From contig NW_021836772.1 of the NCBI RefSeq assembly GCF_006345805.1, positions 1 to 28,358 of the forward strand: a stretch of DNA of 28,358 nt. The letters are read 5' to 3'. The translations under genes were made by a program, and so were the position numbers. This document shows positions 1-28,358 of this stretch, in pieces. Origin of the DNA: Octopus sinensis. Its lineage: Eukaryota. The notes beneath the pieces are model-generated. The model was not told where the DNA came from and did no database searches. It saw only the letters and a list, made by a program, of their open reading frames with translations. The stretch's first letter is position 1. The number at the start of each line of letters is the position of its first letter.

Positions 1-381
1 CAGTACTTACTCCTGGCACCGGAGGGAAGCACACGTACGCACGCGCGCGCGCGCACGCACACACACACATACACACCACGCACAAACACATACGTATACG
101 CGCATTCAGATATATAAATATATGAGTAATGAGAATGAAAAAGGGAGAGAGAGAGAGAAAGACATTACACACACATACTAATATAATTAAATGCTCACAC
201 ACATAAAAGAGATAAACAGAAAATTGGGGAGAGGGAAGTTGAGAGGGAGGACGAGAGAAATATTAAAACAACTGAAACATTAAAACGTCTGATGTCAAAA
301 AAGTCAGCGTCGAATCAGCGGCGCGAAAGAGGCGGTGCCAAAACAGCCTTACCAAAACATGTTATACCTCTGGACCTTCGT

Positions 382-627
382 GTCAGGTCAGGGGTCAGGT
401 ATAGGTTATTGTGCTGCTGCAGTACGTCGCTGCATTTACCATTTGCAGGTGTTTGCTAGGGTCGTCGTGGGCAGCGTTTCAGTCAGTCTCAATTTCTGCG
501 ATATACATTCATCATCCGCCGTAACCATGTGGCCGACCAACGCAAGTCGTCACACCAGCCAGATCCTCCGAGAAAGAAACACCATACGCAGGATCCAACA
601 AGGTATGTTGAAGAATGTTACCAAACA
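382..627 (-). mobile_element. RTE-clade LINE, 3' terminal segment (degraded ORF end plus TGACC-type tail)
   Basis: The minus strand translates LFGNILQHTLLDPAYGVSFSEDLAG..VGRPH..WLRRM..VNAATYCSST*. This matches the RTE C-terminus pattern FGHVAR...DPAH...GRP..W...DAAT.C. It ends in TACCTGACCCCTGACCTGAC, a short-repeat tail typical of RTE/Expander elements. Confidence 0.85.
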
Positions 628-822
628 GTCTTCAGGTCTCTGGTCCTACATGTCTTGCTCTACAGTTGCGAGACTTGGACCTTAGGAGCCGCTTGAACTC
701 TTTTGGTGCCAGCATGCTTCGCAAAGTTACCATTTGTCGGATTTCGTATCCAGCCAACGACTAAACTCACAAACTGGGATGCGTCCTGTTACTTATAGGA
801 TTCTTGAATGTCAGCTCGGACA
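628..822 (+). mobile_element. RTE-clade LINE, upstream ORF segment inverted relative to its 3' end
   Basis: The plus strand reads VFRSLVLHVLLYSCETWTL / RSRLNSFGASMLRKV / LSDFVSSQRLNSQTGMRPVTYRILECQL, with two frameshifts. This is the RTE LLYGCETWTL...SDFVSN.RL region. Confidence 0.9.
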
Positions 823-1200
823 GACTTTCGCTTCCAATTTTACCCTTTCTCAGACGCTCTATTCTCCTCCTATTTGTGCTGTCACGACTACTATCTCCTC
901 CTTGTGGATGTTGTTATCTCTTGGAGACAGCAACAACACTAAATTGAGTAGCTTGCTCTCCAGATTTGTTAATATGCAAATGGAAAGATTTGTTTAATAA
1001 ATACATAATTTTAATTCGAAAATTATAATTCATTTTCTTATTTTGTGTCATAAAAATGAAATTTGAAAACAAATTATATTCTATAATTATTACGTTCTAG
1101 TCTACATTGCCACAATAATTTTACATTTATGCAAATTATAAAAAATTACCAAGCAGTTACGAAAGAAAACCCCACTTGGAAACATTCTCGCATGAATTTC

Positions 1201-1236
<36 letters not shown>

Positions 1237-1340
1237 AGCAAAAGACTGGAGATTCAGTATGTATATTATGTATATATATATATATATATAATATATATAT
1301 ATATATATAATATGTACACATATACATAAATTACATATAT

Positions 1341-1454
1341 GAAATTTTATTGCTCACAACGATCGTTTCGACCCCGTTTTGTATCGATCCCTCGCGGGTG
1401 GGCTGCAGTATAAATGACTGTGCTGCATCCCTCGGTGCAGAAGTGTCTCGTCAA
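1341..1454 (-). ncRNA. Degenerate type I hammerhead-like motif with long stem II (Penelope-type remnant)
   Basis: Minus strand: TTGACGA GAC ...78 nt including stem... GTC GAAAC GATC GTT GTG, followed by AGCAATAAAATT. Stem III is palindromic (ACGATCGT). The start of stem II is homologous to 24413-24516. Confidence 0.55.
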
Positions 1455-1656
1455 CTTCTATTATAAGAGGTATCCCGTTATTTGTCTCTATCATTTGCTA
1501 TATGCTTAACGATCACTGGGGAGTTCCTAAAGTAGATCCAGGGACAATTGTGTGATTACTGTAGATGACGCCAGGTAGACATAGGCAGTGAACCTGCTTC
1601 ATCGGCTTACTACTAGGAACCTACCTAATATTTAAATAATTATTCATATACAGTGA

Positions 1657-1975
1657 GGGCGCGTGGCTTAGTGGTTAGGGCATTCGGCTCATGATCGTAA
1701 GGTTGTGAGTTCGATTCCCGGCGACGCGTTGTGTCCTTGAGCAAGACACTTATTTCAACGTTGCTCCATCCACTCAGCTGGGCAAAAAATGAGTTTACTT
1801 GTATTTCAAAGGGTCAGCCTTGTCACTCTCTGTGTCACGCTGATTTTCCCCGAGAACTACGTTAAGGGTACACGTGTCTGTGGAATGCTCAGCCATTTGC
1901 ACACGTTAATTTCACGAGCAAGCTGTTCCGTTGATCGTATCAGCTGGGACCCTCGTCGTCGTAACCGGCGGAGTC
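1657..1975 (+). mobile_element. tRNA-derived SINE (family B)
   Basis: A box TGGCTTAGTGG at 1664-1674 and B box GAGTTCGATTCCC at 1707-1719, followed by a TGTGTCCTTGAGCAAGACACT central box. Its 3' end CTCGTCGTCGTAACCG recurs at 20817-20845. Confidence 0.9.
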
Positions 1976-1984
1976 TTTAGAGAT

Positions 1985-2165
1985 TCATATACATAAATAT
2001 ATATATAATATATATATACACACATATATATGTATACCTATATATAATATATATATACAACAATATATATAATATAATATATATACACTATATATATATA
2101 TATATTTATTTATATACACAATATATATATATATATATAGGTATACATATATAACTGTGTATTTA

Positions 2166-2200
<35 letters not shown>

Positions 2201-2201
2201 G

Positions 2202-2256
<55 letters not shown>

Positions 2257-2340
2257 TATATATATATTATATATAATATATTTATATATATATTATATAT
2301 ATATATGTATGTATATATATAATATATATATGTATATATA
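1985..2340. repeat. (TA)n-rich microsatellite
   Basis: Interrupted TA dinucleotide array. Confidence 0.95.
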
Positions 2341-2496
2341 ATTATAATAATAAGGTTTTTTTGCAACAAGTTGCTTAAACCACATACCGAAAATATTAGA
2401 ATAGCTGCTGCCAAGGGACTACTATTGACTGCTATTTCTAATATTTTCGGTATGTGGTTTAAGCACCTTGTTGCAAAAAACCCTTATTATTATAAT
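2341..2496. repeat. Long inverted repeat (65-bp arms, 25-nt spacer)
   Basis: 2341-2405 pairs with 2431-2496 with 2 mismatches and 1 bulge. Confidence 0.95.
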
Positions 2497-2702
2497 TATA
2501 TAAATTTTTACCGAATATGGTCCTTTTCCATACCGAAAAACTACTAGGTGAAATTTGTTGATTTTATTAAATTAATTATATTTCACCCTATACCTGTATA
2601 CATATATATATAGTTAAAGTTAATCTAAACAAAAAAACAAAAAAGACAACAACGCAAGGAGGTGGAACAATTAAAGTATTATTAGGCGCTCAGGAAAAAG
2701 GG

Positions 2703-2737
2703 GAAGACGTTTCGAGCGGAACTCTTCGTCGGAAACA
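2703..2737 (-). ncRNA. Degenerate minimal hammerhead-like core
   Basis: Minus strand: gttt CCGACGA A GAG ttccg CTC GAAAC GTC. Stem I 3' strand does not pair in this copy. Confidence 0.45.
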
Positions 2738-2799
2738 TAGGAGAAAGAAAAATCCCGAGGTGGGAGGACAGAGGAACAAAAATGCAAGTGGTCTCACGA

Positions 2800-3291
2800 G
2801 ATCAACATATTTATACACATATATATATACACATATATATACACATATATATACACATATATATATATACACATATATATACACATGTATACATATATAT
2901 GTGTATATATATACATATATATATAGATATATATATACATAGATTTATATGGATATATATATATATACACATATATATATGCACATATACATACATACAT
3001 ACATATATATATCGGCAGAAAGTCACAATTGTGACTGAAAATCCGAGCTTTTCGTGTATGACGTTTGATAAGTACCTTGTAGGAAACTCCCGGCATTTGA
3101 TTCACATTTATACCACTTTGATGATTAAAAATGATATATATATATACAAACAGATACACAATCTCTCTCTCTCCCTCTCTCTCCCTCTCTCTCACACACA
3201 CACACACATACACCCACATGTAAATACACACGCACTAAAGTATGTGTGTAGGCGTTTTCCTCCCTACAAAATACGTATATAAATACATACA

Positions 3292-3333
<42 letters not shown>

Positions 3334-3336
3334 CTA

Positions 3337-3378
<42 letters not shown>

Positions 3379-3409
3379 TATGTATATATATATAATATAT
3401 ATATACATA

Positions 3410-3479
<70 letters not shown>

Positions 3480-3490
3480 GTATATATATA

Positions 3491-3536
<46 letters not shown>

Positions 3537-3728
3537 GTGTCAACGCCGTTTCTTTTATGCAACACGATTACATTGATATTTCATACTTAAGAATAAGAAT
3601 AAATTTTTGCTCTTTTTATTATTTTTCATGTATAAAACATGAAATAAATCTCTGTAAACTGGGAAGAATCTTACATTTTCAGCTCCATAAATGCCTTTTC
3701 TTAACATCGTTCAATTTGTTTTCTACAC

Positions 3729-3760
<32 letters not shown>

Positions 3761-3934
3761 CCCTCCCGCACGCACACGCACATTTATATATGGCAATATT
3801 TCTTCTCGTTCTACTTCACGTTCGTGTTGTTATTGTTATTGTTGTTGCTGTTCTTCTCCTTTTTCTTCTTCAGCTTCTTCTTCTTCAGCTTCTTCTTCTT
3901 TAACTTCTTCACATTTTTACGTTGTATTTCTTTC

Positions 3935-3969
<35 letters not shown>

Positions 3970-4241
3970 TCTCTTTACCCTTTTCTCTTAACTGCATATT
4001 TTTCTTTTTTTCCCCTTTTCAACAAATTCCATCTGATCTTTATTCAGTGCTCATATTTCATTATACACACGTAGATATACATACATACATGCACTTATAA
4101 ATAAAGATATACACAGACGAAAACACACCACACATGCATATATATATACACACATATATGCATATATATATATATATATATATATACATACATGCACACG
4201 TTCAAACATATCATATATATATATATATGTGTGTGTGTATA

Positions 4242-4281
<40 letters not shown>

Positions 4282-4578
4282 CTTACATAATATATATATA
4301 TATATATAGATATATATATATATATATATTAATATATATATATATATACACATGCATAATCATATATAATATAATATATATATATATATAACATATAATA
4401 TATATATTTATATATATATATATATAATATTATTATACATACATACATATATATATATACATACATATTATATATACATAACTATATATATATATATACA
4501 TATATAATACATACATATATATATATAAATACATATTATATATATACATACCTATATATATTACATAACATATATACA

Positions 4579-4614
<36 letters not shown>

Positions 4615-4634
4615 CATACATATACCATACATAC

Positions 4635-4669
<35 letters not shown>

Positions 4670-4700
4670 TATAATTTATGAGTACACATACACACATGAA
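2800..4700. repeat. Compound microsatellite zone: (TA)n, (TACA)n, (CA)n, (CT)n, (CTT)n
   Basis: Directly visible low-complexity arrays with short unique spacers. Confidence 0.9.
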
Positions 4701-5163
4701 CTGAAGGTGTCGGAAGGGAGGGGTACGCGACAAGAGAGTTATCCTAGATGGTTAAAACTGATCAAATTTGGTGCAACCGAATGAGATTTCCATATTTTGC
4801 TAGAAGCGACACTGACTTCAAAAACCTTTCGGCTCCATAAACATGAATACCAGTAACATAATGTGGTTGGATGAATCAACGACACCTCTTATCACATACA
4901 ACTTGCTGCTTAGACTTGAGATTTTAATTCCTCTGTTTGTTTTATTTCTTTCTTTTTGCACATCGCCTCCTTTTTATATGGTTTCAGCGATTTAGTTGTC
5001 ATTCATCTTTAGCTCAAGACCGACTTTGATCAGACATGTACAAGATTTGGGTATATTGTCTTTTTAAGTGTCTTCAAGACACCGTTATTGAATGCGTGTC
5101 TTACATGTTCCAAACGGTAGAATGTAATTTAAAAGAGATTTGGTTATTATTTCTAGCAAGTCG

Positions 5164-5214
5164 AAGGCGGTGAACTGGCAGAATCGTTAAAACACAGGGC
5201 GAAATGCTTAGCGA
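5164..5214 (+). mobile_element. SINE family D head fragment
   Basis: GAAGGCGGTGAACTGGCAGAATCGTTA...GGGCGAAATGCTTAGCG matches the heads at 27571 and 16728 (minus). Confidence 0.8.
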
Positions 5215-5222
5215 CATATATA

Positions 5223-5390
5223 TTACTCTTTTACTTCTTTCAGTCATTTGACTGCGGCCATGCTAGAGCACCGCCTTTAGTCGAGCAAATCGACCCCAGG
5301 ACTTATTCTTTGTAAGCTAAGTTATGGGGATGTAAACACACCAGCATTGATTGTCAAGCATTGATTGGGGGGACAAGCACAGGCATATAA

Positions 5391-5421
<31 letters not shown>

Positions 5422-5588
5422 CATATATACGACGGGCTTCTTTCAGTTTCCGTCTACCAAATCCACTGACAAGGCTTTGGTCGGCCCGAGGCTATAGTAG
5501 AAGATACCCAAGTGCCCACGCAGTAGGTCTGAACCCGGAACCATGGGTTGGTAAGCAAGCTATTTACCACACAGCTACTCCTGCACCT
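5223..5588 (-). mobile_element. tRNA-derived SINE (family A), internal deletion
   Basis: Near-full match to the 8563-8962 copy. The tRNA-like head is at the right end on the minus strand, there is an internal (CA)/(TA) tract, and about 38 bp is missing after TGTAAGC. Confidence 0.9.
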
Positions 5589-5589
5589 A

Positions 5590-5653
<64 letters not shown>

Positions 5654-5809
5654 TGAGAGAGCGAGAGAGAGAGAGAGAGAGAGAATATTTATAAATTCGT
5701 CCAAGGAGTATTATTACATACACACACACAATTATTTTATATATATACATATATACATATATATAAATTATAGGTAGTTCTGCCTCTCTCCTCCCTCCCT
5801 CTCTCTATA

Positions 5810-5845
<36 letters not shown>

Positions 5846-6302
5846 TGTATAAATTTATATGCGTGTATGTATGTACGTGTATATATACTGTTTACATAAG
5901 ACAAGTTTACTTATTTTAACATACGGAGTAAGTAGTTTTGTTCTGTATATTTATATATGTGAATAAAAAAAATACAAAAATAAGTTTTCACACTACAAAT
6001 GTTTACGTATAATAGTTTTATTGAATACTAGACTACCCGTAACCTATTGGGTCACCAATAGATCAAGGTACCAGAACAAAACGTGTGTCTCGGGAATCGG
6101 TGGTCCGATTTACGCGAAACTTCTGTTATTCCGTGTCCATTCCCATTTCAGTGGTACCTAACTTTCAAAGCATTTTTCCTATTATACACCGGTTTCGTTA
6201 TTTATAAAGGTACCCAGAAAAAAAAAACGCGTATCTCGGTAACTCGTGGTTCAATTTACGCGAAACTTGTTTTATTCTGTTTGTATTCACATGAGCATTC
6301 GA

Positions 6303-6475
6303 TTCATGATGTCTCCTGCTTTTGTCTCTTTCCCTTTTTCACCAGATGCTCAGCTCCCCGCGCGTCCGATTCCTGATCTCTCCTGCTTCTGTCTCTTTCC
6401 CTCTGTTCTGCCAGGCATTCAGCCACTGCTTCATCGGTCTCATTGATCCGTCTATTCGCATACCTGTCCCGATCT
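6303..6475 (-). pseudogene. Helitron Rep/Helicase N-terminal charged repeats (remnant)
   Basis: Minus frame QDRDRYANRRINETDEAVAECLAEQRERDRSRRDQESDARGAEHL..., resembling the RR.ET.E...RL..QR.R...R repeats of Helitron ORFs. Visible on the plus strand as a roughly 67-bp direct repeat (6310 and 6377). Confidence 0.6.
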
Positions 6476-6478
6476 TGG

Positions 6479-6961
6479 GTAAATATTTCCTTAAAATACC
6501 TGTTCGTACTTCAGTGTGAAATAATTTTTTCCATAGGTTTTTTTCGATTTTATTCAACGTACCTCATCTCGAAACCCACCGGAAGCCACTTTCTTCCGGA
6601 AGAAAAAGAGGGAGACGTGATGGGGAACTCGGAGTTTTCCACCAACAGAGTTTTGCTTCGTGTTTGTTTTTCTTTTCCAGTTTATTTCGAATGCTTTCAA
6701 CGAATGTGACACCGAAATCACGCGTAAACGGCTCCTTTCCGCAGAAAAGGAAATATTTGACTGCTATTTCTTTCACGCCTTGCTACCACGTAACAGTTAT
6801 TTCGGCTCCTTTATCACAAATAGCTGTTATGTGGTAGCAGGGTAAGTCAGAAATAGAAGCCAAATCTTTTGAGGTGAAATATGTTGAATGCACTCGAAAA
6901 AACTTATGGAAAAAATTATTTCACACCGAGGTTACGAACGGATTTTTTACGAAATATTTAC
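6479..6961. repeat. Imperfect inverted repeat pair (6479-6547 and 6894-6961), MITE-like
   Basis: tcgaaaaaa(a)c(c/t)tatggaaaaaattatttcacac...gaaatatttac on opposite strands, roughly 80% identical. Confidence 0.8.
6756..6864 (+). repeat. Stem-loop: 25-bp fully paired upper stem, 15-nt loop, 16-bp lower stem
   Basis: 6778-6802 pairs with 6818-6842, with 3 G-U and no mismatch on the plus strand. 6756-6771 pairs with 6849-6864 with 2 mismatches. Confidence 0.9.
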
Positions 6962-7793
6962 TGTATTTTTAAAGTAATTTTTGCTTCAGATTATTTTTTA
7001 AATATGCCAAAAAAGTTTTGTCATGGTATTCACTAGAAAATAATTGAAAAAACATTTTAAATAATGTCTGTTTAAAGAAAGCTAAAATATAAATATTTAC
7101 TGTACAAACAACTTACATTTTTGAAATCACATTCTCTTAAAAAATCTTTCTAAATGATTAAAATATTGAGCTTAACAAAAGCGAAAATAGAAACATTTAC
7201 TGTAAAAACAACTCGTATTTTCCCGTTGGCAAGTTATAGTCACTAAGACTTTTGCCCACCTTAATCTGTTTAGTCGAAAGATTAGGATTTCTTCCCTCTC
7301 AATTATTTTCGGAGTATTTTTCCATCATGCACCGTTTGGGGTATTTATACCCCCTAAAACTCCCATGTCTCAAGAACCAGTGGTCCGATTGGTTTTATTT
7401 TGTTTGTGTTCACATTTCAGGTGCACTTTACTCTCAAAGTATTTTCCCATTATGCGCCGGTTTGGCTGTGTAACATTCCAAGCAAGCAAGACTAAAGTTC
7501 ATTTTCAATAGTATATAGATATAATGGTTCATGTATTCACAAGGTAAGTTTAACATATATGATTCAAGTAAAAGGGAAAGAAGAAAAAAGGATCACAAGT
7601 GATTCGTATGAGAAACGCGCATTGCCACCAGAAGAAGTTTTGTAGTTGAAAGATCATATTCAATTTCCCAAGACCCGGTTTGCGGTTATTCAGCTCTTCA
7701 AAGTTTTAGGCGATTCTTTCCTTATATGTAAGGACCATGTGCCGAATAATGAGCGACAGATGATCATTTTACACACACACACACATGTACAGC

Positions 7794-7824
<31 letters not shown>

Positions 7825-8562
7825 TGTATGTATGTATGAAGTGTGTGCTTGTTTGTATGTACGTTTATAAATATTATTAATGATGAACTGTCGATTGCCC
7901 AAATTAATTCTTCTAATTAATATAAATATAAGAGTTATCTCCCGTACCTGTCTTGATAGAATTATACACTTATTTAATTATTCTTTCTCCTCATCACGTA
8001 TCTAATTATAATGAATGAATTAACATTTCTTAGACCTTACCACTTGATATATAAAATATCTGAAACCGACCCTAACTAGGTCTAAGCTGTGATTTTTCGC
8101 TTTCTAGATTCCGATTTTCTCTCTTGGAGAAATTGAGAAGCAATACGCGTAAAATTATTTCAGTGAAAATCAAGACGTATTTTCTCATATTGAATAAATT
8201 TATTGTTGTACCTGTTTGATGTCGTTGCTGCAGTTCTTGTTGTTGTTGTTGCTGCTGTTTCTAATGTTGTTATTGTTTAGGTAATTGCTACTGCTGCCAC
8301 TACAGTTGTTGCTGCGGCTGTTACGATTATTCTACCCAGGCTAGTCAAAAGCGTTTTGACCCCAGTTTTTCCCATCTATTTGTACATCGGAGACATTTAT
8401 TATCGAATGAAAACTGTCCTCTCTTAACACAGTACTGCAACATCTGAGTGAAAATTTGACTGCTATTGCTAACATTTTCGAACAAACCTGTAACGGCTTC
8501 TTCGCTAACTCTTTAAAGTTCCAATTATATCTTTTCTTTTTTTTCTTCTTTTTTTTTCTTTT

Positions 8563-8962
8563 TTACTTGTTTCAGTCATTTGACTGCGGCCATGCTGGAG
8601 CACCGTCTTTAGTCGAGCAAAACGACCCCGGGACTTATTCTTTGTAAGCCCAGTACTTATTCTATCGGTCTCTTTTTGCCGAACCGCTAAGTGACGGGGA
8701 CGTAAACACACCAGCATCGGTTGTCAAGCAATGCTAGGGGAACAAACACAGACACACAAACACATACACACACACATATATATATATATACATATATACG
8801 ACAGGCTTCTTTCAGTTTCCGTCTACCAAATCCACTCACAAGGCATTGGTCGGCTCGGGGCTATAGCAGAAGACACTTGCCCAAGATGCCACGCAATGGG
8901 ACTGAACCCGGAACCATGTGGTTGGTTAGCAAGCTACTTACCACACAGCCACTCCTGCGCCT
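8563..8962 (-). mobile_element. tRNA-derived SINE (family A), full length
   Basis: Minus-strand head AGGCGCAGGAGTGGCTGTGTGGTAAG...GGGTTCAGTCCC (A/B-box-like), CTTGGGCAAGTGTCTT box, internal microsatellite, and 3' end GCAGTCAAATGACTGAAACAAGTAA. Confidence 0.92.
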
Positions 8963-8966
8963 ATAT

Positions 8967-9012
<46 letters not shown>

Positions 9013-9519
9013 TATTGCCTATGAAAATATTTCACTGCATTATAAAAAGCTAACGTAATAATTTCTTATTGGATCAAACTAACAAATCTGTAGTGGGTGG
9101 TATATATGAGAGGAATAAATGGAATGCACACCATATCTAAGATTTATTTTGTTGATACACGAGTGTAGAGGGGGGGGGCAAGGCAAAGACGACCACATTA
9201 CGTTTGAAACGCACAAAATAACAAATATATTATTAACAATGCTAACATTTATTAATAATGCTAAATGTTTCTTCAATAACTATTATGATATCTTTTATAA
9301 CAATAGCGATATCTTTATTTATTTTATTTGAAATGTTTTCTCGTGACATCTGATTCTCGATCACCAAAGGACAATGGTGTTCGGCACTATAGTTTATAGA
9401 ATCTGACAGATTCTGCTATAAAGGTTGGCGTCATGTTTTATAAGAACCATGCGGGACAAGAGTTCGTAGTGTAAGTCATAAAATAAACGAGCGAAAGACA
9501 AAATATAAAATATGGACGC

Positions 9520-9738
9520 ACTCACGTGCATACATATGTATGTACATATATGTATATATATATATGTGTATATATGTATATATATATTAATATATATATA
9601 TATAATATATGTATTATACTGTATATATATATGTGTGATATATATATATATATGTGTAATATATATATATGTATATATATATATATGTATATATATATAT
9701 GTATTATATATATATATGTATATATATATATGTGTATA

Positions 9739-9780
<42 letters not shown>

Positions 9781-9791
9781 TACATACGTAC

Positions 9792-9822
<31 letters not shown>

Positions 9823-9936
9823 ATATATGTATGTATATATATATATGTATGTATATATATATGTATGTATACATATATGTATGTATACATATATGTATGT
9901 ATATATGTATGTATATATATAGTTGTATGTATTGTA

Positions 9937-10002
<66 letters not shown>

Positions 10003-10390
10003 ACACACATAATTTATGCATATATATGTATGGATATATTCATATATGTATGTGCGTGCATCTGTGTGTCTGTGTGCATACGTGTGTGTTTGCATGTGTG
10101 TGTAAGGACACAAACAGAGCGGGAGAGAGAGAGTGTGTGTGGAGGGGGGTGTTGTGTGTCTATTGAAGACTACCCATTACAGCGACTACGGCATTTTGAT
10201 ACTGTCTTTCCCGAAGGAATATGACTCCTGATTTACAATTCCTATGTGTAAACACACACAAAAAACAACAACATATGTATAAAAAAAATATGTTTTCAGA
10301 TCATATGACTGAATTAAGCAGAATACATGTACCTACCTACCTTACCTACCTACCTACCTACCTACCTACCTACCTACCTACCTACATACA

Positions 10391-10421
<31 letters not shown>

Positions 10422-10479
10422 CTGCATATGTGCCTACACACATACATATATATGTATATATATATACATGTATATGTGT

Positions 10480-10532
<53 letters not shown>

Positions 10533-10647
10533 GTGTGTGTATATTGATTTATACAATATATATTTATATAATATATATGTGGTTATAAATACATGCATAT
10601 GTTCGTGTATATATGTGCGTATGTAAATACATACGTGTACATATTAC

Positions 10648-10694
<47 letters not shown>

Positions 10695-10860
10695 TACATA
10701 CATGCATAGTGCGGGTGTGCAGTTATGATATGAATATATAAGCTTGTCTGAACGCATAATCTTCATTGCAAGTAAAGGCAGAAATATATATAAAAATATA
10801 TATATATATATATACATATAAACTATTTTGTATTTTCTCTCTTATTCTATCGCTCACTTC
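9520..10860. repeat. (TA)n/(TATG)n/(CTAC)n/(CA)n compound microsatellites
   Basis: Directly visible; the source of the YIYI-type ORFs. Confidence 0.9.
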
Positions 10861-11322
10861 TACACACTTCCTATCTTCCATCTCCTCTTCCTAACCCTCT
10901 CCTCTTCCCGACACTCTCCTTCAGTATATATCGGTATTTAGCAAAGACTTTGTGTGGAGCAGCGTGAAGGGTAAAGATAAAGTATGGAAAGAGTAGGAGG
11001 AGGAGGAGAAGCAGGAGAGAAAGAAGGAGGCAGGAGGAGGAAGAAGGGGAGTAAGTTAATGTTTGTATTTGATGTGATTTAGTTTTGATGTAGTTCAGCT
11101 TCGATTTTAATACATCTGATCAACCTTTGGTGTTATCATCTCATCTGACCTCTGCTATACTCTTCACACGTCGTCTCCTTATGTAATCTCCACCTTTCAT
11201 TCACTGAAAATATTCGAATATGACTGTTCTTTTCTACGCAGCTTCATTTTATTAACATCACGGCTGGCTTTTTCTCACTGACAGATAAGTAATGAAGTTA
11301 TTTCTTTTGAATTGGACTTCAA

Positions 11323-11363
11323 CTGTTACATTGTTTCGGAATCGTTTCACCTCTTCAGGTGAT
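11323..11363 (-). ncRNA. Minimal hammerhead-like motif (Penelope-type)
   Basis: Minus strand: cac CTGAAGA GG tgaaacgatt CC GAAAC aat GTA. The core is canonical and G10.1-C11.1 is present; stem I is not paired. Confidence 0.55.
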
Positions 11364-12283
11364 GTGTAAATATAATACTGTCAGTTACGCTTGTTGTCAT
11401 TAGTCGTCAGCTTAGTTACGGAATTACAAAAAAAATTACCATCTAACTATCTCTTTAAAAAGTATTCATCTTTAGCTAAAGAAAATGCGCATCTTAATCT
11501 AAAGAAGGTGCATCTATAGCTAAAAGTTTGCATCTATAGATAAAATATGAGCCGTCGTGTGTGTGTATGTATATATATATATATAAATATATACACACAC
11601 ACACACAGCAGGCTCTCTGTCTATCTGTCTATACATCCTATATATATAAACACGAAATACGAAAGCAAATGAGTTCAATGCGTAAACGACGAGAGAAACA
11701 AATAGAAAACAGGACAAGTAACATAAAGAACGACCCTTCGTCAATTGTCGGCTGTCTATCTACTCCTCATTTCGAGCCTTGAACGACAATATGAGTTTTC
11801 GAAGTCAGTTGCTCCCATACGTACCAAAATATAATTTGGGACTTATGGAGGATCAAGGCTGGGAGCAAAAACAGGACAGTGGAGACAAACAAGGAAACCG
11901 AACGAAAACAAACATGGAGGGTCGTTAGAGCAGAATGAAGGTAAAAATAGCGAACGCTGGAGAAATGTTTTCTTTGACAAGAGAAAAGATATGAGAGAGA
12001 TAGGATACATGCTGTCCTTACGACAGTAGCGAGAGAAAAGAAGGATGATCATGTGAGGAAGAGAAAGATGGGTGATGGTCACGTGTGAGCAACGAGAGAG
12101 AAAAACGGAGAAACAGGGGGAGAGAGAGAGAGAGACAAACAGATAAATAGAAAACGGTGAAAGGGAGGAAAAAAGGGAATTAGAGAGAGGATGAGAGAGA
12201 AAGGAGTAGAGAGTAGAGTCGCATCAAGAAGATAAATTTGAAAATGCATGCGTGGCGTTCAATCAAATAACTAATATAATTAA

Positions 12284-12321
<38 letters not shown>

Positions 12322-12401
12322 TAAATATATATATATATATATATATGCACACACACACACACATATATATATATATACATATATATATAGTAATAATAAT
12401 A

Positions 12402-12433
<32 letters not shown>

Positions 12434-12567
12434 TTAGGAGTAAATCCAAACTTACAGGAAAAAATTAGAGTTAGGATTAAATCTAATTTACAGTATAAAT
12501 TAAATTAGAGAGATAAAACCACTATTAATTTATATATATATACGCACCCATATATGTATATATATAT

Positions 12568-12599
<32 letters not shown>

Positions 12600-12654
12600 C
12601 ACGCACACTCATGCGTATATGGGTACAGGACGTCAACAAATATAAACATGTGTG

Positions 12655-12830
12655 TGTCTGTAGCGCGCTTCGTTCCCAACAACCGCATGACAACAGGTGC
12701 TGTATTGTTCATGTCCTCGTAACTTAGCACCAGGCTTAAATGAATAAGTACCTGTGCTCGATCCGTTCCAGTCGATGCTGCAGCATGGTCGTAGTCCAAT
12801 GGGTGACACAAGTAAAAGACTGAATGATAA
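12655..12830 (+). mobile_element. SINE family A, degraded 3' part
   Basis: GACAACAGGTGCTGT...TAACTTAGC...AATAAGTAC...GCAGCATGGTCGTAGTCCAATG matches the family A 3' half in sense orientation. Confidence 0.75.
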
Positions 12831-12984
12831 AAACAAACAAATATATAAACACTGTTTGCCACAAAATTATTCTTTTTTAATAATAATCTTTCAGAATTTT
12901 AATCACTGCAAAAATCTTTCATCAAATTCTTGAAATATTTCAAATAACTATTTTGTTATTCACGTATTAAAATAATGTCAAAGA

Positions 12985-13365
<381 letters not shown>

Positions 13366-13654
13366 TTTATTCAAATGTCAAAATGTCTGAAATGAGTTGT
13401 TTTTGTTAATGAGATTAAGATTTTTCAAACGAGTAAACTTTATCTTTAGAGACGAAGTCTTCTAAAAAGCGTTTCCAGCCGCACTATTTCAGAGTTAGAT
13501 TCAGCCTCTGATAGCCTCCGTGTGTTTATTATCGGATATGTATAATGTACAGTACAGGATTCAGTCTGGGAGACATTATTTTTTTTTTTTCGTTATTATA
13601 TTTTTAGATTGAGATCAGTAATGTTCTTACCTGCTATCTTCATCTGTTATTTTT

Positions 13655-13875
13655 TGACTCGTTTCAAAAACTAGACTGCGGCCATGCTGGGGCACCGACT
13701 TAAATTTTTAGTCGAATGAATCGAGCTCCGTTCTTTTTTTCTTTTTAAACAACCTGTTACTTATTCTCTTATTCTATCGATCTCTCTTGCCGAACCTCTA
13801 AGTTACAGGGACGCAAACGCACCAACACCGGTTGCCAAGCAGTGGTGGCAGGCAGCAAACAGACACGACATACAC
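13655..13875 (-). mobile_element. SINE family A, 3' part
   Basis: GACTGCGGCCATGCTGGGGCACCG...CTTATTCTATCGATCTC..TTGCCGAAC..TAAGTTACAGGGACG matches 8570-8760. Confidence 0.8.
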
Positions 13876-14029
13876 ACAGATATATAATATATATATATAT
13901 AGATATAATATATATATAATATATATATATATATTTGTGTGTGTGTGTGTATATATATATTATATATATGTATATATGTATATTATCTATATATATATAT
14001 ATATAATATATATATAATTATATATATAT

Positions 14030-14087
14030 AGGCGTAGGAGTGGCTGTGTGTAAGTAGCTTGCTTGGCACCTTGGGCAAGTGTCTTGA
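14030..14087 (+). mobile_element. SINE family A head with internal deletion
   Basis: AGGCGTAGGAGTGGCTGTGTG-TAAGTAGCTTGCT joined directly to TGGCACCTTGGGCAAGTGTCTT. Confidence 0.85.
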
Positions 14088-14184
14088 AGAGTTTAGTTCA
14101 GCTAATTGACCTCTGTGTATATATATTTTGTAAAGTTTTTTACTTATTCTCATGGCTTCTTTTAAGTTAGGGAAACATAGACAA

Positions 14185-14392
14185 ACCCGCACCGGTTGTC
14201 GACTGGGGGTGGGAGTAACTCGAACACAAAGGCACAACACACATACACACACACACTCAAGACAGCCCTCCAATCAGTTCTGTCAACTAAATTCATTCCC
14301 AAGTCTTTGGTCAAACTTCAGCTATCATAGAAGAAACTCACCGAAGACGCCACGTAGTGAAATTGAACTCGAAATCACGAGGTTGCAAAGCG
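14185..14392 (-). mobile_element. SINE family A-like, old degraded copy
   Basis: Collinear similarity to 8715-8930: CACCGGTTGTC, CA tract, ...CTTTGGTC...TAGAAGA...GCCACGTAGTG...TGAAC. Confidence 0.6.
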
Positions 14393-14472
14393 AAAATGAT
14401 AGGATATTGACACAACTTTTTTTCTGAGGACAAGCGTCATTTTACCAATTTCTTCAAGCACTTTTGAAGACT

Positions 14473-14755
14473 GGGGGCACATGGCCTAGTGGTTAGAGCA
14501 GCAGACTTGCAGTCGAAGAATCGTGAGTATGAATCTCAGACCGGGCGATGTGTGTGTTTATGAGCGAATCACCTAAGCTCCACGCGGCTCCGGCAGAAGG
14601 TAATGGCGAACTTCTGCTGACTCTTTCGCCACAACTTTCTCTCACTCTTTCTTCCTGCATCTAACAGCTCCCCTGTGACGGAACCTATACGCCAAGGAAA
14701 CCGGGAAACCGGCCCTTATGAGCCAGGCATGGCTCAAGAAGGAACCAACAACAAC
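14473..14755 (+). mobile_element. tRNA-derived SINE (family C) with (AAC)n tail and 9-bp target-site duplication
   Basis: A box TGGCCTAGTGG at 14482-14492, degenerate B box, and tail GGAACCAACAACAAC. TTTTGAAGA is present at 14462-14470 and 14758-14766. Confidence 0.88.
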
Positions 14756-14982
14756 CATTTTGAAGAGGATTTTACGGCGAAAGAGCATTTCATGAACGGT
14801 CAACAAGAGTGATGAAACTGAGCCCACATTAACTGTGCATCTGTTGGCCGACGACAAGAAACGGGAGAAGGTACTTGAGGTTTTCAATATAGCCAATAGA
14901 GTACCAGACGATATTTTTACAGGAATAAGCTTCACAGTGACTTTGAAGTTTCGATTTTGTCACCTACATCTACCTGTTTTTA

Positions 14983-14994
14983 TCTATCTATCTG

Positions 14995-15054
<60 letters not shown>

Positions 15055-15055
15055 C

Positions 15056-15106
<51 letters not shown>

Positions 15107-15121
15107 CCTATCTATCTATCT
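14983..15121. repeat. (TATC)n tetranucleotide microsatellite
   Basis: Directly visible. Confidence 0.95.
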
Positions 15122-15947
15122 ACCTTTTTTTAAATTTTTTTATTTATTTATTTTTTTGTTTTTTTCTTCCCTTTTACTATCCCTCTTGATCGAAAACCTA
15201 CGCCACCCCTTTTTTTTCTTTTGTTTTTTGTTTTTTTCATCCCCCCAAAAGAAAAGCTCTACCTTGTAACTTGTCCCATCTGTGTGCAGCCCTGTGTGGC
15301 CAATAAAGAAACTTATCTACCTATCTATCTATCTATATGTACAGGGAGAAAGAGAGATGAGTATGTATAAATGATAATATATGTATTTAAGTACAAACAC
15401 ACATATACACACACACACACACAGCCACACACACACACGTGTACACATATTGTTTATTCGGTTTCAGGAGGAAAGAAAGAACAACTATAGAACGCGAGCC
15501 TTTGAGCAAGGTCACAAGAAGCGAGAGAGAACAATGTTTGAAGAATGTGATGCTAGATTCTATCATACGAATATCAACTCATGAATAATTACAAAATTTA
15601 TTTTACCATTTTTTTTTTTATTTGCAACTCAAAATGACATAGTGGTATAAACATTCAAATAGTTTGTGAAACCATTTTGTCCTCAAGCACTTAACGCGTC
15701 CCTTCCAAAGAATATCGATTTGTCCTCTGTCACGAGCAACATTTTAATAGAATAAAAGCTACGTAAATTCTTATATATTGTAGTTTGTTTTATGTCTTTG
15801 AATAAACACAAACAATCCCCCCCCCCGCCTCGCAACTACGTTTTTGAAGGAGAATAAAATTATTGAAATTCTTTGTTTTCGACACTAGTGCCTTCATAAG
15901 TACTGCAACAACATCATTATATATCAGTGTATATAATAATAATAATA

Positions 15948-16728
15948 ATCCTTTCTACTGTAGGCACAAGGCCTTAAATTTAGGGGAAGGGATTAAGTCG
16001 ATTATATCGACCCCAGTGCGTAACTGGTACTAATTTTATCGACCACCGAAAGGATGAAAGGCTAAGTCGACCTCGGCGGAATTTGAACTCAGAACGTAGC
16101 GGCAGACGAAATACCGGTTTCTTTACTACCCACAAGGGGTTAAAACACAGAGAGGACAGACAAGGACAGACAAACGGATTAAGTCGATTACACCGACCCC
16201 AGTGCGTAACTGGTACTTATTAAATCGACCCCGAAAGTATGTAAGGCAAAGTCGACCTCGGAGGAATTTGAACACAGAACGTAGCGGGAGACGAAATAAT
16301 CTATTTCTTTACTACCCACAAGGGGCTAAACACAGAGAGGACAAACAAGGACAGACAAGCGGATTAAGTCGATTACATCGCCCACCCCCCACCGTGAGTA
16401 ATTGGTACTAATTTTATCGACCACCGAAAGGATGAAAGGCAAAGTCGACCTCGGCGGAATTTGAACTCAGAACGTAGCGGCAGACGAAATACCGGTTTCT
16501 TTACTACCCACAAGGAGCTAAACACAGAGAGGACAAACAAGGACAGACAAACGGATTAAGTCGATTATATCGACCCCCCGTGCGTAACTGGTACTTAATT
16601 TATCGACCACCGAAAGGATGAAAGGCAAAGTCGACCTCGGCGGAATTTGAACTCAGAACGTAGTGGCAGACAGAATACCACAAAGCATTTCGCCCGGCGT
16701 GCAAACGACTCTGCCAGCTCGCCGCCTT
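15948..16728 (-). mobile_element. SINE family D: one head, four tandem body units and an (ATT)n tail
   Basis: GATTAAGTCGATTA recurs at 15991, 16177, 16362 and 16554 (periods 186, 185, 192). A single head GGCGGCGAGCTGGCAGA lies at about 16710-16726. Confidence 0.9.
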
Positions 16729-16745
16729 AGTGTATATAGTCATAA

Positions 16746-16975
16746 TAAGGCGAAGCAGACTGGTGAAATCGTTAGCATGCCGGACAAAATGTTTTGAGGC
16801 ATCTCGTCCGTCTTTACGTTCTGAGCTCAAAATTCCACCGACGTCGACTTAAGCTTTCATCCTTTCGGGGTCAGTGTAATCGATTTGGGGTCAATGCAGT
16901 CGATTTGGTGTAGATGTAATCGATATGGCCCCTGTCCTCGAACTTGATGGCCTCGTGTCAAAATTTGAAACCAAT
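16746..16975 (+). mobile_element. SINE family D, diverged copy (head-to-head with the array)
   Basis: GAAATCGTTAGCATGCCGG...GTTCTGAG.TCAAA.TTCC...CTTTCATCCTTTCGGGGTC...GGCCTCGTGTCAAAATTTGAAAC. Confidence 0.8.
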
Positions 16976-17408
16976 ACATATACACTAATAATAATATACA
17001 TACAATATTTTTGGGAACACTGAATCTCGAAGCACATATAAACCTAAAGTTATAAATAACAGCTTGTGAATATTAATATAAACTCTTTGGGTAAAATGAA
17101 GTCGAAGGCTATTGGTGGGAAACGAAATCGCTTTTAAAATGGATACATTTAAAGGGTCTTTTGGTCTAGTTGCAGAACGGTTGTCATGTTTCCAAGAGAT
17201 ATGGGTTCGAGTACTACAGGAAGCTTTCAACATTTTCTGTCCAAAGGGTATATTTTAAAACTAAATATTTATACACTAGTATTTATAGCTTATATTTATG
17301 CTACAAGTTTCAATGTTCCGATAAAGAATTATTTCTCGTTCATCTCGAAGTTTCTAAGTTTTTATGACTTAAAACCACACATACATACACACATACATAC
17401 ATACATGC

Positions 17409-17577
17409 ATCAGTTAATTATGATTTTATTTGACATGGTCCCCTCTCAGATTCACACACTTATTGCAGCGGTCCTTCAGTTTTTGCTAAGCCCTGTAAAA
17501 GAACTCGAGAGGTTGGTCCTCCAACCAGACCTTTCGTGACAACTTTAAATCCAGGAACTTTTCAGCAACCTCTCATA
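17409..17577. mobile_element. Mariner-type MITE, partial (right TIR)
   Basis: Matches 23868-24031 and ends CCAGGAACTTTTCAGCAACCTCTCA+TA. Confidence 0.8.
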
Positions 17578-17580
17578 AGT

Positions 17581-17611
<31 letters not shown>

Positions 17612-17794
17612 ACTGTGTGTTATTATATATAAATTCTGACTATTAATTAAATTTCGCTGTATTTCAAAAGAAAAAAGAAAAACAAAAAACCAAAAAATTT
17701 ACTCTTGAAATAAATATATAATTAATGGTATATTGTGAAATGGTTGGGAGAAATGGTATGGCAAATGTCTACAATGCTTTAACATAGACAGTCT

Positions 17795-17843
17795 GCTAGT
17801 AGTACGAGCACTAGTAGTAGTGGTAGTAGTGGTGGTAGTAGTT

Positions 17844-17889
<46 letters not shown>

Positions 17890-18088
17890 TGGTGGTGGTG
17901 GTACAGTAATGATTGTAATAGTAGTAGTGGCGGTGGTGGTAGTGATTGTGGTGGTGGTGGTGGTGGTGATAGTGATTGTAGTAGTGATTGTAATGGTAGT
18001 GATTGTAATGGTGGTGGTGGTGGTGGTGGTAGTGATTGTTGTAGTAGTAGTAGTGATGGTGGTGATGATTGTAGTATTAGTAGTGATG
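17795..18088. repeat. (GTA/GTG/GAT)n cryptic trinucleotide array
   Basis: Directly visible; gives poly-T/V/P ORFs. Confidence 0.9.
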
Positions 18089-18090
18089 TA

Positions 18091-18312
18091 AAGCGGCGAG
18101 CTGGCAGAAGCGTTACCGAACCGGACAAAATTCTTAGTGGCATTTCGTTCGTCTTTGAGTTCTGAGTTCAAATTCCGCTGATGTCGACTTTTTTTTAAAA
18201 TTATTTTTTAAGGTTTAATAAAATAAGTACCAGTTGAGCACTGTGGTCGATGTTAACAACTTTCTTCCTCCCTCCGAAATTTCTGGCCTTGTGCCAAAAT
18301 TTGAAAAACCAA
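18091..18312 (+). mobile_element. SINE family D, diverged copy
   Basis: GCGGCGAGCTGGCAGAAGCGTTA...GTTCTGAGTTCAAATTCCGC...AAGTACCAGTTGAGCACT...GGCCTTGTGCCAAAATTTGAAA. Confidence 0.85.
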
Positions 18313-18519
18313 TATTAATAGTGATACTGGGGGTGGGGTAACAGCGTTAGTGATGGTGGTAGTGGTGGTAGTAGCCATGACAGTAATTGTAGCAGCAGCA
18401 GTAGTAATAGCAGTGGCAGTAGTAGTAGTAGTAGCAGCAGTAGCAGTAGTGAAGTATTGTATCGGAATTGTAAAATAAAATTCGCAGTTGACGAAGACAT
18501 TGGCCGTTATCTCTAGCAT

Positions 18520-18940
18520 ACGCTCGCGCGCGCGAACAAACACAAACACAATACACACACACACACGGACAACACACACGCACACACGCATACACCACGC
18601 ACAACACGCGCACGCCCACCCACTCGCATACAATGCACGCATACACACACAACGCACACGACAAACACACGAGCGCACACACAAAACACGCACGCGCACG
18701 CATACATACACACACACACGCACAACACACACACACACACGCACAACACACACACACACACACACACTCACACACGCACAACACACACACGCACGTACGC
18801 ATACACACACAACAAGCACACTCCCACCCACTCGCACACACAACGCACACAACAAACACACGAGCGCACACACAAAACGCGCGGACACACACACACACAC
18901 GCACAACACACACACACACACACACATACACAATACACAC
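18520..18940. repeat. (CA/CG)-rich compound repeat with about 208-bp higher-order duplication
   Basis: CCCACCCACTCGCA at 18615 and 18823, each followed by ACAAACACACGAGCGCACACACAAAAC. Confidence 0.8.
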
Positions 18941-19507
18941 GGGCATGATTGAACCAAAACATACTTAACCAAGAACTGATATAATTACATTATATTCCCT
19001 CGACCAATAATTCTCAGATCGAAAGTTACACTGAACACCTGTATGGCTTCTTTTTATGTTCTAATCTACGCATTTTAACAGAATAAGCCTCACTACAAAC
19101 AAACAACTTTATCTGCTTCTTACGTAAGAGCTTTAATTTAAATTTGCCATATTTACCTGCATGCAAGTCAGTAACACATAATGCAAACATGTAAATATTC
19201 AAATGTCACCAACAATTCCTGTTGTATTTCACATGAAAGTTTTCGTTCACCAAAGTTTTCGTTCACTTGGCGTATAAGTCGACTTATATTGTCCTATGGT
19301 CTGAAAGTCGACCTATATTGTCCTATAGTCTGAAAATTTCGGCTTGTGTGACAGAAAATATGGTTTTTTTTTCATCTCGAAATGATGGTGCATAAAGCTC
19401 TTTTCTCATTATACTTTTCCTGCTATACATTGCATCTCATTCACGTTCTTTCTATCGATCGCCCAATACTCCTCTCTCGTCTTTTTCTTTCTCCCTTCGT
19501 CTTTGCT

Positions 19508-19545
<38 letters not shown>

Positions 19546-19865
19546 ATTCTTTCTTTTTTCTCTCCTCTTTCTCCTCCCTTCTACTTCTAAAGCTTCTCTT
19601 AGTTCACTAAACGCTTTCCTATCATTCAATTCCCCTTTCATATCTCCCTTCACCTCACTCTCGTCTTCGCCCGCTTCGACTCCCCATTCCATTCCTCTTT
19701 CCGCCAACCTCTCTCACCCAGTTCCTCTCTCTACCACTTCCTGTTCACGCACGAAACTCCCATGGTCCTGCATTTCATATTAGTTAAAATCATTTTTTTT
19801 TTTTTTTTGAACTAAGAGGATTTTAAAGCTCTGCTTTCTCGTTAATTTTTCGCCTGTCAGCTTTT

Positions 19866-19901
19866 CTATCTGAAGAAGGACTCTCTCCGAAACGTTGGAT
19901 A
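19866..19901 (+). ncRNA. Minimal hammerhead-like motif (Penelope-type)
   Basis: ctat CTGAAGA A GGA ctctc TCC GAAAC GTT GGATA. AACGTT is palindromic; stem I is imperfect. Confidence 0.55.
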
Positions 19902-20110
19902 TTCCCCTCACCCCGAATTCACTGTACTCTTTTTATCGATTTTATTAACTTATACATATCTTACAGACGCAAACGGTCTCTTTGGAGCCTGTTTGATCTT
20001 TTACACAATTTTACCTACTTCCAATATTAAGCGCTTTCATTCGAAAATTAATTCATATTCACCCCTTAATGGAAACAGAAAATCATTTTCTATAGCACGA
20101 TTCCTACTTA

Positions 20111-20175
20111 TACGTGGTTTGATCAATAAGTATCCGGTCTGCTGCCATAGTAACGAGGCTAAAGCACGCTTCACT
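20111..20175 (+). mobile_element. Mariner-type terminal inverted repeat fragment
   Basis: TA+CGTGGTTTGATCAATAAGTATCCGG resembles mariner TIRs (TACGAGGG..GATCAATAAGT). No partner TIR was found. Confidence 0.5.
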
Positions 20176-20289
20176 TTCTTAGTTGCCGTATAAATCAAGG
20201 GTAAACCATTTTTCACCCCCGCCCACTAATACTCTATTTGTTTTGTTGTACACCGCCTGTCTTCGTCTTTGTTTTTTTCGTAAACTCTC

Positions 20290-20328
<39 letters not shown>

Positions 20329-20339
20329 GTATCGTGTGT

Positions 20340-20530
20340 GTGTATATTGTACATAAATCACAGCATGTGTATGTATATTGACTAACGCATTCATTTCCAC
20401 AATTCTCAACCGATTTTCACCAAACTTTACACACACATTACTTATGTCCCAAGGATGGGCATACACTATAGCATTTTGCCCAGAGCTCCCGCGTATATGG
20501 ACAAACCGTGAAAACAGTGGTTTAGACGTT
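20340..20530. mobile_element. Helentron-associated (HINE/DINE-like) core fragment
   Basis: ATTCTCAACCGATTTTCACCAAACTTTACACACACATTACTTATG is a CCGATTT..C..AAACTT core similar to those at 6100-6270, next to a (TA)n tract. Confidence 0.45.
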
Positions 20531-20748
20531 TTTTTTTTAAAACAAATTCGCTGTATGTTCATAGTTTTTTTTGTATGTAGGGTCTTCCATACCTTTTAAT
20601 CTATATAGTCGTATATTGGCATAAGAGAATATTTTTAGTGGCTTTCACATTTTTTTTGATTTATTATATATTTATATGTTGTAATTGTGTATTATTACTT
20701 GGTTAGAGAATTTTTATAAAAGCGAAAGGATTTTGTCTATTTATTTAG

Positions 20749-20795
<47 letters not shown>

Positions 20796-20816
20796 TTTCG
20801 ACTGTCCACTTGCTAC

Positions 20817-20845
20817 GGAACACTCGTCGTCGTAACCGACGGAGT
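20817..20845 (+). mobile_element. SINE family B 3' end fragment
   Basis: CTCGTCGTCGTAACCGACGGAGT matches 1952-1974. Confidence 0.7.
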
Positions 20846-21332
20846 GCCACACGAACAGTGAGACTGTTCATACCTATCGTCTTATGCTTGGGATTTTACT
20901 GAGCTTTAAGTATTAATCTAATGCGTCTATAATATTTATTCCGAGCCGTTTCTTTCATCTATGTATTGAATTATGGCTGTGTCGAGTTCATTGATTCTTA
21001 ACGATTTGTCTGTGTTTGGTCTAATTCCTCTGCCTTTGTTTCTTAATCTAACATATTATTAATAGCTTTAATTCAATTTCCTTTTCTCTTTTCCAGCCTG
21101 GCTTTGCGCATTTTTGTCAATAGAATTTTATGTCACTTTCCCTATTATGTAATTATGTAATTTTATATCGCCAGCTGTTTGTTCATATATATATATATAT
21201 ATATATAATATATAATAATATCTATATATATATTATATATAATATATATATATATAATATATATATATATATATTACATATATATATAGATATGTACATA
21301 TATGTATATATATTATATATGTATATATATTG

Positions 21333-21427
<95 letters not shown>

Positions 21428-21671
21428 TATATATATATGATATATATATATATATTGTTATATATATGATAAATATCAAAGTGAGTTATATACAGTAGCG
21501 GTAAACATCGTGACGTATTTTTGCCATTTCAATATGGCTACCCCTAAGGGTGGATGCTACTGTAGTTTTTAGCCCCAGGAGGACACACTCCTCCAGCTGG
21601 CCATAGACACACTATCTGTGTCTGTCAGTATTTGCAAAGGGAAGTCATCCTTCCCGTCTTCACTTATGATA

Positions 21672-21715
21672 CACACGGACTCGAGTTTCGAGGTATTGAC
21701 CTTCGTCAGCGTGTG
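21672..21715 (-). ncRNA. Type I hammerhead ribozyme motif (left arm)
   Basis: cacacg CTGACGA AGGT caat ACCTC GAAAC TCGA GTC cgtgtg: perfect 6-bp stem I, palindromic stem III ACTCGAGT, GUC site; one G is missing at the stem II base. Confidence 0.8.
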
Positions 21716-21921
21716 ACAATAATAGTTGTCGCCGAGAATTAGATTTCCTTCACAAATACTTATACTTTTTCCAGCGCCCACTGTCGCTGATATTGAAAAA
21801 GTGAAATCAAAACAATGATAAATTGTTTGATTTCACTTTTTCAATATCAGCGACAGTGGGCGCTGGAAAAAGTATAAGTATTTGTGAAGGAAATCTAATT
21901 CTCGGCGACAACTATTATTGT

Positions 21922-21966
21922 CACACGCTGACGAGAGGTCAATACCTCGAAACTCGAGTCCTGTGT
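21922..21966 (+). ncRNA. Type I hammerhead ribozyme motif (right arm)
   Basis: cacacg CTGACGA GAGGT caat ACCTC GAAAC TCGA GTC ctgtgt: canonical core, perfect 5-bp stem II, GUC site; stem I has a 1-nt bulge. Confidence 0.85.
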
Positions 21967-22306
21967 ATCATAAGTTGAAGACGGGAAGGATGACTTCCCT
22001 TGCAAATACTGACAGGACACAGATAGTGTGTCTATGGCCAGCTGGAGGAGTGGTGTCCTCCTGGGGCTAAAAACTACAGTAGCATCCACCCTTAGGGGTT
22101 AGCCATATTGAAATGGCAAAAATACGTCACTATATATATATGCATATATATATATATATATATGATATATATATATATATGTATATTATATGTATATATA
22201 TATTATATAATATATATGTATATATATATATATGTATATAATATATATATATGATATATATATGTATATATATATGTATATATGTTATATATATGTAATA
22301 TATATG

Positions 22307-22369
<63 letters not shown>

Positions 22370-22721
22370 TAATATATCTATATATATGTTTGTGTGTCTA
22401 TCTCACTCTCACTCTCTCTCTCTCTCTCTCTCTGTATATATAGAGAGAGAAAGAGAGAGGGAGAGAGAGAGTATTTTGAGTAAACCATTGCGTGGTATTA
22501 AATTAAAACTTAAGGCCGAAGCTATGCAAAATGAATGAAATACAGAAATGAAAGAGAACAAAAGGTAATGTTTTATTTGCATTTATTCGATATTTTGGGT
22601 TGGAACTCCTTCATTAATTTGCGTGAAGAAATGAGAGAAGGAATAATGTTACCTTTTCCTCAGATTTGTTGGGGAGAGTAGTGACATGCGCAGACTGGCG
22701 TTGTTATAGTAACTATTATGT

Positions 22722-22933
22722 TTCGCGTAGTTCTTGTCAGTTTAGTGTTGGTTTCAGCTCATTAATTTGACTAGCCCATTGGATTCAAAAGTTACCTGTG
22801 CTATGTACGGTGGCTTTGATTGTTATTGCAAAGTTTCAGGGATTGGCACTTCAGCAGGTGTTTATGAACTGTGCTGTTTGGGTTCACCTGCTCTTTGATG
22901 ATGCGGAGTTTTCTGCTGGTGCGCCAGATCTGT
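22722..22933 (-). pseudogene. Penelope-like element GIY-YIG endonuclease remnant
   Basis: Minus strand: IWRTSRKLRIIKEQVNPNSTVHKHLLKCQS, then after a frameshift NFAITIKATVHSTGNF*IQWASQINELKPTLN*QELRE. This matches the GIY-YIG pattern T.R.L..RIKEH...S.V.KH...C ... I..LKP.LN. Confidence 0.75.
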
Positions 22934-23295
22934 CTGGAAGAGAGGAAAAGTGAATTAAAGACGTTAGTGATAAATATGTTAGCTTAAGAATCACAAGTAG
23001 GTAAATTAGATTACACACTGATAAATAGTTAAGAATCAATGATCTCAATATAATAACAATTCAATATATAGATGAAAGAAATGTCGAGGAATAATATTAT
23101 AGACACGTTAGATTAATACTTAAAATTTAAATACTTAAAACTTCGGGTTCTAATCCCGGAAATATCAAAGAAATAAGCTAAAACTTTACCCGTTATTTTG
23201 TTTTAACTTATGTTTCATCCCTTTTGGCTTTGTTTTGGCCTTTTCCTTTTCCCCCTTCCTGCTTCCCTCTTCTTTTATTTTATGTATTTGTATCC

Positions 23296-23399
23296 ACTCT
23301 GATGAAGCTCCATGTACGAGATCGGATGTGCTATAAAGATAACGAATATTATTCTCATAATTTTCTTTGGCGACACCGGCAGCAGAAACAGCTGTAAGT
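23296..23399 (+). ncRNA. Type I hammerhead-like motif with 79-nt stem II region
   Basis: ACT CTGATGA aGCT ...AGCa GAAAC AGCT GTA AGT: canonical core, palindromic ACAGCTGT, GUA site, 3-bp stem I (ACT/AGT). Confidence 0.6.
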
Positions 23400-23512
23400 A
23401 ATGTTCAAGTTTTGTATTAGAAAATATTTAACCAATGGTAATCAATTTTTTTGTTGATCAAAAGTTTTCTCCATTTTCTGCTTATTTTAAATTATATATA
23501 TATATATAATAT

Positions 23513-23559
<47 letters not shown>

Positions 23560-23747
23560 TTAAATAATGAGGGAGATAAATTAATATTAATTTAATTAAC
23601 ATCAATCTAAAACCAGTAGCCTAGCATACAAAAATCTGAAAAATCAGAGAAAATTCTAATACATGTGTATATTCAAAGGCAAGACCACTAGGTAGTCGGC
23701 CGTATGCTAGAAATAGATCACCAACGATCAAACTACATATACACATG

Positions 23748-23791
<44 letters not shown>

Positions 23792-23811
23792 TATATATAT
23801 ATCAATATATA

Positions 23812-24031
23812 CGAGGTGGGTGTGCTGAAAAGTGTCTGAATTTGGGTAAAAGAAAATACGAGAGGATAAGTTAATTGTGATTTTATTCACCATATCCCCC
23901 TCTCAGATTCACACACTTCTTGCAGCAGTCCTTCAGTTTTTTTAAGCCTTGTAAAAGAACTCGGAAAGTTGGGCCTCCAGCCAGGCCTTTCGCAACACCC
24001 TTAAAACCAGGAACTTTTCAGCACCCCATCA
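23812..24031. mobile_element. Mariner-type MITE with both TIRs and TA flanks
   Basis: TA+CGAGGTGGGTGTGCTGAAAAGTGTCTG ... CCAGGAACTTTTCAGCACCCCATCA+TA. A second partial copy lies at 17409-17577. Confidence 0.85.
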
Positions 24032-24412
24032 TATACATATCTGCTTATATAGGGAGATTTAAAATTTCAGTTGTGCGATATATAACCAGTGTTTAGAACC
24101 CCATGTCTACTGATTTGTATTGTTGTACTTGTTTTATTTGGTAGGAATCCGAAGTTTGGGTGTGTCACAAAGTACATCTGGGAACCAAAACAAAAACACG
24201 AGAGATTATAAAATATTTAATTACACAATCTTGCATACGCAGCGTTTTGATAATATAATTTAAACCATATAATCAATAATCAATGATCTTTGCTAATAAA
24301 ACACATACAAGATAGTGTAATTAAATATTTTATAAACAACTCTTGTTTGTAATAAATAAATTATAATAACAAATGAAAGACAGAAGATGGAATATACGAG
24401 AATATATTATTA

Positions 24413-24516
24413 ATCACAACAATTGTTTCGATACATCTAGCATCGACTCCTCTTGTGGGACACAGAAAAACTGGTTCAGGAGTATCCGGTGGTGCAGACG
24501 TATCTCGTCGGGTGAT
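24413..24516 (-). ncRNA. Type I hammerhead motif with extended stem II and U4C core variant
   Basis: ATCAC CCGACGA GATAC ...65 nt... GTATC GAAAC AATT GTT GTGAT: perfect 5-bp stems I and II, palindromic ACAATTGT, GUU site, and an internal ACTCCT/AGGAGT helix. Confidence 0.75.
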
Positions 24517-25478
24517 AAATAAATAAGAAATATCGTTAAAATGACTGTTCCATAATGTAACTTTCCAATTTGTAGAGAGAAAAACAGCCAGACGTGGGAA
24601 AATTCTTCATATATATAGAAGACCAAAAATAAAATTGCAGAAGACAAAGAGAAACGACCACTTAATCCACCGAGAAAAAGTATTGAAAATAACCGTTAAC
24701 CGATAAATTATAATAGATATATATGCAAGATTCTTGATGTGGACAGGTGTGTTGGAGCAAATTTTGTTGTGTTTTGGGAGGGTCACTGTGCCAATAATGA
24801 TAACACACGCACTGGTTTTATTTCACTTATTCGTTATTAGTGAATCAGTTAGTTATTTAACCCACGAACAAATCGATCACTTGCTTAATCAGTCGGTTAA
24901 ACAATCAATCGTTTAGTCAAATATCTTTCGTTGCCATTTACGATCTCATTTAGAACATGCCCTCTCCTCTAGGCCTGCATCAAGTCTGTTTTCTTGTTAA
25001 TATCTATGTTTATATAGTTGGTCGTTGTATAATCATGAGCCTGAAGAAAGGGAGAGAGAGAGAAAGGAGGAGTATGCGCGTGTCTGCATCTATGTGAGTG
25101 TGTGTGCGTGTATGTGCGTGTGAATGGCCTACCTGAGCATGTGCGTTCTTCTCATCAGTGAATGTATTTATCGTTGGCATAAGATACTGCAATATACGAT
25201 TAAGTCAAAAAGGATACATTCTCTGAGGAATTTTGGTTTGCGACTGTTGGTGCTGCCACCTACACTTACTTTCGGAGTAAGAAACGGAGAGAAAAAGAGT
25301 TTGCTAAGAAACAGAAGGGACGGAAAATTTCCCTCAATGGGAGAGAACCACTCAGGGCTTATAAATCTTTTTTTTTTTAATTTCATTAGTAATATGTGAA
25401 GTCATTTTCTTATGACTGAGATAGCATAAGAGATAATATTTCCATATACATTTATTTTTACTCAATTTTAGTGTCCTA

Positions 25479-25699
25479 TACGCAGCACGCTTGTTTCTGT
25501 AATTTATTAAAACAAAAACAGGGTTTGAACAATTACAGCGTCTTTCGACGTTGCCTCTTTGCTTTTCGAAACGCTTCTTCCAGTGGTCCACAAGCTTGCT
25601 TATTGCTTCGGAGAAGAATGTTTTCAGATGGTTGCGCAGACAGTTATGCATCACTCCCTGCGCTTCTAAGTCTGAAGCAAACTGACAACCTCGAAGCTT
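25479..25699 (-). mobile_element. Mariner (DD34D) transposase C-terminal remnant and degraded right end
   Basis: KLRGCQFASDLEAQGVMHNCLRNHLKTFFSEAISKLVDHWKKRFEKQRGNVE (25541-25699) matches the mariner end LRG.RF.S.EE....V..WL..QPK.FF..GI.KLV.RW.KCIE..GDYVE. The element ends CG+TA at about 25479. Confidence 0.88.
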
Positions 25700-25769
25700 T
25701 ATAAGCATATTTATAAACATCAGCAACATCAATTCCTTTGCTGTTTTTTAGAGCAACTACTTAATCCTT

Positions 25770-25893
25770 GCAATAATACGGGCTTAAAAATGTTGGCACA
25801 AGGCCAGCAATTTCTGTGGTGGGATGAATAAGTCGATCACATCGACTCCGATACTCAACTGGTACTTACTTTATCGACCCCGAAAGGATGAAA
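25770..25893 (-). mobile_element. SINE family D 3' fragment
   Basis: GGCACAAGGCC...AAGTCGATCACATCGAC...AACTGGTACTTACTTTATCGACCCCGAAAGGATGAAA. Confidence 0.85.
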
Positions 25894-26004
25894 AGGACAA
25901 TGGAACGTAAAAACGGGTGATAACAATTCTGTCAGCTCTCTACCTTAGAATTTTGCAATAATATTGCCATGAAGGCTTTAGATAGGTTGTAAGTGCTGAA
26001 AGGT

Positions 26005-26150
26005 CGAATGGTTATTGTGTTCGCTTCATAACCACAATATCTCAGTTTCGATTCTATTGCTTGGCATTTGGGAAAATGTTATCTTTTATAATTTCGGGTC
26101 AACCCATACTTTGTCAGTGAATTTGGGTGAACGGAAACTATAGAGAAGAC
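26005..26150 (+). mobile_element. SINE family A-like, old degraded 5' part
   Basis: TTCGCTTCATAACCACA...GTTTCGATTC...GGCATTTGGGAAAATG..T...TGAATTTGGGTGAACGGAAACT..AGAGAAGACCC is collinear with the family A head. Confidence 0.6.
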
Positions 26151-26199
26151 CCCTTAGATTGATTACGCCTGTGATTAAAACATTATTGTCTTGTTACAG

Positions 26200-26391
26200 A
26201 TTGTATCAAATAGATTCTGCCTCAGAGTCGCACTAAAAGTACAAGTGTCTGTGGAAATGACCAGAAGCATATGCATTAACCGAAGACCAAGTAACTGGAT
26301 CGAAAAACTGGATTACTCAATGTTAAATGACGAAGACCTACCCCTATCACATCCACCAGCGTCTCCACCAACGCCACAGCCGCCATTATCC
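26200..26391 (+). CDS. Candidate internal exon (64 codons, phase 0-0), product unknown
   Basis: TTGTCTTGTTACAG acceptor, single open frame IVSNRFCL...NWIEKLDYSMLNDEDLPLSHPPASPPTPQPPLS, and GTAAGC donor. No family was recognised, and the donor coincides with the LINE edge. Confidence 0.25.
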
Positions 26392-27360
26392 GTAAGCAAG
26401 TTCTGGAGCTGTAGTTTTAGTGTTTATTGTTTAGTTAGCCTTGGGAATTAATTTTTATCATTATTCTGCAAACCATCCAGGTATTACTTAAGGCTTTTTC
26501 AGTAGATTATTGAATGCGTTTAGCAATCATTTCGTGTTCACCTGTTTGAAAGTTTGAAAGATTTCAAAGTACTTTCCAATTGTTCGCGTTGCACCGCAGC
26601 CATTGCTTGGATTATTCTTTCTCTCCAGAATTGTTCAACTGCTACACTTACAGCTTGGAACATTTTCGCTAGTGTTTACCCTTCCATTATCCAGAACTCT
26701 TCCTCCATATCCTATGCTTCTTTTATGCCGTTGACCTTTTCATTGAGTTTTGTTTTTGTTTTCGATAAAAAGTTCTTGATAAAAATCGTTTTAGGTTTGA
26801 GTCGAATTATTTGTTTTGTTCAAAGAAGCATTGTTGCTTCTCAGATCGATTGATTCTTGGCGAATTAGCAAAGATATCGTGTTTTAGACATTCTTTGATT
26901 TTGGGTAATTCCTCTGATGTTATTTTCCCCTCCTTTATTGTTACATTTCATTGATGATTTCGTTAAAGATTGAGATATCTTTTATTACATTTTCTCTCTC
27001 TATTGTATGTTTATTTTCTACGTCGTTTGTTTGGGATGAGATCTTCCAATATCACAAATGTTGAGGGGTACCGATTTTGGTTTGCGACGAATATGATGCC
27101 TGCATATATTAACCAATATATCCTTTCACCGATTTAACGATATTTCTTATTTATTTATCACCCGACGAGATACGTCTGCACCACCGGATACACCTGAACC
27201 AGTTTTTGATGCTTTCCTGTTTTGCCAGTGTCTACAACTCGACAGAAGACCTTCCATTTTTTTATATCTAAATTAGTCTTGTTACATTTTATCTCTGAGA
27301 CAGAGACTTCTGTTTGGTCGATTGAAAGATCTTTCACCGATTTAATTCCTTATTTTCTCC
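26392..27360 (-). mobile_element. R4/Dong-clade (RLE) non-LTR retrotransposon remnant, heavily degraded and interrupted
   Basis: Minus-strand pieces in the expected order: ELNR|LIYAGII, KIKECLKHDIFANSPRINRSEKQQCFFEQNK*FDSNLKRF(Y)QEL, VEQFWRE, NNWK, AFNNLLKKP*VIPGWFAE..KLIPK...(N)YS..TCL. Confidence 0.78.
27133..27207 (+). repeat. 75-bp inverted copy of 24466-24540 (5' half of the long-stem-II hammerhead unit)
   Basis: 74/75 identical to the reverse complement of 24466-24540; contains ATCAC CCGACGA GATAC at 27157-27173. Confidence 0.95.
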
Positions 27361-27570
27361 TTTTTAATTACTGCCGTATACAACGGTTCCGGTTTTAGAA
27401 CCTTTCACTTTTAGAGAAAGTACTTTGATATTCCCTCCCATAGAATTACGTAGGCATGATGGGGGCTTGAGGTTGTTTTATTATTTCTTTCGTTTTCACT
27501 GTTCGAAGCCTATCTTCGCGATCCATGTTCTTCATGTTGATATGTTAGATCGATATTATTTTCGCCGTTT

Positions 27571-28170
27571 GAAGGTGGCGAGCTGGCAGAAACGTTAGCA
27601 CACCGGGCGAAATGCGTAGCCGTATTTCCTCTGCCGTTACGTTCCGCGTTCAAATTCCGCCGAGGTTGACTTTGCCTTTCATCCTTTCGGGATCGATAAA
27701 TTCAGTACCAGTTACGCACTGGAGTCGATGTAATCGACTTAATATCTTTGTATTTGTGTGTTCCCTCTACGTTTAACCCCTTGTGGGCAATAAAGAAATA
27801 AGAAACATAAGCATGCCGGGTGAAATGCTTAGCGGTATTTCGTCTGTCGCTACGTTCTGAGTTCAAATTCCGCCGAGGTCGACTTTGCCTTTCATCCTTT
27901 CGGGGTCGATTAAATAAGTACAAGTTACGCCCTGGGGTCGATATAATCGACTTAATCTGTTTGTCTGTCCTTGTTTGTTCTCTCTGTGTTTAGCCCCTTG
28001 TGGGTAGTAAGGAAATAGGTATTTCGTCTTTCACCCGTCTTTACGTTCTGAGTTCAAATTCCGCCGAAGTTGACTTTGCCTTTCATCCTTTCGGGGATCG
28101 AGGAAATAAGTACCAGTTACGCACCGGCTCGATGTAATCGACTAGTTCCCTTCCCACCAAGTGTAGAAAT
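27571..28170 (+). mobile_element. SINE family D: head plus three tandem body units
   Basis: Head GAAGGTGGCGAGCTGGCAGAAACGTTAGC, then GTTCAAATTCCGCCGA..GACTTTGCCTTTCATCCTTTCGGG three times. Confidence 0.9.
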
Positions 28171-28358
28171 AATCCTTTTCGTCGTTTGCATTTTGCTCTC
28201 CGTTACTATTGAGGTTATGTATTTCTTTTTATTCAAACTGTTCTAGTTCTCTATCAAATAGGGTCCTTTATTTTGTTTTGAATTAGTCTGTTGGGACCCA
28301 GTTTTTTTTATTTTAGATCAGTATCATTTTCTTTCCAGCTATATACATATGCCGTAGT

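What the first reader, a model, noticed from the sequence alone, without database searches (positions are those of the whole stretch)
21510..22130. 621-bp palindrome carrying two back-to-back hammerhead ribozymes
Each arm holds a type I HHR pointing away from the 5-nt centre. Combining the arms gives a textbook motif: cacacg CUGACGA GAGGU caau ACCUC GAAAC UCGA GUC^ cgugug. Transcription in either direction would make one sense ribozyme preceded by its own antisense, so a ~300-bp hairpin would compete with self-cleavage. That would be a built-in switch and an ADAR/siRNA substrate. Inverted terminal repeats with HHRs are known for Penelope-like elements, and a GIY-YIG remnant lies about 600 bp away. 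An ORF-less palindromic unit could be a foldback retrozyme-like element (inference). The arms differ only by 8 single-base indels, which looks like long-read consensus error, so they may be identical and very young.
Basis: partly seen in the sequence, partly recalled or inferred. Interest (0 to 1): 0.88.

Follow-up and report, generated by a model that had tools for sequence, protein, structure and literature searches.

The report
Head-to-head hammerhead retrozyme insertion
The palindrome is real, but it is one ordinary insertion of a young 353-base, ribozyme-carrying, non-coding retroelement into a (TA)n microsatellite, and its two-armed shape is the usual footprint left by Penelope-like retrotransposon machinery rather than a special foldback element or RNA switch.

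Summary
The palindrome exists, and each arm carries an outward-pointing type I hammerhead. Its true extent is 21466-22130, because the left arm has 44 extra bases. The "centre" is a 2-nt microhomology junction, not a loop.

The arm is one copy of a 353-nt repeat. This genome holds at least 250 insertion loci and hundreds of units of it, only about 0.3% diverged. All 20 two-armed loci examined share one layout:
- (TA)n, then a minus-strand array, then a plus-strand array, then (TA)n.
- 3' ends face outward and 5'-truncated ends meet at a junction that differs from locus to locus.
- Exactly one end carries a 44-50-nt "tail".

These are the published hallmarks of Penelope-like element (PLE) integration. 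The unit itself fits the description of metazoan non-LTR retrozymes.

Both window arms share a substitution seen in no other sampled copy, so they come from one template. Their 8 indels are each private to one arm and look like consensus errors.

No GIY-YIG remnant was found. Each strand carries only one sense ribozyme, so this locus cannot release a unit-length RNA. The hairpin is a by-product, not a designed switch. This is a new member of a known kind.

The parts
21184..21465 (.). Left part of the (TA)n-rich microsatellite that served as the target
   Evidence: All 40 ends of the 20 loci examined abut (TA)n.
21466..21509 (-). 'Tail': a 44-nt 3' extension of the left arm, ending at terminus B (...TTTGATATTTATCA|TATATA in sense orientation). 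It is present on this side only.
   Evidence: It matches the inter-unit segment of the tandem arrays. Exactly one tail-bearing end was found in 20/20 loci.
21466..21823 (-). Left arm: one full 353-nt unit plus 8 nt, sense strand on the minus strand, 3' end outward
   Evidence: alignment. It differs from the consensus by 5 private single-base indels in the scored columns, one further deletion in the tail (read by eye), and 1 substitution shared with the right arm.
21672..21715 (-). Left-arm type I hammerhead. It has a 1-nt deletion in stem II as assembled (GAGGU reads AGGU). Predicted cleavage after 21678.
   Evidence: Not reported by Rfam.
21822..21823 (.). Inversion junction: the 5' ends of the two arms meet with a 2-nt microhomology, 'at'
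   Evidence: read against the unit.
21822..22130 (+). Right arm: 309 nt of the unit, 5'-truncated by about 44 nt, ending at tail-less terminus A (...AAATACGTCAC|TATATA)
   Evidence: Three private indels and the shared substitution.
21922..21966 (+). Right-arm type I hammerhead. It has a 1-nt deletion in the 3' strand of stem I as assembled. Predicted cleavage after 21960.
   Evidence: Rfam RF00163, 28.2 bits, E 1e-4. The consensus copy scores 32.2 bits.
22131..22375 (.). Right part of the (TA)n-rich target microsatellite
21702..21702 (.). Private substitution (sense ACTATTATTG where the family has ACTATGATTG), left-arm copy. Its mirror copy lies at about 21914 in the right arm.
   Evidence: The pattern with this variant occurs only in the window, twice. 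The family allele was found in all of about 150 other sampled units.

Best explanation
The feature is a single, recent insertion of a non-autonomous, non-coding retroelement of the 'non-LTR retrozyme' type. The unit is 353 nt, 43% GC, and carries one type I hammerhead.

The normal life cycle is taken from the literature and was not tested here. Tandem copies are transcribed, the hammerheads cut the multimer into unit-length RNAs, and these can circularise. The hammerheads probably pair as dimers through the 8-nt palindrome ACUCGAGU that forms helix III. A reverse transcriptase supplied in trans then copies the RNA into a new site.

The insertion footprint is shown by the data. The target is a (TA)n microsatellite. 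Two cDNA arms grow inward from the two cut ends, so both 3' ends face outward. The arms are 5'-truncated and are joined in the middle by microhomology, filler or stutter. One arm starts at site A (...ACGTCAC). The other starts at site B, 44-50 nt further along the template; this extra stretch is the 'tail'.

This is the architecture described for Penelope-like elements (PLEs). By inference, the mobiliser is one of this genome's many RT + GIY-YIG PLEs, which also sit in (TA)n.

In the window each arm happens to be about one unit long, and the two 5' ends lie within 6 nt of each other, so the locus looks like a clean palindrome. The back-to-back ribozymes and the potential 300-bp hairpin RNA are by-products. 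With one sense ribozyme per strand, the locus cannot release a monomer and is probably a dead-end copy.
For: Family and copy number:
- The arm has at least 138 scored copies at 94-99% identity, mostly in head-to-tail arrays of period 353.
- There are 1137 hits to the ribozyme pattern against 0 for the reversed control.
- There are 251 tail-less termini and about 210 tail-bearing termini, all running into TA repeats.

Architecture:
- The window and 19 other two-armed loci all read (TA)n | minus arm(s) | plus arm(s) | (TA)n, never the converse.
- Each has exactly one tail-bearing end and one tail-less end. The tail is on the left in 9 loci and on the right in 11.
- Inner junctions differ from locus to locus and show microhomology, filler and short stutter duplications.
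- One-armed 5'-truncated arrays abut (TA)n directly.

One template per insertion:
- Both window arms share a substitution absent from about 150 other units.
- The G/A marker at alignment column 88 is concordant between arms in 12 informative loci. One locus is mixed.

Youth: 20 chromosomal units differ from their consensus by 0.28% substitutions and 0.17% indels.

Ribozyme and RNA:
- The hammerhead core is complete, scoring 32.2 bits, E 2.4e-6.
- Helix I extends into a long closing stem.
- The circular fold of the unit is -117 kcal/mol against -83 +/- 6 for shuffles (z = -5.8), with 63% of bases paired.

Mobiliser candidates:
- The genome has at least 147 scored GIY-YIG matches out of 4846 candidates.
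- Intact 781-aa RT + GIY-YIG frames exist.
- The one element read at both ends is bounded by (TA)n, and (TA)n follows within 30 nt of the 3' end in 3 of 5 copies checked.

Literature:
- PLE hallmarks are partial tandems, an adjacent inverted 5'-truncated copy, a 30-40-bp tail at one end only, and a (TA)n bias (PMC8557442).
- Non-LTR retrozymes are tandem repeats of about 150-450 bp, under 45% GC, with type I hammerheads (PMC7229834).
- Retrozymes have been proposed to be non-autonomous PLE derivatives (preprint 10.64898/2026.07.22.740005).
Against: - No autonomous PLE sharing sequence with the unit was found. The 781-aa PLE's 3' end looks unrelated. Rfam finds no hammerhead in five PLE loci at E <= 0.01, and the hammerhead pattern is absent from twelve other GIY-YIG loci.
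- The hammerhead scores just below Rfam's gathering threshold even in intact copies.
- No expression, circular RNA or cleavage data could be obtained.
- The strict A/B pairing of termini has no worked-out mechanism.
- Three of 19 independent junctions are near-symmetric, against about 0.6 expected. Some arms may therefore arise by snap-back rather than by two independent primings.
- Only one assembly was available, so there is no empty-site allele.
Confidence: 0.8

Rival explanations
1. Foldback retrozyme with a built-in switch. The palindrome itself is the functional, propagating unit. Its hairpin regulates self-cleavage and feeds ADAR or siRNA pathways.
For: The hairpin is thermodynamically overwhelming, at -580 kcal/mol with the ribozyme fully paired to its antisense. 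Two-armed loci are common in the family.
Against: Junction positions differ at every independent locus and arm lengths are unequal, from 0.1 to 7 units. The repeated unit is a direct 353-nt repeat, and one-armed loci exist. No two independent loci share a palindrome centre. A transcript from the window has only one sense ribozyme, so no unit can be excised.
Confidence: 0.03
2. Assembly artefact: a fold-back (missed-adapter or chimeric) long read produced a false palindrome on a poorly polished, unplaced 28-kb contig.
For: The window is an entire unplaced contig. Its arms carry 6-9 times more indels than chromosomal copies. No allelic copy exists elsewhere in the assembly.
Against: The mirror symmetry stops exactly at the element's ends. 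One side has the 44-nt tail and the other does not. The flanks beyond the TA tracts are not mirror images; there is only a displaced inverted repeat of about 78% identity. The same architecture, with different junctions, is present at 19 other loci on chromosome-scale contigs.
Confidence: 0.04
3. Satellite DNA with local inversions. The repeat expanded and inverted by DNA-level processes (unequal exchange, replication template switching), not by retrotransposition.
For: The copies are tandem and near-identical. One locus (L033) shows a whole block duplicated in tandem. Hammerhead satellites are known in newts (cited in PMC7229834).
Against: There are about 250 dispersed short arrays of 1-7 units, each in its own (TA)n tract, with the same two sharply defined termini. 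Truncation always affects the same (5') side, and the orientation is always divergent. Variants private to a locus are shared by both arms.
Confidence: 0.05
4. The same retroelement, but mobilised by a non-PLE reverse transcriptase, for example a LINE, with L1-type twin priming producing the inverted arm.
For: Twin priming by LINE-1 gives inverted 5' segments with 3' ends outward (established knowledge). No sequence link to a PLE was found here.
Against: There is no poly(A) or LINE-type tail. The strict (TA)n target, the one-sided 44-50-nt tail and the tandem multimers together match the PLE description, not the LINE one. Co-resident, intact PLEs sit in (TA)n.
Confidence: 0.08

Closest known systems
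Metazoan non-LTR retrozymes (Cervera & de la Pena 2020, PMC7229834; review PMC7761336)
   Same: Head-to-tail repeats of a few hundred bp (353 here). Low GC (43%). One type I hammerhead per unit, with a weak 2-bp helix III capped by a palindromic tetraloop. Helix I closes a highly self-paired monomer. No ORF, LTR, PBS or PPT.
   Different: Expression and circular RNA were not tested here. In the papers I could search, retrozyme descriptions do not mention inverted arms, a one-sided tail or a (TA)n target. Those features are documented here for this family.
Penelope-like element insertion architecture (Craig et al. 2021, PMC8557442; Evgen'ev & Arkhipova 2005 as cited there)
   Same: Partial or multiple tandems. 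An adjacent inverted 5'-truncated copy. An extension ('tail') at one end only. Insertion into (TA)n microsatellites. A hammerhead in the repeated part.
   Different: There is no RT/EN ORF, so the element is non-autonomous. The tail is 44-50 nt rather than 30-40. The hammerhead is a fuller type I motif with helix III, not the minimal PLE variant. No sequence similarity to a resident PLE was found.
LINE-1 twin-priming inversions (Ostertag & Kazazian 2001; from my own knowledge)
   Same: Two cDNAs are primed from the two target 3' ends. The 3' ends face outward, and the 5' ends are joined by microhomology.
   Different: In L1 the two arms are different parts of a unique RNA, and one end carries poly(A). 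Here the template is repetitive or circular, so the arms are copies of each other, and the termini are two fixed sites 44-50 nt apart.
Non-autonomous Chlamys PLE derivatives such as MRC1 in Chlamydomonas (PMC8557442)
   Same: Short non-coding elements that give pLTR-like, multicopy head-to-tail insertions through PLE machinery.
   Different: They share their 3' ends with autonomous partners and lack canonical hammerheads. Here a hammerhead is present and no partner is identified.
Newt and salamander satellite 2 hammerhead repeats (cited in PMC7229834)
   Same: Tandem repeats of about 330-350 bp carrying type I hammerheads with a weak helix III that favours dimeric cleavage.
   Different: Those form large satellite blocks. 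This family consists of about 250 dispersed, very short arrays with defined termini in (TA)n.

Membership tests
Hammerhead ribozyme, type I | Conserved core CUGANGA ... GAAA ... UH^ with helices I, II and III, and helix I open | tested here: met
   The family consensus reads cacacg-CUGACGA-GAGGU-caau-ACCUC-GAAAC-UCGA-GUC^cgugug. Rfam RF00163 aligns it end to end.
Hammerhead ribozyme, type I | Score at or above Rfam's curated gathering threshold (34 bits) | tested here: not met
   32.2 bits for an intact copy, 28.2 for the window's right arm, and no report for the left arm. The shortfall is small and comes from stem II and loop letters, not the core.
Hammerhead ribozyme, type I | Self-cleavage at GUC^ | not testable with these tools
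   This needs in vitro transcription of monomer and dimer.
Non-LTR retrozyme | Head-to-tail tandem repeats of about 150-450 bp, each with a type I hammerhead | tested here: met
   Period 353, with 1-7 units per arm.
Non-LTR retrozyme | Low GC (<45%) and a highly self-paired monomer | tested here: met
   GC 42.8%. The circular MFE is -117 kcal/mol, z = -5.8 against shuffles, with 63% of bases paired. This is prediction only.
Non-LTR retrozyme | No ORF, LTR, PBS or PPT | tested here: met
   The longest frames across the arms are 87 aa or less and are mirror images of each other. The unit has no terminal repeats.
Non-LTR retrozyme | Expressed as unit-length linear and circular RNA | not testable with these tools
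   No transcriptome was accessible.
PLE-type insertion (non-autonomous PLE derivative) | Partial or multiple tandem copies | tested here: met
PLE-type insertion (non-autonomous PLE derivative) | An inverted 5'-truncated copy adjacent at the 5' side | tested here: met
   20/20 two-armed loci are divergent, with variable inner truncation points.
PLE-type insertion (non-autonomous PLE derivative) | An extension ('tail') at one end only | tested here: met
   Exactly one tail-bearing end in 20/20 loci. The tail is 44-50 nt, against the published 30-40.
PLE-type insertion (non-autonomous PLE derivative) | Microsatellite, (TA)n, insertion bias | tested here: met
   40/40 ends examined abut (TA)n. Genome-wide counts of termini followed by TA repeats are 251 and about 210.
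PLE-type insertion (non-autonomous PLE derivative) | Sequence similarity to an autonomous PLE (pLTR or 3' end) | tested here: inconclusive
   None was seen in the five full PLE loci and twelve GIY-YIG loci fetched.
Autonomous Penelope-like element | An ORF with RT and GIY-YIG endonuclease in or next to the feature | tested here: not met
   No RT or GIY-YIG signal anywhere in the window.
Foldback / palindromic transposon | The same inverted-repeat unit, with the same centre, propagated to many loci | tested here: not met
   Each independent locus has a different junction. The only identical pair (L031/L040) also shares its flanks, so it is a duplication.

The most novel reading that the evidence does not exclude
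The strict pairing of termini was seen in 20/20 two-armed loci: one arm starts at site A and the other at site B, 44-50 nt downstream. Variants private to a locus are shared by both arms. Together these could mean that both 3' ends of the cut (TA)n target prime at a fixed spacing on one circular or multimeric retrozyme RNA held by the PLE enzyme.

If so, this very young family of about 250 loci would be a natural footprint dataset. It could explain how PLEs make their unexplained tandem/inverted insertions and 'tails'. It would also give direct structural proof that animal retrozymes are mobilised by PLEs. A further possibility is that the many two-armed loci make long hairpin RNAs that feed silencing or editing of the family.
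Probability: 0.25. Interest if true: 0.6.

Novelty: new member of a known kind. Interest (0 to 1): 0.4.

Why it matters
The finding is not a new kind of ribozyme switch. It does document a very young, apparently active hammerhead retrozyme family in a large invertebrate-type genome.

In the papers I could search, inverted arms, a one-sided tail and a (TA)n target are reported for Penelope-like elements but not for retrozymes. Here a retrozyme's insertion sites carry all of them. That is independent, structural support for the proposal that animal retrozymes are non-autonomous PLE passengers.

The strict A/B terminus rule also gives a concrete constraint on the still unknown PLE integration mechanism.

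For genome annotators, near-perfect palindromes inside (TA)n tracts in such genomes should be read as PLE-type insertions, not as assembly errors or foldback elements.

Tried and rejected
- **Rfam at gathering thresholds:** no hit on the window or on an intact array. The hammerhead appears only with E-value thresholds. The many miRNA 'hits' merely reflect the long hairpin.
- **GIY-YIG remnant:** a regex, Pfam on flank frames and tblastn with the genome's own PLE protein were all negative.
- **Autonomous partner:** the hammerhead pattern is absent from 12 GIY-YIG loci, and Rfam finds nothing in 5 PLE loci.
- **Allelic or empty site:** both flanks match only interspersed repeats elsewhere, with no second allele.
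- **Organism:** the assembly statistics recall a published octopus assembly, from memory only. One literature search and an exact-sequence look-up of the PLE protein did not confirm this, so the organism is left unnamed.
- **Python on fetched loci:** loci of this genome are not written to file. Family statistics were therefore taken from alignments A2 and A3.
- **Truncation hot spot:** I considered that the inner truncation points cluster at the ribozyme (17 of 46 fall at q99-157). The enrichment is mild, and I do not rely on it.

Full report

Yes, in its core. Window 21510-21816 is the reverse complement of 21822-22130, with no substitutions and 7 single-base indels; an eighth lies beside the centre. 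Both sides are flanked by long (TA)n-rich tracts. A palindrome of this length cannot be chance.

Each arm carries a hammerhead motif reading outward. GUC^ falls at 21958-21960 on the plus strand and at 21680-21678 on the minus strand. Rfam gives nothing at gathering thresholds. With E-value thresholds it reports Hammerhead_1 for the right arm only, at 21923-21966 with 28.2 bits and E 1e-4; the gathering score is 34. The miRNA-family 'hits' in that call merely reflect the long hairpin.

**2. What the arm is.**

Searching the window's own genome (2.72 Gb, 13,516 contigs; the window is a whole unplaced contig) with the right arm gave at least 138 scored copies at 94-99% identity. Most sit in head-to-tail arrays with a 353-bp period.

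Reading one array and aligning 20 chromosomal units gave the following:
- The unit is 353 nt and 43% GC.
- An intact copy scores 32.2 bits, E 2.4e-6, still just under the gathering score.
- Helix III is only A-U and C-G capped by UCGA, so ACUCGAGU is an 8-nt palindrome. This is the arrangement that favours dimeric hammerheads in tandem transcripts, as described for newt, salamander and PLE ribozymes (PMC7229834, PMC7761336).
- Helix I continues into a long stem that closes the rest of the unit.
- The predicted circular fold is -117 kcal/mol against -83 +/- 6 for shuffles (z = -5.8), with 63% of bases paired.

A looser ribozyme pattern has 1137 matches in the genome and none for the reversed control. 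It reveals several sister families; for example, stem II AGGU/ACCU is replaced by GGGU/ACCC.

**3. The palindrome is a family-wide insertion architecture.**

I fetched 20 loci with flanks and lined up both ends of 19 of them plus the window. All 20 loci share these features:
- The order is (TA)n | minus-strand arm | plus-strand arm | (TA)n, so the 3' ends of the sense strand always point outward.
- The inner copies are 5'-truncated.
- Exactly one outer end stops at site A (...AAATACGTCAC or ...CACGA, then TATATA).
- The other end runs 44-50 nt further into the next unit, to site B (...TTTATCAT/T/TGT/TGTT, then ATATA).
- The tail-bearing side is left in 9 loci and right in 11.

The left arm is therefore 21466-21823 (a full unit plus 8 nt). 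The right arm is 21822-22130. The '5-nt centre' is just the end of the left arm, overlapping the start of the right arm by 'at'.

Genome-wide there are 251 tail-less termini and about 210 tail-bearing termini followed by TA repeats (reverse-strand hits of the second pattern are counted up to three times). That implies roughly 250 insertion loci.

Inner junctions differ between loci:
- q110/111 is a perfect palindrome.
- q156/156 carries a 10-nt stutter.
- Others are q70/148, q120/189, q257/134, q235/65 and so on.
- They show microhomology, filler and short duplications.

One-armed loci, which are simple 5'-truncated arrays abutting (TA)n, also exist. Eight of ten of these, judged, end at site A.

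**4. Both arms come from one template, and the family is young.**

Both window arms carry ACTATTATTG where all of about 150 other sampled units have ACTATGATTG. A common G/A marker at alignment column 88 is concordant between the two arms in 12 informative loci. These include the two A-allele loci where both arms are informative, L033 and L044. One locus, L035, is mixed.

The chromosomal units differ from their consensus by 0.28% substitutions and 0.17% indels, and 6 of 20 are identical to it. The window arms have 5 and 3 indels (1.6% and 1.0%). Each is private to one arm and absent from every other copy. This fits poor consensus quality on an unplaced contig.

**5. Not an assembly fold-back.**

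Three observations argue against it:
- Mirror symmetry ends exactly at the element's termini, and it does so asymmetrically, with a tail on one side only.
- Beyond the TA tracts the flanks are not mirror images. They share only a displaced, locus-specific inverted repeat of about 200 nt and about 78% identity.
- The same architecture, with other junctions, occurs on chromosome-scale contigs.

No second allele or empty site exists in this assembly.

**6. Link to Penelope-like elements.**

Craig et al. 2021 (PMC8557442) list the PLE hallmarks:
- partial tandems;
- an adjacent inverted 5'-truncated copy;
- a 30-40-bp tail, often at one end only;
- a (TA)n insertion bias;
- hammerheads in the repeated region;
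- non-autonomous derivatives that give multicopy head-to-tail insertions.

All of these except the ORF are met here.

The genome holds at least 147 scored GIY-YIG matches out of 4846 candidates, with open frames up to 883 aa. [quoted passage not shown] The one element read at both ends is bounded by (TA)n, and (TA)n follows within 30 nt of the 3' end in 3 of 5 copies checked.

The claimed GIY-YIG remnant near the palindrome was not found by regex, Pfam or tblastn.

**7. How it most likely works.**

Shown by the data:
- The unit, its ribozyme core, the termini, the (TA)n target, the divergent arms and the single template per insertion.

Inferred from the literature:
- Tandem transcripts self-cleave, probably via dimeric hammerheads, into 353-nt RNAs that circularise.
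- A PLE RT/EN cuts (TA)n.
- Both target 3' ends prime cDNA synthesis on a multimeric or circular template (twin-priming-like).
- The cDNAs are joined in the middle.

The 20/20 pairing of one A end with one B end would have a probability of about 1e-6 if the ends were independent. It suggests a fixed spacing of the two priming events on one template complex. The mechanism is unresolved. Three near-symmetric junctions among 19 (the window is one) leave room for snap-back in some events.

**8. Consequences for the window locus.**

A transcript through the locus in either direction contains one sense ribozyme preceded by its antisense. One sense ribozyme per strand cannot excise a unit, and dimeric helix III cannot form in cis. 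The locus is best seen as a dead-end by-product, not a switch. Whether such hairpins feed small-RNA or editing pathways was not testable.

**9. Novelty.**

The element is a new member of known kinds: a non-LTR retrozyme with a PLE-type insertion. The retrozyme papers I could search do not mention inverted arms, tails or (TA)n targets. A 2026 preprint argues from phylogeny that vertebrate retrozymes derive from PLEs. The footprints documented here add structural support from a different animal genome, and they give a sharp constraint on PLE integration: paired A/B termini and one template for both arms.

Noticed in passing
L063:5764-6868 (G000 C6, about 12.735 Mb): A second, unrelated hammerhead-bearing repeat with a unit of about 535 nt. 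Its hammerhead is uuuugg-CUGACGAG, then a stem II closed by GCUA/UAGC around a long (~50-nt) insertion, then GAAAC-AAUU-GUC^ccaaaa. It is also arranged as a minus arm next to a plus arm inside a (TA)n tract, just downstream of an intact PLE. Rfam misses it.
   Followed up: partly
window 23240-23567: A member of an abundant older interspersed repeat (78-88% identity) that ends in (TA)n. Elsewhere in the genome it repeatedly occurs as divergent (-,+) pairs a few hundred bp apart. It is probably another PLE-type non-autonomous family.
   Followed up: partly
window ~20905-21110 and ~22918-23125: A locus-specific inverted repeat of about 200 nt and about 78% identity brackets the whole TA tract and retrozyme, but it is not centred on them. 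Its origin is unknown.
   Followed up: partly
window 20292-20750: An interspersed repeat of about 400 nt, with thousands of candidate copies at 82-86% identity (SINE-like).
   Followed up: no
L031 (C18:23.241 Mb) and L040 (C2:199.373 Mb): Two loci with the same arm structure, the same junction and identical TA-rich flanks. This is either a segmental duplication or assembly redundancy, so the 20 loci are 19 independent ones.
   Followed up: partly
L033 (C9:28.4449-28.4473 Mb): A complete two-armed insertion (-,-,+truncated,+) is present twice in tandem with a period of about 1267 bp. This points to post-insertion duplication of the whole block.
   Followed up: no
L063:~910-5040, and L064, L067, L055, L062: A PLE family with an intact 781-aa RT + C-terminal GIY-YIG frame at many loci, with identical domain scores. 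The element is bounded by (TA)n. Its 3' UTR holds five tandem repeats of about 60 nt containing TGATGACGTC. No canonical hammerhead was detected.
   Followed up: partly
L034:4760-4775 and L047:2762-2775: In two independent loci the plus arm's 5' end falls at the same base, starting ATGGCAAAAATACG, about 18 nt before site A. This may be a preferred stop or switch point for the reverse transcriptase.
   Followed up: no
unit sites A and B (e.g. window 22124-22130 and 21466-21475): The bases that follow both termini in the tandem unit are similar: GAUGUGUU after A and AUUGUUUG after B. Neither is TA-rich, so simple annealing of a (TA)n primer does not explain where cDNA synthesis starts.
   Followed up: no
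L031:1780-1830 and 3790-3835: The TA tract hosting that insertion is itself flanked on both sides by the same SINE-like end, ...GGAAA(G/A)CGGACGTTAAA(T/C)GATGATGATG. This suggests that many (TA)n targets in this genome are microsatellites grown from SINE tails.
   Followed up: no

What the first reader, a model, noticed from the sequence alone, without database searches (positions are those of the whole stretch)
24413..24516. Complete hammerhead fold with 75-nt stem II domain and U4C core
Both flanking helices are perfect (ATCAC/GTGAT and GATAC/GTATC). Stem II continues through GTC/GAT, TGCA/TGC(T)A and ACTCCT/AGGAGT to a 26-nt loop, and stem III is a dimer-type palindrome. PLE hammerheads are normally minimal, so a large structured stem II with C at core position 4 is atypical. 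The C is also present in the second copy at 27163, so it is not a one-off mutation. This is a candidate new hammerhead variant class in cephalopods; novelty is unverified.
Basis: partly seen in the sequence, partly recalled or inferred. Interest (0 to 1): 0.85.

Follow-up and report, generated by a model that had tools for sequence, protein, structure and literature searches.

The report
Mutated hammerhead ribozyme in short repeat
The hammerhead-shaped sequence is real, but it is one slightly mutated copy of a short repeated element that carried an ordinary self-cutting hammerhead ribozyme, so it is not a new ribozyme class.

Summary
A relaxed hammerhead descriptor finds only this site in the window and nothing in 300 shuffles.

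The interpretation only partly holds.
- **Second copy.** The copy at 27157 is a 75-nt 5' fragment (27133-27207, 99% identical). It lacks GAAA, helix III and the cleavage site.
- **Other relatives.** C (1472-1342, 66% identical, nhmmer E=7e-9) has core UUGACGA. D (11387-11316) has the canonical core CUGAAGA and a 14-nt helix II. Position 4 is therefore U in two of three lineages, and C4 is specific to the A/B lineage.
- **Helix II.** The distal helix (ACUCCU/AGGAGU) is not kept in C, and is perfect only in A.
- **Canonical hammerheads nearby.** Two type I hammerheads with a canonical core lie at 21923-21966(+) and 21715-21672(-). They match Rfam Hammerhead_1 at 28.2 and 23.7 bits (E=5e-5 and 1.6e-3). 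A model built from A and C ranks them as its best hits outside the family.
- **Precedent.** A natural U4C hammerhead is already documented in a viroid.

Verdict: a near-intact, probably crippled member of a known kind of retroelement-type hammerhead. Only the long helix II insert is unusual.

The parts
24404..24538 (-). Copy A of the ~131-135-nt repeat unit (TAACGA ... AATAA). It holds the complete hammerhead-like fold.
   Evidence: Homology with copy C is bounded at both ends (nhmmer E=7e-9). The flanks are not alignable.
24512..24516 (-). Helix I, 5' strand (AUCAC)
   Evidence: 5/5 pairs with 24413-24417
24505..24511 (-). Core box CCGACGA (canonical CUGANGA); C4 is at 24510
   Evidence: Relatives have UUGACGA (C) and CUGAAGA (D).
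24430..24504 (-). Helix II domain, 75 nt. The GAUAC/GUAUC base starts with G10.1-C11.1. A proximal extension and a distal ACUCCU/AGGAGU helix follow, closed by a 26-nt loop.
   Evidence: Only the junction-proximal part is partly kept in copy C.
24426..24429 (-). Core box GAAA (G12 A13 A14 A15.1)
   Evidence: invariant in A, C and D
24419..24426 (-). Helix III: ACAAUUGU. It can form 2 bp plus a palindromic AAUU loop, or an 8-bp duplex in a dimer.
   Evidence: Copy C has ACGAUCGU and the neighbouring canonical hammerheads have ACUCGAGU.
24413..24418 (-). U17 (24418), the predicted cleavage site between 24418 and 24417, and the helix I 3' strand GUGAU (24417-24413)
27133..27207 (+). Copy B, a 3'-truncated fragment. 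It has the unit's 5' end, AUCAC, CCGACGA and the 5' half of helix II. It has no GAAA, helix III or cleavage site.
   Evidence: 75 nt, 99% identical to 24540-24466. Downstream sequence is unrelated. Its 5' boundary coincides with the A/C homology boundary.
1342..1472 (-). Copy C, an old diverged copy (66% identical). Core UUGACGA, helix II base GACAC/GGGUC, GAAA, helix III ACGAUCGU, GUU^GUGAG. Its helix I 5' strand is not complementary.
11316..11387 (-). Copy D, a degenerate relative: TAACTGA..., AUCAC, canonical CUGAAGA, 14-nt helix II (GGUGAAACGAUUCC), GAAAC, an interrupted helix III, GUU^GAAGU.
   Evidence: ATCACCYGAMGAG occurs only in A, B and D (0 expected). CGAAACAAT occurs only in A and D. 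Alignment score exceeded by 0/1000 shuffles. Not detected by nhmmer, the CM or Rfam.

Best explanation
The site is copy A of a short (~131-nt) interspersed repeat. Its transcript folds as a type I hammerhead ribozyme.
- Helix I joins the two ends of the unit.
- Helix II carries a ~65-nt insert.
- Helix III is the classic metazoan 2-bp stem with a palindromic tetraloop, which can become an 8-bp helix when two copies pair.

The founder of the family had the canonical core CUGANGA...GAAA. It would have cut after GUU, as hammerheads of retrozymes and Penelope-like elements are thought to do when they process multimeric or read-through transcripts. That role is inferred, not shown.

Copy A keeps all three helices but carries one transition, U4->C, shared only with its near-identical fragment B. 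U4C is known to lower hammerhead activity considerably. Copy A also has no helix I/helix II loop contact and no tandem partner for helix III. It is therefore most likely a very slow or dead ribozyme relic, not a selected new variant.
For: **Non-random motif.** It is the only descriptor hit in the window, with 0 hits in 300 shuffles.

**A repeat family with four members.**
- A/C homology has nhmmer E=7e-9, with sharp ends.
- B is a 75-nt fragment that starts at the same 5' terminus.
- D shares a 13-mer and a 9-mer that occur nowhere else in the window.

**Cores.** A/B have CCGACGA, C has UUGACGA and D has CUGAAGA. By majority of lineages the ancestor was C3 and U4.

**Conservation of structure.**
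- Helix III stays self-complementary through a double change, ACAAUUGU in A against ACGAUCGU in C. The window shows no CpG depletion (o/e 1.0) that could explain this away.
- The helix II base has one compensatory U-A to C-G change.

**Bona fide hammerheads 2.5 kb away.** 21923-21966(+) and 21715-21672(-) have the same architecture: CUGACGA with N7=C, GAAAC, and the 8-nt palindrome ACUCGAGU.
- They hit Rfam Hammerhead_1 over the full model at 28.2 and 23.7 bits, E=5e-5 and 1.6e-3.
- A covariance model built only from A and C ranks these two as its 1st and 5th hits outside the family across 56 kb.

**Literature.**
- Metazoan type I hammerheads have a 1-2 bp helix III with a palindromic loop and work as dimers. 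PLE hammerheads show a palindromic 15.2-16.2 and a conserved G10.1-C11.1 (PMC4209133).
- Type I hammerheads sit in short non-autonomous repeats in molluscs (PMC7229834).
- U4C 'considerably decreases activity in vitro' (PMC3088659).
Against: - No Rfam hammerhead model matches A, C or D, even at E<=10.
- Copy C keeps only 1 of 5 helix I pairs. With two full sequences, covariation is not distinguishable from shuffles (128/500).
- D is supported only by my block and alignment tests, not by nhmmer or the CM.
- A and B are 99% identical and each starts at the unit's true 5' end. They may therefore be separate recent insertions from a C4-bearing master, which would mean C4 did not stop propagation.
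- No homologues from other loci or species could be retrieved, so the family consensus rests on four copies in one window.
- Whether the long helix II is ancestral or D's short one is ancestral remains unresolved.
Confidence: 0.68

Rival explanations
1. It is an active, selected hammerhead variant. The A/B subfamily would propagate with a C4 core, and the enlarged helix II domain would supply stabilising contacts that offset the core change.
For: - All three helices are perfect in A, and the hammerhead fold is co-optimal with the MFE.
- A and B are 99% identical, and B begins exactly at the unit's 5' terminus, as expected for two recent insertions from one C4 master.
- A natural U4C hammerhead keeps enough activity in vivo for viroid infectivity (PMC3088659).
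- The long helix II is shared by A and the old copy C.
Against: - C and D have U4.
- B lacks the 3' half, so nothing shows that a second complete C4 ribozyme exists.
- The distal helix II pairs are not conserved in C (2/6), and the perfect ACUCCU/AGGAGU depends on a substitution unique to A.
- Helix I is an open 5-bp stem with no loop or bulge for tertiary contacts.
- There is no tandem partner for the dimer-type helix III.
- The overall fold energy is not better than shuffles (z=-1.17).
- PLE-type minimal hammerheads cleave poorly in vitro even with canonical cores (PMC4209133).
Confidence: 0.1
2. It is a chance look-alike. An unrelated short repeat would happen to carry near-hammerhead boxes, and helix I of copy A would be a coincidence.
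For: - Copy C shows no helix I (1/5 pairs, the random expectation). The consensus fold of A and C is weak (-9.85 kcal/mol) and is not a hammerhead.
- No Rfam hit.
- With a helix II loop allowed up to 90 nt and one core mismatch, my analytic estimate allows up to tens of chance sites in a genome of a few Gb.
- Conservation between A and C is not concentrated in the core. For example, UCUGCACC in helix II is 8/8 identical.
Against: - 0 hits in 300 shuffles.
- Three independent lineages (A, C, D) keep xxGAxGA, G10.1...C11.1, GAAAC and GUU in order.
- D has the exact canonical core.
- Helix III stays palindromic through a double change.
- The model built from A and C picks out the two Rfam-supported hammerheads as its best foreign hits.
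- Real hammerhead-bearing repeats demonstrably exist in this very window.
Confidence: 0.14
3. It is a fragment of a protein-coding exon or of some other non-coding RNA, and the hammerhead resemblance is incidental.
For: - Two frames are open across copy A. A and C share short peptide words in one frame (RDTSAP, ETIVV).
- Substitutions between A and C show a weak 3-periodicity of 14/6/16 (my chi-square gives p about 0.1).
Against: - No protein in the 5.8-billion-sequence collection shares words with either frame.
- Indels of 2 nt and 1 nt shift the frame between A and C.
- C has an in-frame stop.
- The open frame in A exists only because U4C removes the UGA of CUGA.
- No other Rfam family matches, and there is no tRNA.
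Confidence: 0.03

Closest known systems
Metazoan type I hammerheads of short non-autonomous repeats (non-LTR retrozymes, newt satellite 2, Schistosoma Sm-alpha; Rfam Hammerhead_1, RF00163)
   Same: - Type I topology: the unit's ends lie in helix I.
- Core CUGANGA...GAAA in the family consensus, and a G10.1-C11.1 pair.
- Helix III of 2 bp capped by a palindromic tetraloop, which implies dimeric action.
- It resides in a short AT-rich interspersed repeat, and such repeats are reported in molluscs (PMC7229834, PMC4209133).
   Different: - Copies here are solitary, not tandem arrays of 170-400 nt.
- Helix II is 75 nt rather than about 4 bp plus a loop.
- There are no recognisable loop 1/loop 2 tertiary-contact nucleotides.
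- Copy A has C4.
- The Rfam model gives no hit at E<=10.
Minimal hammerheads in the pseudo-LTRs of Penelope-like elements (Cervera and de la Pena 2014)
   Same: - Short helix I (4-5 bp) without a defined loop 1.
- Helix II longer than usual.
- Palindromic 15.2-16.2 and loop 3, and a conserved G10.1-C11.1.
- High sequence variability between copies.
- Inverted-repeat arrangements occur nearby in the window (21560-22080).
   Different: - No bulged nucleotide between A9 and G10.1.
- Helix II is far longer than the reported 6-8 bp.
- No RT or GIY-YIG coding remnant was found next to it.
- The unit has a fixed 5' end rather than variable 5' truncation.
Natural U4C hammerhead variant of a viroid (cited as ref. 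30 in Perreault et al. 2011, PMC3088659)
   Same: The same single core substitution in an otherwise complete hammerhead. It is reported to reduce activity in vitro yet remain biologically sufficient.
   Different: That ribozyme belongs to a replicating RNA with tertiary loop-loop contacts and is under direct selection. This one is a genomic repeat copy with no evidence of expression or selection.
Discontinuous hammerhead of mammalian Clec2 3' UTRs
   Same: A hammerhead whose helix is interrupted by a long insert. It is a precedent that helices tolerate large insertions.
   Different: There the insert is 150-1500 nt in helix I of a type III motif (PMC6155905). Here it is about 65 nt in helix II of a type I motif.

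Membership tests
Hammerhead ribozyme (any type) | Conserved core C3 U4 G5 A6 N7 G8 A9 ... G12 A13 A14 A15.1-U16.1 H17 | tested here: not met
   Copy A matches 11 of 12 constrained positions; position 4 is C. The family consensus from A/B, C and D is canonical.
Hammerhead ribozyme (any type) | Three helices around the core, with G10.1-C11.1 closing helix II | tested here: met
   Helix I is 5 bp, the helix II base is 5 bp starting G-C, and helix III is 2 bp plus a tetraloop, or an 8-bp palindrome.
Hammerhead ribozyme (any type) | Helices supported by covariation among homologues | tested here: inconclusive
   There are only two full-length sequences. They show two compensatory pairs (helix II base, helix III), but helix I is lost in C. 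128 of 500 shuffles do as well.
Hammerhead ribozyme (any type) | Site-specific self-cleavage 3' of H17 | not testable with these tools
   Needs in vitro transcription and a cleavage assay.
Rfam Hammerhead_1 (RF00163) and other Rfam hammerhead families | Covariance-model score at or above the gathering threshold (34 bits for RF00163) | tested here: not met
   No hit at gathering, nor at E<=10 in narrow searches of A and C. The nearby 21923-21966 and 21672-21715 score 28.2 and 23.7 bits.
PLE pseudo-LTR minimal hammerhead | Located in the terminal repeats of an element encoding RT plus GIY-YIG endonuclease | tested here: not met
   Pfam found nothing on the six frames of 24000-28358, and no informative ORFs exist. 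Only this 4.4-kb neighbourhood was scanned by Pfam.
PLE pseudo-LTR minimal hammerhead | Unpaired nucleotide between A9 and G10.1; helix II of 6-8 bp; palindromic 15.2-16.2 or loop 3 | tested here: inconclusive
   The palindrome is present. The bulged nucleotide is absent. Helix II is much longer (features taken from PMC4209133).
Metazoan non-LTR retrozyme | Tandem repeats of 170-400 nt, each with a type I hammerhead, expressed as circular RNA | tested here: not met
   The copies are solitary and dispersed (1.3, 11.3, 24.5 and 27.1 kb), and the unit is about 131 nt. Expression and circularity cannot be tested here.

The most novel reading that the evidence does not exclude
The A/B lineage may be a currently mobile subfamily. 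Its hammerhead would work with C at core position 4, helped by a ~65-nt helix II domain that replaces the usual loop-loop contact. That would be a natural compensated core variant in an animal genome.
Probability: 0.08. Interest if true: 0.6.

Novelty: new member of a known kind. Interest (0 to 1): 0.25.

Why it matters
- If the best explanation is right, this is routine repeat annotation: one more family of hammerhead-bearing short retroelement relics in an invertebrate genome.
- There are two modest points of interest. First, at least two diverged copies carry a ~65-nt insert inside helix II, which is unusual for type I hammerheads. Second, Rfam thresholds miss all such copies in this window, including two with a canonical core.
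- The finding would only bear on how much core variation the hammerhead tolerates if the C4 form proved active and selected.

Tried and rejected
**Searches for homologues outside the window. All failed.**
- Translations of two frames across copy A against the protein collection: no candidates.
- The 126-aa ORF lying between A and B: no homologue.
- Exact look-ups of three window ORFs: not on record.
- Metagenome scan with GACGAGAYACNTCTGCACC: 61 loci, all matching the seed only.
- Viral-contig scan with the 3' block: 3 chance hits.
- Supplements of the PLE paper are not held.

**Ideas considered and rejected.**
- That the 75-nt inverted pair A/B are the terminal inverted repeats of a 2.7-kb DNA transposon. 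There is no target-site duplication, and the identity starts at the repeat unit's own 5' end.
- That B continues as a diverged 3' half. Its alignment is no better than shuffles.
- That the CAATTG/CGATCG difference is simple CpG decay. The window has CpG o/e of 1.0.
- That the ORF at 25352-25732 is a mariner transposase remnant. This rested on memory only, and Pfam found nothing.
- That the motifs at (+)19870 and (-)11410 are further hammerheads. They give no Rfam hit and show no helix I.

Full report
**1. The observation**

On the minus strand, 24516->24413 reads as follows:

ATCAC | CCGACGA | GATAC GTC TGCA CCACCGGAT ACTCCT (26 nt) AGGAGT CGA TGCTA GAT GTATC | GAAA | CAATTG | TT ^ GTGAT

- a 5-bp helix I;
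- a core box that differs from CUGANGA only at position 4 (C at 24510);
- GAAA;
- the 8-nt palindrome ACAATTGT;
- U17, with the predicted cut between 24418 and 24417.

*Chance.* I scanned with a deliberately relaxed descriptor: one core mismatch, helices of >=4 bp, and a helix II loop up to 90 nt. It finds this site alone in the window and nothing in 300 dinucleotide-preserving shuffles. My composition-based estimate is about 3e-4 per window. It does not exclude a handful of chance sites in a genome of a few Gb, so statistics alone cannot settle the origin.

*Thermodynamics.* The sequence does not fold better than shuffles (z=-1.17). The fold with helices I and II is co-optimal with the MFE, and it dominates the ensemble with pair probabilities of 0.5-0.84. 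In that fold, part of the core pairs with the helix III region. Keeping the core open costs 3 kcal/mol.

**2. The 'second copy'**

The pattern ATCACCCGACGAGATAC recurs at 27157 on the plus strand. The shared segment is only 75 nt (27133-27207 = 24540-24466, one mismatch). It contains:
- 24 nt of leader;
- the helix I 5' strand;
- CCGACGA;
- the 5' half of helix II.

It then breaks off in the helix II loop. What follows is unrelated to A or C. It therefore has C4, but it is not a second hammerhead. Being 99% identical, it is also not an independent witness for selection.

One thing it does show is that the identity begins within 2 nt of the point where homology with the old copy C begins. That point is therefore a real element terminus. 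B is more likely a separate, later-truncated insertion than an arbitrary segmental duplicate.

**3.

*Copy C.* It lies at 1472-1342, minus strand. Low-stringency blastn and nhmmer show 66% identity over about 131 nt, E=7e-9, with non-homologous flanks. It reads:

AGAAG | TTGACGA | GACAC ... GGGTC | GAAA | CGATCG | TT ^ GTGAG

- It has U at position 4 but U at position 3.
- It keeps 4 of 5 helix II base pairs, with one U-A to C-G compensation.
- Helix III stays palindromic through a double change (CAAUUG to CGAUCG).
- Helix I is lost (1 of 5 pairs).
- Most of the distal helix II pairs are lost: 8 of 12 proximal and 2 of 6 distal survive.
- The window is not CpG-depleted (o/e 1.0), so the palindrome-preserving double change is not trivially CpG decay.
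- B and C share an A where copy A has the U that makes ACUCCU/AGGAGU perfect. That helix is therefore particular to copy A.

*Copy D.* It lies at about 11387-11316, minus strand, and reads:

TAACTGA...ATCAC | CTGAAGA | GGTGAAACGATTCC | GAAA | C AATGTAACA G | TT ^ GAAGT

- The 13-mer ATCACCYGAMGAG occurs only in A, B and D (none expected).
- The 9-mer CGAAACAAT occurs only in A and D. In D it lies 12 nt downstream of the 13-mer.
- The alignment of D with copy A, once A's helix II interior is removed, is exceeded by 0 of 1000 shuffles.
- D is too broken for nhmmer, my covariance model or Rfam to detect, so I treat it as a probable relative.
- Its core is fully canonical.

*What the cores say.* Taking A/B, C and D as three lineages:

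| Core position | A/B | C | D | Inferred ancestor |
|---|---|---|---|---|
| 3 | C | U | C | C |
| 4 | C | U | U | U |

The inferred founder core is CUGANGA. U4C belongs to the A/B lineage only.

**4. Real hammerheads in the same window**

Listing every CTGANGA site exposed a ~520-bp palindrome at 21560-22080. Each arm carries:

GUCACACG | CUGACGA | GAGGU-CAAU-ACCUC | GAAA | C-UCGA-G | UC ^ CGUGUG

- One arm has lost G10.1 and the other has lost one G of helix I. Their consensus is a perfect type I hammerhead.
- Rfam Hammerhead_1 matches both over the full model at 28.2 and 23.7 bits. That is below the 34-bit gathering score, but E=5e-5 and 1.6e-3.
- They share the finding's architecture: N7=C, G10.1-A10.2, GAAAC, and an 8-nt AC-NNNN-GU palindrome. 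Its inner tetramer (UCGA) differs from those of A (AAUU) and C (GAUC), yet all three are self-complementary.
- A covariance model built only from A and C with the hammerhead structure returns these two sites as its 1st and 5th hits outside the family in the whole window, at 12.2 and 9.3 bits. It bridges the helix II interior with a local end.

Hammerhead-bearing repeats are thus demonstrably present here, and the finding resembles them specifically.

**5. What it is and how it works**

The best-supported reading is a short interspersed repeat whose transcript is essentially a type I hammerhead:
- the unit's ends lie in helix I;
- most of its length (75 of about 131 nt) lies inside helix II;
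- helix III is the classical metazoan 2-bp stem with a palindromic tetraloop, which favours cleavage in dimers (PMC4209133; PMC6155905).

By analogy with retrozymes and Penelope-like elements, the ancestral ribozyme would process multimeric or read-through transcripts of the element (PMC7229834; PMC8557442). This role is inferred, not shown.

Copy A is the best-preserved copy, but several things argue against activity:
- it carries U4C, which considerably decreases activity in vitro (PMC3088659);
- it has no loop or bulge in helix I for tertiary contacts;
- it has no tandem partner;
- minimal PLE-type hammerheads cleave poorly even with canonical cores.

I therefore expect little or no activity at this locus.

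**6. Context**

- There is no tRNA.
- No Pfam domain was found in the six frames of 24000-28358 or in the local ORFs.
- No ORF of >=110 aa in the window shows an RT or endonuclease; nearly all are translations of simple repeats.

The label 'PLE hammerhead' is therefore not demonstrated. The element looks non-autonomous. The two open reading frames across copy A have no relatives. One of them is open only because U4C destroys the UGA of CUGA.

**7. Comparison and novelty**

- The closest known things are metazoan type I hammerheads of short repeats and PLE minimal hammerheads.
- A natural U4C variant with retained biological function is already on record for a viroid.
- Long inserts in a hammerhead helix are also known, as in helix I of the discontinuous Clec2 ribozyme.
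- I found no description of the ~65-nt insert in helix II, which is shared by A and C. Two searches (hammerhead ribozyme with 'cephalopod' or 'octopus') returned no paper describing a cephalopod hammerhead.
- The interior of that insert is not structurally conserved between the two copies, and D lacks it.
- I rate this a new member of a known kind, of low to moderate interest.

**8. Limits**

- No sequence from elsewhere in the source genome or from related species could be obtained.
- All family-level inference rests on four copies in one 28-kb window.
- Covariation statistics with two full-length sequences are not significant.
- The decisive work is a genome-wide census of position 4 against copy age, and a cleavage assay of the native sequence against its C4U revertant.

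Noticed in passing
window 21560-22080 (hammerheads at 21923-21966 + and 21715-21672 -): A ~520-bp palindrome (arms 100% complementary over 109 nt, 14-nt centre). Each arm carries a type I hammerhead with a canonical core (CUGACGA, GAGGU-CAAU-ACCUC, GAAA, palindrome ACUCGAGU, GUC site). Each has one 1-nt deletion. Rfam Hammerhead_1 scores 28.2 and 23.7 bits, below the 34-bit gathering score, so the default Rfam scan misses them. The inverted arrangement resembles the inverted partial copies described for Penelope-like elements.
   Followed up: partly
window 19866-19900 (+): CTGAAGA-A-GGA-CTCTC-TCC-GAAAC-GT-T resembles a PLE-type minimal hammerhead: a bulged A after A9, a 3-bp helix II and an ACGU palindrome. 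It has no convincing helix I and no Rfam hit at E<=10.
   Followed up: partly
window 11401-11420 (-): A second TAAC...CTGACGA string (TAACTAAGCTGACGA) lies about 25 nt upstream of copy D. It may be a partial internal duplication of the repeat's 5' end.
   Followed up: no
window 16011-16708 (+), 27570-28250 (inverted), 25826-25904 (fragment), also ~18218-18302: A ~190-bp tandem repeat family, with 4 copies at 16 kb and an inverted array next to copy B. It translates to recurring peptide-like strings. Its identity is unknown.
   Followed up: no
window 25352-25732 (-): A 126-aa ORF between copies A and B. It has no Pfam domain and no homologue in the protein collection.
   Followed up: yes
whole window: The DNA is AT-rich (34% GC) and full of (TA)n, (CA)n, (CT)n and TCTA microsatellites. 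CpG o/e is 1.0, so there is no sign of CpG depletion.
   Followed up: partly
window 24413-24516 vs 1353-1459: Substitutions between copies A and C fall 14/6/16 over the three phases of one reading frame. This is weak 3-periodicity (p about 0.1), and I regard it as chance.
   Followed up: partly
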